Shown: positions 1-64,000 of the stretch, in pieces | How positions within the stretch are numbered: position 1 is the stretch's first letter | Layout of the letters: the number at the start of each line of letters is the position of its first letter | Origin: a virus | Taxonomy: Duplodnaviria; Caudoviricetes | Reading direction: 5' to 3' (one strand) | IMG/VR virus record: IMGVR_UViG_3300028591_000090 | Coordinates: 32,001 to 96,000 of that record | Length of the DNA: 64,000 nt | Made by a program: the position numbers and the translations under genes | The notes under the pieces: generated by a model | What the model was told of the DNA's origin: nothing | What the model saw: the letters and a program-made list of their open reading frames with translations, nothing else | The model's database searches: none

Positions 1-261
1 CAATATTTCATCGAGGTAACGACTTTCAAACTTTTCATTATAAAAAACTCTTTCTGCTTCAAAGCCATCAAAAAATACTTCACTTACATAAAATTTTCCA
101 TCATAAAATGTTTTAACATACAAAGTTAATGTTGTAACACCAAAAGAAACATCATCAACAACAACTACTATAGACAAATTGTTTGATTGAAAATATTTAT
201 TGATTCTTTCTTCAAAAGCCTCAATATCTTTTTTATACCACCATTTCTTAAACTTATTCAT
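1..261 (-). CDS. hypothetical protein, partial (runs off window start)
   Basis: ATG at 261, open frame MNKFKKWWYKKDIEAF... to the window edge, directly after 267..839. Confidence 0.6.
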   Translation of the reverse strand, partial: MNKFKKWWYKKDIEAFEERINKYFQSNNLSIVVVVDDVSFGVTTLTLYVKTFYDGKFYVSEVFFDGFEAERVFYNEKFESRYLDEIL

Positions 262-266
262 ATCTT

Positions 267-839
267 TTACCAATTATATTCACAAATATCTTTTTCTTCA
301 CCACAACCAGTACATTTAACGCTTATAGCATCTCCAATTGGTCCTGGAGTAATTATATAAGAAACCAAACCTTTACAATCTTTATGTTTTTCTTCAAAAG
401 CACAACATGCTTTTGTTTCATCTACACTCATTTCATATTTTATAGTTTTCGGTTCAATAATATCTTCTTTTTCTTGATAGAAATCTATAATATCAACTAA
501 AGAAAAATATGGTAATTCTCTTTCAATAGAATCTTCTTCTATTAAAACTTTAACATCTGTATTAATAAGAAAACCACGAACAATTCCCTTATGATTATAC
601 CAAGTTACTTTATAACCAAGATATTTATTTAGAAATGATTTAAAAGCATAAAGATTTGTTGTTCTGAATAACATTACTGGAATAACATTCACACAATTAT
701 CCATATATGTTTCAAATATATCCCACTCTTCTATACTACAAATTCGCAATTGTGGTATTTTATCAGAAAAATTTACGACATATTCTGAAAGAACTTTTAA
801 ATTTTTTTCTACTTCTTTTTTATATTCTTCTACCACCAT
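267..839 (-). CDS. hypothetical protein with C-terminal Cys motif
   Basis: ORF track; start overlaps upstream stop; KCTGCG motif. Confidence 0.65.
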   Translation of the reverse strand: MVVEEYKKEVEKNLKVLSEYVVNFSDKIPQLRICSIEEWDIFETYMDNCVNVIPVMLFRTTNLYAFKSFLNKYLGYKVTWYNHKGIVRGFLINTDVKVLIEEDSIERELPYFSLVDIIDFYQEKEDIIEPKTIKYEMSVDETKACCAFEEKHKDCKGLVSYIITPGPIGDAISVKCTGCGEEKDICEYNW

Positions 840-1393
840 AAGTCACTAAAATATTTTATGAATAATTCTTTTGCTTCTTGTACTTTTTTATTATAATTAT
901 CATGCCATTTATCGTATTTTTTTCTTTCTGTACGAATATCATACGGACATTCTGCACCATAATTATCAAACCAATAAAGCATCTTATCAAGGATTTCATT
1001 CCATTGTTCTTCTGTTAGTCCCATTGGACAACCACCGTGATTTTCTCTAAAATCGTGTAAACGAGGTCTAATAAACTCAACAATAGTATTATCAAGATTC
1101 CACATTTCACTATAATCAAACCCACGTTCTAATCGTTGCTGTCTTGCTTCTTCCCAACGGTCATCTGTTGGTTCTATATGAGAGAAATTAACATTTTTTA
1201 TTCCATAAGGATCTTTTGCGTCTTCCTTACGTATTTCATATCTCCACATATCTCTTTTATCTTTACCAACAGCATCTACTGCCGCAACGCCATAATCAGT
1301 CCAAGCGTCAGGAAAATTTTCGTGAAATCTCGCAACGGTTACAACCGAACCAGCCTCTGGTTTTTCATCTTTAAAATAGTGCCACACTTTCAT
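830..1393 (-). CDS. hypothetical phage protein
   Basis: ORF track; operon packing. Confidence 0.65.
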   Translation of the reverse strand: MKVWHYFKDEKPEAGSVVTVARFHENFPDAWTDYGVAAVDAVGKDKRDMWRYEIRKEDAKDPYGIKNVNFSHIEPTDDRWEEARQQRLERGFDYSEMWNLDNTIVEFIRPRLHDFRENHGGCPMGLTEEQWNEILDKMLYWFDNYGAECPYDIRTERKKYDKWHDNYNKKVQEAKELFIKYFSDLWW

Positions 1394-1418
1394 AATATTT
1401 GTTATTAATTATTTGTTA

Positions 1419-2765
1419 TTAATTTTCATCTTCAATATTTGATTCTCCTGCCTCAAGTTCTTTCGTTTCTTTCTCATAAAAACGTGTTGACTTAACTTTA
1501 TAGGATTCAATACCATTGATTTCCTTTCTTACAACACAGCCCTCTTCTGGTTCGCCATTTTGACAAATATAACAATCTTTTTCGTTATAATCATCTTTAA
1601 GGAATTGCAAGAAAGCCTCCTCAAACTCGATTTCAGTCATATCGTGACAAACTCCACCAATATGGTCTGGATAATGTTTGTCAATATATTGTTCTGCTGT
1701 ACCATAGAATAACAAAGGAACAGCATTCAATCCATATTCTTTACAGAAATCTTGTACTTGTTTCATAGAGAATTCAAATACTTGACCATCTACATTTGTG
1801 TATGTGATTCGATAAATGTAAATCTTATGTTCGTTTGGTTGGCAACCATAAGGATAACCCTTTTGAATACAACCACCATCTTTTAGATAGCCTGCAATTT
1901 CATAATAGAACGTCATACCTTTTTTAAGAAATGGTTTCAATTCTTCATTTGCAATCTCCCAAATGTTTTCTCCATAGAAATCGTGACGCTCTCTGTCTTC
2001 GTAAGCAAACTCATTTTTTACAACTTTACGAGATGCATAAACATAGTCATAATCAACAAACGTCTTATTGAATAACTTCTTTTGTAATTTTTCAAACCAA
2101 GATAGGTTTGTTCTATTGCAAAGAATATAAGAAGAGATACCAGATGTACCGTGAATCTTATATGTAACAGAAATCAAATCATCTCTATGAATCTTTGATA
2201 GGTTACGATACAACATTTGCGTATCAATATGGAATCTAAATTGATTATCTACAAGTCTTGATATTCTTTTTAGTTTTCTATTGCTTTTTGATTCTCTAAA
2301 ACCATTAGAACTTTGCTGATGTTTAACAACATATTTACGACAGATTTCATGTCCGTTAATATTATCAAATTGAACACCAATTTCAAGTTCTTCGTCTTCT
2401 GGACGCATAAACCATTTGATTGTTTCCATTCCGACAAACAATCCCTCTGATTCATTACCACGAAGTTTTACACAACGAACAAGACCATTCTTACCGAAGT
2501 AACCTTTTACGTTTGTATCTTCGTTCATTTCTGCTTTTGAATACATATTATTCTTAAACAAAAATGCATTATCCATTTGTGTACCAACAGGGAAAAATAT
2601 ACCTTTCGTTCCTGCTTCTACATCTTTAGTAACAATAACTTTATTACCAAAAATGATAGCGTGACGCAAATTATCACAATTTGGTAAATCTACTAGATGT
2701 TCAATAGTACAAACAATACCACAATAATTTGAATTTACAACTTCTTTAATAACTGCCTTTCCCAT
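1419..2765 (-). CDS. ATP-dependent RNA ligase (Rnl2/DRB0094-like) with N-terminal OB-like domain
   Basis: Nucleotidyltransferase motifs KIHGTS, YYEIAG, EEGCVVR, YKVKS; N-terminus resembles the tRNA-binding OB domain of DRB0094-type ligases. Confidence 0.8.
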   Translation of the reverse strand: MGKAVIKEVVNSNYCGIVCTIEHLVDLPNCDNLRHAIIFGNKVIVTKDVEAGTKGIFFPVGTQMDNAFLFKNNMYSKAEMNEDTNVKGYFGKNGLVRCVKLRGNESEGLFVGMETIKWFMRPEDEELEIGVQFDNINGHEICRKYVVKHQQSSNGFRESKSNRKLKRISRLVDNQFRFHIDTQMLYRNLSKIHRDDLISVTYKIHGTSGISSYILCNRTNLSWFEKLQKKLFNKTFVDYDYVYASRKVVKNEFAYEDRERHDFYGENIWEIANEELKPFLKKGMTFYYEIAGYLKDGGCIQKGYPYGCQPNEHKIYIYRITYTNVDGQVFEFSMKQVQDFCKEYGLNAVPLLFYGTAEQYIDKHYPDHIGGVCHDMTEIEFEEAFLQFLKDDYNEKDCYICQNGEPEEGCVVRKEINGIESYKVKSTRFYEKETKELEAGESNIEDEN

Positions 2766-2780
2766 ATCTTTATTTTTTTT

Positions 2781-2789
2781 GCAAATATA
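2781..2789 (-). promoter_or_regulatory. Bacteroidota primary-sigma -7 element TATATTTGC (representative of ~20 copies)
   Basis: TAnnTTTG just upstream of minus-strand gene starts; also near 4815, 9347, 10440, 11796, 15510, 19721, 21839, 22773, 24651, 25884, 27569, 32308, 37933, 39719, 53473, 53853, 59261, 60582. Confidence 0.8.
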
Positions 2790-2799
2790 AACAATTTTT

Positions 2800-3174
2800 T
2801 CATGAAAAACAATAAATCATTCTACAATTTTTATCAAAACCAATCATTTTTTTAATTAATGACCGTAACATAATAGCATCTGTGACTGTATCTGTTTCAA
2901 AATTCCATTCTTTTTTTTCGTCTTGAATTATTTCTCTTAAATAGTCCATAATATCCTGACTAAAGAATAAACAACCTTTACCATACGTAGACTCTGATAG
3001 CATTTCTTTCGCTTCGTCGGTAATATCATCTGGAAATTTTATTTCACAATATTTATCCAACCAATTAGATATATTACAATCGTGAATATTATCCATTCGT
3101 GATTCAGATACGGCAACCCATTTCTGTTTATCAGAATCGTATTTTTCTCTTATTGTTTTTATATAGCAACCCAT
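2800..3174 (-). CDS. hypothetical phage protein (likely family shared with 22220..22753)
   Basis: Start moved to MGCYIK; C-terminal RMIYCFS resembles RIIYWFD. Confidence 0.6.
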   Translation of the reverse strand: MGCYIKTIREKYDSDKQKWVAVSESRMDNIHDCNISNWLDKYCEIKFPDDITDEAKEMLSESTYGKGCLFFSQDIMDYLREIIQDEKKEWNFETDTVTDAIMLRSLIKKMIGFDKNCRMIYCFS

Positions 3175-3178
3175 AATT

Positions 3179-3826
3179 TTAATAATCAGTATCAGAATCA
3201 AGAATAATTTTTATATTTAAGTCACAACCATCGTAGACTTCCTTTACTCCATCAAGTTTATCAAATCCTTCAAGTTTGTAATAAATGTTTGCATACACAA
3301 ATAGACTACCACATTCGATAAAACCTTGAAATGTTTTAATATTTTCGTTAATTTGATAAATGCCATGATTAAAAGATTCCTCTACACAACGTATAGCATC
3401 CACTAAACAAGCATATGCACTTTTCTTTAAATCTTCTATTGACTCGTATGGAAAACAATAGAAATCTTTTTCTCCATCACATAATGTTTTATTGTTGATT
3501 TCAAATAGTTTTAATAAGTCTGGTTGGTTAAACCGTTCCGAATTTGTTTTCTTTAACAAATCACAAACAATAAATACTCTTTCCCAATTTATTAAACTAT
3601 CATTATCATTAAGAATCTCTTTCAGTCTAAATAACATTGCATCATCCCAAGGTTGTCTGTATGGTCTCTTAAAGACTTTATAATGTTCACTATTTATATC
3701 AACAACAAAATCTTTGTCGCAATTTCCATTAGTTTTTGAGACAATATTTTCTAAATTTGACACTCTCTCTTCAATAGTATCAATACGTTCATTTATACGC
3801 TTTAATGTTTCTGATACACTACTCAT
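3179..3826 (-). CDS. hypothetical protein with N-terminal coiled coil
   Basis: ORF track. Confidence 0.65.
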   Translation of the reverse strand: MSSVSETLKRINERIDTIEERVSNLENIVSKTNGNCDKDFVVDINSEHYKVFKRPYRQPWDDAMLFRLKEILNDNDSLINWERVFIVCDLLKKTNSERFNQPDLLKLFEINNKTLCDGEKDFYCFPYESIEDLKKSAYACLVDAIRCVEESFNHGIYQINENIKTFQGFIECGSLFVYANIYYKLEGFDKLDGVKEVYDGCDLNIKIILDSDTDY

Positions 3827-3833
3827 ATCTATA

Positions 3834-4109
3834 TTATAATTTGTTTAATTTTACATATTCAATTCCTGGTAAATTTTTCAAAAATGTAACAATACTTACA
3901 ACGGCAATACAATCTCCTATTGTTGGAACGTAAGGAATATTGGTTATAAGATTTAATGGTAATGTTAAAAGATATATTCCAAATCCCCAAACCAATCCAA
4001 TAACAACTGAACCAATTATAGTATTACACAAAAGTATAAATGCCTTTACTCCCTCAAGTAAAATCTTTAAAAAGACATCTGATATTTTATCTAAAAATTT
4101 GTTGTTCAT
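3834..4109 (-). CDS. small membrane protein
   Basis: Two hydrophobic segments. Confidence 0.6.
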   Translation of the reverse strand: MNNKFLDKISDVFLKILLEGVKAFILLCNTIIGSVVIGLVWGFGIYLLTLPLNLITNIPYVPTIGDCIAVVSIVTFLKNLPGIEYVKLNKL

Positions 4110-4465
4110 AGTAAAGTAACATTAATTAAATTTTTATCAATACAAATAAGTATTCTTTCAAATGCATCTTCCATACGATAAGTTACATCTTCTTCTTTTG
4201 AATATATATATGTCATACCGTATTTTGTTGGAACAACATAATCAATTCCAGAAATAGTTTCTGTATGTTCTTCAACTTTAAATGGAATACCTATTTCAAA
4301 ATGATATGATATTACACCAGTTGACGGATTTTGTGCTGATTTCAATGTTATAGAAAAACCAGTCTGTTCTATGAAAAATTGAAGAGCATCATCAACAGTT
4401 AATGTTTCTCTATGCCTAATAATTTCATAAATATTTTTTATTTTTCCCTTGTCTATTAATTTCAT
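4106..4465 (-). CDS. hypothetical protein
   Basis: ORF track; ATGA overlap. Confidence 0.6.
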   Translation of the reverse strand: MKLIDKGKIKNIYEIIRHRETLTVDDALQFFIEQTGFSITLKSAQNPSTGVISYHFEIGIPFKVEEHTETISGIDYVVPTKYGMTYIYSKEEDVTYRMEDAFERILICIDKNLINVTLL

Positions 4466-4799
4466 TTCTCAATAATCTTTTTAATATCTTTAATTCTTTT
4501 TTATAATCGTAATTGTTATCCTCATAACAATCATCTAATATATCAACGTAAATTCCTTTACTTCTTCTATAAAACTTATAACAAAGTTCATCAACACAAA
4601 TTTCTTTACAACCACATTTTTTTATATCTAAAAGAATGCAATTGATATTATCCAATGCTTCGGTTTCTGTTGCACCAAATTTTACACCATTTATAGAATA
4701 AAAACCACCAACTTTATATCTTTCGTGGTTAATTAAATTTTGGCTCATTGTAAACACAGAAGCCAAAATCAGCGTTAATATTACAAAAACTCGTTTCAT
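4425..4799 (-). CDS. exported hypothetical protein
   Basis: Start moved to MKRVFVILTLILASVFTMSQ (signal-peptide-like), just downstream of a -7 element. Confidence 0.6.
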   Translation of the reverse strand: MKRVFVILTLILASVFTMSQNLINHERYKVGGFYSINGVKFGATETEALDNINCILLDIKKCGCKEICVDELCYKFYRRSKGIYVDILDDCYEDNNYDYKKELKILKRLLRNEINRQGKNKKYL

Positions 4800-4871
4800 G
4801 TCTTTATATTTTGTGCAAATATAAGTAATTTTTCCACAAAATCCAAATAAATAATAAAAAAAATAAATTAT

Positions 4872-5648
4872 ATGGCTCATATTCCAAGTTTTGAAGAATT
4901 TGTTCAAGGTCAAGAAGAAGTAGAAATTACAGAAGGATTCAAATCTAAATTGGCTGGTACTTTAGGTGGTGCTTTATTGGCTGGTGGATTAAATGCCTCT
5001 CCAACAGACAATCCCGGTGACGAAGACAAATATAACTTTAATAAAACAGAACAATATGTAGATACTCTTCCAAGTAGTTATACTGGCAAACAAGTAGATA
5101 AATACAAACAAGAAAGAGCATTTAATAGTTACAAAGATGTTAGTGACTATGAGAAAGAACATACTCATTCTGTTCCAGTCCCTGTTTGGGATAAACGAAA
5201 TAAAAATATTAGATTAGGTAACATATATACAGGAAACTATAATATTACTGGTGACGCTGACGAATTCTTTGATAACGACGACTTATTATATCTTTACAGT
5301 AAAAACCCAAATATTAATGCAAAAATTGGTGAATTACAAGATAAAGTAAAAAACAATAAAGTTGATTTTGATGACCCGTATTTTTCTTTTAAGATAATTA
5401 AACGTGGACCAAAGAATAAAGACGGTTATATCATTAATGACGCTCTTGGTATCAAACTTACAGTTAGAGATGTGGATAAATTTTTACAAAATATAACAAA
5501 CAAATATACTGTAACAAAAGCTGGAGATACACAAAAGAAAAAAGATAATGAATTATTCCAAAACAAAGATATGACAGAATGGTTTAATATAGTACCAAAG
5601 GGAAGTGTAAGAAGACTTACCTCTACAAAATCAAAAATCCAATTCTAA
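4872..5648 (+). CDS. putative virion/internal head protein
   Basis: N-terminal IPSFEEF motif, upstream TAAATAA, GG-rich hydrophobic segment. Confidence 0.5.
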   Translation: MAHIPSFEEFVQGQEEVEITEGFKSKLAGTLGGALLAGGLNASPTDNPGDEDKYNFNKTEQYVDTLPSSYTGKQVDKYKQERAFNSYKDVSDYEKEHTHSVPVPVWDKRNKNIRLGNIYTGNYNITGDADEFFDNDDLLYLYSKNPNINAKIGELQDKVKNNKVDFDDPYFSFKIIKRGPKNKDGYIINDALGIKLTVRDVDKFLQNITNKYTVTKAGDTQKKKDNELFQNKDMTEWFNIVPKGSVRRLTSTKSKIQF

Positions 5649-5667
5649 TTGAATTGGATTTTTTTAT

Positions 5668-6132
5668 TTACATTTTAAAATCACCGAAACTTGGAATCTT
5701 TATAAAACCTTTACTTTCTGCAAGTTCTTTATACTTATACAATGTAGAATCAATCAATCCAAGAATATCGTCACCATCTGATTTCAATTCTGATTCTTTA
5801 CAATACAATTCCACACCAACACGAACAATCTTTGCTAACTTTTCAAGATAATCAACGACATTTAAATTTTCAACAATAAGAACATTATCAAAAGATTTTA
5901 CTTTTCCGTGTACTCCAAACCAATGTTCAACGAGAGAATCAACTTTTTCTATTACTTCATCGTAAAAATCGTTTAAAATTACGTGTTTTGTATAATCATC
6001 TGTAAGTAAGTGTTGTTTCCATATTTCCAAAGAACTATGCATTAAAGTACCTAAAAATTGTTCTATCGTGAGCATATCACCACCAACTTCTGCTGACATT
6101 TGTATAGTGTTTAATCCTAATTGAATATCCAT
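5668..6132 (-). CDS. ferritin/Dps-like phage protein (DUF5856-like)
   Basis: H...H..L..FY......D.LVE four-helix-bundle pattern. Confidence 0.6.
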   Translation of the reverse strand: MDIQLGLNTIQMSAEVGGDMLTIEQFLGTLMHSSLEIWKQHLLTDDYTKHVILNDFYDEVIEKVDSLVEHWFGVHGKVKSFDNVLIVENLNVVDYLEKLAKIVRVGVELYCKESELKSDGDDILGLIDSTLYKYKELAESKGFIKIPSFGDFKM

Positions 6133-6189
6133 GTCTTATTGTTTTTTTTATTATTTATGCGAGAAATAAATAATAAAAAGATTTATCTT

Positions 6190-8007
6190 ATGCCTAGAGT
6201 AATTAAAAAGAAATACACTTTCAAGTTAGAATTTGATTCTGAAAATACAATATCTGCATCTGGTAATTATAGAATTTTTACAGTTGAAGATACAATGCTT
6301 AATGTAATGAACATATCTAAAATTGTAGATGTTGTTAAAGTATCAGAAGATATAGAAGATAAGTCTTTTTTGGATAATTTAAAGAAATATGTTAGATATT
6401 CTAAAGATGGTAATATATGGTCTATGTGGTATGATTTTACCAATATAGATTTTGAAGACCCAGCAAATATTATTTCTACATTAGAGTTTGACCCAGACGA
6501 TGAGTTTTATATTTCTTTCAAATACGAATATAACAACAACGAAGACTTTGACGAAATAGATACAATCACTATTGAATCTATCGAAACACAACTTACATTA
6601 CGTGAGGTAAAGATTCCACTTGCTCTTAATGCAAAAGTAAATGCTTCTTGTTCTCCAGAATCATGTCCAGAGGCTTTATTCGATAGAAACTCAAAACTTG
6701 ATTTGTATGACATTGGTAATTTAGGAGATGTATACCTTTCTATGTCATATTCAACACAATTATTGGCAGGACTTCCAGTATTGTATTTTCAAACAGCACC
6801 AGAAGAAAGTGGTACTGATTATGTGTTTAGGGAATATACTCTATACAATGTAATACAAAGAAAGTGTGTTAAAGGCGTTGTGAATGGAAATAAATTTCCT
6901 GACGCTTCGTTTATTTATAACAGTACAGATATGAATTATCAAGGACCATTTGAAATTCATTTTGATAGAAAATATTTTGAAGCAATGTTTGGTTCTGGAA
7001 AAGAACCACGTAAAAAAGATTTCCTTTATCTACCAATAATGAACCGTATGTACGAAGTTCAAGACGTTGAAATGGTTCGTGGTCTTATGATGATGCCTGT
7101 CTATTGGAAACTATCTCTTATTAAATTTCAACCAAATATTAATTATCTGCAATCACAAGAAGAAGCAGAATTTCTTGATAATATGATTCTTGACAGCGAA
7201 GAACAATTTGGTAAAGAAGCGAAAGAACAGATTGCAGACGCTACAATGTCAGAACAATTCTCTACTGCTTCAAAGAAAAAAGATGAGGTAAGAACTTATC
7301 TTGATAGGGCTGTTGTTGTCGGAGAAGAAGAAGTAAATTATAATTATACAAGAATGATTTACTACTACTATAATATGAAAGCAACTGGTTATGAAAACGA
7401 AAATTGTGTTATCTATGACCAACCAACAGAAATATCTGTAAACAATGACGCAACTTTCTCTTTCGATTTTAAGATACAAGATGTGTCTGATAAAAATATT
7501 ATAATGCTATCTTCAACAAAACATGATTCTATGTTTGAAATAGGATTAAATATAGGAAAATATATTAATAACAAATATCAAAAATCATATTTATATATTA
7601 AAATAAATGGTTTGGTACAAAAGGTTGTTCTCGATAATATTCTACAAAAAGACACTTGGTATGGCGTTATTATTGGTGTATCGCCAACATACAAACAACT
7701 TGAAATGTATGTTTATTCTTTAGTTAAAGATGAGTTTGATGGTAATGTAACTGGATTCAAAAGAGAAAATTCTTTATTGCTTCCAATCCCATCAGAAGAA
7801 ATTTCTATAAACGAAACAGAAGATACTTTCTGCTTAAAAGCAGGAGATTATTTCATATCAAATGTGAGAATATTTAATAGAAATATGCCAATAGAAAAGC
7901 ATGAATTCATTCTTTCACAATTATTCATAAAAGACGAATCCATGCTTAATGTTATTGATAATTGCAGACCACAATTGGGTATGCCTTATCTTATGAAGAA
8001 ATACTAA
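6190..8007 (+). CDS. virion structural protein, neck/head-closure (T4 gp14-like) region plus LamG-like C-terminus
   Basis: FEIHFDRKYFEAMFG..EPRKKDFLYLP.MNRMYEV resembles gp14-type proteins; upstream TAAATAA; start moved to MPRV. Confidence 0.55.
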   Translation: MPRVIKKKYTFKLEFDSENTISASGNYRIFTVEDTMLNVMNISKIVDVVKVSEDIEDKSFLDNLKKYVRYSKDGNIWSMWYDFTNIDFEDPANIISTLEFDPDDEFYISFKYEYNNNEDFDEIDTITIESIETQLTLREVKIPLALNAKVNASCSPESCPEALFDRNSKLDLYDIGNLGDVYLSMSYSTQLLAGLPVLYFQTAPEESGTDYVFREYTLYNVIQRKCVKGVVNGNKFPDASFIYNSTDMNYQGPFEIHFDRKYFEAMFGSGKEPRKKDFLYLPIMNRMYEVQDVEMVRGLMMMPVYWKLSLIKFQPNINYLQSQEEAEFLDNMILDSEEQFGKEAKEQIADATMSEQFSTASKKKDEVRTYLDRAVVVGEEEVNYNYTRMIYYYYNMKATGYENENCVIYDQPTEISVNNDATFSFDFKIQDVSDKNIIMLSSTKHDSMFEIGLNIGKYINNKYQKSYLYIKINGLVQKVVLDNILQKDTWYGVIIGVSPTYKQLEMYVYSLVKDEFDGNVTGFKRENSLLLPIPSEEISINETEDTFCLKAGDYFISNVRIFNRNMPIEKHEFILSQLFIKDESMLNVIDNCRPQLGMPYLMKKY

Positions 8008-8008
8008 T

Positions 8009-8479
8009 CTATTTCTTATTGAATTTCGACATAAAGGAGAATACAAGATTTGTTTTGCTTGTTTTCTTTGCTTTAGAAATTTCTCCTGTTTCTTCGTCGA
8101 TATAACCAGTTTTCTTCATACAGTCTTCGACAACCTTTCGGTTATTAGCAATCACATCTTCTTGCTGTTTTAATTGATTCCAACGAGGGCAAGATGTGTA
8201 ATCGTACTTAATACCAGTTTCTTGAACCTTGATATTGACATTACGATAAATGAAGTTTGTTCCATAATTCATTGATTCGTTTACGGACTGGTCCACCAAC
8301 TTATCTATTGCAGCGTTAATAACCTCTGAAAGAACTTTAAGTTCGTAACGCAAATCCAATGCCGTTCTTTCACCTTTTTCAACACATGCAACAATATCAT
8401 TTGCTTGTGCTTCAATTTCTTCTTTTGAGACTGTGTTATCAGTCAAGCACTTCTCGATTAATTTTAATTCTATAGCCAT
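8009..8479 (-). CDS. hypothetical phage protein
   Basis: ORF track. Confidence 0.65.
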   Translation of the reverse strand: MAIELKLIEKCLTDNTVSKEEIEAQANDIVACVEKGERTALDLRYELKVLSEVINAAIDKLVDQSVNESMNYGTNFIYRNVNIKVQETGIKYDYTSCPRWNQLKQQEDVIANNRKVVEDCMKKTGYIDEETGEISKAKKTSKTNLVFSFMSKFNKK

Positions 8480-8954
8480 CTGTTATCTTTTTAAATAATT
8501 TCACATCAAAATTTTCAATAGACGTTTTTATTAAATCATAATAAAAAGCGTCCTTCGTTACAACCATATTCTCTATTGTTTTAAGAGAGTGAATTACTGT
8601 TGCGTGATTCTTGTTAAATGACTTACCAATTGCTTTTAGTTGTCGGCAACATACAAATCGCAATATGTAGAAGATAATGCAACGAGCAACAACAACATCT
8701 TTTTCTCTCGTTTCAGACATTACAGATTCTTTCGTTACATTCATTTTTTGACAAACAAAATTAGTAACTTCGTCTGTTGAATAATGATACAAACTCCTAT
8801 CTACATAATAGTCATTTCCTGCAAGTTCACGAATCTGCTTGATGTCATTTTCATCAAGCAGAGTGTAACCTTTTTCTCTATATGCGTGTGCATTTTCTTC
8901 TTTGCACAATACAAAATTTTTAACTTTTTCGTCTTTCTTAATCGCTATATACAT
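8439..8954 (-). CDS. DnaA C-terminal (domain IV) HTH protein
   Basis: S.TR...VVVAR.IIFYI.R....L..IG..FNKNHATVIHS matches the DnaA domain IV pattern; no AAA+ domain. Confidence 0.8.
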   Translation of the reverse strand: MYIAIKKDEKVKNFVLCKEENAHAYREKGYTLLDENDIKQIRELAGNDYYVDRSLYHYSTDEVTNFVCQKMNVTKESVMSETREKDVVVARCIIFYILRFVCCRQLKAIGKSFNKNHATVIHSLKTIENMVVTKDAFYYDLIKTSIENFDVKLFKKITDGYRIKINREVLD

Positions 8955-8979
8955 AATATATAAATTTAAAAATTCAATC

Positions 8980-9318
8980 TTATTTTTTTGCCCAATCTTC
9001 CATGAAATCAACAACGTCCTCTCTTATAAAAAGCATATCTCCGCTTCCGTCTCCCCACCAATCAGAACAATGAGAAAAGAACTCACCTATTATTTTTTTA
9101 TACATAGAACGGAACATTGCAGATATTTTTCGTCCACTAAAATGTCCTGCGTCTTTTGCCTCATTAGTGCAGTACCCATACATACCACGAGTTTCAATTT
9201 TACCATCTATAAGAAATTCTTGATCTCCATCACCCCAAGACCCGAAATTAATCGTATCTTTTAATAATTGTTTTTGCTCATCCGTCAATGTGTCTAAAAG
9301 TTGAACTAATTTTTCCAT
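8980..9318 (-). CDS. hypothetical protein
   Basis: ORF track; own promoter at ~9347. Confidence 0.7.
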   Translation of the reverse strand: MEKLVQLLDTLTDEQKQLLKDTINFGSWGDGDQEFLIDGKIETRGMYGYCTNEAKDAGHFSGRKISAMFRSMYKKIIGEFFSHCSDWWGDGSGDMLFIREDVVDFMEDWAKK

Positions 9319-9395
9319 AACCTTTAATTTTTAAATGTTTAACTGTGCAAATATAAACATTTATTTTAACATATGCAAATTTTTTAAGAAAAATT

Positions 9396-9875
9396 TTACT
9401 TTACTTGTTCAATTTTTTTGAAAATAATACTTCTGACACCAAATCCTTCTGCCAAACACATCTGCGATAAATGGTAGAAAGCAACACATTTTGCGGCAGC
9501 CAAACCTCTTGCAAGAAAAATAACATTAGCATCTTCAAGTTTAATAATCTGTCCCTCTTCGCCATATATAAATATGTCATAATAAGCAATAAACTTGAAA
9601 TACTTTGACGGGTCCACGTATTCTCCCTTTTCAACTAAATCTGCTCTATCGTGGATAATATCTTCTTCTTTTTTTGAAAATTCAACTTCGACTTTTTCTG
9701 GATTATCAATGAATTTTTGCATTAATTTCTGTTTAATGATTGCCATTACCTCATAATAATCCAATCCTGTACCGGCAATAAGTGCGTTTAATGCCGTGGC
9801 AATTGCTTCTATCTTATAGTTTTGTGATCTCTCACAAACATCTAATACCTTGTCTGCTAATTCTTCCCTTGACAC
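9396..9875 (-). CDS. hypothetical protein
   Basis: ORF track. Confidence 0.65.
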   Translation of the reverse strand: MSREELADKVLDVCERSQNYKIEAIATALNALIAGTGLDYYEVMAIIKQKLMQKFIDNPEKVEVEFSKKEEDIIHDRADLVEKGEYVDPSKYFKFIAYYDIFIYGEEGQIIKLEDANVIFLARGLAAAKCVAFYHLSQMCLAEGFGVRSIIFKKIEQVK

Positions 9876-10426
9876 TCTGTTGTTCTTATTTTTTGTACGT
9901 GATAACTAATTTCTTTGATAAACAAATCAAATAAATCTTTCTTATTCTCTATGTCAATAATTTCTTTTAACTCGGAATCTTCTTCCATATTATTAAGAAC
10001 ATAGTTTCGTGTAAATTCTTCTATCTTATCATCTTCTAATCCGTCTGGCATTTTCTCCAATACAAATGTCGCCATAAAAGATAACGTCTTCGCATTGAGA
10101 TTAAGTTGTTCTACATCTTCTTTCATTATATTCATTGCAGAAATGAATTTCCACGCAACAATAACTAATCCAATAACAAAGAATATGTTTACAATTGGAA
10201 TAAATACATTCTTCTGCATATTATCTTCCATTACATCTAATTCTGACGATATGACATCAACAGCCTTTTTCCATTGATTGATTCTTTTCATATCATAACT
10301 ATCATACTTGTTCATTTCATCTAATAGACTATTGAACTTATTATATATAAGTGTTATCAATATTTTAGATATAACCCAACTAATAATAATGCTCGATAAC
10401 CAAAATAAAATTAAACCTTTTCCCAT
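9857..10426 (-). CDS. membrane protein
   Basis: Two predicted TM helices. Confidence 0.65.
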   Translation of the reverse strand: MGKGLILFWLSSIIISWVISKILITLIYNKFNSLLDEMNKYDSYDMKRINQWKKAVDVISSELDVMEDNMQKNVFIPIVNIFFVIGLVIVAWKFISAMNIMKEDVEQLNLNAKTLSFMATFVLEKMPDGLEDDKIEEFTRNYVLNNMEEDSELKEIIDIENKKDLFDLFIKEISYHVQKIRTTECQGKN

Positions 10427-10472
10427 ATCTTTTTTTTTTACAAATATAATGAATTATCTCATAACTTCCAAA

Positions 10473-11201
10473 TTATAGAACAAATAATTTTTCTATTGGT
10501 CTATATGTATTTTTGGTCGACATAGCATTTGTTACCTCTTTTTGCCATATGCACTTAAAATCGTCTGGCATTGAATATTCACTCACAAATAGTCTACATC
10601 TATCTTTTATTGAATGACACCAATTATAAAATCTATCGTAATCAAAGTTTGTAGAATTGCCATATTGTTTTGTGTTGCGATATGGGATGTCGCAATAAAC
10701 AACTGCACCGTCTGGAAATTTTACCTTTTCATAATCAGATGAACAGAAAGTTATTCTTTTTGTACTCAACATATCTACTTGACCAAGTGTATTTCTTATT
10801 TGTTCTCCAATATAATCTCTACCATTTACATTGTGACCACTATATCCACCATCATAGAACCTACCATTATAACTTCCCATAAAACCTACCCAACCAATAA
10901 GACCATCACTATACAGATATTGTTCATAATTTTTACCACTACGTGCACAATTATAAGCGTTACGAACTTCTGAATAAAATTCTCTTGTGATTTCTTGTGG
11001 ATATTGTTCACCAGCGAGTATTCCCTCCCACATTGCAATAAGATATTTATTTAAATCGTTTGCAATAATATCTTTTGTGTTTGCCACTTGTGTGACAGAT
11101 AAAGAGCCACAAAACATATCAACAAAAACATCTGTTTCTTTTACGTCCATTACTGCAAGAATATCTTTTGCTATCTTGCGTTTATTACCCATATACTTCA
11201 T
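10473..11201 (-). CDS. DNA adenine methyltransferase (Dam/D12 class)
   Basis: KYMGNK, FVDMFCGSLSV (motif I), VYCDIPY (motif IV). Confidence 0.85.
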   Translation of the reverse strand: MKYMGNKRKIAKDILAVMDVKETDVFVDMFCGSLSVTQVANTKDIIANDLNKYLIAMWEGILAGEQYPQEITREFYSEVRNAYNCARSGKNYEQYLYSDGLIGWVGFMGSYNGRFYDGGYSGHNVNGRDYIGEQIRNTLGQVDMLSTKRITFCSSDYEKVKFPDGAVVYCDIPYRNTKQYGNSTNFDYDRFYNWCHSIKDRCRLFVSEYSMPDDFKCIWQKEVTNAMSTKNTYRPIEKLFVL

Positions 11202-11205
11202 ATTT

Positions 11206-11769
11206 CTAAAATTTTATCTCTGATAATTCAGTTTTCTTTTTATCAAGTCTCTGCTTAACGTAATCGTCATATTTTATAAACCACTCGTTTATCATTTTCT
11301 TTACATCATCAAGTGAACTAACAACATGGAACGTCGTCAAGCCTTCATAAATTCTATTCATATCCAAAGTGATGCATGATGTGTTTAACGTATTCTTATC
11401 AATGTTAAAACTGATAAAATCATCTTTTTTCTTCTTTGTGATTATAAAAGACTTATCAAAGTAAATTTCAGCATTACCTCGGATTTGAGATAAATAACTA
11501 TATATATCATACTCATCATCATCATCATCATTGATATTAATGCTGTATTTTCTAGGCTTGCCAATATCAAATAATGTAATGTCGTTTTCTATTCCACAGT
11601 TATGTTGTTGAATCAATAAATATGCTCCGTCGTCAATTGATTTCTGTACGGGTTCAAATGCACGCATTACAACATCTTTTTTAAGTTTAATTAATTCAGA
11701 AGAAGCAGTTTGCGTTTTTTTTTGAAATTCCTCAACCTCTTTTATTTTTTGCTCTATAATATTTTCCAT
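11206..11769 (-). CDS. hypothetical protein
   Basis: ORF track. Confidence 0.65.
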   Translation of the reverse strand: MENIIEQKIKEVEEFQKKTQTASSELIKLKKDVVMRAFEPVQKSIDDGAYLLIQQHNCGIENDITLFDIGKPRKYSININDDDDDEYDIYSYLSQIRGNAEIYFDKSFIITKKKKDDFISFNIDKNTLNTSCITLDMNRIYEGLTTFHVVSSLDDVKKMINEWFIKYDDYVKQRLDKKKTELSEIKF

Positions 11770-11831
11770 AATTTTTATCGTTTAAATTTAACAATGCAAA
11801 TATAAATATATTTTTTAACAAATGCAAATAT

Positions 11832-13388
11832 TTACAATATAATTTTTTCTGTTGTTATTTCATAATTTTGTTTCTTGTATATTTCTTCTCGTGAATCATA
11901 TTGTTTTTGCGTATGCTTATATGCATTATCAACAAAATCAATAATGGTTACTGCCTTTTTATTTTTAAAATTTCTTAAACCTCTACCAATAGATTGACCA
12001 ATAAGAATAGGCGACTTGTACGATTCTGCAAAAACAATATAGTGAACATTCTTTAAGTCAATACCAGTTGAGAAAGTACCAAAAGAAGCAACAAGATTCA
12101 TATCACTTTTTTCTATTTCTTTTATATATAAACTTCTTTCAAGATTATTTGTACCACCAAAGATATATTTTGTTGGTTTATATTCATTCATTTTTTCTGC
12201 AAGTCTTTTACCAAACTCACCTTTGACATCGTTAAACAATACCAACACGTTCTTCTTTAGTGAACTCACATATTTAACTATTGCATCTGTACGTTGTTCG
12301 TCAGAAGTTATCATATCTCTTTCTAACTTATACAATGCTTTAAAATACTCCAACTCTTCTTGAGAACCTTTACTTGGTCTATTATTATAAAATTCCAAGT
12401 ATTCATTAAATTCTCCACTATTGATTCTTTTAGCATAATCAATTACTACCTTACGTATCTTTACCGTTGGTGCAAAACCATCTTCTATTAAATTTTTAGG
12501 ATTATAGATAAAAGTAATTGGTCCAAGCATTGATAAATTTTCATAATAATCTGCATAGCCAGTACCAACCATTATCGTTCCAGACAATCCAAAACGATAA
12601 CTTAATGGCATAGATAAACGAATAGCACGTTTTATCGAGTCTGTTTTTGCAGTATGTGCTTCATCTACATTTATTACTCTTATACGTTTAAATATATCAT
12701 TTTGAAGCGTATTAAGACTTTGAAATGTTGAAATAATCACTTCTGATTCATTAAAAGTTTTTTCGTCATATTTATAGTCTCCTCCAATACCCATAACTTT
12801 TAATGGATATTTTTCATTATAATAATCAACAGTAAACTTTTCAATTGTTTGTCCAACCAAATCTTTACGTGGAACAATCATTAAAAATTTCTTCTCTACA
12901 GAAATATTACCCATTTTCTTTAAGTATTGAGCAACAGAATATGATATAAGTGTTTTTCCTGCTGCTGTTGATACTTGTTGTGCAGAATATCTATATTTAA
13001 GTATCTTAAAAATTGATTCATACTGATACCAACGAATTTTTATCTCTGGTTCTACGCCAATAAAAAGATTATCAACAAAAGCAGATATATCTTCCAATGT
13101 AATAGCATTGTTAATAAAATGTTCCATACCTTTGATTTCCAACTCGAATCCTCTATCAGTACAATATTTTTCTAATTCTCCCCACAATCCTATAGGTAAA
13201 CAATTTCTCACAAAAAAACTTGTACACCCATCGGAATATCCATTACGTACAGCAGGCTCCATATATGCATTCTTTCTTTTCTTCCTAAAAAATGTCTGCA
13301 TATTATAATATTCAATTTCAGATGGGGCAAATAAACACTCTATAAAGTGTAAATTATTCTGTATTTGAAAAACAAATTTATTAAACAT
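11832..13388 (-). CDS. uvsW: SF2 DNA helicase, T4 UvsW-like
   Basis: TAAGKT, DEAH, GLSGT, FSTGID, QSIGRGLR motifs. Confidence 0.85.
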   Translation of the reverse strand: MFNKFVFQIQNNLHFIECLFAPSEIEYYNMQTFFRKKRKNAYMEPAVRNGYSDGCTSFFVRNCLPIGLWGELEKYCTDRGFELEIKGMEHFINNAITLEDISAFVDNLFIGVEPEIKIRWYQYESIFKILKYRYSAQQVSTAAGKTLISYSVAQYLKKMGNISVEKKFLMIVPRKDLVGQTIEKFTVDYYNEKYPLKVMGIGGDYKYDEKTFNESEVIISTFQSLNTLQNDIFKRIRVINVDEAHTAKTDSIKRAIRLSMPLSYRFGLSGTIMVGTGYADYYENLSMLGPITFIYNPKNLIEDGFAPTVKIRKVVIDYAKRINSGEFNEYLEFYNNRPSKGSQEELEYFKALYKLERDMITSDEQRTDAIVKYVSSLKKNVLVLFNDVKGEFGKRLAEKMNEYKPTKYIFGGTNNLERSLYIKEIEKSDMNLVASFGTFSTGIDLKNVHYIVFAESYKSPILIGQSIGRGLRNFKNKKAVTIIDFVDNAYKHTQKQYDSREEIYKKQNYEITTEKIIL

Positions 13389-13393
13389 AATAT

Positions 13394-13654
13394 CTAAATA
13401 TTACCCAAAGATATTTTTTCTCTTGTTAAAGATTTTATATCTTCTAATTTAACTTTATATACAAAGGTAACATTACTATACCCAGGAGATGGTCGTTCAA
13501 ATTTTAGATATGGTACATTATCTTTATCACAAAACCCATAACAAAATTTTGCATTCTCCATTGTAAACAATAAAATATGTTTACCCTCTTTCATTTCGAT
13601 AGTAAAATACTCGCCCTCTCTCGGACATATCCATCTAAACTCTTGTAACGTCAT
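13394..13654 (-). CDS. hypothetical protein
   Basis: ORF track. Confidence 0.6.
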   Translation of the reverse strand: MTLQEFRWICPREGEYFTIEMKEGKHILLFTMENAKFCYGFCDKDNVPYLKFERPSPGYSNVTFVYKVKLEDIKSLTREKISLGNI

Positions 13655-13659
13655 ATCTA

Positions 13660-14136
13660 TTAACAGTCTAATTGTTTTTGTACCTCTACACGATTCTTCA
13701 TATTGTAAATAATACCGTCTAATGTTTTACGGCTTTCATCAAGAAAATTAATATGATTGTTAAACAAATCCAAAAACAACTTTGTTTGTGCAACATTAGT
13801 GTTTCCGTCAATCAATATCATTTTCTCTTGCGAAGACTTAAAATTAAAATTAGAAGAAGCCTCATTAACAATACCACTCAATACCGAAGATTTATATATT
13901 TCCAATGAATTTTGAAATACTATCATCCTATTCATATATTTGTGAATAGAAGATATGATTTGTTGTCTCTTTGAATGAAAAAACAACTCACAATTAATAT
14001 ATTCCTTTATGTCTGCCATACGGTGAATATATTCTTCTATCTCTTTCGTTATCTTTGCTTCTTCATCTTCAAACTTCTTGTGAAACTCTTCAAAGTTCAA
14101 ACTCGTTACATTAATTACTTGTGCCATATTACCCAA
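13660..14136 (-). CDS. helical protein, possibly UvsY-like recombination mediator
   Basis: All-helical, similar size, near uvsW; function is inference only. Confidence 0.4.
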   Translation of the reverse strand: MGNMAQVINVTSLNFEEFHKKFEDEEAKITKEIEEYIHRMADIKEYINCELFFHSKRQQIISSIHKYMNRMIVFQNSLEIYKSSVLSGIVNEASSNFNFKSSQEKMILIDGNTNVAQTKLFLDLFNNHINFLDESRKTLDGIIYNMKNRVEVQKQLDC

Positions 14137-14482
14137 TATTATTATTTTTACATATAATCAAACAAAGTTCATCATTATCTTTTATATCTTTGAAACGCAA
14201 AGATAAATCATTTTTTATAATATCCAAATTTTCAGTACTTATTTTTGAATGAGAATCCAAATCTTTATACATCACTTTATCTGTATCTATTATCTTAAAT
14301 AATCCCAACGGAACTATTTCTATTTTGTCTTTTTCTTCACAATCTGGACAATAATTCTCATAATGTAAATGAATATAATCACCAGTCTTGTAATTGTCTT
14401 TCTTATCAACAAAAACAATAAATTCTTGTCCTAAAAAGACATAACAGAAATTTCTTACATTTAATTTAGTACACCCTCGCAT
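14129..14482 (-). CDS. hypothetical protein
   Basis: ORF track. Confidence 0.55.
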   Translation of the reverse strand: MRGCTKLNVRNFCYVFLGQEFIVFVDKKDNYKTGDYIHLHYENYCPDCEEKDKIEIVPLGLFKIIDTDKVMYKDLDSHSKISTENLDIIKNDLSLRFKDIKDNDELCLIICKNNNIG

Positions 14483-15020
14483 GAATCTCTTTCATTAAAT
14501 TATTTCTAAAACGCATACATTGAACTTTAATGGTATCAACTTTTTTATCCGTCTCCAATGATATATCTTTTAATGATTTACCGTTAATGTAATACTCAAT
14601 AAAAGAATTCTTGTTTATATTATCATTTAGGTTATAAATTATATCCTCAACACGAATATGTATATCATTTGCAGACGGCTCTCTATATATCTTATCTTCT
14701 ACATCTATACTATATGTCTTAATACTTTTCTTTTGCTTTTGCAATTTAGTACAGCATACAGAATTGATTATAGTATTCAACCACGTTCTAAATACCTTCT
14801 CTTCTTTTCCTACACCCTTGAAATTCTTTACACTATACAACAACTTAATAAATACCTCTTGTGCCATATCTTCCGAATCTTCGACATTCTTTGTATAGGA
14901 ATAACATTTCCATTTAATGTATTCATTATACAATCGAAAATATTTATTAACAGTTTTATTATCTTGTTCTACCAAACCCTTATACTCTTCCTGCGTCATC
15001 TTTAATGTATTTAATCCCAT
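14466..15020 (-). CDS. ECF-type RNA polymerase sigma factor
   Basis: Region 2 EDSEDMAQEVFIKL..FRTWLNTI and region 4 HTH GKSLKDIS...VDTIK. Confidence 0.8.
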   Translation of the reverse strand: MGLNTLKMTQEEYKGLVEQDNKTVNKYFRLYNEYIKWKCYSYTKNVEDSEDMAQEVFIKLLYSVKNFKGVGKEEKVFRTWLNTIINSVCCTKLQKQKKSIKTYSIDVEDKIYREPSANDIHIRVEDIIYNLNDNINKNSFIEYYINGKSLKDISLETDKKVDTIKVQCMRFRNNLMKEIHARVY

Positions 15021-15495
15021 TTACCCAACCATACTCAAGTGCATCTTGCACAACCTTACGGAAGTCATTATCCATTTTCAAAATAATATCAGCATTGGTT
15101 GTTGTAAACTCTTTTTTCATATTATTAAGAGCGTCCATTTCTCCTAAAAGATTGTCTGCATTGTCTATTATGTTTGCAATGTGTTGTGTTTTATCACTAA
15201 ATTTTAACGATCCATTCTTACACAACTCAATTGCTTTCTCTATCATTGCAGTTTGTGTTTTCAATACGGTATCATATTGATTTTCTTTGTCAAAAAAGAT
15301 TACATTAAAAAATTTATCATACACAACAAAACCATAATTAACCCTATTCTTTATGTCTCTTTTTTCAGTTAATTTCATATATATACCCAATCGCTTTCTT
15401 AAAAAAGCAAGAATAGACGATACATTATTGTCTTTCTCATTGAAATCTGGAAATAATTCTTTTATTTCCTTAATCAAATCTTCACTTATAACCAT
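14980..15495 (-). CDS. hypothetical protein
   Basis: Start moved to MVISED, downstream of the -7 element at 15510. Confidence 0.6.
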   Translation of the reverse strand: MVISEDLIKEIKELFPDFNEKDNNVSSILAFLRKRLGIYMKLTEKRDIKNRVNYGFVVYDKFFNVIFFDKENQYDTVLKTQTAMIEKAIELCKNGSLKFSDKTQHIANIIDNADNLLGEMDALNNMKKEFTTTNADIILKMDNDFRKVVQDALEYGWVNGIKYIKDDAGRV

Positions 15496-15540
15496 ATCTT
15501 TATTTTTTTGCAAATATAAAATAAAAATATGAGAAAAACA

Positions 15541-15574
15541 AAAAAAAGGAGAAACTTTTTAAACAATTCCTCCT
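15541..15574 (-). terminator. intrinsic terminator ending the tRNA operon
   Basis: AGGAG...CTCCT stem followed by T7. Confidence 0.6.
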
Positions 15575-15670
15575 CTATCTCTTCTTGACTTATCGTCAAG
15601 TAACGCTAAACATAACGCTATCGCATCTGATTGTGATAATTTCTTATTACCAACCTGACAACGTACATTA

Positions 15671-15716
15671 ACAACAATATTTTCCAAATGTTCTTTTGGC
15701 ACGGGAAAAAGATTAT
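15671..15716. repeat. trailer arm of long-range inverted repeat (partner 21768..21813; partial partner ~19670..19702)
   Basis: tccaaatgttcttttggcacgggaaaaagattat vs reverse complement of leader tccaaaagttctttgacatacgggaaaaagattat. Confidence 0.8.
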
Positions 15717-15729
15717 TTTATGCTTTTTG

Positions 15730-15805
15730 TGTGTTAGGTTGGATTCGAACCAACGACCTTCTGCTCCACAAACAGACGTTCTAAACCAACTGAACTACTA
15801 ACACC
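15730..15805 (-). tRNA. tRNA-His (GTG)
   Basis: Cloverleaf, TCTGT-TTGTGGA-GCAGA, G-1 present. Confidence 0.9.
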
Positions 15806-15810
15806 ATGTG

Positions 15811-15884
15811 TTGTTGCGAAGGGACTCGAACCCCTAACGTCCAGAATCAAAATCTGGCATTCTAACCAGTTGAATTACGCAACA
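15811..15884 (-). tRNA. tRNA-Gln (TTG)
   Basis: CCAGA-TTTTGAT-TCTGG. Confidence 0.9.
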
Positions 15885-16033
15885 ATAAAAACGGCTTCAC
15901 GTACCGTTTTGTGGGCTTCAATTAGAATACCACGGAAGTTCATGGTGTGTGTGCACCTAACTTCTCTCACCATAAATCCACACAATTAGTGAGACCTAAA
16001 TCATATAATGCTCCAAATAAGGAGACTTCTTTG

Positions 16034-16107
16034 TGGGAACGGAGAGATTCGAACTCTCACTACATAGATTCTAAGTCTATTGCCTCTACCAATTGGGCTA
16101 CGTTCCC
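16034..16107 (-). tRNA. tRNA-Leu (TAG), short variable loop
   Basis: ATAGA-CTTAGAA-TCTAT; 5-nt variable region. Confidence 0.85.
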
Positions 16108-16166
16108 ATGTGCCCCATACGGAATCCTCACGCTGGGGCTATGATGACAAGCGTTTTTTATTTAGG

Positions 16167-16247
16167 TGCTTTGAGACAAGTTGGGACTCGAACCCAAATC
16201 CGAGGTTTTATTTTAGACCCCGTGTCTTAACCATTAGACGACAAGCA
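16167..16247 (-). ncRNA. tRNA-like RNA (intact D and T arms, oversized anticodon loop, bulged acceptor)
   Basis: GTCT/AGAC D stem, TTGGG-TTCGAGT-CCCAA, CGGGGT-CTAAAATAAA-ACCTCG. Confidence 0.55.
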
Positions 16248-16263
16248 TGAAACACATAAATTG

Positions 16264-16335
16264 TGTTCCGAAAAGGAATCGAACCTTTATTGTCTGCTTA
16301 GAAGGAAGATGTTCTATCCATTGAACTATCGGAAC
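16264..16335 (-). tRNA. tRNA-Arg (TCT)
   Basis: Loop CTTCTAA; one mismatch in anticodon stem. Confidence 0.85.
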
Positions 16336-16339
16336 TTTT

Positions 16340-16564
16340 GCACACCTAACAGCACTCCTATGGAATTACCCAATGGTCTGTTGCCTTTACTGGCTCAGGG
16401 ACTCTGGTTTGTGTGCTCTACTATAGTCCCTTTTTCGTTAAAATTTGGACGCCTGAAGATGCTTCCCTGCGTGGATACTCACGTCCTCGTTCTTACTTCG
16501 CTACTCACGCTTTTAGTCGACATATTAAACGCTTTTGCTTTTCTGACTCAGTTCATTGCTAGTG
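16340..16564 (-). ncRNA. unidentified structured RNA between tRNA-Glu and tRNA-Arg
   Basis: GC-enriched; terminal ACACTAGCA/TGTTAGGTGT, AGGGACT/AGTCCCT and GGACG/CGTCC helices. Confidence 0.45.
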
Positions 16565-16639
16565 TCGTGCATAGGGGATTTGAACCCACTAATTTCTTCC
16601 TTGAAGGGGAAGCGACTTAACCAATTCGTCTAATGCACG
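16565..16639 (-). tRNA. tRNA-Glu (TTC)
   Basis: CTTCC-CCTTCAA-GGAAG. Confidence 0.8.
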
Positions 16640-17443
16640 TTTTTTTAATTTATTATAAATCATTCCTTTACCAGCACAACTTCGTGAACAATAAAATGTT
16701 CCAGTTCTAAATTTACCATGTCTATAAAATAATTTACCACAAAAAGCACATTCATAATTATTATCATAACTATTATCATATAGTTCTTCTAAATGTTTTA
16801 CATTATATTTGTCTTTGCAATAATTTATATAAAATAACATATCATCATAATATAAAACTTTAGAATTTTCTGGTAAATGTTTTAATTTTTCTTCTGTTAT
16901 ATTTGTTTTAAAACCTTTTATTTCATATATTATACCATCTATTTCAAAATCTGGATTATAAAAATGTTTTTCTCCATCAAATTCATATTCTAATTTTTTA
17001 TCACATCTTTTTATGTTTGAATTGTTATCAAGATGATAAATAAGAAATGCAAGTTCCCAAGTAGAATCTAAAAAGAAACCTTTATAAAAACCTTTATGTC
17101 CTCTACCACTACCTTTTCTATATCCTCCATACTTAACATTTTCTTTCAACCATTTTTCTTTACATTCTTCTGAACAATATTTAGAATTTCTCTTTCTTAA
17201 ATCAAATTCAGTACTGCAATATTTACATTTTTTAATTTTTGGTATTTTGGCTTTTTCTCTTCTAATTTCGTTATTAAAAGGGACCCATTTACCACCATGC
17301 ATTAAAGTGTAACCAATTTTCTTTTTTGTTTCTTCTGAATGGTGTCGTGTATTTGCACAACTTTTAGAACAAAATCTTCCAGAACCATAATTCCCATTAT
17401 GTTCTTTTCCACAATTTTCACAAATAAAAATTTGATTTTCCAT
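16589..17443 (-). CDS. free-standing homing-endonuclease-like protein (Cys/Zn repeats plus PD-(D/E)xK domain)
   Basis: CENCGK..FCSKSC repeats, HSEETKKKI (NUMOD3-like), DSTWE..YNPDF..IYEIKG. Confidence 0.75.
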   Translation of the reverse strand: MENQIFICENCGKEHNGNYGSGRFCSKSCANTRHHSEETKKKIGYTLMHGGKWVPFNNEIRREKAKIPKIKKCKYCSTEFDLRKRNSKYCSEECKEKWLKENVKYGGYRKGSGRGHKGFYKGFFLDSTWELAFLIYHLDNNSNIKRCDKKLEYEFDGEKHFYNPDFEIDGIIYEIKGFKTNITEEKLKHLPENSKVLYYDDMLFYINYCKDKYNVKHLEELYDNSYDNNYECAFCGKLFYRHGKFRTGTFYCSRSCAGKGMIYNKLKKRALDELVKSLPLQGRN

Positions 17444-17582
17444 AATTATTTTTATCTTTTTTTATAGGTTATTGGTAGTAACCTTTATTTTATTTAGTTT
17501 TAAAAAATAGTAGTTAGATAAAACTATGGATAATTTTATCAATTGGCTACCAACCAGATGTCCTACTATTTTTATAGTTTAT

Positions 17583-17661
17583 GCTTGTGTATGATAGGCT
17601 TCGAACCATATGCCTCTCTATCTCTATAGATTGTTCTGCCATATTAAACTACAACACAAGC
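17583..17661 (-). ncRNA. tRNA-like RNA with 4-nt loop in place of the anticodon loop
   Basis: Extended acceptor GCTTGTGT/ACACAAGC, D arm, TCTAT-AGAG-ATAGA, TTCGAA T loop. Confidence 0.55.
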
Positions 17662-17783
17662 ATTTCGTTTTACTAAAAACTCTACGACTTTGCAAAACTA
17701 CTCCGTGGAAAACGATACACGTTTCATTTACTTAAACCATCCATTGAGACCGGATGCAGTCTCATTTAAGCGTGTGAATTTTG

Positions 17784-17860
17784 CGGTGACAGTAGGATTC
17801 GAACCTACGACCCAGGGATTAACAGTCCCTTGCTCTAAAAACCAACTGAGCTATGTCACC
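17784..17860 (-). tRNA. tRNA-Asn (GTT)
   Basis: AGGGA-CTGTTAA-TCCCT. Confidence 0.9.
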
Positions 17861-17864
17861 ATAA

Positions 17865-17937
17865 TATTTAAGTTTGGAATCGAACCAAAGCCTTTCTCAA
17901 TACATGGAGAAGATGCAGACCACTACACTACTTAAAC
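17865..17937 (-). ncRNA. tRNA-like RNA with 8-nt anticodon loop
   Basis: TTCTC-CATGTATT-GAGAA; acceptor and T arm intact. Confidence 0.55.
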
Positions 17938-17938
17938 G

Positions 17939-18012
17939 TGGACCAGACTGGGCTTGAACCAGTGACCTCCTGATTATGAGTCAGTTGCTCTGACCAACTG
18001 AGCTACAGGTCC
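17939..18012 (-). tRNA. tRNA-Ile2/Met (CAT), Ile2-like body
   Basis: CTGA-CTCATAA-TCAG; body resembles lysidine-type Ile2 tRNAs. Confidence 0.8.
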
Positions 18013-18165
18013 AAAAAAAGTGGTAGAAGGAATAGTTTCAAATCCATAGAAAAACATGGAAATTGTTTATAATTTAATAATTACTGGGTGAACTACTACA
18101 CCCTCTATCCCATTGTTGAAAACTTTTGAGAATACTTTTCTAATTAATAACTACCACTTAAATCT
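18013..18165 (-). ncRNA. orphan TnpB omegaRNA-like scaffold (18035..18165) plus putative guide (18013..18034)
   Basis: Close copy of 29910..30045 (tnpB 3' end and right end), diverging after GAAACTAT. Confidence 0.75.
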
Positions 18166-18281
18166 TCGCCGTGCTGACCTTACACCTATGATTGCTACTC
18201 TTACACATATTAGTTGTACACCTAAATATGTGATATGGTGCACCGTTTCACAACCACGCAGACTCGAACTGCACCTGCGAC
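18166..18281 (-). ncRNA. circularly permuted tRNA-like RNA (YrlA/Y-RNA-like topology)
   Basis: Order 5' TCGC, T arm, TGGTTG...CAATCA acceptor closed by insert, D arm, GCGA 3'. Confidence 0.55.
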
Positions 18282-18292
18282 ATGCTTTTTTG

Positions 18293-18363
18293 CTCGGTCG
18301 AAGGGACTCGAACCCTCATACGCCCCCGTCAATGGGGCTGTTCTACCGTTAAACTACAACCAA
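18293..18363 (-). ncRNA. atypical tRNA (loop ATTGACG, class I body)
   Basis: Full cloverleaf but A32/C37 loop; TGA anticodon without the Ser long arm. Confidence 0.55.
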
Positions 18364-18458
18364 GAAACACATTCTAACGCTGCAACATTATTATGTGCCA
18401 ATGGACATAAATGCTTTAATCGTTTGCAGACAATCTTTGCATTCGCCAATCCATTTAG

Positions 18459-18530
18459 AACAAGAAATGAGAATCGAACTCACATATCCAGTTTTGAAGA
18501 CTGGAGCACTAACCGTTGTGCTATTCTTGC
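18459..18530 (-). tRNA. opal (UGA-reading) suppressor tRNA, anticodon TCA, tRNA-Gly-like body
   Basis: CCAGT-CTTCAAA-ACTGG; body closely resembles tRNA-Gly at 20196; U73. Confidence 0.85.
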
Positions 18531-18539
18531 ATTTTTATG

Positions 18540-18626
18540 TGGCTCAAATCGGACTCGAACCGATACGAGCATTTCTGCCCCTGGGATTTTAAGTCCCATG
18601 CGTACTACCAATTTCGCCACTGAGCC
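18540..18626 (-). tRNA. tRNA-Leu (TAA)
   Basis: TGGGA-CTTAAAA-TCCCA, long variable arm. Confidence 0.9.
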
Positions 18627-18634
18627 AAAATTTG

Positions 18635-18751
18635 AGTCGCCAACTGGATTCGAACCAGTATCTCCAATGTGATTTAGGAAAATCTTACGTATTGTACAGA
18701 ATGAGGCTGTACCGACCTCAAATACGTTGGCACCTATTAGACGATGGCGAC
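18635..18751 (-). ncRNA. tRNA-like RNA with pseudoknotted ~40-nt insertion in the D region
   Basis: Perfect GTCGCCA/TGGCGAC acceptor and T arm; insert ACGTATT[TGAGG..GTACAG CCTCA]CTGTAC AATACGT. Confidence 0.55.
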
Positions 18752-18757
18752 AAAAAG

Positions 18758-18860
18758 TTGTGTTAGATGGATTCGAACCAACAATGTATGCTATTCTACA
18801 TGCTTATTTACATACTCCTACCACAAATGTAGGTGGGTTTACCATTTCCCCTATAACACG
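18758..18860 (-). ncRNA. class II-like tRNA with TTG anticodon and very long variable arm
   Basis: CCTAC-ATTTGTG-GTAGG; ~34-nt variable region closed by GTATG/CATAC. Confidence 0.55.
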
Positions 18861-18867
18861 AATTTTG

Positions 18868-18939
18868 TTGCGAGAGAGGGATTCGAACCCACGACCTACA
18901 GCTTATGAGGCTGCCGAGCTACCTCTGCTCTATCTCGCA
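18868..18939 (-). tRNA. tRNA-Met (CAT), initiator-like D arm
   Basis: GCAGC-CTCATAA-GCTGT; GAGC/GCTC D stem. Confidence 0.85.
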
Positions 18940-18952
18940 ATATATTTTATTG

Positions 18953-19026
18953 TGGTCGTTCTACGACTCGAACGTAGGACTTCTTCGGTATCAGCGAAGT
19001 ACTCTAACCAACTGAGTTAAACGACC
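18953..19026 (-). tRNA. tRNA-Ile (GAT)
   Basis: CTTCG-CTGATAC-CGAAG. Confidence 0.9.
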
Positions 19027-19039
19027 AAGAATAATCAAA

Positions 19040-19435
19040 ACTAAAAAGTGTGTTTAATCATTAAGTAACATTATAGTAAACACAGATTATTGTCTACATC
19101 CGTAACACGGCTTTCGTTACTAATCACTTTGCAAGCAAAGGCAACAATAATCTTTTACTTTTTTACAAACTCTTTTTCTGTTCGATGGCGAGTTTATTTA
19201 TGGTCCATTTCCGTTGCCAAGTAACATAATTCATAGCAAACAATCACGGAAACCTACGATGAGTTGTTGAGTAACAAACAAAAGTTGCTATATCAAGGAC
19301 GACATATATATAATCGGCTAAATGACCGACTTTCAGAACCTTGTTCTGCTATCCGAGATTATCTTACCTTGATTTAAGATAGATACAAATTCATTGTATC
19401 TCTTGGAGAGTTTAGGCAGTAGTTGTCTTTCTACT
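19040..19435 (-). ncRNA. large (~400 nt) unidentified structured RNA
   Basis: About ten helices, long-range AAACTCT/AGAGTTT, pseudoknot ATCAAGG/CCTTGAT, no ORF. Confidence 0.6.
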
Positions 19436-19437
19436 TG

Positions 19438-19511
19438 CGGGTAGTACGAGATTCGAACTCGTGAACTCCTCATAGACAGTGAGGAATGATAGACCGCTTC
19501 ACCAACTACCC
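19438..19511 (-). tRNA. tRNA-Asp (GTC)
   Basis: CCTCA-CTGTCTA-TGAGG. Confidence 0.88.
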
Positions 19512-19629
19512 AAATTTGAGGTTATTTTTATACGTATGGCTCGTAAACTTATTCTGTCTTTCTTATGCGTTCTGCTGTTACACATTAGTCTAAAGAAGTA
19601 ACATCTATAAGTATATTTACGATTTCCAT

Positions 19630-19729
19630 TTCACCTCAAGCATCATTTGTTTAAATGCTTACGTTTACATCTTTTTCCTTTTCCCGTATGTCAAAGAACT
19701 CGTTTGTTTTATTTAACGATGCAAATATA
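19630..19729 (-). promoter_or_regulatory. internal promoter, boxA-like element and conserved leader hairpin
   Basis: TATATTTGC (19721-29), GAGTTCTTTGACATACGGGAAAA, AGCATTTA..AAATGATGCT..AGGTGA; paralogous to 21715..21847. Confidence 0.75.
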
Positions 19730-19785
19730 CAACAATGTTTTGAAACAACCAAATAAAACAACAACTTTTTTTTATTTTTTTTTTG

Positions 19786-19871
19786 CGGAGATTGTAGGAC
19801 TTGAACCTACACGTCTTACGACTACTGACAGTTTAGCAAACTGCTCCCTTACCAATTAGGGTTAAATCTCC
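19786..19871 (-). tRNA. tRNA-Ser (GCT)
   Basis: GCAGT-TTGCTAA-ACTGT, long arm. Confidence 0.9.
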
Positions 19872-19881
19872 ATATTATATG

Positions 19882-19954
19882 TACTCGTGCAGAGACTCGA
19901 ACTCCAATCTTCAGATCCGTAGTCTGATATTCTAATCCATTGAACTACACGAGC
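19882..19954 (-). tRNA. tRNA-Arg (ACG)
   Basis: TCAGA-CTACGGA-TCTGA. Confidence 0.9.
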
Positions 19955-19959
19955 AGTTG

Positions 19960-20031
19960 AGCACTCTATTGGAGTCAAACCAATTTATACGGTTTTGCAG
20001 ACCGCCACCTAAATCGTCCGGTACAGAGTGC
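19960..20031 (-). tRNA. tRNA-Cys (GCA)
   Basis: GCGGT-CTGCAAA-ACCGT, U73. Confidence 0.82.
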
Positions 20032-20195
20032 AAAAATGTGTTGGAAAATCCTCGTGCAACACCACACGCCAACTCAACGATTTGGCTCCATCTCGTAAGA
20101 TGCTACTTTAGAAAGTTTTCCCAAAGCATTCACACAATTAGTGTGAGAGACGTTTCGATCCTACTTTTAACATGTATTATATGTAGGCTATAATG

Positions 20196-20267
20196 AGCAG
20201 ATAAAGAGAATCGAACTCTCATCTCCAGAGTGGAAGTCTGGAGCACTAACCATTGTGCTATATCTGC
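20196..20267 (-). tRNA. tRNA-Gly (TCC)
   Basis: CCAGA-CTTCCAC-TCTGG, U73. Confidence 0.9.
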
Positions 20268-20272
20268 ATAAA

Positions 20273-20512
20273 TTATCTTAATTCAATTAATTCTTCTTTT
20301 TCTATTGCTTTACGAATCCAACGCATCAAAATAATTGCTTTATCATAATGGCACATAAACGTAGCAGTTTCTCCTACATCGTGTGTGTCTGCCAAATTGA
20401 TTTCCAATTGATATTTTTTACCACTTTCTGACGTTAATTCATAAATTGCAACACCGCCTGCTTTAACGCAAACCATATCTGCATTTCCTTTAATAATATC
20501 TTTCAAATCCAT
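20273..20512 (-). CDS. small hypothetical protein inside the tRNA operon
   Basis: Start moved to MDLKDIIK (the longer call overlaps tRNA-Pro). Confidence 0.7.
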   Translation of the reverse strand: MDLKDIIKGNADMVCVKAGGVAIYELTSESGKKYQLEINLADTHDVGETATFMCHYDKAIILMRWIRKAIEKEELIELR

Positions 20513-20531
20513 AATATATGTATTATTTTTG

Positions 20532-20604
20532 TCTGGGTAGCAAGACTCGAACTTGCGACCTGATGGTCCCAAACCACCCGTTCTACCAACTGAACTATAC
20601 CCAG
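20532..20604 (-). tRNA. tRNA-Pro (TGG)
   Basis: GGTGG-TTTGGGA-CCATC. Confidence 0.9.
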
Positions 20605-20613
20605 TTTATTTAG

Positions 20614-20686
20614 TGACTCCGATGAGGTTCGAACTCATGACCCCATCCTTAAAAGGGATGTGCTCTCCCAACTGAGCTACGAAGTC
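20614..20686 (-). tRNA. tRNA-Lys (TTT)
   Basis: CATCC-CTTTTAA-GGATG. Confidence 0.92.
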
Positions 20687-20954
20687 ATGTGCTAATATCG
20701 TATGTTCTTCGTTTTGTTTGTTCTGGGCGGTTAAAAGAGAACAACAGATTTGGTAGTCTTTTCAATCTTAGCATTTTCTGAAAAGAATCGTTCCGCACCT
20801 ACGTCTAACTTTTGTACTATTCACCACGAGTTTACGATGACCTTGAGTCTGTTTACGATTACCAGTCGTTCCAGAAGTCCATCTACATAGTTACTTTGGC
20901 AAGTTTCGTCTATGCCAGCGTTTGTTTATAACCTCAACGCAATTTGGTATTTTG

Positions 20955-21029
20955 TGGAAGCGATGGGACTTGAACCCACGACTTTCTGCGTGCAAGGCAG
21001 ATGTTCTAGCCAAACTGAACTACACCCCC
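20955..21029 (-). tRNA. tRNA-Ala (TGC)
   Basis: TCTGC-CTTGCAC-GCAGA; G3.U70. Confidence 0.92.
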
Positions 21030-21039
21030 ATAAAAGAAT

Positions 21040-21250
21040 CTTGACGTATTTCTTATGAGAATTCCTTCAACGGATTATTTAGTGCCATTAAATAACCATT
21101 CCTTTGATTTTGTCTGTTATGCATAAATGAACTTATGCACTCTAACCATATGTCATATACGTTAGAATGTTTTCCCGACAAATCGTGAAGGTTAAGGCTC
21201 AAAGTACTAAGTTTACCTTTTCTTCACGACTGCTATGATATAGCGTCAGG
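21040..21250 (-). ncRNA. unidentified multi-hairpin RNA (~210 nt)
   Basis: Ends pair (CCTGACG/CGTCAAG); TCGTGAAG/CTTCACGA, TGCATAA/TTATGCA and other internal hairpins. Confidence 0.5.
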
Positions 21251-21261
21251 CTGCAATTGCG

Positions 21262-21346
21262 TGGGAGAGGAGGGATTCGAACCCCCTGTGTTTCTATGTG
21301 CTGGTTTTACAGACCAGTGCTACTCCACCATCGTAGCCGCTCTCCC
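21262..21346 (-). tRNA. tRNA-Tyr (GTA)
   Basis: CTGGT-CTGTAAA-ACCAG. Confidence 0.9.
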
Positions 21347-21352
21347 AAAATG

Positions 21353-21439
21353 CGGAGAGGGAGGGATTTGAACCCCCGGTGCTTTTTAGGGCACGACGGT
21401 TTTCAAGACCGTTGCAATAAGCCTCTCTGCCACCTCTCC
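21353..21439 (-). tRNA. tRNA-Ser (TGA)
   Basis: ACGGT-CTTGAAA-ACCGT, long arm. Confidence 0.92.
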
Positions 21440-21452
21440 GAGTAAAATTTTG

Positions 21453-21526
21453 TTGGCTTAGTGAGACTCGAACTCACACTTTATAGGTTTTGAATCTATT
21501 TCCTCTACCGATTGGGATACAAGCCA
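21453..21526 (-). tRNA. tRNA-Leu (CAA), short variable loop
   Basis: Loop TTCAAAA; body similar to Leu(TAG) at 16034. Confidence 0.8.
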
Positions 21527-21533
21527 ATGTTGT

Positions 21534-21587
21534 CTATCTAGTGTGATTCGAACACACGTGCTCATGTTTCTAATGCAGGCCTAGATA
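21534..21587 (-). ncRNA. mini-tRNA (acceptor plus T arm, no D arm)
   Basis: TATCTAG/CTAGATA stem stacked on GTGTG-TTCGAAT-CACAC. Confidence 0.5.
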
Positions 21588-21601
21588 ATGATAAAATTAA
21601 G

Positions 21602-21674
21602 AGCTCCCACACGGATTTGAACCGCAGTCCCCTGATTACAAGTCAGGTATAATAACCAACTATACGATAGGAGC
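21602..21674 (-). tRNA. tRNA-Thr (TGT)
   Basis: CCTGA-CTTGTAA-TCAGG. Confidence 0.9.
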
Positions 21675-21714
21675 GTAAGAAGGTTTTTGTTGTTACACAG
21701 GTGGATAAACCACT

Positions 21715-21847
21715 TCACCTTTAGCATCATTTAATAAATGCTTCTGCGTTTGTTTGAATTTTGCTCTATAATCTTTTTCCCGTATGTCAAAGAACTTTTG
21801 GATTATTTGTTGTCGGTTTATCCATTCCGATTTTTTTTGCAAATATA
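21715..21847 (-). promoter_or_regulatory. tRNA-operon promoter, boxA-like element and leader (leader arm of the inverted repeat)
   Basis: TATATTTGC 21839-47, AGTTCTTTGACATACGGGAAAAAG, leader hairpin shared with 19630. Confidence 0.75.
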
Positions 21848-21864
21848 CACAATATTTTTAAATT

Positions 21865-21905
21865 AAAAAAGGCTTTTGAATTTTTTTTATGTTCAAAAGC
21901 CTTTT
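21865..21905 (-). terminator. attenuator terminator (mutually exclusive with antiterminator 21937..21955 / 21887..21905)
   Basis: AAAAGGCTTTTGAA/TTCAAAAGCCTTTT stem ending in a T6 tract. Confidence 0.75.
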
Positions 21906-21934
21906 CGATATATATATTGTGTATTGATTTCTAC

Positions 21935-22027
21935 CTAAAAGACTTTTGAACATAAACGAGGGGCACTTTCGCAATTTTTATGTTGCGAATACAATGTTGT
22001 TCCTGCTATGTTAAAAATCTTTTTCAT
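21935..22027 (-). CDS. putative attenuator leader peptide MKKIFNIAGTTLYSQHKNCESAPRLCSKVF
   Basis: 30-codon ORF after TAAATAA and an A-rich initiation region; last codons form the antiterminator arm. Confidence 0.7.
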   Translation of the reverse strand: MKKIFNIAGTTLYSQHKNCESAPRLCSKVF

Positions 22028-22219
22028 TTTTTTTATTTATTATTAAATTTTTATTTCTTTTTAAATTTTAAATTTTGGTAAACATTCATCATTTTCTTTT
22101 TTTAATTTTTCTAAATCACTCTTATATGGTTTTCTACCATTTTTTTGATTTTTCTTTAATCTTCCACCACCAATAAGAGGGATTCTTTTTCCAACATAAA
22201 ATCCCATAATTTTTAAATT

Positions 22220-22753
22220 TTAATCAAACCAATAAATTATTCTAATATTTTCTGTTTCTAAATGAAATCCTTCTTCATTACATGATAGGTCAGATTGATA
22301 TACTTGACCTAAAATTTCGTGAAAGAAAGAATGTAAATTCACATAATCGTTAAATGCAGAAAACTCATCTTCCAATATTGCATTTACATCTTTTCTTTCG
22401 AGGTCATCAAAAGATTTATCTTTTAGTAAACCTCTACATATTTCGTATTCATTATAATGACAGAAAGCATTTAGTTCATTATGCAATCTTCCATAGTGGA
22501 AATCACCCAATTGTGATATTTCTGCTAAAGTTGCCCAAGATTGTCCATAACTATTTTTTGATTGTGCAAAACTATTTACTTTTGCAGTACAATCTTTTGG
22601 CAAACCTCTTTTTTCAAATGGTCTTTCCTCGAAACTATTAGCAGAAAACATATCACGTATTCTACCTTGTTTCCATTGTGGACGTTTAGAAATTAATTTC
22701 CAAGTACCATCTGAATATTTTGCTTCTACTATGTAATTAAAATATGAACTCAT
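22220..22753 (-). CDS. hypothetical phage protein
   Basis: RGLPKD...SWATL.E...RIIYWFD pattern; own promoter. Confidence 0.7.
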   Translation of the reverse strand: MSSYFNYIVEAKYSDGTWKLISKRPQWKQGRIRDMFSANSFEERPFEKRGLPKDCTAKVNSFAQSKNSYGQSWATLAEISQLGDFHYGRLHNELNAFCHYNEYEICRGLLKDKSFDDLERKDVNAILEDEFSAFNDYVNLHSFFHEILGQVYQSDLSCNEEGFHLETENIRIIYWFD

Positions 22754-22828
22754 TTTCTATTTCATTTACGGTGCAAATATACAAATAATTTTTTAATTTG
22801 CAAAATATTTTTTAATTTTTTTTTGAAA

Positions 22829-23284
22829 TTATTTTCCAGTTGAACCGAAACCACCATCTCCACGTTCTGTTTCAGACAATTCTTCTGCAACGACAAATTG
22901 AATTTCTGGGATTGGAACAATCATCAACTGACCAACTCTATCACCAACAGAATATTCAGTACAGATTTTTTTAACGCTACTTGATGTATTGATTTGTTTT
23001 ACGTGTCTATTATATTTGAAAATAATTTCACCTCTATAACCAGAATCAATAACGCCAACGGAATTACATAGAGATAAGTCTGTTTTTGATACAGAACTTC
23101 TTGGGAACAATAATGCAACGTGTCCTTTAGGTACTTCAATAGCAAGACCAGTTCCATAGGCAACAACTTCACCGTTCTTTTCTTCTGTTCTACTTGTTGC
23201 TACCAAATCAACACAAGCATCACCATCTTTTGCATATGCAGGAATAACTGCATCTTCGTTTAACTTTTTAATTTTTACTTCCAT
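22829..23284 (-). CDS. dut: dUTPase (trimeric)
   Basis: ACVDL, PRSS, GVIDSGYRGEI, GQL, RGDGGFGSTG. Confidence 0.95.
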   Translation of the reverse strand: MEVKIKKLNEDAVIPAYAKDGDACVDLVATSRTEEKNGEVVAYGTGLAIEVPKGHVALLFPRSSVSKTDLSLCNSVGVIDSGYRGEIIFKYNRHVKQINTSSSVKKICTEYSVGDRVGQLMIVPIPEIQFVVAEELSETERGDGGFGSTGK

Positions 23285-23287
23285 ATT

Positions 23288-23572
23288 TTAAATATTATTT
23301 TTTTTCTCTAAATAATCATTAGCTACGAATTTCAAACTATATAGCACATCCGTTTTTCTATAATAGATATTCACGGGGTCTTGCACTTGCTCGCACGACC
23401 AACCTATTCCTGCCTCAAAAGCACCTATAAAAACATCAATCGCATTTTTTACAAAAGCATCTCTTTCTTCTTTTTGAGATTCATTAGGATAATATTCTAA
23501 CGCCTTATCTTTTAAAACATCAATAAATGTTTTATTTTTTTGTTCGTTTAACTTTTTAATTTTTACTTCCAT
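23288..23572 (-). CDS. hypothetical protein sharing MEVKIKKLNE N-terminus with the dUTPase
   Basis: ORF track; duplicated 5' end. Confidence 0.6.
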   Translation of the reverse strand: MEVKIKKLNEQKNKTFIDVLKDKALEYYPNESQKEERDAFVKNAIDVFIGAFEAGIGWSCEQVQDPVNIYYRKTDVLYSLKFVANDYLEKKNNI

Positions 23573-23577
23573 ATTTT

Positions 23578-24027
23578 TTATAAATTATTTTCTAATTTTT
23601 CAAGTTCTTCTACCAATTTGATTTGCGAAAAGAAACATTTCTTTTTTGCTTCTTCCAAAGTAAAAAATGTTGGATTGCAAACCTCTGGAATTTCAACATC
23701 TTTATCATTTACTTTTATGATGCACGTATTTGATTTGAAATTATCAAAATCAAACTCACCATGTGCTAAAAATATTTTAAGATATTTTTTATTAACGGTT
23801 GTAATATGTTCGTTATTCTGGTCCTCATCATAAACAAGATAAATATCTCCGTTTATTTTATTATTTGTTTCTTCAAAGAACTCTCTTCTTGCACACTCTT
23901 CAAAATCTTCTCCCTCATTAACAACACCTTTAGGAACACCAAAACATCTTTCACGATTATTCCCTGTTGCTTGAACAAAAAGATATTTTCCGTCTTTATT
24001 TCTTAATGCAATTCCACAACTTACCAT
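23578..24027 (-). CDS. NUDIX hydrolase
   Basis: PKG.....E....CARREFFEET Nudix box. Confidence 0.88.
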   Translation of the reverse strand: MVSCGIALRNKDGKYLFVQATGNNRERCFGVPKGVVNEGEDFEECARREFFEETNNKINGDIYLVYDEDQNNEHITTVNKKYLKIFLAHGEFDFDNFKSNTCIIKVNDKDVEIPEVCNPTFFTLEEAKKKCFFSQIKLVEELEKLENNL

Positions 24028-24031
24028 AATA

Positions 24032-24250
24032 TTAATCTCCTATAGAACAAATTTCATCAAGAACGAACATATATGAATCCTCGACAGAATCTAATGCATC
24101 TAACCAGAAATCTTCAAAATCGCCTTTGATTACATATCTAACAACTGATACTAAAGTTGCACCAGTTAAAAAAAACAGAATAGTTGTTATCATAAAACAA
24201 AAAAATAAGATAACCAACAAAATAACTAAAAGTCTTTTAAGATATTTCAT
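24032..24250 (-). CDS. small membrane protein
   Basis: Long hydrophobic N-terminus. Confidence 0.6.
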   Translation of the reverse strand: MKYLKRLLVILLVILFFCFMITTILFFLTGATLVSVVRYVIKGDFEDFWLDALDSVEDSYMFVLDEICSIGD

Positions 24251-24253
24251 AAA

Positions 24254-24427
24254 TTAATAAAATTTTTTATCGTCAACAAATATTTTACCACAATGCTTAC
24301 AAGCGTATACACGATGAAGTTCTTTTAGGTATTCTTTTCTGTCTGTATACTCAAAATAGTAAGACTTATCTTCATTTAGAAGCTCCCACTCATGTTTGCA
24401 AAATAATTTTTCAAATATTTTTTTCAT
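24254..24427 (-). CDS. small Zn-ribbon protein (LFCKHEW...CKHCGK)
   Basis: 57-aa ORF below the track cutoff, translated by hand. Confidence 0.6.
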   Translation of the reverse strand: MKKIFEKLFCKHEWELLNEDKSYYFEYTDRKEYLKELHRVYACKHCGKIFVDDKKFY

Positions 24428-24623
24428 AGTTAGTATATTTTTCTTGTGAACACGAACAACTGTCTATATTTTGCTTTTCTAATATTTCAACCTTAATTAA
24501 TTCTAAAGCATCACATTGATGCTCAAACATCAAGACATCTTCTCTTGTCAATAGACTAATTAAGCCTCCAGTAATTAATCCACCAATAACTACACCGAAT
24601 AAAAAACATTCTAACTGTTTCAT
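24411..24623 (-). CDS. small membrane-anchored protein
   Basis: ORF track. Confidence 0.55.
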   Translation of the reverse strand: MKQLECFLFGVVIGGLITGGLISLLTREDVLMFEHQCDALELIKVEILEKQNIDSCSCSQEKYTNYEKNI

Positions 24624-24638
24624 AACCTTTACTTTTTA

Positions 24639-24704
24639 TAATTTAACTCTGCAAATATACAAAATAAAAATCAATTAACCAAATTATTTTCATATTTTTG
24701 TTTA
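24639..24704. repeat. 66-bp direct repeat copy 1 (copy 2 at 25872..25937)
   Basis: Identical; encodes C-terminal KQKYENNLVN* and the -7 promoter of the next gene. Confidence 0.9.
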
Positions 24705-24922
24705 TCGACATTATAAGACACCCAAGTAGTATAATCGCATTTAGGACAGTCATATCCTCTACCACCTTGGCTATCTGTATCAAATAATTTCAATTTATTT
24801 CCACAACAAGGGCATATTCCATTGTTGTAGGATTTCTTTTCTCTATTATAAGCAATCAAAAAAATTGCTATCCAAATGAGGATAACAATTGCCATTAAAA
24901 TATAAAATAATATACAACACAT
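24671..24922 (-). CDS. membrane-anchored Zn-ribbon protein
   Basis: TM helix, CPCCG...CPKC. Confidence 0.65.
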   Translation of the reverse strand: MCCILFYILMAIVILIWIAIFLIAYNREKKSYNNGICPCCGNKLKLFDTDSQGGRGYDCPKCDYTTWVSYNVDKQKYENNLVN

Positions 24923-24947
24923 AATTTATTTTTTTTTAGTTTTTTTT

Positions 24948-25520
24948 AAAAAAAAGGGTTTGTGAAACCCTACCACACTATGTTACCATAGATAAACAAC
25001 GCCTTTCACTAGTATACTTGGCATCAATCGTAATATGAGTTTATATCTCATGTTCTCTAACTAGTATAACGAGGGTTTCCCTTAGCCGCAGCACCCACGA
25101 TGATATAGTTGTTTGTTGTGGTCTTGACTGCTTTACCATATTGAAATTCTTGCAAGTAAGTTTGTTTTGAATATATGTAGGATTTCATACCTACAACTTC
25201 CTACAGCCTAGTAGTCCTCTGATTCTTGACGGTAATATATTCTCAAACCAATTTCAACTTAGGTATCTCCTTTTCAGTCTACACGATTATAAGAATCTTT
25301 TATCCAGTGCAATGGGCTGTCTTCTTCCATTTTATTGACAGCATCTTCTCATTTTCGCTCGGAATAATCCTTACACATTATTAGTTAGTGTTACAAATGT
25401 AATAGATTCACCATACAATGCCTACGGCTTACTCTTATGCCTTTACCAAGGCAGCTATTACATTAAGGATTTCCCGAATTTAGGAGATTCTACATAGGGA
25501 TTTCTCGCCTATGCACACAA
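24948..25520 (-). ncRNA. group I ribozyme-like RNA without apparent exons
   Basis: P3 TCTCCT/AGGAGA, P4 TTCGGGAA/TTCCGAG, P7 T-A-GACTG/CAGTC-A, P9-type CTATG-GTAA-CATAG; upstream boxA-like element; ends in terminator GGGTTT/AAACCC-T7. Confidence 0.7.
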
Positions 25521-25560
25521 AATTATTTCAAAGAACTCTTTAATAAATTTTGGAGGTTAT

Positions 25561-25857
25561 TTATCCTTCAAATTCCTCTTTCATTTTGTGAATATTGTAT
25601 TCTTCATCATCCTCCATAAATTTTTTAATATTATCAAATTTTACTTTCAATCCATCTTCACCTAACATATCTCTAAATGATAGCAAATCTCTTTTTGCAC
25701 GGTCTCTTTCTTCTGGATAATCACGGTCATCTGCCATATAGGAACAGAATACTTTCATGTTGTAACTATGAATTTCTTTGTAAATAAGTTCTGTTACTTC
25801 GAGATTTAATTCAAATTTCTTTGAAAGTTTTTCAATGTATGCTTCATATCTTTTCAT
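25561..25857 (-). CDS. hypothetical protein co-transcribed with the group I-like RNA
   Basis: ORF track; promoter within the repeat at 25884. Confidence 0.65.
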   Translation of the reverse strand: MKRYEAYIEKLSKKFELNLEVTELIYKEIHSYNMKVFCSYMADDRDYPEERDRAKRDLLSFRDMLGEDGLKVKFDNIKKFMEDDEEYNIHKMKEEFEG

Positions 25858-25871
25858 AACATTACATTTTT

Positions 25872-25937
25872 TAATTTAACTCTGCAAATATACAAAATAA
25901 AAATCAATTAACCAAATTATTTTCATATTTTTGTTTA
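25872..25937. repeat. 66-bp direct repeat copy 2
   Basis: Identical to 24639..24704. Confidence 0.9.
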
Positions 25938-26296
25938 AGTCTTAAATATTCTTGATATTCTTTTTCTCTTACTTTCTCAACGGATTTCTTTAATGCTTCC
26001 TTGTAATCGGAAATACGTTTTTTTACCTCTCTTGTGAAAACATCATCATCTAAAAGCCCTTCAAATGAAAAATTACAACTACTATTTAAATATTCATCTT
26101 CAAAACAAAAACCTTTCAAAGGTAATTTAATTATCGAATCTTGAATATGACATCCAAATACTTGGTTATCAGAGACTTCTTCAAATTCACATAGGTAGAG
26201 TGCTATCTTTTTCAATTCTAAAGCTCTTCTATTTATTTTTTCTTGAATCTTCGCACATTGTGTTAGTTCTTCTTTTGTTATCAATTTGTCGCTCAT
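25904..26296 (-). CDS. hypothetical protein
   Basis: ORF track. Confidence 0.65.
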   Translation of the reverse strand: MSDKLITKEELTQCAKIQEKINRRALELKKIALYLCEFEEVSDNQVFGCHIQDSIIKLPLKGFCFEDEYLNSSCNFSFEGLLDDDVFTREVKKRISDYKEALKKSVEKVREKEYQEYLRLKQKYENNLVN

Positions 26297-26313
26297 ATCT
26301 TACTTTGTTTTAA

Positions 26314-26703
26314 TCACCACACTTTCAAAAATTTCGTAGTACGTCTCCTCGGTTCAGCAACATAGTCATAATAAGGAGTCCAGTCACTCCAGTACCCAGC
26401 CATCAGCCTTTTGTTGTGTGGTCCGTGGATTCGTTCGTCTACAACTGTATATACATTGTCTTTCAATGTGACACGTATCGTCTTTTGCCCAAATAGAAAC
26501 TCATGATTCCCGTTTGACATCAAGAATCTTTTGATGTATGGAAATAAATCGTAGAAGTTCTTCCACACTTTCTTGCTTCTCTTCAATGACGGAACTCTTA
26601 CTGTTATGCCGATGGTGTCATTCCACTTGTGTCCTTGATTGACATAGCGTTTGTTGTCCCTATGGACAATTCTTGGCATTTTATGATATTCTATTCCTCT
26701 CAT
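26314..26703 (-). CDS. basic hypothetical protein, paralog of 27200..27541
   Basis: Shared RVPSLKR.KK.W.NFY.L.P.IK and TTK.LKVW. Confidence 0.7.
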   Translation of the reverse strand: MRGIEYHKMPRIVHRDNKRYVNQGHKWNDTIGITVRVPSLKRSKKVWKNFYDLFPYIKRFLMSNGNHEFLFGQKTIRVTLKDNVYTVVDERIHGPHNKRLMAGYWSDWTPYYDYVAEPRRRTTKFLKVW

Positions 26704-27155
26704 AAATAATCTTTTTCCTTTAAAGCTTCGAATAATTCACTTTCAATTCTTGCTATCTTATCAAATCTTTCCTCCTTGGCTTTCATTCTGTCTTTTTCTT
26801 CTAAGATAGCTTCATACGCAATACGGCTTAATCTTAAATATAGTTCATCTTTATCTTCAACGGAATCATATTCATAGACAAAATAGTTTTCTTCATAACT
26901 GCACCATAGTTCTTCAAGCGTGCCTTTGCCATATTTCGCTTCAAGCGATTTTAAGTAATTGCAGACATCCTCAATGGATTTTCCAAACAGCATGTCACGA
27001 GAAATCTCGATTCGTTTCCTTACACTTTTGATATTGTAATCGTCATCGGATAACGTTCTGTCTATTACAGAAGCGACAGTATCCCTTGTAATGCCTAAAC
27101 ACTCATAAGTTTCAAACATATCATCGATAAGATCTTTTCTAATCAAATTCTCCAT
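26700..27155 (-). CDS. hypothetical protein
   Basis: ORF track. Confidence 0.65.
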   Translation of the reverse strand: MENLIRKDLIDDMFETYECLGITRDTVASVIDRTLSDDDYNIKSVRKRIEISRDMLFGKSIEDVCNYLKSLEAKYGKGTLEELWCSYEENYFVYEYDSVEDKDELYLRLSRIAYEAILEEKDRMKAKEERFDKIARIESELFEALKEKDYL

Positions 27156-27199
27156 GATTCTACTTAATATTTGTAATTGTATCGTTTGTTATAATCACA

Positions 27200-27541
27200 T
27201 TACCACACTTTCAGATATTTTGTCGTTCTAATTCTGTAGTCTGGTCCATGTAACTTAAACCATCCGCCATGTATTCTTTCTTCTCTTACTGTGTATATGT
27301 TGCCATCTAAAGTGACAGTTCCGCAGTATCTGCCGGCATGCTGTTCACCCATTGACATCAGATGCTCTTTAATCCAAGGATATAGTTTGTAGAAGTTCTC
27401 CCATGTTTTCTTGTTTCTTTTGAGAGACGGGACTCTTATCTTGTAGCCGCAGCTACTGCTCCAACCTTTCGTTTTTATATTATATGCTCCTTTATTATCT
27501 CTGTAGACTGCTTTTGGCATTTTTCTGTAATCTATTTTCAT
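27200..27541 (-). CDS. basic hypothetical protein, paralog of 26314..26703
   Basis: See paralog. Confidence 0.7.
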   Translation of the reverse strand: MKIDYRKMPKAVYRDNKGAYNIKTKGWSSSCGYKIRVPSLKRNKKTWENFYKLYPWIKEHLMSMGEQHAGRYCGTVTLDGNIYTVREERIHGGWFKLHGPDYRIRTTKYLKVW

Positions 27542-27631
27542 AACTTTACCTTTTTTTAATTTAACTCTGCAAATATAAACAAAATTTTTAATAAATGCAA
27601 ATATTTTGGCAAAAAAAATGGAGAAGAGTTA

Positions 27632-27727
27632 CTATTTTTCACCTTCTCCGTTGTCGTAGCCCTCTAATATCATTGTAATTAAAAATGCAATATCGGCTAC
27701 GAGCATAACACTACATAATGCATCCAT
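27632..27727 (-). CDS. 31-aa hydrophobic peptide
   Basis: MDALCSVMLVADIAFLITMILEGYDNGEGEK, followed by a terminator-like hairpin. Confidence 0.4.
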   Translation of the reverse strand: MDALCSVMLVADIAFLITMILEGYDNGEGEK

Positions 27728-27737
27728 TTTATAAAAA

Positions 27738-29885
27738 TTATTTTGTAATATATCTTAGTTCACCATTATGAACACGTATATTTGAATTTTTATCTGAATA
27801 TTGACCTAATATATTTGCTCTTAAAAATTGTTGTCTTTGTTGTTCTGCTTTATAAGATTTAACAATTATATCAGAATAAGAAAAATTACCATCATAATCA
27901 ACTTGTTTTAATCTAAAATAAGAAAATAAAGAACCACTAATATCAATTATCGGTTCTGCTGTATATGTATAACCAGTTGTCGAAGCAGATGAAATTTGAT
28001 ACGTACATTCGGTAAAATCCGTTCCATTGCTTGAATATTCAACTACAAAAAAATCATTGTTCGTTTCTGATTCAGTCTTCCACTCGAATTTGTTGCCGTT
28101 GATTTTGAAATATGTTAGTGAGATTGGGAGAAATATTGCCATATTTTTTTCATTCATACAATCTTCATATGAAGAATATGCTGCTATTGCACTTTTCGCT
28201 TTTAAAGCGTTCCCATTGTTTTGATTATTACGTACATCATAATATGGATTTTCTCTTATTACATTATCATTTATGTCAGATTCATCTTCTGGAGTCCATT
28301 CGTTATCCCAACCTGTATCACTATTAGTTAAATATAAAAGAATACCTAAGCAAAATCCCATATTATCTGCATTATTCGCAATTAATAATTTTGAATTATT
28401 TTCCCACGTATTTGATTCATATAATTCTCTATTTGATTTATTAGGATTATAACACAAATTCATTATTGATTTTTTAGTAACAACATATTTAATATTGTTA
28501 CTAATACTACCACCAATAGTTAATATGCCACTTGTATTATTTTCCTCATCATCTGACACTACCATTGTTTTTGATGAAATAACTTCATCCGCTATGATAT
28601 GACCATATATTTTAATATTGTTTATATTACCATCTATTTGTAAAGTATCAACATTAACATAAGAACAAGCATCAAAAACTAAATTTCCAGAATATAAATA
28701 CCCTTGACCATTATACATTGTTAATTTACTGGATGATATTTCTCCATTCATTTTAAAAGATGGCTCATTTGTACTTAATCTGACTGTATCCGCAGTAATA
28801 GAACTTCCACAATTAAGAGTTAAATAACTTTTATTTCCTTGCGACTGACCAGTCATATATAAATTAACCTCATCTCCTTTAATATCACCAGCATTATAAA
28901 ATAATACATCTCCATGATTAGATACGTATCCATAATTAAACGTGAATTTTGAAACATCTATTTCACCATAATTATATATTAAACCTTTGGATATATTATT
29001 CTCTTCTGTAAGAGTCAATTTTGCACCATTTTCAACAATCAATGTTGCCCCATAATCTAAATTCAAAAAGCAATACTCTTCATCCTCTGAAACGATATAT
29101 GTTTCATTAAAGCCGATATTTAATGTCTCACAATCATATTCTACAGTTATTGCGTGTTCTATATCAGCAATCGTTATTGATAGTTCATTTTCTTCGAGTT
29201 CGTATGTCTCAACATCATCAATAACACTTTGTGCATCAACATGCTTTGTTTGGCTACTATTACCATTATCTTTATATATTGGACCAGTTGTTGTTCCAAA
29301 CACATAAAAATCACTATTACCACTTGTTTTTAATCTAACAACCGCATTAGAATTATACTGATAAGATCCCCACTCTCTTCGTGACCAATAAGACACTAAA
29401 TTTTTCTCAACAACAATATTAGAGTTATTATCTTGGTTAAATCTAACATACCAATAATTATCGGCAATATCATGTGTAACCAAATTTCCCTTTATATATA
29501 AATTTGCATTCTTACCCAAATAAACATCCGAACAATCTCCTATGTCAAAATCTCCATTTATTATTAGTATTGAATTGTCATCTACATATAAATTACCCCA
29601 ATTTAATAAATTTAAATCACCATCAAGGCGAACATATCCTGATATATGAAGATTTGTACTATATGAAACATTAAACTCATCGAAGTTATTAGAATTATTA
29701 TCATTTGATATTGTAAATGGAGTATGCCCTGTCCAATTTGATATAGTCTCAAATTCTTTACCAGGATTTGTTCCACCATTTATATAAGCATCATATATAG
29801 CCCCCTTCGCCTCAATAATATTGGCAAAAAACAGTATTATAAATAATATAACAATCAACAATATTCCTTTACTTTCTCGTTTCAT
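27738..29885 (-). CDS. secreted beta-rich protein resembling Bacteroidota T9SS cargo
   Basis: Signal peptide; LPISLTYF..W.T.SE.NND.F.VE.S.NG..YFRLKQVDYDG.FSYS domain; C-terminal NILGQ...K. Confidence 0.7.
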   Translation of the reverse strand: MKRESKGILLIVILFIILFFANIIEAKGAIYDAYINGGTNPGKEFETISNWTGHTPFTISNDNNSNNFDEFNVSYSTNLHISGYVRLDGDLNLLNWGNLYVDDNSILIINGDFDIGDCSDVYLGKNANLYIKGNLVTHDIADNYWYVRFNQDNNSNIVVEKNLVSYWSRREWGSYQYNSNAVVRLKTSGNSDFYVFGTTTGPIYKDNGNSSQTKHVDAQSVIDDVETYELEENELSITIADIEHAITVEYDCETLNIGFNETYIVSEDEEYCFLNLDYGATLIVENGAKLTLTEENNISKGLIYNYGEIDVSKFTFNYGYVSNHGDVLFYNAGDIKGDEVNLYMTGQSQGNKSYLTLNCGSSITADTVRLSTNEPSFKMNGEISSSKLTMYNGQGYLYSGNLVFDACSYVNVDTLQIDGNINNIKIYGHIIADEVISSKTMVVSDDEENNTSGILTIGGSISNNIKYVVTKKSIMNLCYNPNKSNRELYESNTWENNSKLLIANNADNMGFCLGILLYLTNSDTGWDNEWTPEDESDINDNVIRENPYYDVRNNQNNGNALKAKSAIAAYSSYEDCMNEKNMAIFLPISLTYFKINGNKFEWKTESETNNDFFVVEYSSNGTDFTECTYQISSASTTGYTYTAEPIIDISGSLFSYFRLKQVDYDGNFSYSDIIVKSYKAEQQRQQFLRANILGQYSDKNSNIRVHNGELRYITK

Positions 29886-29909
29886 TTCTCAATTAAATCA
29901 TTTTATATA

Positions 29910-31264
29910 GTTTCAAAATCCATAGCAAAATATGGAAATTGTTTATAATTTAACAATTACTGGGTGAACTACAACACCCTCTATCCCATCGTTGAAAACT
30001 TTTGGGAATGCTTTTCTCATGATGTTATAGCTTCCGTTTACATCTGCGTTTATCTTGTTCCCATTTTCTGAAATAAACAAGCCACGGCGAACACGCTTGC
30101 CTTTATAAACATCATGCTTTTTAATTTCTTCCAAATCAAGGAAACTGCATTTAGATGTGTAGTTTTCCTCGTTTGTAATTACTTTTATCCCCACCTTTTC
30201 GCATTTGTATGAAATCATTTCAACAAATCTACTGTGGGGTATTTGTATGAAGTTCTGATTGTTTTTTGAACCGATGTTACAGTCTTTCTTCCATCCGTCG
30301 TTCTTTCCAATAACCAGAACAGATATATTCTTGTCTTTTAAATCATTGACTATTCTCTTACTTGCACGATGCAAGTAGTTGTCTACTTTATTATTCCTTT
30401 TATTTGTGAGCCTTCTTGTCCTATGCGAATGCTTTTTCTTATTGACTTTTTCTAATTTAGACTTATGTTTCGCAAGTTCCTTATTATAGAACTGGTTCAT
30501 CGATTTCAAAGGTTTTCCGTTTATTATAACTGGCTGTTCTCCATACGAATATGTTACCGTAGCAAGGTTATTAACGCCTAAATCAATTGAGGCAATTCTT
30601 TTATTGAATTTTACTTTTTCTACATCATCTATTGTATAGATTACCTCAATTACATATTGCTCGATTCTTGGAACAATCCTTACACAATTTATTGATTTAA
30701 AGTCGTTTATTTTTGTATAAAATTCTATGTTTACTTTTGATAGTTTAATTTTATGGGACTTATCAAATACTTTTTTTGAGATAGTCTGATTGTTGAATAC
30801 TGTAACATATCTTCCATCTTCTTTGTGTAAGAATTTTGGAAACTTGATGTTTTTATTATCAACATTATTTGAACGAATCATTCCGAAAAACGAGTTGCAA
30901 GTCGCATGAACAGCACGAAGTGTCGCCTGAGCAACCTTCTGCGGAAGTCGCTTGAAGCATTCATCGTTCTTCATATATAAATACGAATCATTCAATACAT
31001 TATATGTTTTGCTTTCTTCATATTCCTTTCGTATCAGATATAATGTCCTGTTATATATGTTTTTTGAAGAAAAACACAGCGAATCACATTCCTTATATAA
31101 GGAATGATTTCTATTAATAATATGTCTTTCTACCAATTGCATTTCTGTATAATAATACAGTTTCTTTTTATTATTTATTTGCAAAAATAATTGATTTTTT
31201 TTGTCAAATAAATTGTATTGTTTCCATAAATTTTCTATAATGTTATATAAAAATAATACAGACA
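29910..31264 (-). mobile_element. non-autonomous IS200/IS605-type tnpB element (right end +/-3 nt)
   Basis: Inserted after TTTAT; removal restores the C-terminus ...IPASLLYKMI* of the interrupted gene; subterminal hairpin and TTTGAAAC end. Confidence 0.7.
29943..31142 (-). CDS. tnpB: TnpB RNA-guided endonuclease (399 aa from MQLVERH), rearranged RuvC-II type
   Basis: SIDLGVNN, VIG in place of the usual E with alternative E in NEENYTS, INADVNG. Confidence 0.88.
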   Translation of the reverse strand: MQLVERHIINRNHSLYKECDSLCFSSKNIYNRTLYLIRKEYEESKTYNVLNDSYLYMKNDECFKRLPQKVAQATLRAVHATCNSFFGMIRSNNVDNKNIKFPKFLHKEDGRYVTVFNNQTISKKVFDKSHKIKLSKVNIEFYTKINDFKSINCVRIVPRIEQYVIEVIYTIDDVEKVKFNKRIASIDLGVNNLATVTYSYGEQPVIINGKPLKSMNQFYNKELAKHKSKLEKVNKKKHSHRTRRLTNKRNNKVDNYLHRASKRIVNDLKDKNISVLVIGKNDGWKKDCNIGSKNNQNFIQIPHSRFVEMISYKCEKVGIKVITNEENYTSKCSFLDLEEIKKHDVYKGKRVRRGLFISENGNKINADVNGSYNIMRKAFPKVFNDGIEGVVVHPVIVKL

Positions 31265-31973
31265 ATAAACTTGCTGGAATATTTTCATAAGTGAAATAAC
31301 AATTTTTAATATTCATTGCTGTATCTTTATATATCTTAATATTATTTAATTTATTTAAATTTATTTTAAAAACAACATATTGTTTAAGTCCAAGACTATC
31401 TGCCAATTCTGATAATTGTTCATCTATTGTACTAAAATCACTTGTTGAATATAAAAAAATCTTTTCTGGATAATATCTATATTCTGCACTTCGGCAACGT
31501 AATCCTTTTTTCATAATAAAGTTATAGTTTCTTTTATTTGTTATATGGAAACAAATTCCTTTATTTTCATTAAAGATTATATCCGTTGCATCTGTTGTAT
31601 AAACTGGTTCTATATATAATGTATCATCATCATTATAAGTAATATAATAATTAAAAAAATCTAATATATTTTTAAAATGTTCATTTAACAGTATTTCTAT
31701 TTTCCTATCTTTATTTTTACATTTAATTTCAAGGTTTGTTTTATCATCACTTGTTATCTTATTATATTCAACATCATCTGCAACATATTGTTTTAATTTT
31801 GCAATAAGAGAGTCTATATTATGAGATTGTAACATTTCACCTATAAAATCATATCTCCAATCTTCATTAAATTTTTCTTCAATCAATGAAAAGTCATTAC
31901 CGAAGAAATCTTTCAAAAATTTCTTTTTCTCGCAACATTTACAATATTCGTCAAACAGTAATACTTTTTTCAT
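29943..31973 (-). CDS. in-frame fusion ORF: ADP-ribosyltransferase-fold-like phage protein plus TnpB
   Basis: N-terminal part has FHIT.....I.KKGL..IFL..VFKI..YFTYENIP pattern; read-through across the IS left end has no stop. Confidence 0.5.
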   Translation of the reverse strand: MKKVLLFDEYCKCCEKKKFLKDFFGNDFSLIEEKFNEDWRYDFIGEMLQSHNIDSLIAKLKQYVADDVEYNKITSDDKTNLEIKCKNKDRKIEILLNEHFKNILDFFNYYITYNDDDTLYIEPVYTTDATDIIFNENKGICFHITNKRNYNFIMKKGLRCRSAEYRYYPEKIFLYSTSDFSTIDEQLSELADSLGLKQYVVFKINLNKLNNIKIYKDTAMNIKNCYFTYENIPASLLSVLFLYNIIENLWKQYNLFDKKNQLFLQINNKKKLYYYTEMQLVERHIINRNHSLYKECDSLCFSSKNIYNRTLYLIRKEYEESKTYNVLNDSYLYMKNDECFKRLPQKVAQATLRAVHATCNSFFGMIRSNNVDNKNIKFPKFLHKEDGRYVTVFNNQTISKKVFDKSHKIKLSKVNIEFYTKINDFKSINCVRIVPRIEQYVIEVIYTIDDVEKVKFNKRIASIDLGVNNLATVTYSYGEQPVIINGKPLKSMNQFYNKELAKHKSKLEKVNKKKHSHRTRRLTNKRNNKVDNYLHRASKRIVNDLKDKNISVLVIGKNDGWKKDCNIGSKNNQNFIQIPHSRFVEMISYKCEKVGIKVITNEENYTSKCSFLDLEEIKKHDVYKGKRVRRGLFISENGNKINADVNGSYNIMRKAFPKVFNDGIEGVVVHPVIVKL

Positions 31974-32170
31974 TTCTTTACTTTGTTTAATTTATGATTA
32001 AGAGCAAGAAGAGATTTTACAACCTCAATCTTATCATCTCTATCGTCTACACCTTTATCTATAATATTCATCATTTTGAGAATAATTAGAGTTTGAGATG
32101 TAAATTCTGGACCGGGAATAGGGTGGGTTTCTTTTTCCCACGTTCTCATTCCGATTTTGATAAACTTCAT
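31970..32170 (-). CDS. small hypothetical protein (frame extends upstream to ~32270)
   Basis: ORF track; possible frameshift near the original start. Confidence 0.5.
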   Translation of the reverse strand: MKFIKIGMRTWEKETHPIPGPEFTSQTLIILKMMNIIDKGVDDRDDKIEVVKSLLALNHKLNKVKK

Positions 32171-32381
32171 TATCCGTTTCTCTTCTTCGTATGTAACTTC
32201 TTTTAGTTCTTTACGAAGACGGAAATAGATTTTTATCCAAGTCCAAAGATTTATTTTTGTTTTTACCGCCCCATTTGTTTGTATCTTTTTTTATTTATTT
32301 ATGAGCCGCAAATATACCAAAAAAGTTGTAGATTCATAAAAAAACCTACAACTTCGCACAAAGAAAATATCAACAATTTAA

Positions 32382-32825
32382 CTATTCTATATTAATAGCG
32401 AATGCTTTTGTTTCTGGTTCTTTCTTTTCCTTAAATGGAATTGCGACGTAAAGCAAACCATTTTCGTATTTAACTTTGATACCCTCGATATTAAACAAGT
32501 CTTTATCAACGTCGATAATAAACTCATTAATGTATCTGATTGTTTTCACCTCGTAATTTCTTATTGGTTCTTGACAATCTTTTTCTGTATTACGAGTAAT
32601 AACGAGTTGGTTATTCTCATTAAAGTTTACAGATAAGTCTTCTTTTCGAACACCAGGATAGGCAATCTCAAAATGAGAACCCCAATCATCTCTGTATTTG
32701 TTTACATTCGTATCAATCATACCAATTTCATTTTTTACTTCAATAGAATCGCTTCCAAGTGCTTCCATCAATTTCTTTTTCATTTCATCTGATACTTTAT
32801 CAGAAATTATAAGTCTTCCGTACAT
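32382..32825 (-). CDS. small heat-shock protein (Hsp20)
   Basis: PGVRKEDLSV...VKYENGLLYVAIP. Confidence 0.85.
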   Translation of the reverse strand: MYGRLIISDKVSDEMKKKLMEALGSDSIEVKNEIGMIDTNVNKYRDDWGSHFEIAYPGVRKEDLSVNFNENNQLVITRNTEKDCQEPIRNYEVKTIRYINEFIIDVDKDLFNIEGIKVKYENGLLYVAIPFKEKKEPETKAFAINIE

Positions 32826-32837
32826 AGTTTTATATTT

Positions 32838-33290
32838 TTAATCAATTTTAATACTAAATCCTTTATTTTTCTTTTCTTTAACAAAAGGTACTGTAATTGT
32901 CATCATACCGTTTTCAACTTTTACTTTTGTTTTCTCTACATCTGTATTTTTTGTAGGAATATTAAAGAAGAAATCTGATTGTGGGAAAGGAATATTTTCT
33001 TTTTCTTTGAATTGAATAGAAAGATAAGAACCTTCCTTAATTTCAACCGAAATATCTTCTTTTGAATATCCTGGTACTGCGACATAGAAAAGAGCACCGT
33101 CTTCGTTTACTCTTTTAATGTAGTTTCTACCAGAGAAAGATTCAAACATTTTCGATACAGAATCAGTAAGGTTTGTGTTTTGTGGACAGAAAGAATCGAA
33201 CATATCGTTCATTGATTTTCTTAAATCCTTTAGAGTTGCTAACATATTATTATTTTCCATAGTTTTTAAATTTTTTAATTTTCTCGCCAC
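32838..33290 (-). CDS. small heat-shock protein (Hsp20)
   Basis: VPGYSKEDISVEI...VENGMMTITVP. Confidence 0.85.
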   Translation of the reverse strand: MARKLKNLKTMENNNMLATLKDLRKSMNDMFDSFCPQNTNLTDSVSKMFESFSGRNYIKRVNEDGALFYVAVPGYSKEDISVEIKEGSYLSIQFKEKENIPFPQSDFFFNIPTKNTDVEKTKVKVENGMMTITVPFVKEKKNKGFSIKID

Positions 33291-33369
33291 TTGTCAATTA
33301 CCGTGCCACACAATAGTAATATGACAAAATGACAGAAAATTTAAAATTTATCTGTCATTTTTGCAAACA

Positions 33370-33585
33370 CTACGAAATCAATCCGTTACTGTCTTTTGGT
33401 AGAAACTCATCTGGAACTTTACCACATTTAGCACAAACAAATGTTTGAATTGGCATAACGGTATCTTTTGTTTCTCCAGTTAATAACTTACTAAAACGGT
33501 AGAACATATGTGCCTCAAGAAAAGCAGTACCACCACATTCACAAACCAATTGCTTCCCGTCTGATAATTTCAAATTTCCGTCCAT
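33370..33585 (-). CDS. Zn-ribbon protein
   Basis: CECG...CAKCG. Confidence 0.7.
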   Translation of the reverse strand: MDGNLKLSDGKQLVCECGGTAFLEAHMFYRFSKLLTGETKDTVMPIQTFVCAKCGKVPDEFLPKDSNGLIS

Positions 33586-33586
33586 C

Positions 33587-34069
33587 TTATTCGTATTTTT
33601 TTTCTTTATCTTTGTTTATTTCAAGAGTCAAATCCAAAATATTATCTTGAATCACTCTTTGACAAGTTTTTAATTCTTGATACATATTAAGAGCATTCTT
33701 TGCTGCAATTGCATAGATTTCTTGGTTTCTCAACATCATTTGCTTCTTTGCTTTCTTAAAGGCAATCTTCTTACCATAGTTTTCGTCATATTGGTCTCCT
33801 TGAGATAATACAACCGTCCCAACAAATGTTTCATATCCAAAAACATTTCTTTCGTTTAAATGCTGAATTTTTTTTGTTTTTCGGTTTTTAACAAAAACAG
33901 AAAACAATTCTTCACTTGCAGAAGTTGTTGGACTTGATGTTGTAAAACGAGCAGAAATTTTACACGTAATTGCTCTCTTCTTCTCTGTTGTTACAGATTT
34001 GAAATACTCGACATCTTTAATTAAGAATCCCCAAATTTTTGGTCTTCTTTGTTTCTTTACTGCTTCCAT
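33587..34069 (-). CDS. hypothetical phage protein
   Basis: D.YDE..GKKIA motif. Confidence 0.65.
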   Translation of the reverse strand: MEAVKKQRRPKIWGFLIKDVEYFKSVTTEKKRAITCKISARFTTSSPTTSASEELFSVFVKNRKTKKIQHLNERNVFGYETFVGTVVLSQGDQYDENYGKKIAFKKAKKQMMLRNQEIYAIAAKNALNMYQELKTCQRVIQDNILDLTLEINKDKEKKYE

Positions 34070-34078
34070 ATTATTCTA

Positions 34079-34879
34079 TTATTTTAAGTTTTCTTTAATA
34101 TTAAAAATTTCTATAGCCATATCATAAAAACCAGTATCTACAAATTTGGCACACGCAGGTGAAAATATTTCGTTAAAAACACCTATAAAATATTCTTTAT
34201 CTAAAAATTTATATATTAGTGGTAACGCACAATATATAGATTTATCATTTTGAATACAAATAGAAACATCTTCTACATCTTTAGCAAAACAAATTCCAAT
34301 TTTTATATTATCTGAAATAACTAAAGTTTGCATTCTTTCAAAAGCAAGATTTTCTTGTAGTACTTTATCAAAACCATCTTTTATAGAACATTCTAATTTT
34401 TTAAGAATTTCATCTCTTGAAAAATCAATAAGAATACGTCTTTCGTTTATTGCTTTTAAAGGAGAAGATTCAATTCCATATTTTAAAATATTCTCTTGAA
34501 GGGAATATATTTCGCAATAAAAACAGTCGTTTTCTTCATTAAAAGAAAAGTCCATTTTAAATGGGAAAAAAATACGATGCAAAATATCCATTAAGGCTCT
34601 TTGTTCTTTTTTATAATAATGAAAAGCTTCATTATCTATAAAAAGTTTAAAATTACATATATCAAAAAAACTTATATATGTACCTTCTTCTGTTCCAAAT
34701 ATATTTATAACAAACGTATTATAATGCCAAAGTCTTTTTAAATTATCATAATCAAAATCTGATAATTTCTTATTAAAAGAATCTTTAATTTTTTGTTCAA
34801 TGCCAAAATCTTTTGGCTTACCTACTAATTCTGGATATTTACTAAAAATAAATCCAAGTTTTTTTTCTTTTTTTTCCAT
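34079..34879 (-). CDS. hypothetical protein, tandem paralog of 34886..35713
   Basis: Shared KKLGF.F..YP.L.GK, DCF..EI, IFSP, KENLK. Confidence 0.7.
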   Translation of the reverse strand: MEKKEKKLGFIFSKYPELVGKPKDFGIEQKIKDSFNKKLSDFDYDNLKRLWHYNTFVINIFGTEEGTYISFFDICNFKLFIDNEAFHYYKKEQRALMDILHRIFFPFKMDFSFNEENDCFYCEIYSLQENILKYGIESSPLKAINERRILIDFSRDEILKKLECSIKDGFDKVLQENLAFERMQTLVISDNIKIGICFAKDVEDVSICIQNDKSIYCALPLIYKFLDKEYFIGVFNEIFSPACAKFVDTGFYDMAIEIFNIKENLK

Positions 34880-34885
34880 ATTATT

Positions 34886-35713
34886 CTAATTTTTTAAGTT
34901 TTCTTTAACATTTTTAATTACGAGACAAAATTCAAAACCATTATTTTCATCCATAAGGTCGACAAAAGTAGGTGAAAAAATATCCTTAAAAATACCAATA
35001 ATTTCAACTTCACTAACAAAAGAACACAATGATGATAAATGAACAGTAATAATATCATCGGATGCAAAACAAAATTTAGCAAAATCATGTGAATTTAAAC
35101 AAAAATCAACATATAATTTTAAATTATCACTTAAAAGAGATTCTTGTATTTTTTTAATTTTATCGGATGCTTCATATTCAAAGAAATTTTTTATCTTTTC
35201 TTCTATATTTTCTTTTAATACATAAAAAAAATACTTTTTTACAGTTTTATAAATAAGATTATTATTTCTAATAAAATCTAATCTAAAATTTTTTGTTCTA
35301 TTTTTTATAATAGAAGCCATTATCTCTTTAATTTCTACCAAAAAACAATTATCCTCTTCTATAAAAATAACATTTACTGGGAAAGGATTAAATACGTTTT
35401 GAAATACATGATTTAATTCTTCTATATTATGTTTATAATAGTCAAAAGTTTTATTGTTCATATAAATAAAATTATGTGTATAATAATCAAAACATTCTAA
35501 AATTATCCTATTACAATTATAATTTTTATTTTTTATTTTAAAACTCCACTTTTCTGTACCTTTGAACAGGAAATCAATATCATTTTCCGATAAACGACTA
35601 AAATAGTTTTCAAAAGTTTCTTTTAACAAGTTTTCTGTTACAAATGCATTACTTTTCCCAAATAATTGTGGGTATTCAGTAAAAACAAAACCCAATTTTT
35701 TTTCTTTTTCCAT
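34886..35713 (-). CDS. hypothetical protein, tandem paralog of 34079..34879
   Basis: See paralog. Confidence 0.7.
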   Translation of the reverse strand: MEKEKKLGFVFTEYPQLFGKSNAFVTENLLKETFENYFSRLSENDIDFLFKGTEKWSFKIKNKNYNCNRIILECFDYYTHNFIYMNNKTFDYYKHNIEELNHVFQNVFNPFPVNVIFIEEDNCFLVEIKEIMASIIKNRTKNFRLDFIRNNNLIYKTVKKYFFYVLKENIEEKIKNFFEYEASDKIKKIQESLLSDNLKLYVDFCLNSHDFAKFCFASDDIITVHLSSLCSFVSEVEIIGIFKDIFSPTFVDLMDENNGFEFCLVIKNVKENLKN

Positions 35714-35719
35714 ATTATT

Positions 35720-37576
35720 CTATTTTTTTAAGTTTTCTTTAAATTTTTTATAATCATCTGCAAAAGAATCTTCTATATCTTCATCAAATGATTTTACAGT
35801 TGTTTCATATCCGTATTTAGATGCTATTTCGATAAACTTATCTGGTTCTACCTTTGTATGTGCAATAAGTTCATCTGAAACATCTAATAAGAATTTTTTG
35901 TTTCCCTCAATCAATTTAACGGTTCTATCATAAAGTTTCTTTAGATAATGTTCGCAAAGGTCGTCTTTTTCTTTCGGACGACTCATATAATAATCATCAT
36001 CATATACACCAATAAAATCAGACATTGCGTACATTGTTACATAATCGAGAATATCAGCAGTTGCATGTTTCAAATCAGAACTTGCTCCACTTGTTATTTT
36101 ATCTTCACCAAAAATAAGTTCTTCTGCAACACGTCCTGCCAATGCGATACAAATCTTTTTCTCATATTGTTCTTTTGTACCAAGCAAAGGGTAGACAGTA
36201 CAGAAACCACCCATATTTGGTTGTGATACAGAAGACACTAACTGACGTGGAGCAACATTAAATAATACTGCTTGTGCTACAGCGTGACCAGATTCGTGAA
36301 CAGAATGAATTGTCTTCAAATCTTCTGTTTTATCTTTCTTAATAGATTCAAGAGTTCTTGATATACCAAAAGTATATTTTTCTACTTTATCAACCATACC
36401 GATAACGGTATGATCTCTATAATCGAGAGTGATTTTTTTACACCCATCGTTATCCTTTATCTTTTGAATCAAAAAATTTGCAATTGGATTTTCAAAGAAC
36501 AATGCAACCGTACTAAAGATAGGTCGAACTCCTTGTACTGGATAAACACCATATTTATAAATTGCATCTAACAAATTTTGTGTTGCAATAAATGTTACAC
36601 CCGTTTGTTCTTTAATTCTCTCTGACGTGGTATCAATAACGTGTTTAATCAAATCCTTGTTTGCTTGTTTTGACAATACAGGATAAATGATATGAATATT
36701 ACCAAGTCTTGCAATCTGTTCTTGACGGAATCTTTTTGATAGTGCTTGTTTGATTCTTGATACTTTGATGTCGTTTGTTAATTCATTATAAATGTCAGCG
36801 TCTGTATCATTATCATATCCTTCTTTATAAATATCAAATGCTTCATCAAGATTTGCTCCAATAATTACCAATACTTTATTGTAAACCTTATTTTCATAAA
36901 CTTCCATTTTTTTATCTATACCTTTGATAATAGATAGGACTTGTGCTGGTTTGATTTTATTAATATTATAAATCTTGTCAATACCCGTCATAAAAAAAAG
37001 ACTTCTGATTTTACTTAATGTATAATCTGACAAATCAGATGTTTTTTTCTTTATATCCTTTGAACGCTCAAGGTCATCAATCATATTTCTAATTCTTGAT
37101 TTAAGGCTATAATCAACAGGAAATGTACCATCAGACAAAAAAGTCCACAAATCTATAGCAGTAGATGAGTTTTTTTCAAGAATTTCATGATTATCTTCAT
37201 CTATTGTCTTCAATTTTTGAAATTCATCAATGAAAACAACACCCATATCATCATCAAACTCGCTTTCAACGATTGCGTCTTTAAGGTAGTATGCATCGGT
37301 ACTATCTGATTGAATTTCACAATAATTATCTGACATTTGTATCAGTTTTACGAAACTTCTAACCAAATCTGTCTTACCAACACCAGTAATACCCCAAAGA
37401 TTTACAATCAACGGCTTCGTTCTTAAATCTGGATATAGATACCAAGAAGAAATAGCGTCAATGAATTGGTCAATAACCTTATCAATACCGAAAAATTTCT
37501 TTTTCAGTTCAATACGAGCATTTTCCAATACTTTCTCTTTTTCTATAAGTTCCTCTTTCTTTTTATCTAACTTCAT
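35720..37576 (-). CDS. AAA+ ATPase fused to an M41 (FtsH-type) metallopeptidase, no TM segment
   Basis: GITGVGKT, VVFIDE, HESGH, LAGRVAEE, GASSD. Confidence 0.85.
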   Translation of the reverse strand: MKLDKKKEELIEKEKVLENARIELKKKFFGIDKVIDQFIDAISSWYLYPDLRTKPLIVNLWGITGVGKTDLVRSFVKLIQMSDNYCEIQSDSTDAYYLKDAIVESEFDDDMGVVFIDEFQKLKTIDEDNHEILEKNSSTAIDLWTFLSDGTFPVDYSLKSRIRNMIDDLERSKDIKKKTSDLSDYTLSKIRSLFFMTGIDKIYNINKIKPAQVLSIIKGIDKKMEVYENKVYNKVLVIIGANLDEAFDIYKEGYDNDTDADIYNELTNDIKVSRIKQALSKRFRQEQIARLGNIHIIYPVLSKQANKDLIKHVIDTTSERIKEQTGVTFIATQNLLDAIYKYGVYPVQGVRPIFSTVALFFENPIANFLIQKIKDNDGCKKITLDYRDHTVIGMVDKVEKYTFGISRTLESIKKDKTEDLKTIHSVHESGHAVAQAVLFNVAPRQLVSSVSQPNMGGFCTVYPLLGTKEQYEKKICIALAGRVAEELIFGEDKITSGASSDLKHATADILDYVTMYAMSDFIGVYDDDYYMSRPKEKDDLCEHYLKKLYDRTVKLIEGNKKFLLDVSDELIAHTKVEPDKFIEIASKYGYETTVKSFDEDIEDSFADDYKKFKENLKK

Positions 37577-37582
37577 AAAAAA

Positions 37583-37906
37583 TTACTTATTAATTACTGC
37601 TTGAATTTTTTCTTTTATACTATTTTTCTCACCAAGACCGTTAAATCTATCAACAACAGTACCTTGTTTAATAATAATTACAGTCGGAAGACCACGTATA
37701 CTAAATTTAGCAGCAATATCATCGTTTTCTTCACCATCACAAGTGTAAAATTCAACATCTTTTAAATCCTCATCTTCTGACAAAGATTCAAATGTAGGTT
37801 TAAATGCCTTACATTGGCAACAAAAGTCTGCCCAAAAATCAATAACGATAACCTTATCACTTTTCAAGGCTTCGTCAATGTTTGCATTCGTTAATTCATT
37901 AGTCAT
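37583..37906 (-). CDS. thioredoxin
   Basis: DFWADFCCQCK, IRGLPT. Confidence 0.85.
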   Translation of the reverse strand: MTNELTNANIDEALKSDKVIVIDFWADFCCQCKAFKPTFESLSEDEDLKDVEFYTCDGEENDDIAAKFSIRGLPTVIIIKQGTVVDRFNGLGEKNSIKEKIQAVINK

Positions 37907-37989
37907 AACTTATATATTTTTTATAATTCTTTGCAAATATAATAAAATTTTTGAATATAACAAAAAAAAAGCGAGAATTTTTTCTCGCT

Positions 37990-38208
37990 TTATTGTTTTT
38001 TTTCTTGTTCGTCCTTAAATGGACTTTGTTGTGTTATTGTTCCGTCTGCAAGTTCGTACACTATTTTGTCATCAACGGAAAAAACTAATGGTATTCCTTT
38101 TTCGTGATTCTCCTTTATCACTTTTTGAACTGCATTGTTTCCAATAATTTCAATTTCATACCCTTTAATTTGGCAATCAACATCATTTATTGAATCATTT
38201 TCATTCAT
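37990..38208 (-). CDS. hypothetical protein
   Basis: ORF track. Confidence 0.6.
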   Translation of the reverse strand: MNENDSINDVDCQIKGYEIEIIGNNAVQKVIKENHEKGIPLVFSVDDKIVYELADGTITQQSPFKDEQEKKQ

Positions 38209-38404
38209 GGTCTGCTAAAAATTTTATTTTTTGTATTACGTCTTCAATAATCGTAGCACATTCGTTATAGATAGAAGTCTCCCTTTGCGTCATCGGTTCG
38301 CCACCAGCTATTTTTTTTGACAGAAGAACAAGGGTATAGTTATCTACTTTACCTGTGTCAATAAACATATTCCACTTTTCATCTGTGATTAAATTATCTT
38401 GCAT
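38201..38404 (-). CDS. hypothetical protein
   Basis: ORF track. Confidence 0.6.
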   Translation of the reverse strand: MQDNLITDEKWNMFIDTGKVDNYTLVLLSKKIAGGEPMTQRETSIYNECATIIEDVIQKIKFLADHE

Positions 38405-38943
38405 TGTATTATCTTCTCTCTTAAATCGTCTATACTACCATCGTTATTTATTATAAAGTCAAAGTCATTATAGTTATCTAACGCTGTTTCAGATATATGC
38501 GTGTTTGACAAATCATCTGTTGGTCTTTTTACACGTATTACAATACCACCAAGTTTCTTTATCCCCTCAACTTCGTTTGGAAATCTTACATCAGTAATAA
38601 CCCAATTCTGTGAATCGTCATAAGAAGACAATGTAGAAATCACCCAAGTATTCGGATTTATAAGATTTCTAAAACAATCTGTCCCAATGTGTTGTAACAT
38701 CCAACGTGGTGTTGTTTTTATTACATTTCCATTTTCATCTTTAATCCACCATTCTTCTTTTAATGGAGATTCTTTGAATTCTCTATCTTCAAGTTTCTCT
38801 CTTGGACAACCAAGTAATAATGCAGTAATTTCTTTTAATCTATCTGCATATTTAACAATTTTGAAAGAACCATCTAATGATTTAATGATTTTTCCAATTT
38901 CATCTTTACCAGCATTCATTTTGCCTGCAACACCAATAATCAT
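38389..38943 (-). CDS. deoxynucleoside monophosphate kinase
   Basis: GKMNAGKD, TPRWMLQHIGT, ITDVRFPNE, HISE. Confidence 0.9.
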   Translation of the reverse strand: MIIGVAGKMNAGKDEIGKIIKSLDGSFKIVKYADRLKEITALLLGCPREKLEDREFKESPLKEEWWIKDENGNVIKTTPRWMLQHIGTDCFRNLINPNTWVISTLSSYDDSQNWVITDVRFPNEVEGIKKLGGIVIRVKRPTDDLSNTHISETALDNYNDFDFIINNDGSIDDLREKIIQCKII

Positions 38944-38946
38944 ATT

Positions 38947-39705
38947 TTAAAATAATTTTAATTGTTTGTGAGTATTTAATAATCTATTATTTGCTATTTC
39001 TGTGTAATTCTTTGATATTTCACAACCTATAAATCTTCTATCCAACAACTTGCATGCAACAGCAGTTGTTCCGCTTCCCATAAACGGGTCAAGAACAATA
39101 TCTCCCTCATACGTTAATAGATTTATAAATTTTGTTGCGAAATCAATAGAAAAATTTGCTTTAGTTAGTCCATTTGTTTCTGTCTTAAAGTTTTCAACAC
39201 CTCTTGTCATATTCATAAAGGTATCTTTATCAATTGTTGAAATTCCGTCTGTTTCTTTTTTCCACGAATCTTTAAAGTCAATCAATACTCCCTCAAATGG
39301 TGAGTTTATATATGGCGAAGAAGCAGATAGCCAACTTCCCCACGCTGTTGCTTTTGCAAGTGTTATATCTTGCCAAACAGTCATTGCATGATGCTTAAAC
39401 CCAATTGACTCCATTAAATTATAAATGATAGATAATGGAGACGTTCTTTGTTTTGCTGTTCCCAAAGATAAGTAATGATTTATTGCTATACGTCCATCTT
39501 TTTTAAGTACACGATAACATTCCTTTAACCACACTTCGCACCATTTATAATAGTCAAGCCAATCAATGTTATCATTGTAAGAATCATAATCAATGCCAAC
39601 ATTATATGGTGGAGATGTTAGGATAAAATCAATAGAATTTTCTTCTATCTTTTGTAGAAAACTCACACAATCTTCGTTATATATCTTATTCTCTTCGAGA
39701 ATCAT
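38947..39705 (-). CDS. DNA N4-cytosine/N6-adenine methyltransferase (beta class)
   Basis: TSPPY, VLDPFMGSGTT. Confidence 0.9.
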   Translation of the reverse strand: MILEENKIYNEDCVSFLQKIEENSIDFILTSPPYNVGIDYDSYNDNIDWLDYYKWCEVWLKECYRVLKKDGRIAINHYLSLGTAKQRTSPLSIIYNLMESIGFKHHAMTVWQDITLAKATAWGSWLSASSPYINSPFEGVLIDFKDSWKKETDGISTIDKDTFMNMTRGVENFKTETNGLTKANFSIDFATKFINLLTYEGDIVLDPFMGSGTTAVACKLLDRRFIGCEISKNYTEIANNRLLNTHKQLKLF

Positions 39706-39807
39706 AGAAAAATTTTCTGCAAATATAAAAAACTTTTTTATAAAAAGAAAAAGAACTGATAAAAATTTTTACCAGTTCTTCAAAAAAATATTATGTTACA
39801 TAGTGAA

Positions 39808-40098
39808 CTAAGATTCTGGAACAAAGATTTCGTCATCATCGAACATTTTGTCGAATTCTGCCAAATTTGTCATTGCAACAGATTCACCACCGCCAGTATC
39901 AATATCGTTAATATCATCTTTTACTATACCATCTTCTTGTGAAGCAGGAACTTTTGGTTCTTCTTCTGTTGACTCTGTTGGTTCTGTTGGAACTTCTTGT
40001 TCTTGTGCTCCAATTTGTGCATCCTCATCTAAAGATTCTTTGAGAAACTGACTCCAAGTTGGGCATTTACCACCCCATGTCGCTTTATTCATAGTCAA
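39808..40098 (-). CDS. acidic putative virion/scaffold-like protein
   Basis: PTWSQFLKES motif, upstream TAAATAA. Confidence 0.5.
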   Translation of the reverse strand: MTMNKATWGGKCPTWSQFLKESLDEDAQIGAQEQEVPTEPTESTEEEPKVPASQEDGIVKDDINDIDTGGGESVAMTNLAEFDKMFDDDEIFVPES

Positions 40099-40182
40099 TA
40101 AAATTATTTTTCTTTATTTATTTAACGATTCTTGTTTGATTTTCGTTTTTAAGTATATCTGCAAAAAAAAATAGAAAGAAAA

Positions 40183-40797
40183 ATGGAAAGTTTAGTAAAA
40201 AAATTAAAAGATGGAAGTTCTGTTGACTTCATTAAAAAACTTAAAGATTTTGGTTATGAAAAAGAATTTGGCTTGTCATTAAACGGAACTGATAATGCTG
40301 TTTATCGTAAAATCATTGATGATGATACAGAAATTAGAGCACATATAACCGAAAATGGTATTATATTTAAAATTAAAAATTCTTTAAAAAATGTTGAAAT
40401 AAAAGCAACTTTTAATTTTGATACGAAAGGTGCTCTTGATTCAGAATTAAATGTAGATTTGTATATTGGTGGATTACCAAAATCTTTAACTACTGAACTT
40501 AACAATATGATAAGAAGAATAGACATCGAAAAAATGGAAAAAACATTTTTTTCAGACGTATATGATTTAATACCAACTTTAGTGGCTATTAACGCAAAAG
40601 AAATTTACGTATCTGGAAGTGTAGCAACCACTATTTCTGAAATGCCTAATTTTATTGAAAACAAAACAAAATTTAAAGATACTGAAACTTTTCCAGTATC
40701 ATATAATTTCGGACAAATTAAAATTGATGAGAAAACAATTGATGTAAATAATTATACAAACTTATCATGGGATGATAATACTGTTTTTTATGCATAA
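40183..40797 (+). CDS. hypothetical protein
   Basis: ORF track. Confidence 0.65.
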   Translation: MESLVKKLKDGSSVDFIKKLKDFGYEKEFGLSLNGTDNAVYRKIIDDDTEIRAHITENGIIFKIKNSLKNVEIKATFNFDTKGALDSELNVDLYIGGLPKSLTTELNNMIRRIDIEKMEKTFFSDVYDLIPTLVAINAKEIYVSGSVATTISEMPNFIENKTKFKDTETFPVSYNFGQIKIDEKTIDVNNYTNLSWDDNTVFYA

Positions 40798-41469
40798 ATG
40801 AAAGCAATAATAAGTTTAACATCGTGGCGTAAAAGAATAAAAACCGTCGGGATGACGATATATAATATCCATACAATGTGTAAGGATTTCCATATTGTAT
40901 TGGTATTAAGTTCTGACGAATTTTCACAAAAAGAAAAGAATCTTCCAAATGATTTAATAACAATGCTCAATAATAATATCTTTGAGTTATTGTGGGTTGA
41001 GAAAAATTATAAAGCATTTAAGAAGATTCTTTTTACAATGGAAAAGTATAAAGATTTACCTGTTATTAGTGCTGATGATGATTGTCTATATAAAATAAAC
41101 TATGCACAAATACTTTATGAGGAATGGTTAAAACATAAAGATTGTGTTATATCGTTTTCTGGTAGACAACACGACGGAATAATTCATACGTGTGGAAGAT
41201 ATACTCTCTATCCACCATATTGTTTCAAAGAATATGGAACAAATTTTTTAACTGACTATATCATAAATCTTGTAGAAGATGATAAATATTATAGTGCGTT
41301 AAAGAAAGTTATGGGTATAAAATCTATTGTTCTAAATAAATATAGACAGAGGGACATTTGTAGTTTTAGCAATACAGAATCTCCACTCACCAATATATAT
41401 CGTAAAAAGGATCTTGATGAGGCATATAAAAAAAGTCTTGATTACATAAATGCGAACATACAAAAATGA
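40798..41469 (+). CDS. GT-A glycosyltransferase-like protein (paralog 1)
   Basis: IISLTSW..RI, ISADDD. Confidence 0.75.
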   Translation: MKAIISLTSWRKRIKTVGMTIYNIHTMCKDFHIVLVLSSDEFSQKEKNLPNDLITMLNNNIFELLWVEKNYKAFKKILFTMEKYKDLPVISADDDCLYKINYAQILYEEWLKHKDCVISFSGRQHDGIIHTCGRYTLYPPYCFKEYGTNFLTDYIINLVEDDKYYSALKKVMGIKSIVLNKYRQRDICSFSNTESPLTNIYRKKDLDEAYKKSLDYINANIQK

Positions 41470-42094
41470 AAAGGGAATTATAAGCCTTACTTCGTGGAAG
41501 AAAAGAATAACGACTGTTGGTAAAACGATATTTAACCTATACAACACGTGTAAAGGATTTCATATTGTATTGGTATTAAGTTCAAATGAATTTCCAAAGA
41601 AAGAAGAAGAACTTCCTAACGACTTAAAAGTATTGTTGGATAAGAACGTATTTGAACTGTTGTGGGTTGAAAAGAATTATAAGGCATACAAGAAAGTATT
41701 ATTCACAATGCTTAAATATCCAAATGTACCAATTATTAGTGCCGATGATGATTGTTACTATAAAGTCAATTATGCAGAAAATTTATATCAAGCGTGGATA
41801 AGAAACGGTAAACCAGATGTTGTTAGATATACACCAAGAAAAGATATTCGTACACAAGGACCGTGTACACTATACAATATGAGTAAATATGCTCAACAGA
41901 TAATTGATTCTCTTACAGACGAACAAATTAAAAAAAGTCTTGACGATGATACAATGAGTACGTTCATTAAAGCAAATAATCTAAAATTGGTTTCGACTGG
42001 AATAAAAATATTGCCGTTTATTTTTCACGATGACACAGAACCATTATCGAAATATCAAAGAGATAGTAAATTCTATAAAAATTGTTTTGTATAA
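41450..42094 (+). CDS. GT-A glycosyltransferase-like protein (paralog 2)
   Basis: IISLTSW..RI, ISADDD. Confidence 0.75.
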   Translation: MRTYKNEKGIISLTSWKKRITTVGKTIFNLYNTCKGFHIVLVLSSNEFPKKEEELPNDLKVLLDKNVFELLWVEKNYKAYKKVLFTMLKYPNVPIISADDDCYYKVNYAENLYQAWIRNGKPDVVRYTPRKDIRTQGPCTLYNMSKYAQQIIDSLTDEQIKKSLDDDTMSTFIKANNLKLVSTGIKILPFIFHDDTEPLSKYQRDSKFYKNCFV

Positions 42095-42109
42095 TATAAT
42101 ATACATTTT

Positions 42110-42892
42110 CTATTCAAACTGTTTTATATAGTCGTCTTTCTGTTTTGTCCAGCGATTTATCTTAAAATAATATTCTCTGCCAATATTAACCTTTCCATAT
42201 ACGGCATCGCCTCTACCAATTTTATTTCTACAAAACTCTGATAACGTCTTTGTTATATAATGATTTATATAACAATTTGCATAACACGGTTTTGAGAGAA
42301 ATATCTTATCATATACTTTTCGACCAACAGTATCAACATGACCAATAACCTTACAATTAACAAAAGGTGAGTGTGCTGAATTAAATATCAGTCCATTTAT
42401 TTTTGTACGCACAATACATTTTGCTTTTCTGTTTTCAAATGACTGTAACGGTTTTGTAATTCTTTTCCATACTGGTACAGATATATCTCCATATATCATA
42501 TCATCGTCACCATATATTTGCCAGCAAGGTCGAATAGCAACGGCATTTTTAAACATTGATTCCGATACAAAATCTTTTATAGATTTATATTTCTTTCTAT
42601 CATACATAAAAAATTCATCGACATCAATAAACGCTATCCAATCATATTCTTTACCAAAACGATTGTAACAATCATTGTATGCCTTTGATTGATATGCAAT
42701 CTTATTATGTACGTTAATAATTGTTATCTTTGATAATATTGCATTATTGATACAATCACCAACATACTTTGTTTTATCATTGTTATTGTCATAGATATAA
42801 ATATGGTCAAACCCAACCATTAAATGCCAACAACACCAATCATTGATGTAGTCATTTTCGTTCTTCGCTATTGTACACAATGCAAGTTTCAA
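42110..42892 (-). CDS. glycosyltransferase (GT2/GT92-like)
   Basis: IAKNE..YI..W..WH...GFDHIYIYDNN, FIDVDEF, INHY.TKT. Confidence 0.8.
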   Translation of the reverse strand: MKLALCTIAKNENDYINDWCCWHLMVGFDHIYIYDNNNDKTKYVGDCINNAILSKITIINVHNKIAYQSKAYNDCYNRFGKEYDWIAFIDVDEFFMYDRKKYKSIKDFVSESMFKNAVAIRPCWQIYGDDDMIYGDISVPVWKRITKPLQSFENRKAKCIVRTKINGLIFNSAHSPFVNCKVIGHVDTVGRKVYDKIFLSKPCYANCYINHYITKTLSEFCRNKIGRGDAVYGKVNIGREYYFKINRWTKQKDDYIKQFE

Positions 42893-43764
42893 TTTTCAAA
42901 AGATGATTTATTTGGCAACACAGATTGTAAATAACTATTCACGTTTGTCTTGAATAAATGATATGAATCTGCATTTAGTGCTTCTGTATCATTAAAACAA
43001 ACTAACTTATTTCTTATATTAAATTTTGGCTTATATTCATACTGATTGATATTAACAGTACGTTTATCCGTCAAATTCAATTGGACCATTGCATCAAAAA
43101 ACATCCAATCTGTTACATTTGTTTCTTTTCTAAAACGACTATTCGCCAATGCTCTCCTTATAGAGAAATTAAACTTATTCCAAATAAACAACTGTAAATC
43201 TTTTTTGAATGATATTGGTCCGTGTCCCGGCTTATAATGTGTTGCTGGACCAAGTTGTGATTCAAGAATCTTATATCCGTTGAGAATATTCTTATGCCAA
43301 TATGTTATACCGTATCTATCATAATTTACCTTATACTCATTTACCGGTCTATTATAAATAAAAAAATCAGATTCAGACAATGGTCGTACAGCAAAGAAAT
43401 CATCGTTGAACAAAATATACGTATTCGATAGTTCTTTAATAAACGGTGCATAACAATTTATCACACTACTGTTAAATGTTGGTAATTCTGACTCTGGTAT
43501 AAAATTTCTATGATATACAATCTTTAACTTTGGATTTTTAACATTTAACCAATCTGGTATTTGACTTTCATTTGAAAGCAATAGAAATACATATCTTACC
43601 CAAGGCATATTCTTTTCTATACCTCTAAAGAAATATTTGAACGTACCCATATCTCTGAATCGGCAATCTGCCTTTTCTCCTTTCTCTTTATACTCATACT
43701 CTCTATATTGGGAAACCCACTTACTATCGTTTGGATTTACCCAAGGAACTAATACATCTACCAT
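42889..43764 (-). CDS. Stealth-family hexose-1-phosphate transferase
   Basis: DVLVPWVNPND, RFRD, PTFNS, FNDDFF, CFND. Confidence 0.85.
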   Translation of the reverse strand: MVDVLVPWVNPNDSKWVSQYREYEYKEKGEKADCRFRDMGTFKYFFRGIEKNMPWVRYVFLLLSNESQIPDWLNVKNPKLKIVYHRNFIPESELPTFNSSVINCYAPFIKELSNTYILFNDDFFAVRPLSESDFFIYNRPVNEYKVNYDRYGITYWHKNILNGYKILESQLGPATHYKPGHGPISFKKDLQLFIWNKFNFSIRRALANSRFRKETNVTDWMFFDAMVQLNLTDKRTVNINQYEYKPKFNIRNKLVCFNDTEALNADSYHLFKTNVNSYLQSVLPNKSSFEN

Positions 43765-43829
43765 AACATAATTATTTACGTTTCTTATAATATTTTCGTT
43801 TCATAAATAAAAAGAAAACATAGTATGGA

Positions 43830-43915
43830 ACAATATATCCGATGAAATAAAATTACTCAAACTTACTCAATGCTTGATTTGAATAATTCTCTGTGGATTG
43901 CAATCCACTCCATCG
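43830..43915 (-). ncRNA. putative omegaRNA scaffold of the second TnpB-like gene
   Basis: TCCGATGG/TCATCGGA enclosing GTGGATTGCAATCCAC and AATTATTCAAA/TTTGAGTAATT hairpins over the stop codon. Confidence 0.5.
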
Positions 43916-45463
43916 GAACGACAGAAGTTTATCCTTTAAATCACATCTTTTGATATTCAAAGGTTCAAAACTTCCGTCAATATTTTGTTTTAAGAGTGGT
44001 CGAAACACGGTTTCGCTTACTCTGTTTCTTATATTGACACTTGCATTATGGTCTGCATTATCACTATGACCACAACATGTACATACAAATTCTTCTTGTG
44101 TTTTTCTATTGTTCTTATCTATGTTTCCACAAACAGAACACATTTGACTGGTGTAGGAAGAGTGTACTATTGATAATTGCATGCCATAATTCTGTGCTAT
44201 ATGTTTAACTTCTTGCTTTAAAGATGAAATATTTAGTGCAGATACAAGTCTATTGTAATTTATCTTATCAAATTCTTCTGTTTTTGCAAACGATTTCTCA
44301 AATCCATTGTCAAGATTTTCCATAACAATATGGTCATAACCATTAGAAGATAATGTTTTACACATTTTGGCAATCAGATTCTTATTAGAATATTTTATCT
44401 TGTTCGCTATGACATCTATCTTGTGTTGTCTTCTTTTACCAACGGTATATTTTTCATCTTTAGACTTCAAATCATCAGTATACTTTCGTTCTGACAAATA
44501 ATCCTTGACTAATTTGTGATTGTAGTCAAAAATTTCTCCAGTAGAGCAAGAAAATAGATTATGTTTAGTATTTACGTCAATTCCTATAAATGATTTTTTG
44601 TTCTCTATCATTATTCTCTCGCAATCCTTGCACAGATTAATCTTAATTGTTTTGTGATATTCGTCAAAACAAATTATATATTCATAGTCATTCGTCTGTT
44701 TCCTCCAAGACATCATATTATCGTGGTAATCCTTTGCAAATTTAACAGGTATATCAAAGGACTTTCTATCAAATCCAGATAGACTAATGAAAGCATTTAT
44801 TACAGAGTTATAGTTCTTATTGTAGTCAACAATTCTTTTCTTTCTGCTTCTTCCACCGAATGTCAACTTCTTGAACTCGATTGGTTCTTTGTATCGTTTT
44901 AATATATAGTCTCTCTTCTGGCGTGTGAGATTCCATAGTCTTTCAAATCCAAATTTGTCAATGACTCTATTCATCATAGAGAAGAAATCCTCTTCCGTCT
45001 TTAAACGAATAAACTCAAGAACAGATGTATTGTTACATTTAATAAGATACGTTAATGTCTTTGACAAATCAGTCGAACTTCTTCTTATCTTTGTCTTCTT
45101 GAAATCACCTTTCTTGTTTTTCTTTGTAGTCCTTTTATAAAACTCAAGACCAAGGTACTCAACTTTCTCAAACTTTAGTTTTCTCCTTAATTGAACGAAC
45201 CGATTCTCATAGCAAGTATAAACGTGAGTATAGAGTTGGTTATCGAATGACGATGGAATTTTGTTTTTGTACTTATTCCTCATATATTTCATAAAGTCAA
45301 ACTTCGACATTTCGTGATAAAACATTATGTTTGAATTCACATCATTTGATACAATATTCTTGTGGTTACGTAATGTAATAGCAAAGTCATACAACTCATT
45401 GTACTTTTCCTTAGTCAATGAGTCTGACATAAATGATTTAGTATGTTTGCTTTGAATTATCAC
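43853..45463 (-). CDS. tnpB: large TnpB/Cas12f-like RuvC nuclease (536 aa)
   Basis: GIDVN, VMENL, TSQMCSVCG..CTCCG..NADHNAS.NI. Confidence 0.85.
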   Translation of the reverse strand: MIIQSKHTKSFMSDSLTKEKYNELYDFAITLRNHKNIVSNDVNSNIMFYHEMSKFDFMKYMRNKYKNKIPSSFDNQLYTHVYTCYENRFVQLRRKLKFEKVEYLGLEFYKRTTKKNKKGDFKKTKIRRSSTDLSKTLTYLIKCNNTSVLEFIRLKTEEDFFSMMNRVIDKFGFERLWNLTRQKRDYILKRYKEPIEFKKLTFGGRSRKKRIVDYNKNYNSVINAFISLSGFDRKSFDIPVKFAKDYHDNMMSWRKQTNDYEYIICFDEYHKTIKINLCKDCERIMIENKKSFIGIDVNTKHNLFSCSTGEIFDYNHKLVKDYLSERKYTDDLKSKDEKYTVGKRRQHKIDVIANKIKYSNKNLIAKMCKTLSSNGYDHIVMENLDNGFEKSFAKTEEFDKINYNRLVSALNISSLKQEVKHIAQNYGMQLSIVHSSYTSQMCSVCGNIDKNNRKTQEEFVCTCCGHSDNADHNASVNIRNRVSETVFRPLLKQNIDGSFEPLNIKRCDLKDKLLSFRWSGLQSTENYSNQALSKFE

Positions 45464-45570
45464 TACAATCTTTCTTGTTTTTATCTACAATCCTTATTTT
45501 ATAAAGGCTGGAGAGGAGCGACCTCTCCGTGAGCGATTGTAGATTTCTCACCGCCTTTTCTTTATTTATT

Positions 45571-45616
45571 ATACAAATTAGAAATAAAATAAACTAATTT
45601 TATTTCTAATTTGTAT
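45571..45616. repeat. 20-bp perfect palindrome between divergent TAAATA elements (possible IS left end)
   Basis: ATACAAATTAGAAATAAAAT / ATTTTATTTCTAATTTGTAT. Confidence 0.7.
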
Positions 45617-45675
45617 ATATAAATAAAATAGAATCAATTTATTTTTGATAAATTTAAAAAAATTAGATAAGTTTT

Positions 45676-46047
45676 ATGTCAATAACTTATATCCCTTTAT
45701 TTGAATATTTTACTGTATCACGTAAAAAACTCATTAAAAGAATTTATGAAGAATTAAACGATAGAAAAATTACAAGCAAATTCTATGATGATGAATATTG
45801 GTTAGGTGTAGACGAAGCAATAAAAGCAATAAATTACGCTTGTGAAGAGTTCCATTGTACTTGTGTCGTTACTGTAAAAGACGGTGGATATAAAAAAAAT
45901 AGCGATAGTTCTGGAAAAAGAAAAGAATATAATTTTGAAATACTTGATGAAAATAAAATTGCTATTGCTATTGGTGTTATTATTTGTAGTGCCGCAGGAA
46001 CTCTCGAAGACCCGTTTAGCAGATACGATATAACGGTAAACATGTAA
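45676..46047 (+). CDS. hypothetical protein with IPLFE motif
   Basis: ORF track. Confidence 0.65.
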   Translation: MSITYIPLFEYFTVSRKKLIKRIYEELNDRKITSKFYDDEYWLGVDEAIKAINYACEEFHCTCVVTVKDGGYKKNSDSSGKRKEYNFEILDENKIAIAIGVIICSAAGTLEDPFSRYDITVNM

Positions 46048-46089
46048 AAATTATTTTACGTTAATAAAAAAAACGAATATCTGTTTTTT

Positions 46090-46806
46090 ATGGAAGAAAA
46101 ATACGAGTCCATTGGTAAAAAATATAATGGCGAAAAGGCAATTATTAGTCTAACTTCTTGGAAAGCAAGAATTGATACCGTTGGAAAAACATTATTTAGT
46201 TTATTAGTTAAATGTCCTGGATTTCACATAGTTCTTGTTTTAAGTGAAGAAGAGTTTCCACAAAAAGAAAAAGAATTACCTGATGATTTAATGCTTTTTA
46301 TAAAAAAGAAATTTATTGAAATTCTTTGGGTTTATAAGAATTATAAAAGTTTAAAAAAAGTCCTTTTTACAATGGACAAATATAGAGATGTTCCTGTGAT
46401 TAGTGCAGATGATGATTGTGTATATAAATTTAATTATGCAAAAGACTTTTATGATATTTGGGTAAACCATAAAGATTATTTTATTTGTTATTGGTGTGCA
46501 TATAATGAAAAATATAAGTGTTATAACACATCTGGTTATGCAACATTACACCCACCATATATATACGGAGATTGTTTAAAATATCTAAACAACGATAAAC
46601 TTATAGAATACAATCAAGATGATTTAATATATCTTGCATTAAGAATAAAGAAAGGGTTAAAAAATGTTATATGTTTAAATAAACCATACGAGAAAATTGT
46701 TTGTTCTCACGATGAAATAAAGCCGTTACATGATACATACAGAAAAGATAAATATTTACAAAAAAATACCATAAACGATGTAATAAATTTTATTGTAAAT
46801 AATTAA
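46090..46806 (+). CDS. GT-A glycosyltransferase-like protein (paralog 3)
   Basis: IISLTSW.ARI, ISADDD. Confidence 0.75.
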   Translation: MEEKYESIGKKYNGEKAIISLTSWKARIDTVGKTLFSLLVKCPGFHIVLVLSEEEFPQKEKELPDDLMLFIKKKFIEILWVYKNYKSLKKVLFTMDKYRDVPVISADDDCVYKFNYAKDFYDIWVNHKDYFICYWCAYNEKYKCYNTSGYATLHPPYIYGDCLKYLNNDKLIEYNQDDLIYLALRIKKGLKNVICLNKPYEKIVCSHDEIKPLHDTYRKDKYLQKNTINDVINFIVNN

Positions 46807-46812
46807 AACAAA

Positions 46813-47358
46813 ATGATAAATTTAATAGGAAATAGTTGCTTCTCAAGTTACATAAAAAGAGATTTTTTAAAAGAAGAATTTATAAATCCTTTTGTGTGGT
46901 GTTCAGTAACGGAAACGGATATTCTTAATGTAATAAAGTTTTATGAAGAAATTAATTGGTTTAATTATTCAATTTATCTATATAAAAATAAGACATTCAA
47001 TATACAAAATGTTAAAATAATCGTAGATAATTTATTTACAATAAAATTTCCACACTATGCATTAAGTAATTGTGAAACAAAAATAGATGGTGTTAATGTA
47101 TTTTCTAAAAATATAATTCAATTTGCAGAAGAAAAATATAACAATAGGTGTAAAAAATTATTAAAATATAATATTACTCCAACTTATTTGCTTGGTGGTA
47201 CTTGGGAAGATCAAATAATATATAATGAAAAAGATTTTCTTAAATTTAAAAATATAATAATTGTTAATAATCCACAAATTGTACACGACAATTATAAATT
47301 GGCGTATTGGTTTTGGGAGAACAAAAATCAATTTAAATTTAACATTGAACCAAAATAA
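46813..47358 (+). CDS. DUF1919-like polysaccharide-associated protein
   Basis: IGNSC....I.......NPF.W pattern; cluster context. Confidence 0.45.
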   Translation: MINLIGNSCFSSYIKRDFLKEEFINPFVWCSVTETDILNVIKFYEEINWFNYSIYLYKNKTFNIQNVKIIVDNLFTIKFPHYALSNCETKIDGVNVFSKNIIQFAEEKYNNRCKKLLKYNITPTYLLGGTWEDQIIYNEKDFLKFKNIIIVNNPQIVHDNYKLAYWFWENKNQFKFNIEPK

Positions 47359-48176
47359 AAATCTGTTTTATCGTCTTTATATTTTATATAAGATGCACCA
47401 GGATAAAAAGTTAATTCTCCAAAATAAACTTTATTATTTATTTCGTAAAAATCAACTCTAACAAATTTAAAATCTCTGCTTAATATTTCAGCATATGATT
47501 TCATTGTTTTGAAAGTATAAGGTTCTTTATGAGAAATACTATAATTTGCTTTAAAATCAAGTCTTGATATTTCTGTACATTGATTCCAGTTCATATCGTA
47601 ATAATTTAAATGTTTATTAGAATTATTTCTATCTGATATTATTTGACAAAACATAGGCTTACCATTAAAGCAAAGAAACTTATAATCTAATAAATCTTTA
47701 TTCCCATCAGACATATATTTTTCAATAAAAATTTTTCTCGGAATTAAACTATAACACAATTCATATCCCCACCAAGACCAATCTTTACTTAACCATTCAT
47801 TAAATTTATTTCTTGCTTTTGTTTTATCTATATTACCATTTTTAACTACAATATTCGTATGAGAACCGTGATTTGTTTTTATAACGTAATCTTTTGGCAA
47901 TTTTGAAAAATCTATATCATCAAATTTATCATAGATTCCAATAATAGGAATAGAAATATCTTCTCCTATTTTATTTTTTACATATTCTCTTACTGTTATC
48001 TTATCTGCACAATATGTTTTTAAAAAAGTTGAATCATAAACTTTTAACCATTCAAGTTTTTCGGTGAATCTTTTCGGATTTTCTATATCTGGATAAAAAC
48101 CCATCATTTGTTTATATCTTTCCTTTATATTAGGAATTAATGATTTACAATATTCTAACCATTTATTCTTCTCCAT
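47328..48176 (-). CDS. TupA-like ATP-grasp amidoligase
   Basis: P.RFTEKLEWLK, ADK..VREY, KTNHGS, DYKFLCFNG, VRVDFY, FGELTFYP. Confidence 0.88.
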   Translation of the reverse strand: MEKNKWLEYCKSLIPNIKERYKQMMGFYPDIENPKRFTEKLEWLKVYDSTFLKTYCADKITVREYVKNKIGEDISIPIIGIYDKFDDIDFSKLPKDYVIKTNHGSHTNIVVKNGNIDKTKARNKFNEWLSKDWSWWGYELCYSLIPRKIFIEKYMSDGNKDLLDYKFLCFNGKPMFCQIISDRNNSNKHLNYYDMNWNQCTEISRLDFKANYSISHKEPYTFKTMKSYAEILSRDFKFVRVDFYEINNKVYFGELTFYPGASYIKYKDDKTDFYFGSMLNLN

Positions 48177-48960
48177 AATTAAAAAGCATTTTATATTTCT
48201 CTAATAATTTTGGATATGAAGATAAAACAGCATACATCCAGTTGTCTCTTTTTTCATATCCATTAGCATCTTTTTGATGACTACTTTTACACAACCCCTT
48301 CCATTTACTATTATTTTTATCTATATCTATTCCCCAACCATATCTTAAATGAAATATAGGAATATCATAAAAAACCGTCCACGGCTGAAACCAACATTCG
48401 TCTGAAATAGGAGATGTTTTATCTCTTATTATCTGATTTTCGTTATTTAAAATTTCTTTTGGATATAAAACCGATGGTATCATACTTTGTCCACACCACC
48501 TTACTGTATTTACACTAGGTTCTTCTTCTAAAACACCAGGACCATATATTATTCTTCTTCCTACATATTTATGATAAGGGTACGAATTATAACAAATTAT
48601 ACAATTAGGAAATTTATTATGGTTTTCAACAACTGTTTTTATTAAATCATCAGCATATCTTACATCATCATCTATCAAAAATACCAAATCATTTTCTTTA
48701 GCAATTTTAAAATATTCGTGTCTTTTATGAACGTAAGTATTTTTAGGTAACCAATGTAAGAAAACTTTTGGGTGTTTTATTACTGTTTGTAAATCTTTAG
48801 GTAAATTCTTTTCTTTATTAGGAAATTCTTCTATGCTCAACCATAAATGAATTTCATCTGGCTTTAATGTTTGTTTTGTCAATAATAAAAATATAGATTT
48901 ACTAACATTATTAATTCTTCCAGGATAACTTGTCATTGTTACAATAATTCTCTCTTTCAT
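48163..48960 (-). CDS. GT-A glycosyltransferase-like protein (paralog 4)
   Basis: VTMTSYPGRI, IDDD, SDECW. Confidence 0.75.
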   Translation of the reverse strand: MKERIIVTMTSYPGRINNVSKSIFLLLTKQTLKPDEIHLWLSIEEFPNKEKNLPKDLQTVIKHPKVFLHWLPKNTYVHKRHEYFKIAKENDLVFLIDDDVRYADDLIKTVVENHNKFPNCIICYNSYPYHKYVGRRIIYGPGVLEEEPSVNTVRWCGQSMIPSVLYPKEILNNENQIIRDKTSPISDECWFQPWTVFYDIPIFHLRYGWGIDIDKNNSKWKGLCKSSHQKDANGYEKRDNWMYAVLSSYPKLLEKYKMLFNYGEE

Positions 48961-49919
48961 AATAAGTTACCATATTTTAAAAACCAATTTATAAATTTTT
49001 TTACCCCATCTTCAATCATCACTGATGGTTTATATCTGTAATCTTTTTCGAGCAAAGAACAGTCTGCGTATGTTTTATACACATCTCCTGGTTGCATTGG
49101 CATAAAAATCTTTTCAGATTCTTTACCTAATTCTTTTTCGATAAGAGAAATAAATTCAATTAAATTTATTGGATTTGAACAACCAATATTATATACTTTA
49201 TGTTTATAATCAAGTTCTTTTTTTACAATACTAATAATACCGTTTACAATATCATCAATATAAGTAAAATCACGAATCATATCACCATTATTGAAAACTT
49301 TAATAGGTTTACCATCTGATATAGATTTTGCAAATAACATTGGTGCCATATCTGGTCTTCCCCACGGTCCATATACAGTAAAAAATCTTAATCCTGTACA
49401 TTGTATACCATACAAAGAAGAATAACAAGAAGCCATTAGTTCGTTTGATTTCTTTGTAGCGGCATATAAACTCTGTGGATTGTCTACTTTGTCTTCTTCA
49501 CTAAAAGGAACTTTTTCATTTCCTCCATAAACAGAAGAAGAACTTGCGTATATTAGTCTACGAATATTGTAGTTTCTACAGCATTCTAATATATTAAAGA
49601 ATCCAACAATATTACTTTGGATATACACATCTGGATTCTCAATAGAATATCGTACTCCTGCTTGTGCAGCCAAATTTATAATTAAATCAAATTTTTCTTT
49701 TTCAAATATCTTTGATAAAAATTCTTTATCTTCTATATTTGAAATATATGTTTTAAAATTACTAAATTCTTTTAATATTTCAAGTCTTTTTTCTTTTAAT
49801 TTAACAGAATAATAATTGTTCATATTGTCTATACCGACAATATCATAACCTTGCTCAAGTAAAACCTTACTTAAACTAAAACCAATAAAACCAGAACTTC
49901 CTGTTATTAAAATTTTCAT
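48957..49919 (-). CDS. NAD-dependent UDP-uronate 4-epimerase (CapI-like)
   Basis: TGSSGFIG, LAAQAGVRYS, ASSSSVYG, YAATK, GPWGRPDMA. Confidence 0.92.
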   Translation of the reverse strand: MKILITGSSGFIGFSLSKVLLEQGYDIVGIDNMNNYYSVKLKEKRLEILKEFSNFKTYISNIEDKEFLSKIFEKEKFDLIINLAAQAGVRYSIENPDVYIQSNIVGFFNILECCRNYNIRRLIYASSSSVYGGNEKVPFSEEDKVDNPQSLYAATKKSNELMASCYSSLYGIQCTGLRFFTVYGPWGRPDMAPMLFAKSISDGKPIKVFNNGDMIRDFTYIDDIVNGIISIVKKELDYKHKVYNIGCSNPINLIEFISLIEKELGKESEKIFMPMQPGDVYKTYADCSLLEKDYRYKPSVMIEDGVKKFINWFLKYGNLL

Positions 49920-50125
49920 TATTTTATTTTTTTATCTAACATATCAATAAATTCTTGATACTCTTTTTCAAAAGCATTCACAAGTTCTTCATTTTTCTTT
50001 TCTTCTACTTCCTTTTCTTTACTTTTTGTTGTAAAATTTCTGTTTGTTCTCAATCTGTAATTACAAACTGGAACTATACCATCGTCCATATCGTCATCAG
50101 CAGACGTTACTACTTTTTTCGCCAT
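49919..50125 (-). CDS. small protein sharing FE.EY.EFI motif with the GT8 C-terminus
   Basis: AFEKEYQEFI vs DFEREYLEFI. Confidence 0.6.
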   Translation of the reverse strand: MAKKVVTSADDDMDDGIVPVCNYRLRTNRNFTTKSKEKEVEEKKNEELVNAFEKEYQEFIDMLDKKIK

Positions 50126-50131
50126 TATATT

Positions 50132-51088
50132 TTAATTATTTGATTCTTCGTTTTGTAGACTTGCAATAAATTCAAGGTATTCTCTTTCAAAGTCTTCCAT
50201 TTTAAAAGCAGTTCCTGTTGATGATACGGGTTCTACTTTCTTTGTAATAACAACCCTCTTCTTTTTCTCTTCTTTTGGTTTCTCATATACAACATCAGCC
50301 GGCTTTTTCTCTCTTTCTACCTTAATATGTTTTTTAACGCTTTCATTGTATATGTTTGTCCATTTTTTACCAAATATTTCAAAACCAACAATTGATTCCC
50401 AAGGTTTTTTATTGATAAAATGATAAATACTACCATCAACGTCCATAGTTCTTTTCAATACGTTGAATTTTGACGGTAAAAACGTAATTGCACGGCTAAA
50501 TAATCTTTCATTTAATACTTCATAATCAATACTACCGTATTTATCACCGTATAATTTCATTTTTACTCCAGTATTAAACAAGGAAACATAAAAAGACTTA
50601 CCTAAACTCTTCTTTTCAACAATCATAACACCAGTGTTTATCTTTGTCATTTTTTTTATTCTTGTGTCATAATTATTTCTAAATGAATAGTCGTTTATGA
50701 CTGCACCAAAATTTATCTCTGTTTTAAAAAGAGATTCTATGTTTTCATTAACAATACAATCGCTATCAATATAAAGAATTTTATCGTATTCTGTAAGAAG
50801 GAACATATCAAATTTATATGCACCAACCATTTTTGTCTTTGATGTATGTCCGCTCCAATATGAAAATAGTTTTCGATAATTGGTTTCCTTTACCTCAACA
50901 AATTTTACATTAGAATACATTTCTTTTAGATATTGTTGGTTTTCTTGGCTCAAAGCACATCTGCTTATACCGTGAAGAACAACAAAATCTCCGTTAAACC
51001 ATTCGTTATTTTTTAGAAAAGAATATAATAATGCTTGCGTTCCCTTAATATATTCATCACTAGACAAAGTACAAACTGCGAATTCCAA
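50132..51088 (-). CDS. glycosyltransferase family 8
   Basis: YDKILYIDSD, INTGVM, HFINKKPW. Confidence 0.85.
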   Translation of the reverse strand: MEFAVCTLSSDEYIKGTQALLYSFLKNNEWFNGDFVVLHGISRCALSQENQQYLKEMYSNVKFVEVKETNYRKLFSYWSGHTSKTKMVGAYKFDMFLLTEYDKILYIDSDCIVNENIESLFKTEINFGAVINDYSFRNNYDTRIKKMTKINTGVMIVEKKSLGKSFYVSLFNTGVKMKLYGDKYGSIDYEVLNERLFSRAITFLPSKFNVLKRTMDVDGSIYHFINKKPWESIVGFEIFGKKWTNIYNESVKKHIKVEREKKPADVVYEKPKEEKKKRVVITKKVEPVSSTGTAFKMEDFEREYLEFIASLQNEESNN

Positions 51089-51144
51089 AATAATAGATTA
51101 TTTTAATTACATAACGTAATTCTCTATTATTTAGTTATTTGTTT

Positions 51145-52491
51145 TCAACGTACTATAACGCACATTTTGCTTGCCCTTGTAATTGCTGTATACATAGAAC
51201 GATATTTTGTTGTAATATCCGTCATAGATACATTCATAATATCTGGCTCGTCAACAATAGCACAACTATAGGTACTTCCTTGTGATTTATGAGATGTAAT
51301 CGCATACGCAAAATCAACACTTGCAAATTTTTTCTTTAGGGCATAGGCATCAGAGAATAAACTCTTCTTTTTTAGTCCCTCTTTCTCTTTCTTTGCTTTA
51401 TTGAATCGGGCAGTAACAAGAGCATTATATTTGTATAATGATTCTCTCGCAACAACTCTAATATAGTGGTCGAGACCGATACCCTCTATTTCATAATAGA
51501 ATATTTCCTCACCATCTATTTCTTCTGATTGTTTATCTGCGTGTGTTAGAACAAATTCTGTACTATTTTCAATGATAGTATCACTAATTTCATAGTTATC
51601 CATCATAATCATAAAATCGCCCTCTTCATACTCTTTTACAGCCTCGCCAAAAAGATGTGCACGGATTTGTCTATTGACAATCTCCCTCGTTACATTTCGA
51701 TAGCATATATATTTTATGAGATTCATGTCGTGTCTTTCAAGAGCCTTTTTAAATGTACCGATACAAAGATTAAAGATATTATCTCTATAATCGAAGTATA
51801 ATGCTCCGTTTTCGTCAATGATACTATTCTTTTGTACACCATACAAATAATCTTTTTGTTCCATTACACTATTCCAATATAAATCAGAATATGGCAATAT
51901 TGGCGACTTTTCTCCTTGTCGCAAGCGTTCTGTTAATTTGTAAGTATATTGTGTATCAAAAGTTTTCGATGGTTTTACACTATCAGATACTGGTGGTAAT
52001 TGTCCCAAATCACCACTAAAAATAAGTTTTGCTCTCGATTTTTTATTTTCTAAAATAAATTGCAATGCTTCATTATCAATCATCGAGCATTCATCTATAA
52101 TTATAAGAGTTGCAGAATCAATCGGTCTCAACAATGTCTCACTATATGTTGAATATTCAAATTCTCCAGTTTGTTCGTTGAATTTCATACCAAGCATAGA
52201 AGCGACAGAAAAAAATCCAACAGCCCTTGAGTTTTCTTTACGTGCAACAGAATATTTCTCTCTCAATACATTCTTTGCTTTGTGTGCAATAGCACCAACA
52301 ATGACTGTATGACTATCACAATATTTCTTAATTATCTCAATAAGGACAGTTGTTTTACCAACGCCTGCTTTACCATCAAGTGTAAACCATTGGTCCCCAA
52401 CAATATCTTTATTATCAATAAACTTTGATATTGATTTAATTGCGTCTTTTTGAGACTTCGTTAATTTTAATTTGCCCTTTTTCTTTACCAT
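51145..52491 (-). CDS. dda: SF1B helicase, T4 Dda/RecD-like
   Basis: GKAGVGKT, IIDECSM, GDLGQLPPV, AYAITSHKSQGST, YTAITRA. Confidence 0.88.
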   Translation of the reverse strand: MVKKKGKLKLTKSQKDAIKSISKFIDNKDIVGDQWFTLDGKAGVGKTTVLIEIIKKYCDSHTVIVGAIAHKAKNVLREKYSVARKENSRAVGFFSVASMLGMKFNEQTGEFEYSTYSETLLRPIDSATLIIIDECSMIDNEALQFILENKKSRAKLIFSGDLGQLPPVSDSVKPSKTFDTQYTYKLTERLRQGEKSPILPYSDLYWNSVMEQKDYLYGVQKNSIIDENGALYFDYRDNIFNLCIGTFKKALERHDMNLIKYICYRNVTREIVNRQIRAHLFGEAVKEYEEGDFMIMMDNYEISDTIIENSTEFVLTHADKQSEEIDGEEIFYYEIEGIGLDHYIRVVARESLYKYNALVTARFNKAKKEKEGLKKKSLFSDAYALKKKFASVDFAYAITSHKSQGSTYSCAIVDEPDIMNVSMTDITTKYRSMYTAITRASKMCVIVR

Positions 52492-52504
52492 GTTTCTGTT
52501 TTTT

Positions 52505-52846
52505 TTACCAACAAATACTTCCTTGACATTGATGAGGTATCACAAAACCGTCTTCTTTATAAAAAGGATAATAGTTTCCACATGCTGTTCTTGTTCCACC
52601 ACTATAGTCAATTACATAGATAATCATAACAAACAATGGAGTCTTTTCATCTTCACCGAAAAATAAACGGATACGATATGGTCTTAAAGAATTTTCTTCG
52701 TAATATTCAGAAAATTCATTATTATGTTCATGCTTTGCTTTCATAATAATGACCTCTGTGTCTTCTTTAATAGCAAGTTCACAATCAATTTTTACATCAT
52801 TGTAATCAAAAACCTTACCCCTAAAATTGAATTCTTTTATTTTCAT
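52505..52846 (-). CDS. hypothetical protein
   Basis: ORF track. Confidence 0.6.
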   Translation of the reverse strand: MKIKEFNFRGKVFDYNDVKIDCELAIKEDTEVIIMKAKHEHNNEFSEYYEENSLRPYRIRLFFGEDEKTPLFVMIIYVIDYSGGTRTACGNYYPFYKEDGFVIPHQCQGSICW

Positions 52847-52852
52847 AATTTT

Positions 52853-53443
52853 TTAATTTAAACAATAGTGAAACATTATATTATTTTTCGTTGTATGTTC
52901 TTCAAAATACTTTCTATCAATGTAATCATTGATGCATTTTTGTGCTCTTTCAATTACATCTTCATTTTGCATAATTTCTTCTTTATTATCTTCATATTCC
53001 ATAAAAGCCAAGATAGAATCTAATTTAATACCCCATTGAACATCGTTATCGTCTGCTGACTTTGACAATATTTCAATAGCATTTTTTAATACCTTCATAG
53101 ATTCTTCACGAGAAAGAAATGGATTTAAGCATTTAATTACCTCTACTGGAAGAATATAAAAATTATTTTCTTGAAACAAATATGATACATAACGATTAAT
53201 ATCCTTATTGTATGTAATTGCACCTTTGACTGGACGATTCAAAGAATCGTTCAATTCAAAGATAATATCGCCTTTTTGGAACTCCTTTGATTCAAATACA
53301 ACAGAAATATCTTTAATAGAATATTCTAAAGTTTTCTGGCAATAAAGTGCATCAATCACATCTTTTAAAATGTTCGGATTCTTATAAACATTTGCGTTCT
53401 TAAAAACCGAAGCCATCTGAATATCAAAATCGTTTATTAACAT
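52853..53443 (-). CDS. hypothetical protein
   Basis: ORF track. Confidence 0.65.
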   Translation of the reverse strand: MLINDFDIQMASVFKNANVYKNPNILKDVIDALYCQKTLEYSIKDISVVFESKEFQKGDIIFELNDSLNRPVKGAITYNKDINRYVSYLFQENNFYILPVEVIKCLNPFLSREESMKVLKNAIEILSKSADDNDVQWGIKLDSILAFMEYEDNKEEIMQNEDVIERAQKCINDYIDRKYFEEHTTKNNIMFHYCLN

Positions 53444-53467
53444 AACTCTTAACTTTTAATTAATTTG

Positions 53468-53526
53468 ACAATGCAAATATAAGCATTTTTTTTATACAAG
53501 TCAAGAGTTTTGTTAATTATTTTTCA
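53468..53526. repeat. ~58-bp promoter-containing direct repeat (copy 2 at 53848..53906)
   Basis: acaatgcaaatataagcatttttt..atacaagtcaagagttttgttaattatttttca. Confidence 0.85.
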
Positions 53527-53825
53527 TTTTCTTCTGCGTTTAACCGTGGACATTCGTCACTATAAACAGTAATCGGATACCTATCAAGATTGCTAACGCC
53601 ATTTGAAAGATAATGAGTATAAGTTTTTCCTGTTAGTTCGCATTTACACTCAATCCATGTACTAAAGCCTTCAGAAATTGTTGCTGGGTGACAATGCTTG
53701 CAATGTATGCAGTTATGACTAATATTGTCTATAAAAGATATTGACTTGTCAAGTAACGACATTGCATTACTTAATTCGTCTCTCAACACCGTTAAGTTTT
53801 GTTCAGCAAAGAAATTTGAATCCAT
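53517..53825 (-). CDS. Cys-rich hypothetical protein
   Basis: ORF track; lies between the repeats. Confidence 0.6.
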   Translation of the reverse strand: MDSNFFAEQNLTVLRDELSNAMSLLDKSISFIDNISHNCIHCKHCHPATISEGFSTWIECKCELTGKTYTHYLSNGVSNLDRYPITVYSDECPRLNAEENEK

Positions 53826-53896
53826 ATACTTTTTAATTAAAAATTCAACAATGCAAATATAAGCATTTTTTTAATACAAGTCAAGAGTTTTGTTAA

Positions 53897-54124
53897 TTAT
53901 TTTTCACTTTCTTCTACAATTTCTTCTTCAAACTGTTCTTTTGCAATAACAAGAACACCTTCATTCAAAGGACAATTCTCTAATCTATCTTCTTCTATTA
54001 ACGCTTCGTCAAGTTCAAAGAAACTTTCACTAAATTTCAAATTTGCATAACAAATAATTTTATTATTGCTTACAATACAGAAAGGACATGTACTACATGT
54101 TGTTACTTCAATTTTGTTCATCAT
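53897..54124 (-). CDS. Cys-rich small protein
   Basis: C..CPFC...CPL. Confidence 0.6.
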   Translation of the reverse strand: MMNKIEVTTCSTCPFCIVSNNKIICYANLKFSESFFELDEALIEEDRLENCPLNEGVLVIAKEQFEEEIVEESEK

Positions 54125-54920
54125 ATCTAATAATCTCTAATAATTTAACTCTCATTTTCTTTATTGCCTTTGTCCTTGTGTAATACACATTATTCTTCGA
54201 TAGTCCAAGAATGTCGGCAATTTCTTGTTCTGTATGTTTTGGATAATCGTTCATACCATAATTGTAATTAATGATAATTTTTTCTTTTTCGTCCAAAACG
54301 TCCATACACATTTTTACCAATTCATAATCAAAAGATTTGTCTGCATTTTCTTCTGACGTTAAATATGAAGCGTATTCGCTTTTTTCTTCTTTATCGTCAT
54401 TATATACGTCATTGATACTAAAAGAACGTATTGCGTCAGATACAGAAAATCTTTGAAAAAATTCATTTTCTTCTTTATTTTTATCTTCTTTTACTTTGTC
54501 TTTTATCTTACAAGGAATTTTAACTGGATAAATCGTTCCTTCTTTTAACTTCGACAAATATTTCTCCAAGAAAAAGTTTGCCCAAGAGCGAAATTCTCCA
54601 TTGTTTCTTTCGTAATCATAAGTTTTAAGTGCATCTATAAGAGCAAGATTTCCCTCTGCAACTAAATCATCATATGAAACTTTTGAACCTCCTGCATATC
54701 TCTTTGCATACATTATAACATACTTTAAGTTAGACTTTATAATCTTCCAAAAAGCATCCATATTATTCTCTTTCTTATAAAGATAAAATAATTCTTTTAA
54801 TTCTTCTTTCGATAAAGATTCTGCTTTTATTGCTTCTACATCACTTCTGTATCGAGCATTATTTTCTGTTCTTTCGTAAAATCTACATTCGCTTTTTGTT
54901 CGTCCTAATGTAACTATCAT
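54108..54920 (-). CDS. sigma-70 family RNA polymerase sigma factor
   Basis: SNLKYV..YAKRY, DLVAEGNLAL..A...YD, T.QEIA.ILGLS. Confidence 0.88.
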   Translation of the reverse strand: MIVTLGRTKSECRFYERTENNARYRSDVEAIKAESLSKEELKELFYLYKKENNMDAFWKIIKSNLKYVIMYAKRYAGGSKVSYDDLVAEGNLALIDALKTYDYERNNGEFRSWANFFLEKYLSKLKEGTIYPVKIPCKIKDKVKEDKNKEENEFFQRFSVSDAIRSFSINDVYNDDKEEKSEYASYLTSEENADKSFDYELVKMCMDVLDEKEKIIINYNYGMNDYPKHTEQEIADILGLSKNNVYYTRTKAIKKMRVKLLEIIRYDEQN

Positions 54921-55027
54921 TATTGTCTCGTTTTAAAACGAGACAAAGATACTAATTTTTTACGAAAAAACAAAATATTTTTTGGAAATTGTTTATTTTT
55001 TTTCTATCTTTGCCAAAAACTATAGAT

Positions 55028-55465
55028 ATGTTTGTTGCAGGAGATAAAGAAACAGAAGATATAAATAAAAGAAAAACAGTTATTTACGTAAGGCAAAAAT
55101 TAGGAACTCGTAAAAATGTAGAAGAACGAGCAGAAAACTTGCGTGCATATTTAATTCGTAATGGTATATCTGTTGATATGACATTAACAGATTCAAGTGA
55201 TTTCTTTATATGTAATGCAAAACAAAGACCAAATTTATATAAATTAATTGATTTAATTGAGAACAATAGAGTTAGTACAATATACACCTATTCTCTCAAC
55301 GATATATCAATAGTATTCTTTAGTATATTTGAATATATCTGTAAATTGCATAAAACAAAAATCGTTGCTGTAACATCTACATCTCTATCAGAAGAAGAAA
55401 AACAAGAGGTAAGAATTGGGTTAGGAAAACTAATTGCATATTTCAGAAAAATTTACAATATATGA
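55028..55465 (+). CDS. serine-recombinase (IS607 TnpA-like) catalytic-domain homolog lacking the nucleophile
   Basis: VIYVRQK (cf. YxRVS), D..S......RPNL..LI..I pattern. Confidence 0.55.
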   Translation: MFVAGDKETEDINKRKTVIYVRQKLGTRKNVEERAENLRAYLIRNGISVDMTLTDSSDFFICNAKQRPNLYKLIDLIENNRVSTIYTYSLNDISIVFFSIFEYICKLHKTKIVAVTSTSLSEEEKQEVRIGLGKLIAYFRKIYNI

Positions 55466-55845
55466 GAAAACTGGGAGCAATAGTATTCGACGTTGAATTA
55501 GAATTCATACTTGTTCAAATAAAAAATGAACAATATGATATTCTCACTTTCGATTCCAAAATAGACGGAAAATACGACTCTATTATTGCTATCATAAAAG
55601 CATATATGGACGTTTTTGGTAAGAAAATGGATTGTTGGGAACCAGTTCTTGAGTTTGACGGTATGGAAACATATACAATAAAAACTGATTTAGAAGAACT
55701 TGATATTGATTCTTACGATGATTATGATATTATAAGCATAGAAGACCTAAATAACGTGGATTGTACGCCACGTTTGAAATGGTTTACTTATATGTGTTTG
55801 GATAGGAGTATGCGTAAAAATAAAATTGTAAAAAATCATGAATAA
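55462..55845 (+). CDS. hypothetical protein
   Basis: ORF track. Confidence 0.6.
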   Translation: MRKLGAIVFDVELEFILVQIKNEQYDILTFDSKIDGKYDSIIAIIKAYMDVFGKKMDCWEPVLEFDGMETYTIKTDLEELDIDSYDDYDIISIEDLNNVDCTPRLKWFTYMCLDRSMRKNKIVKNHE

Positions 55846-56443
55846 GAAAATTGAAAAACTATTAGAAATTGTAGAAAAGATTTCAAAAGAAAATGTTAAA
55901 ATCGAAGATGAGGTCTTTTTTAAAGGTAAATGGAAATTTCACGATGTATATGATGGTGTTATAGAATTATACGCTCCAATAAATCAAACAACAGCATGTC
56001 CAATGTTTTGTTTTAAGAGCCACAATATGACAGATAAATATCACATTATATTTGCAGACCCAACACAAAACGACATGAAAGGCACTATATTAACCCCAAT
56101 GCAAATACACGATGTTTTTGGTATTGATATTATACAACTTGAAAAAGACATACTTAAAAGCAGAGATTATACACTCTCTCGACCACAAATTGATTTGATT
56201 GCAGAAGAACTTGCTTCCCATATAAAAATACTAAATGCTTGTAAAGAAGAAAAAACATTAGAAAAAGTAATTAAAAATATGTTATTGCCTTTTACTGGTG
56301 AACAAGGTTCACAAGCAGGAGTGGAACAATTACCAACTTTGGATTATAATGTAGTAAATCCGTCAGAATTTTCAGACCCATCCGACGAGTCAGAAGAAGA
56401 AGACGAAGATGATGATGACGATGACGAAGAATCTTCGTTTTGA
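55838..56443 (+). CDS. hypothetical protein with acidic tail
   Basis: ORF track. Confidence 0.65.
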   Translation: MNKKIEKLLEIVEKISKENVKIEDEVFFKGKWKFHDVYDGVIELYAPINQTTACPMFCFKSHNMTDKYHIIFADPTQNDMKGTILTPMQIHDVFGIDIIQLEKDILKSRDYTLSRPQIDLIAEELASHIKILNACKEEKTLEKVIKNMLLPFTGEQGSQAGVEQLPTLDYNVVNPSEFSDPSDESEEEDEDDDDDDEESSF

Positions 56444-57039
56444 GCATTATCTTGTGCACTATCTTGTGCATTATAGCAGTATTTTCGATTAACAGTATAC
56501 TTTTTACCAAGCAGCTGTAATAATACTTCTATATCTTTAAGACATTCGCCCTCTGCACCACCAACCAACACAATATCACCAGTAATAGAATCTAATATAG
56601 TAACCATTTCTTCTGTTGGGAAAAACCACTTATGAGAACCATTTACTAATACAGCAAAATTGCCATCTTTTGTTTTCCACATTTTCGGCTGTACTACATT
56701 ACTTTTAACCATAGATATTACATCTTGGTAAGTCTTATCGTCAAAATATTTAGAATAATCGTGGATTTCACCATCAGCGTGGTCAACACCATAATGTTTT
56801 CTTATAGCAAATACCTCATTATTGAATTTCTTATCTGGTCCGCTTGCCTTGTGGTCATCCCATATCTGAATAGCAAAAGGAAAATTTAAACAATAATCAT
56901 TTATTTCTTCTGGTAAATTATCCTTACCATTTTTTTTCCACCATCTTTCAAATGGTTTTTGAACATCAACAACAATAATTACTTGATTGTTATATGCTTC
57001 AAAAAGAGGAATTAATTCTATTGATTTTGTTTCGTACAT
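56344..57039 (-). CDS. isochorismatase/cysteine-hydrolase-fold protein with IPLFE motif
   Basis: IIVVDVQ...VLVGG..GECL. Confidence 0.55.
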   Translation of the reverse strand: MYETKSIELIPLFEAYNNQVIIVVDVQKPFERWWKKNGKDNLPEEINDYCLNFPFAIQIWDDHKASGPDKKFNNEVFAIRKHYGVDHADGEIHDYSKYFDDKTYQDVISMVKSNVVQPKMWKTKDGNFAVLVNGSHKWFFPTEEMVTILDSITGDIVLVGGAEGECLKDIEVLLQLLGKKYTVNRKYCYNAQDSAQDNAQNEDSSSSSSSSSSSSSDSSDGSENSDGFTTL

Positions 57040-57156
57040 TTAAGCGAATAAACCTTTTTTCTTATTTATTCACCAAATACAGACAAAAAAAATGCACAAA
57101 ATATATTGGTAAATATTTTGTGCATTTTTACATATAATAAGGTGTATTTCAGATTT

Positions 57157-58260
57157 TTACTTACCTGATTTTCTACTATTCGCAGTTTTTGAAATCATCT
57201 GTAAATTCGATAGAACTGTTTTTCCACCTTTCCACCACGGAACTATATGGTCGGCTTGCATATCTTTAATATCAAACCATTCATTAGTGATAGGACAAAT
57301 ACCTTTTTGCTTTTCATACGCTGTACGTTTGTCACTTTCATTAAAAAGACGCTTTGATAATTTGCATGCAAGATTTTCATCCTCACCACTCAATATATAT
57401 TCGTACACACCTTTTTTATCAGTAACTTCTTCATTAGCCATAAGTTCATTTACTTTTTCTTCTATCTGTTTTGCGTCATACATATTATTATGATAAGTAT
57501 TATATAACCGTCCCCAATTAAGCCCACTCATTTCTTTACGGTAATTCTTTTCACCAAATGTCGTATTAATCCAATTAATTACACTCTGAAAATAAAGCCA
57601 TAATTCATTCGCATTAATATCATGCTGATGTTCAGACATATACCTTGCGATATTTCCATCGCTAATCCAATCAAGAACAGTTTCAAGATACTCTTGACGA
57701 ATAGGTGAACCTTTGACATATTTGTTACCAAGACGATATGCAACACAGTTTGTTTTTGAAAATTTTTGTTTTGCGTCCGACAACCATGTTCCTATATAAT
57801 TAATATTCAATAATTCTTGTTCTGTCAATTTTTCTCCTGCAATATTTACTGTACGAAACCAATCAAGACGCTCTTTGTCATTTCCCTCACAAACATATAT
57901 CATCAGTTCGTAATTTAAAATTTGCTCCTTTTCTGTATCTGTCAAGTTTGAAAAATTACGCTCATTAATTGAGAAACCTCCCTTTACAAGATATTGGCAA
58001 ATTGAAATTGTACGCTGTTGACCATCAAGAAGTTCAAACGTACCATCGTCATTACGAACCCAATACATGGTATTCAATGGGAATCCTTTCATGATGGTTT
58101 CAATTACTGCGTTACGTTGTTTGTCATTGTAACAAAATTCTCTTTGATAAGGCGGTCTGATATTCAACAATCCGTGAAAACCAATTACACCTTCTTCCTC
58201 ATTATTTACGTATCCGTCAAATAAATCTTTTACTTTAACTTGCTTTAATTCTATCTTCAT
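57157..58260 (-). CDS. DUF262 plus HNH endonuclease (GmrSD-like)
   Basis: RPPYQREF, LLDGQQR, F..VN.AG, ADHIVPW..GG.T..SNL.......N..K. Confidence 0.85.
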   Translation of the reverse strand: MKIELKQVKVKDLFDGYVNNEEEGVIGFHGLLNIRPPYQREFCYNDKQRNAVIETIMKGFPLNTMYWVRNDDGTFELLDGQQRTISICQYLVKGGFSINERNFSNLTDTEKEQILNYELMIYVCEGNDKERLDWFRTVNIAGEKLTEQELLNINYIGTWLSDAKQKFSKTNCVAYRLGNKYVKGSPIRQEYLETVLDWISDGNIARYMSEHQHDINANELWLYFQSVINWINTTFGEKNYRKEMSGLNWGRLYNTYHNNMYDAKQIEEKVNELMANEEVTDKKGVYEYILSGEDENLACKLSKRLFNESDKRTAYEKQKGICPITNEWFDIKDMQADHIVPWWKGGKTVLSNLQMISKTANSRKSGK

Positions 58261-58283
58261 AACTTTTATTTTTTAATTTGGTT

Positions 58284-59234
58284 TTACTTTCTTTTAATTA
58301 ATATACGGAAATATGGACATTTGCCATTTACTGATAAGTCTTTGTCATCATCTCCCTTACGGAATTTTACAATTTCAAACTGGTCTGATGAGGTGTGAAT
58401 CAAACCATCACTCCACAAATATTTTAACGTCGTAATTGGTACGCCAATTACACCATCATAATCAACAGGAATATCAACTGCTTTATCACAATTTATTGCG
58501 TCATAATTATCATATTTCGGATAATCTTCTGGCGTATATTTCTTGTATAAAAATAAAACATCTCTCTTTCTATCATTACTTATGTTTGTAAACCAACAAA
58601 TTGAATTTACTTGTTTATAGATGCCGTCTTCCCTTTTTTCATATCTATCATTATCTAATAAATAACCATCTGGTACTTTAAAAAATGGCATTTTTCCAGT
58701 AAACAATGTCCTTCCTAACCATACTTTCCCTTCCTTAATATAAGGAAAAAATTCTTTATATGTTATAGCATTTCCATTAGCCAAAATCAAAAATTTCTTA
58801 TCATATTCCATCAGTTGTGCGACATATTCTTTGAATAAACTAAACGGAGGGTTTGTAACAACGACATCTGCTTCTTTTAGAAATTCAATACATTCTTCGG
58901 AACGAAAATCACCGTCGCCTTTTAGTTCAGTAACCTTGATTTCTTCGTTGTCAACAATATGGTTGCCGTTCTTGTCACCCTCGTATATAAGGACAACACC
59001 CTTTTCATTCTCTTTGTAACCAGTCGCAATTAACTTTTTTAATCCAAGTTCCTCAAATCTGTTACTAAAATACTTAAAAAAATTACTCTCTCTTGCATCG
59101 TCACAATTACAATATACTGTTTTTCCAGCAAAGAAATCGACATAATTTACTAACTCCTTCTCGATGTCTGTCAATTGTGTGTAAAACTCATCATTTTTTG
59201 CTTTTTTCGCTTGATGTAAATTTGAATTTTTCAT
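58284..59234 (-). CDS. adenine-specific methyltransferase, EcoRI-like family
   Basis: KNDEFYT, VYCNCDD, GDFRS.EC, TNPPFS, YDNYDAIN, GVPIT. Confidence 0.88.
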   Translation of the reverse strand: MKNSNLHQAKKAKNDEFYTQLTDIEKELVNYVDFFAGKTVYCNCDDARESNFFKYFSNRFEELGLKKLIATGYKENEKGVVLIYEGDKNGNHIVDNEEIKVTELKGDGDFRSEECIEFLKEADVVVTNPPFSLFKEYVAQLMEYDKKFLILANGNAITYKEFFPYIKEGKVWLGRTLFTGKMPFFKVPDGYLLDNDRYEKREDGIYKQVNSICWFTNISNDRKRDVLFLYKKYTPEDYPKYDNYDAINCDKAVDIPVDYDGVIGVPITTLKYLWSDGLIHTSSDQFEIVKFRKGDDDKDLSVNGKCPYFRILIKRK

Positions 59235-59319
59235 ATCTTTTACTTTTTTAATTCAACGATGCAAATATAAACATATTTTTCAACAGATTCAAATTTTTAG
59301 AAAAAAAAGTTAAAATATT

Positions 59320-59808
59320 TTAACTAACAATACATAAAATTACATATTCTTCCCAATCTGTTGTTTTCTTTATAAAGAATAATTCATATAGAGCATCAAA
59401 CCAAGTCCACGGACCCTTAATACATTGATTCTTTTCCTCTGACACCTCAAGAAGGTTTATCATCGAACAAAGGTAATTCTTGTCATTATCCTCCATTCTT
59501 TGAATATAATTCTTTGTATGTTCCTTGCATTTTTCGATGCATACGTCAAACAGTTCTTTGTCGAGGACACCATATATTATATCACATTCGCTGGGAAGTT
59601 TTTCAAGTGTAAATCTTTTCAGTTTCCCTTCTCTGTTCATGTCCTCAATTATTTGTGTACAAAAGTCACCTTGTAACTTTATTATGTTGTTTACCTCAAA
59701 AAAATGTTCCAAGTCATTATCATATTTTTCAACTTCTTCTTTTGATTTTTCAAGAAGACGATTCCAAACATAAACTGGTAATCTATACATTGTATTTCGA
59801 AAACTCAT
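59320..59808 (-). CDS. hypothetical protein
   Basis: ORF track. Confidence 0.65.
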   Translation of the reverse strand: MSFRNTMYRLPVYVWNRLLEKSKEEVEKYDNDLEHFFEVNNIIKLQGDFCTQIIEDMNREGKLKRFTLEKLPSECDIIYGVLDKELFDVCIEKCKEHTKNYIQRMEDNDKNYLCSMINLLEVSEEKNQCIKGPWTWFDALYELFFIKKTTDWEEYVILCIVS

Positions 59809-59810
59809 AT

Positions 59811-60563
59811 CTAAAAAAGACTTAATTGTGATGTTTCATTTTTTATTCTTTTCTCTGCCATTTCAACATATTTTTGCGATATTTCAGAACCAATATAGTT
59901 CATTTTATATTGAATAGCACCCAACGCTGTTGTTCCACTTCCCATAAATGGGTCATAAACAATACCATTTTCTGGGCAACAAGTAACAATACAATTACAC
60001 GTCAATATCTTTGGAAACGGTGCTGGGTGGTCATTCTTTTCTTTAATAATTTTTCCAACATCAATATTCCAAACACTCTGACGATAAAAAGATTTATCTT
60101 TGTCAAAATAAAACTTTTCTGTATCTTTTACAATCCAATAAATATATTCTGTTATCGGTTGAAAATAATGTGGGTCATTCGCCAATGAAGAACCTCTATT
60201 CCAAATTATTTGTTGGTGCAAAGGAAAATCATATACCCACTTTGGAGCAACAACCTTATTATGTACCAAAATATCTTTATGGTTATAAAATAAAGAACCT
60301 GTTGGTTTTAGGATTCTCAAACATTCTGATATTACTTTCTTTTGCCACGCTTCATATTCTTCTGGCAACATAGCGTCATCGTATGTATCGTATGCTATTT
60401 GTCTACCTCTTAATGCTCCCCACGATTTTGAATCGCCTGTTTTAGGAGCATAAATGTTTTTATTATAAGGTGGCGATGTTACTATAACATCAACAGAATT
60501 GTCTTCTATCTTCGACATTGTAACAAGACAATCTTCGTTGTAAATCTTATTTAATTCTATCAT
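59811..60563 (-). CDS. DNA N4-cytosine/N6-adenine methyltransferase (beta class)
   Basis: TSPPY, HPAPFP, YDPFMGSGTT; start moved to MIELNK. Confidence 0.9.
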   Translation of the reverse strand: MIELNKIYNEDCLVTMSKIEDNSVDVIVTSPPYNKNIYAPKTGDSKSWGALRGRQIAYDTYDDAMLPEEYEAWQKKVISECLRILKPTGSLFYNHKDILVHNKVVAPKWVYDFPLHQQIIWNRGSSLANDPHYFQPITEYIYWIVKDTEKFYFDKDKSFYRQSVWNIDVGKIIKEKNDHPAPFPKILTCNCIVTCCPENGIVYDPFMGSGTTALGAIQYKMNYIGSEISQKYVEMAEKRIKNETSQLSLF

Positions 60564-60640
60564 TCTATTATACTTTGTGCGGCAAATATACAAAATATTT
60601 TTGTTAAAACAAAGACTAAATAACAAAAAAAACATTCCTC

Positions 60641-61342
60641 GTGGAAGTTAAAGATGTCCAAAGTTTATACAACAGAACATTCGGTTCTTTAAACAAAAGT
60701 GAAGAATCCTATCTCGCTTTTGTAGAACTTCTATATAAATTCAACCTCATAGATGACTCGTTATACTTTGACCTAAAACAAAGAGCCACGACATCTTCTT
60801 TTGATATTGTCGGAGAGTCATTTTTAACAAAACCAATACAAACAATACCTTTATTTGAGGCATTTTCTGAACTTTTCGACGAAGAAGAAAAAGCACTTTT
60901 AGGAGAAATTTATGATAATTTAGAAACTGCCAATCATATTGTTATCAAACTAACAGATGACAAATTTCAAAATCAACAATATGATAAATGTTACGACGAC
61001 AAAGGTCTTGTTATATGGAAAAATATAGAGACAGATGATATTATCGACAGAGATAAGGCTGCTGAACTTGTTAATGACTTATTAAACGATTTTGGCAACA
61101 CAATGGTAATGAGAGATGATTATCTTAATGTGATTAGAGGTGTTGAAGGAGAAAAATACTTTGATGAATACGGCATGTACAAGAAATTAAGAACATTCTT
61201 CAAAGATATTGTTGGTGGTGAGCCGGAAGATAAAAAATCTTGGGAAGATTACTTAAATTATGTAAAAGACGCAGGAATTATCACAAAACAACAAGTTTCA
61301 AAATTATCAAAACTTTTTATAGATGGCAAAGAGTACAATTAA
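60641..61342 (+). CDS. hypothetical protein with internal IPLFE motif
   Basis: ORF track; upstream TAAATAA. Confidence 0.6.
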   Translation: MEVKDVQSLYNRTFGSLNKSEESYLAFVELLYKFNLIDDSLYFDLKQRATTSSFDIVGESFLTKPIQTIPLFEAFSELFDEEEKALLGEIYDNLETANHIVIKLTDDKFQNQQYDKCYDDKGLVIWKNIETDDIIDRDKAAELVNDLLNDFGNTMVMRDDYLNVIRGVEGEKYFDEYGMYKKLRTFFKDIVGGEPEDKKSWEDYLNYVKDAGIITKQQVSKLSKLFIDGKEYN

Positions 61343-61463
61343 ACAGAAGTTAGCACAAAAGAAGACTAAAAAGTTCTCACAACAACCAAAATTACAGCGT
61401 GGTTCGAGCAGTAGTGCTTCTGGCGTTAAATTAAAACGTCGTGGTTGTTGTGGTAAAGTGTAA
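61323..61463 (+). CDS. 46-aa basic peptide ending RRGCCGKV
   Basis: Hand-translated; overlaps the upstream stop and fills the gap before primase. Confidence 0.5.
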   Translation: MAKSTIKQKLAQKKTKKFSQQPKLQRGSSSSASGVKLKRRGCCGKV

Positions 61464-62636
61464 TTATAACAAAAGAGCGTCTATATTGTTTATTGCCCAC
61501 GGATTTGGATTATAAACTGTCATTTTCTTTGCAATATATTCATCAAATCTCTCTTTTGTGAGACAATTATTGCTTTTTGAATACAAAAAGTTAAAAAGTT
61601 CATTTATATCGTGTATCTTATTGATAGCCGTAATATCATTCCAAAATTTTTTCTTTAAATTTTCAATAATTTCAGTCCATTTTAGAATATTATAGTCTGT
61701 TTTCTTTATCATCTTTGCAACAGAAGCAAATCCAGCACTATCTCTATCAAATAATATGTTTATTTTATCACTTTTTATATGATTTAATACAAAACCAATC
61801 TTTGTAGAACCTTGAACTGCAAGGTAATTATCTAAAAACATTGCATCAAATTGTCCCTCTGTAATGTTTATCGGTTTTTCAAAGTCAATATTCAATATAT
61901 TGTAATACGAAGATATTAAATCAAGAAAATCTATATCTTCTTGCTTTATTTCTGTATCTGGTTTCCAAAATTTAAGAAAATCAGAATACATTTTTATGAT
62001 ATAAATCTTTTTACCAACAACAGAACGTGTTGCAAAACTTAAAATTCTATCTGTTTTATCATCTATATTGAGAATATAAATTTGTCTATCGCTTCTATCT
62101 GCAAAAACACGTCTATGAATATCTGGTATTGAATATGCACAACGATTATTCAAAAATTTAAATGTATTTGTCGTTGTTGAAACATATCTAATATCAATAA
62201 GACCAAACCAAACCATTAAATTTTGAACAGTTGGTAGTTTTTGTAGCAAATCCATATCTTCAAGATAATCGTATATCGTATTATCCTTTGTCGCAACAAG
62301 ATTATTATACGCTTGGTTTTCTGTTTCGGCTAAATTTATCTCATTAAAGTCTATATTGTTTATATCTATCGAATATTCATTGGACCATTTAAGAATAAAA
62401 TTTGATAGAGATACAGAAGTGAAACAACCACCATTAAAACATCTATATCTCTTTGAACGTGAATATAAATTACCACGTGGAGTTGCATTTACCGTATGCG
62501 TATCACCACAATAGGGACAATAAAACCTTAATCCTTTATCGGTTTTCTTTACCGTATGCTTAAACGGCTCATCTGGAAACCTTTTAATCATTAAGGTTTT
62601 AATAAATGATTCTATGCCTTCTTCTAACTCTGCCAT
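61464..62636 (-). CDS. DNA primase, T4 gp61-like
   Basis: CPYCGD...RCFNGGC Zn finger; TOPRIM ITEGQFDAM, LFDRD. Confidence 0.85.
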   Translation of the reverse strand: MAELEEGIESFIKTLMIKRFPDEPFKHTVKKTDKGLRFYCPYCGDTHTVNATPRGNLYSRSKRYRCFNGGCFTSVSLSNFILKWSNEYSIDINNIDFNEINLAETENQAYNNLVATKDNTIYDYLEDMDLLQKLPTVQNLMVWFGLIDIRYVSTTTNTFKFLNNRCAYSIPDIHRRVFADRSDRQIYILNIDDKTDRILSFATRSVVGKKIYIIKMYSDFLKFWKPDTEIKQEDIDFLDLISSYYNILNIDFEKPINITEGQFDAMFLDNYLAVQGSTKIGFVLNHIKSDKINILFDRDSAGFASVAKMIKKTDYNILKWTEIIENLKKKFWNDITAINKIHDINELFNFLYSKSNNCLTKERFDEYIAKKMTVYNPNPWAINNIDALLL

Positions 62637-62711
62637 ATGTCTATTTTCGCAACAAAGATACTACATTTTTTCGTTTTCTCAAATAAATAAAGTAAAATTA
62701 TTTTTTGTGTA

Positions 62712-64000
62712 ATGGTATCAGACAAAGAAATCAACTCTTTATTGTTGAAATTCAATAAAATACATAAATCAAACATTTCTGCAAGACAAGTAAAATATTA
62801 TACTATTGCAGAAACTTTAAATAGACTAACAGAGGGAAAAGCAAATCTTCCTACAACAGACTATGTAAGACATCAATTATATGAATCTGGTTTGTCTTTT
62901 GATGAAATGTATAAAATGTCTGATAGATTCGCTAACCAACTGATATTGGAAAATTCACCAGACGATTGCTTTTCACAAGAATCACAAAAGGTATTAAATC
63001 AAAGCAATATGCCAAATGATACAGAAGAAAATACCAACAACGAAGAAAATACCGATAACAATAATAATATCGAAGAAGATGAGGGAGATGTAGAAGGAAG
63101 CGAATACGACGCAAAAGAAGGCGGTTTTAATCAAGGTGGATTTAACGATGATGATTTTAAGAAAATGTCTGTATCTAAAGAACAACAAACAGCGGATTCT
63201 GTACGATTAGGCAGACAAGATACATTTGCTCATAGAGAACAAATGGCTAAAAACGCAGAAGAAAAACAACGTAATGAAGAATTGTCAAATAAAGTTAAAC
63301 AAGGAACATTAGATGTTGATAATCTCGAAATAACAGTTGATAGATTAGAAAGAGGTTGGGGTAATGGTGAACACCCATATACAACTGGTAAAATGTACAT
63401 AAACGGTCAATTTTTCTGTTATACAATAGAAAACTACGACTTTACTTATGTTACTGGTAAAAGAAACTCTAAAGATATAAAACTTAAAATTGATAAACTT
63501 AAAAGAGCATTTAATAAAATCGTAAATGGTGTAACACAAAATGCAAAAGTAGCAATTCCTGCAGGACAATATGTTATTTCTAATCAACCAACAACAAAAT
63601 ATAATAAAACAGGTAAAGTTCAAAATTTGCAAGCAATATACAAATATCAATGTGTTAAAGACCAAAACGGTAATTGGAAACCATTGATTAAAAATGGACA
63701 TAAAGTTTTTATGACAATTGGCAACCAACCAAATGGAAATGCTATCGTCCCTCGATTAAATGCAACAACACAAGATTGTGGTTTTGCTGGTATTTTAATT
63801 CATGGCGGTTTTAATCCATCATTTAGTAACGGTTGTATATTAATTGTAGACGAAGAACCTAAAAACGGTGTTGTTAATGAACCAGATAAAACAATGTTAT
63901 CACACTCCAAACAAGTATATGATAAACTATGGAATATGATTCAAAGAACACAATCAAAAGGTGGTAAAATCACCATTAATATAAATGCCGATAACGAAAA
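62712..64000 (+). CDS. partial protein with DUF5675-like (L,D-peptidase-fold) domain
   Basis: Open to window end; YTTGKMYINGQFFCYTIE, AIPAGQY, GILIHGG....SNGCIL. Confidence 0.7.
   Translation, partial: MVSDKEINSLLLKFNKIHKSNISARQVKYYTIAETLNRLTEGKANLPTTDYVRHQLYESGLSFDEMYKMSDRFANQLILENSPDDCFSQESQKVLNQSNMPNDTEENTNNEENTDNNNNIEEDEGDVEGSEYDAKEGGFNQGGFNDDDFKKMSVSKEQQTADSVRLGRQDTFAHREQMAKNAEEKQRNEELSNKVKQGTLDVDNLEITVDRLERGWGNGEHPYTTGKMYINGQFFCYTIENYDFTYVTGKRNSKDIKLKIDKLKRAFNKIVNGVTQNAKVAIPAGQYVISNQPTTKYNKTGKVQNLQAIYKYQCVKDQNGNWKPLIKNGHKVFMTIGNQPNGNAIVPRLNATTQDCGFAGILIHGGFNPSFSNGCILIVDEEPKNGVVNEPDKTMLSHSKQVYDKLWNMIQRTQSKGGKITININADNE

Follow-up and report, generated by a model that had tools for sequence, protein, structure and literature searches.

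Group I introns are regarded as self-removing passengers, and those known from tRNA genes belong to subgroup IC3. To our knowledge, the only one whose move to a new role has been well studied is GIR1, and we know of no earlier phage repurposing of such an intron. The introns of bacterial tRNA anticodon loops have been catalogued (Williams 2020, 10.1101/2020.01.27.920355). In GIR1, the lariat strand takes the place of the 3' residues that J8/7 lacks, P15 forms a P3-P15 double pseudoknot in place of P1/P2, an Azoarcus-like G pocket is kept, and the proposed origin includes loss of the 5' exon (PMC2219692). The HYER RNAs are ORF-less group IIC derivatives with demonstrated hydrolytic activity, some of which dimerise by palindromic pairing (PMC12990946). 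No paper describing group I RNAs without exons in phages turned up in a literature search whose scope left out most subscription papers.

The locus described here lies in a stretch of 64,000 nucleotides (the window; positions 32,001 to 96,000 of the record IMGVR_UViG_3300028591_000090) from a 183,630-bp virus with 29% G+C and Bacteroidota-type promoter motifs. The phage genome contains 24-25 tRNA genes, none with a long intron, and a single copy of an RNA of ~570 bases (window 25521-24948, minus strand). The tRNA block aside, this RNA takes up the largest gap without ORFs in the genome, at a distance of 3.3 kb upstream from the block. The sequence-only reading had proposed a group I-like RNA without exons, located wholly between two complete ORFs, preceded by the boxA-like motif of the tRNA leaders and running directly into a terminator. 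All these points were borne out: the flanking ORFs are complete (25857-25561, 98 aa, upstream; 24922-24671, 83 aa, downstream), the boxA-like GTTCTTTGA also stands at the head of both tRNA blocks (21795 and 19699), the RNA ends in the hairpin 24971-24955 followed by U8, and tRNA halves are absent around it. With its own boxA and terminator and without exons, it has the appearance of a stand-alone stable-RNA-like unit, as had been suggested. Helices P2, P3, P4, P7, P8 and P9 are likewise present on the minus strand where they had been drawn, and the G-C pair at the G-binding position (G264-C311) is retained. The single-sequence folding z of the RNA is only -2.3, and its P4-J4/5 is 2 nt shorter than in relatives. 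The features of the locus are listed in the table.

Features of the window RNA and its surroundings (window positions)
Feature	Position	Strand	Remarks
Promoter element, Bacteroidota-type -7 (TAnnTTTG)	25883-25892	-	Likely promoter, activity inferred
98-aa ORF upstream	25561-25857	-	Not a constant partner: an exon-less relative follows the closest homologs (L214/L215) but not the distant ones
boxA-like antitermination motif	25526-25538	-	Also before L332, L235, L372a/b, L214, L316, L406 and tRNA blocks
Internal guide sequence, tRNA-Met(CAU)-intron type, UUGUG	25516-25521	-	5 nt and register as in Met introns L228, L254, L242, L307
P2 with GAAA loop	25491-25515	-	397/400 cells paired, several two-sided changes
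P3 5' strand	25482-25487	-	Pairs with 25271-25266
P4 (25477-25472/25364-25359) around P5 and variable extension	25359-25477	-	
P6 and variable extension	25283-25358	-	
J6/7 and P7 5' strand	25275-25282	-	2 nt shorter than in tRNA introns; G264 equivalent at 25279
P7 strands	25279-25275/25130-25126	-	
P8 domain with variable extension	25134-25265	-	
Unpaired self-complementary 8-mer CUUGCAAG in P8	25149-25156	-	Candidate homodimer bridge
J8/7 and P7 3' strand	25125-25133	-	J8/7 3 nt (tRNA introns 6); A replaces C312
P9 domain	24972-25122	-	P9.0-type closing helix, variable P9.1, GUAA-capped hairpin 24991-24978
omega-G equivalent	24969	-	Inside terminator stem; fourth base after GUGG, as in spliced tRNA introns
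Terminator hairpin (24971-24955) and U8	24948-24971	-	Loop 24964-24959, CACAAA, complementary to guide

The 98-aa ORF separates the promoter element from the window RNA, and the downstream ORF has no promoter motif of its own. We presume an antitermination role for the boxA-like motif from what is known of rRNA boxA. Two sense ORFs within the element (43 aa and 32 aa) are absent from its relatives. Upstream of a homolog of the 83-aa ORF, the locus L100 carries a tRNA-like sequence (L100:90-180) and not the window RNA. Elsewhere in the window, a tRNA with a UCA anticodon is found at 18458-18530 in a region whose ORFs were read with TGA as a stop, and two IS605/TnpB-like ORFs are located at 29943-31973 and 43853-45463, the first with a Pfam-matched part that begins only at residue 445.

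Rfam searches at the gathering threshold and at E<=10 gave nothing relevant to the window RNA, RF00028 included. Comparison with GenBank phages by blastn gave chance matches only, as did patterns built from the window RNA alone in viral contigs, metagenome contigs and GTDB genomes; none of the GTDB genome matches scored as a family member, and protein-based locus searches found no relatives. Homologs surfaced only after a walk through neighbouring genes, in which a close homolog of the upstream ORF led to L214/L215, where a related RNA with a different core occupies the same place. L214 is a weak match to RF00028 (19 bits). Motifs common to the window RNA and L214 then retrieved about 55 elements from large phage contigs, which, judging by their sample ids, are probably mostly from rumen phages. 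The tRNA-embedded relatives are also missed by RF00028. A second, shorter group I intron in a neighbouring tRNA at L317 (L317:2032-2260) matches this model at 46.6 bits.

Most of the ~55 relatives are group I introns of the ordinary kind, located in the anticodon loops of tRNAs. About 40 such loci were found, with introns of 450-600 nt and up to three per genome (for example L228, L254, L274, L284 and L327), in tRNAs for Met, Leu, Arg, Ser, Tyr and probably Gln, Phe and Lys; the anticodons of these tRNAs are often miscalled by ARAGORN. Using one in-silico splicing rule (the guide is the 5 nt before P2, U.G is at -1, and omega-G is four bases after GUGG), clean tRNAs were obtained for 18 relatives, namely six Arg(UCU), six Leu(UAA), four Met(CAU), one Ser and one Tyr, and none for the window RNA. 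A LAGLIDADG endonuclease ORF is inserted in the tRNA-Leu(UAA) intron L402:1788-2393, between the P7 5' and P3 3' strands. The tRNA-embedded L275 and L240 have no omega-G at the family position and possibly a C at -1, and L259 (minus strand, ~4778-4350) has an intact core, U.G and omega-G but no surrounding tRNA, with flanks that look protein-coding. Motifs of the tRNA T-loop occur in the peripheral domains of 15 of 55 elements (1.2% in shuffles), and P6 of L214 contains a tRNA-like piece ending in CCA (L214:786-863).

Pairing across the family is 92-99%, with two-sided changes in P2, P3, P4, P5, P8a and P9.0; rows for P8, P9.1 and P9.2 were mis-mapped and were left out of the covariation evidence. 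For P7, five sequence versions are seen, each built around an invariant G-C, and P3, P4 and P7 vary on both sides (50 rows). In total, 20 of 39 pairs show two-sided change compared with at most 12 in 500 shuffles, a comparison in which relatedness is uncontrolled and four pairs are mis-mapped. Since P3, P4 and P7 covary, the fold is real and the ancestry is group I, with a P3-P7 pseudoknot core joined by P4-P6 and P8-P9, as the sequence-only reading had held. Of the two findings that it named as capable of overturning it, a lack of covariation in P3/P4/P7 was not what the ~55 homologs revealed, as they keep these pairs through two-sided changes, and no hidden host gene emerged, in-silico splicing giving no tRNA and the copies sharing no sense ORF. 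Judged by its relatives, the window RNA is descended from self-splicing introns of tRNA genes, a point absent from the earlier reading, as were the complementarity between guide and terminator loop and the palindrome in the P8 bulge, both described below.

The window RNA is one of a set of about a dozen members without exons, which also includes L320, L332, L256, L277/L281, L372a, L372b, L235, L268, L316/L322 and L406; for L214/L215 the lack of a tRNA half holds for the 5' side only. In L332, L235 and L277, the RNA directly follows a promoter motif of the same -7 type as in the window, starting ~15-35 nt behind it, and most exon-less RNAs have a boxA upstream. Their 3' ends lie at a terminator or just before a tRNA: an intrinsic terminator tail is present in the window, L332, L235 and probably L320, and the tails of L256, L277 and L372 have no U-tract and are followed by a tRNA. 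L372:616-1840 contains two diverged exon-less copies in tandem; a boxA stands before each and a tRNA or tRNA-like sequence after it, and only one of the two copies has a short R strand. The downstream genes differ in every case. In the window phage and in phages G001 (82% complete) and G002 (complete), exon-less copies are the only ones present.

Exon-less forms occur in at least three places among the tRNA introns in a tree of low resolution. L268 and L214 group with two tRNA introns (support 99/93) and L316 with another (96/83) in this weakly resolved tree (10 of 47 branches starred), which includes trait columns and is compatible with a single or multiple origin of the short core. L214 combines a locus of the window type with a core from another clade. 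Intermediate states were also identified: in L300, L278 and the first copy of L279 the intron sits in a tRNA without D arm and 5' anticodon side, L317 and L325 have lost the guide, and L432 is a truncated remnant between tRNAs. The peripheral domains of exon-less copies share no sequence and match nothing elsewhere in their genomes or loci, and therefore do not resemble guides.

The catalytic centre of the window RNA departs from that of the tRNA introns. In 28 of 28 parsed tRNA-embedded introns J8/7 is 6 nt long and both C311 and C312 are present; J8/7 is 4 nt in the window clade and 3 nt in the window RNA, with A at 312. Two nucleotides (262/263) are missing from the J6/7-P7 strand in six RNAs including that of the window, and the window RNA and five others also lack 2-3 nt of J8/7. 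In addition, J8/7 is short in L316, L406, L317 and L325, and short forms are confined to RNAs without a valid P1. Both J6/7 and J8/7 had been described as shorter than in splicing introns, which held for J8/7; the length of J6/7 depends on the register, and what stands there is the deficit of 2 nt relative to the family. Either the top P7 pair and the bulged A are gone, or, as the sequence-only reading drew it, a U-A top pair with bulged A has been rebuilt and J6/7 is 1 nt. The canonical G-site (3-nt J6/7, a 262-312 pair, bulged A263 and 6-nt J8/7) is not found in the window RNA, and its arrangement is broken under both readings. The four G-site triples of Tetrahymena are formed by these positions, which also act as ligands of metal A (PMC10020454).

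The G264-C311 pair is invariant in tRNA introns, kept in five of six short-core RNAs, and broken in the exon-less L235 (G.A) and L372a (G.U); omega-G is lost in three RNAs (L235, L372a and L372b). Guanosine binding, one of the functions first suggested for the RNA, is doubtful as a general function because the pair is broken in these two relatives. The core may be remodelled rather than dead, since G264-C311 is mostly kept and the A at position 312 could re-form a top P7 pair with U. The scaffold helices are 297/311 paired in exon-less copies (95.5% vs 98.7%; P9.0, mis-mapped, left out). The lesions are concentrated at catalytic positions. Such a pattern would fit a fold that is still under selection and a catalytic function on which selection has been relaxed or reversed.

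The guide of the window RNA, UUUGUG, is complementary to CACAAA in the loop of its own terminator. Equivalent guide/tail pairs are UAUGAG/CUCAUA in L256 and L277, UGUGUG/CACACA in L235, CAUUG/CAAUG in L372 and UUGUG/CAUAA in L268. Pairing between tail and guide was found in all eight complete RNAs of the hairpin/tail type, with four different guide sequences, in the register that P1 plus P10 have on an anticodon loop after splicing. In six of the eight, the guide has no better partner than its cognate tail, and the shuffle fractions for single RNAs are 0.007-0.07. A Watson-Crick pair (C-G or A-U) replaces the U.G wobble of the splice site in seven of eight, L268 being the exception. The 3' tail is the only good partner of the window guide, with C-G at -1 and no U.G, and the terminator hairpin looks like the anticodon stem-loop of a spliced tRNA in which C stands instead of U at -1; a drawing with 5 bp in the stem and 7 nt in the loop is possible. 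The guide pairs with its own tail at -4.8 kcal/mol and with tRNA-Met loops at -1.7 kcal/mol. The terminator stems of exon-less RNAs show compensatory changes, and in L316 and L406 a long helix closes the 5' and 3' ends instead. A C-G pair at -1 has been reported to inactivate the Tetrahymena intron; natural introns with C at -1 comprise 72 Leu.3Cg cases, whose splicing is untested (10.1101/2020.01.27.920355).

Most members have CUUGCAAG as an unpaired 8-mer in P8; six variants occur, namely CUUCGAAG, CUAGCUAG, CUCGCGAG and CCUGCAGG, a 10-mer with added GC and a wobble form, and the element is palindromic in 46 of 47 parsed full-length rows. Its innermost pair changes with self-complementarity kept, and this covariation excludes a hairpin as the cause of the palindrome. 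The element does not fold on itself, and its self-pairing is worth ~-11 to -18 kcal/mol (-6 for the wobble form). In OLE and GOLLD, the same covariation signature marks intermolecular bridges (10.1101/2024.12.08.627333). This suggests that the RNAs may form homodimers through the P8 palindrome, perhaps including the working tRNA introns; with only one candidate bridge seen, a dimer rather than a cage is suggested. Since the palindrome is family-wide, tRNA introns included, it cannot account for the lack of exons. The literature searched contained no report of natural group I intron dimers.

We give an even chance to the explanation that the window RNA would be a domesticated, catalytically disarmed and self-sealed stable RNA, derived from a tRNA-anticodon-loop group I intron and selected for its fold. 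It would be transcribed from the upstream promoter under boxA antitermination to an end at the U-tract and fold as a group I core; the tail loop would then occupy the vacant substrate site, mimicking a product that cannot be cleaved and tying both ends together, much as if a group I intron were frozen after splicing on its own product. Two molecules would pair through the P8 palindrome, and the job would be non-catalytic, with the RNA persisting during infection as a scaffold or decoy of the kind suspected for ROOL, GOLLD and OLE. Against disarming, few independent lineages were sampled, and since cores recombine (L214), the conservation is possibly borrowed from working introns. Such borrowing is part of another explanation, in which the RNA is a decaying fossil left after tRNA exon loss, drifting and refreshed by recombination with working introns. 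The intermediates of decay (L300/L278/L279, L317, L325 and L432), the slightly lower pairing of exon-less copies, the mosaic cores and the lack of conserved neighbouring genes agree with it. However, a fossil would hardly have gained guide-complementary tails with four different guide sequences, compensatory changes in terminator stems and a dedicated promoter and boxA; its lesions avoid helices, it persists in phages without partner introns, and L372 holds two diverged tandem copies, so we regard decay as rather unlikely.

Self-sealing also has to be weighed against a repurposed ribozyme with new chemistry, comparable to GIR1, in which the tail would be cut, branched or circularised near omega-G or the mimic junction, maturing or capping the RNA, or the freed guide would act in trans on CAU anticodon loops. 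Shortening of J8/7, seen in several lineages (the window clade, L316, L406, L317 and L325), would free active-site room for a tethered tail, G264-C311 is mostly kept, the tail returns to the substrate site, and L268, whose core is intact and whose mimic has U.G, could cleave the tail that it carries. Although the main alternative, this proposal is unlikely: P15 is absent, 2 nt are gone from the J6/7-P7 strand, whereas GIR1 keeps its Azoarcus-like G pocket, omega-G and C311 are not kept across exon-less RNAs, the window omega-G lies in a hairpin stem, and tRNA-Met loops bind the guide more weakly than the tail does. The intrinsic terminator tails of four RNAs (the window, L332, L235 and probably L320) and the lack of a promoter motif before the next ORF could alternatively reflect a cis-acting termination switch, in which the core captures the terminator loop via the guide and tunes read-through downstream. 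We consider this improbable given the different downstream genes, the lack of an evident ligand input, and the tails in L256, L277 and L372 that precede a tRNA without a U-tract. An ordinary intron in an unrecognised small gene is hardly credible: the omega-G position is kept and a weak UAU triplet ~25 nt upstream could pair with the guide, but in-silico splicing yields no tRNA, there is no P10 partner after omega-G, the exon-less copies have no common sense ORF, the core is damaged, and the promoter motif in L332, L235 and L277 leaves only ~15-35 nt before the RNA. More broadly, and tentatively, phages may have repeatedly made tRNA group I introns into a separate class of self-plugged, P8-dimerising RNAs with a rebuilt centre and a new job, whether this is new chemistry, service as a scaffold or decoy, or dominant-negative interference with rival phages by pairing with their tRNA introns and poisoning them.

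The window RNA shares the P2-P9 core of bacterial anticodon-loop introns such as those of Azoarcus tRNA-Ile(CAU) and cyanobacterial tRNA-Leu(UAA) and their guide register of 3-bp P1 plus P10, and its tRNA-embedded relatives share the insertion sites, which follow position 34 in Leu and position 36 in CAU and Arg; the P9.0 motif looks IB-like to us. Unlike the bacterial introns, the window RNA has no exons, fills its guide in cis with its tail, replaces U.G by C-G, combines short J6/7-P7 and J8/7 with long variable P5, P6, P8 and P9, carries a palindromic P8 bulge and falls below Rfam detection. The parent family of phage tRNA introns, which escapes RF00028 as well, leads in phage genomes in a graded series from working tRNA introns through exon-less forms with an intact core to those with a cut-down centre. 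This series illustrates how a ribozyme can turn into an RNA that no longer splices, and suggests one route to large phage RNAs such as ROOL and GOLLD. The short-core clade, the graded series, the guide-tail covariation and the palindrome are additions of the present analysis. Being 500-600 nt and protein-free, these RNAs are assayable and imageable at once.

Like ROOL, GOLLD and OLE, the window RNA is large and ORF-less, and ROOL and GOLLD also occur in phages near tRNA islands (10.1101/2024.12.08.627333). OLE and GOLLD have palindromic elements that covary as intermolecular bridges, and the covariation of the P8 palindrome would fit a putative assembly of this kind. Identity with ROOL, GOLLD or OLE was rejected, as no Rfam model matches and the fold is that of group I. 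With HYER it would have in common the use of an intron-derived RNA for another purpose and, if the P8 palindrome acts as a bridge, palindromic dimers; the HYER fold is group II. GIR1 of Didymium and Naegleria is similar in its origin from a tRNA-type group I intron, the lack of a 5' exon, the shortened strand into P7 and a substrate supplied in cis from the 3' side. In contrast to GIR1, the window RNA has no P15 or double pseudoknot, P2 is intact and covarying, the G pocket is altered, and it resides in a phage rather than a eukaryote and not within a twin intron. Membership in GIR1 was rejected on the missing P15 and on the terminator and unrelated 83-aa ORF downstream, in place of an endonuclease mRNA. 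If the broader reading of repeated conversion in phages is true, a group I intron would have been naturally repurposed a second time, following GIR1, with the intermediate steps still visible in genomes.
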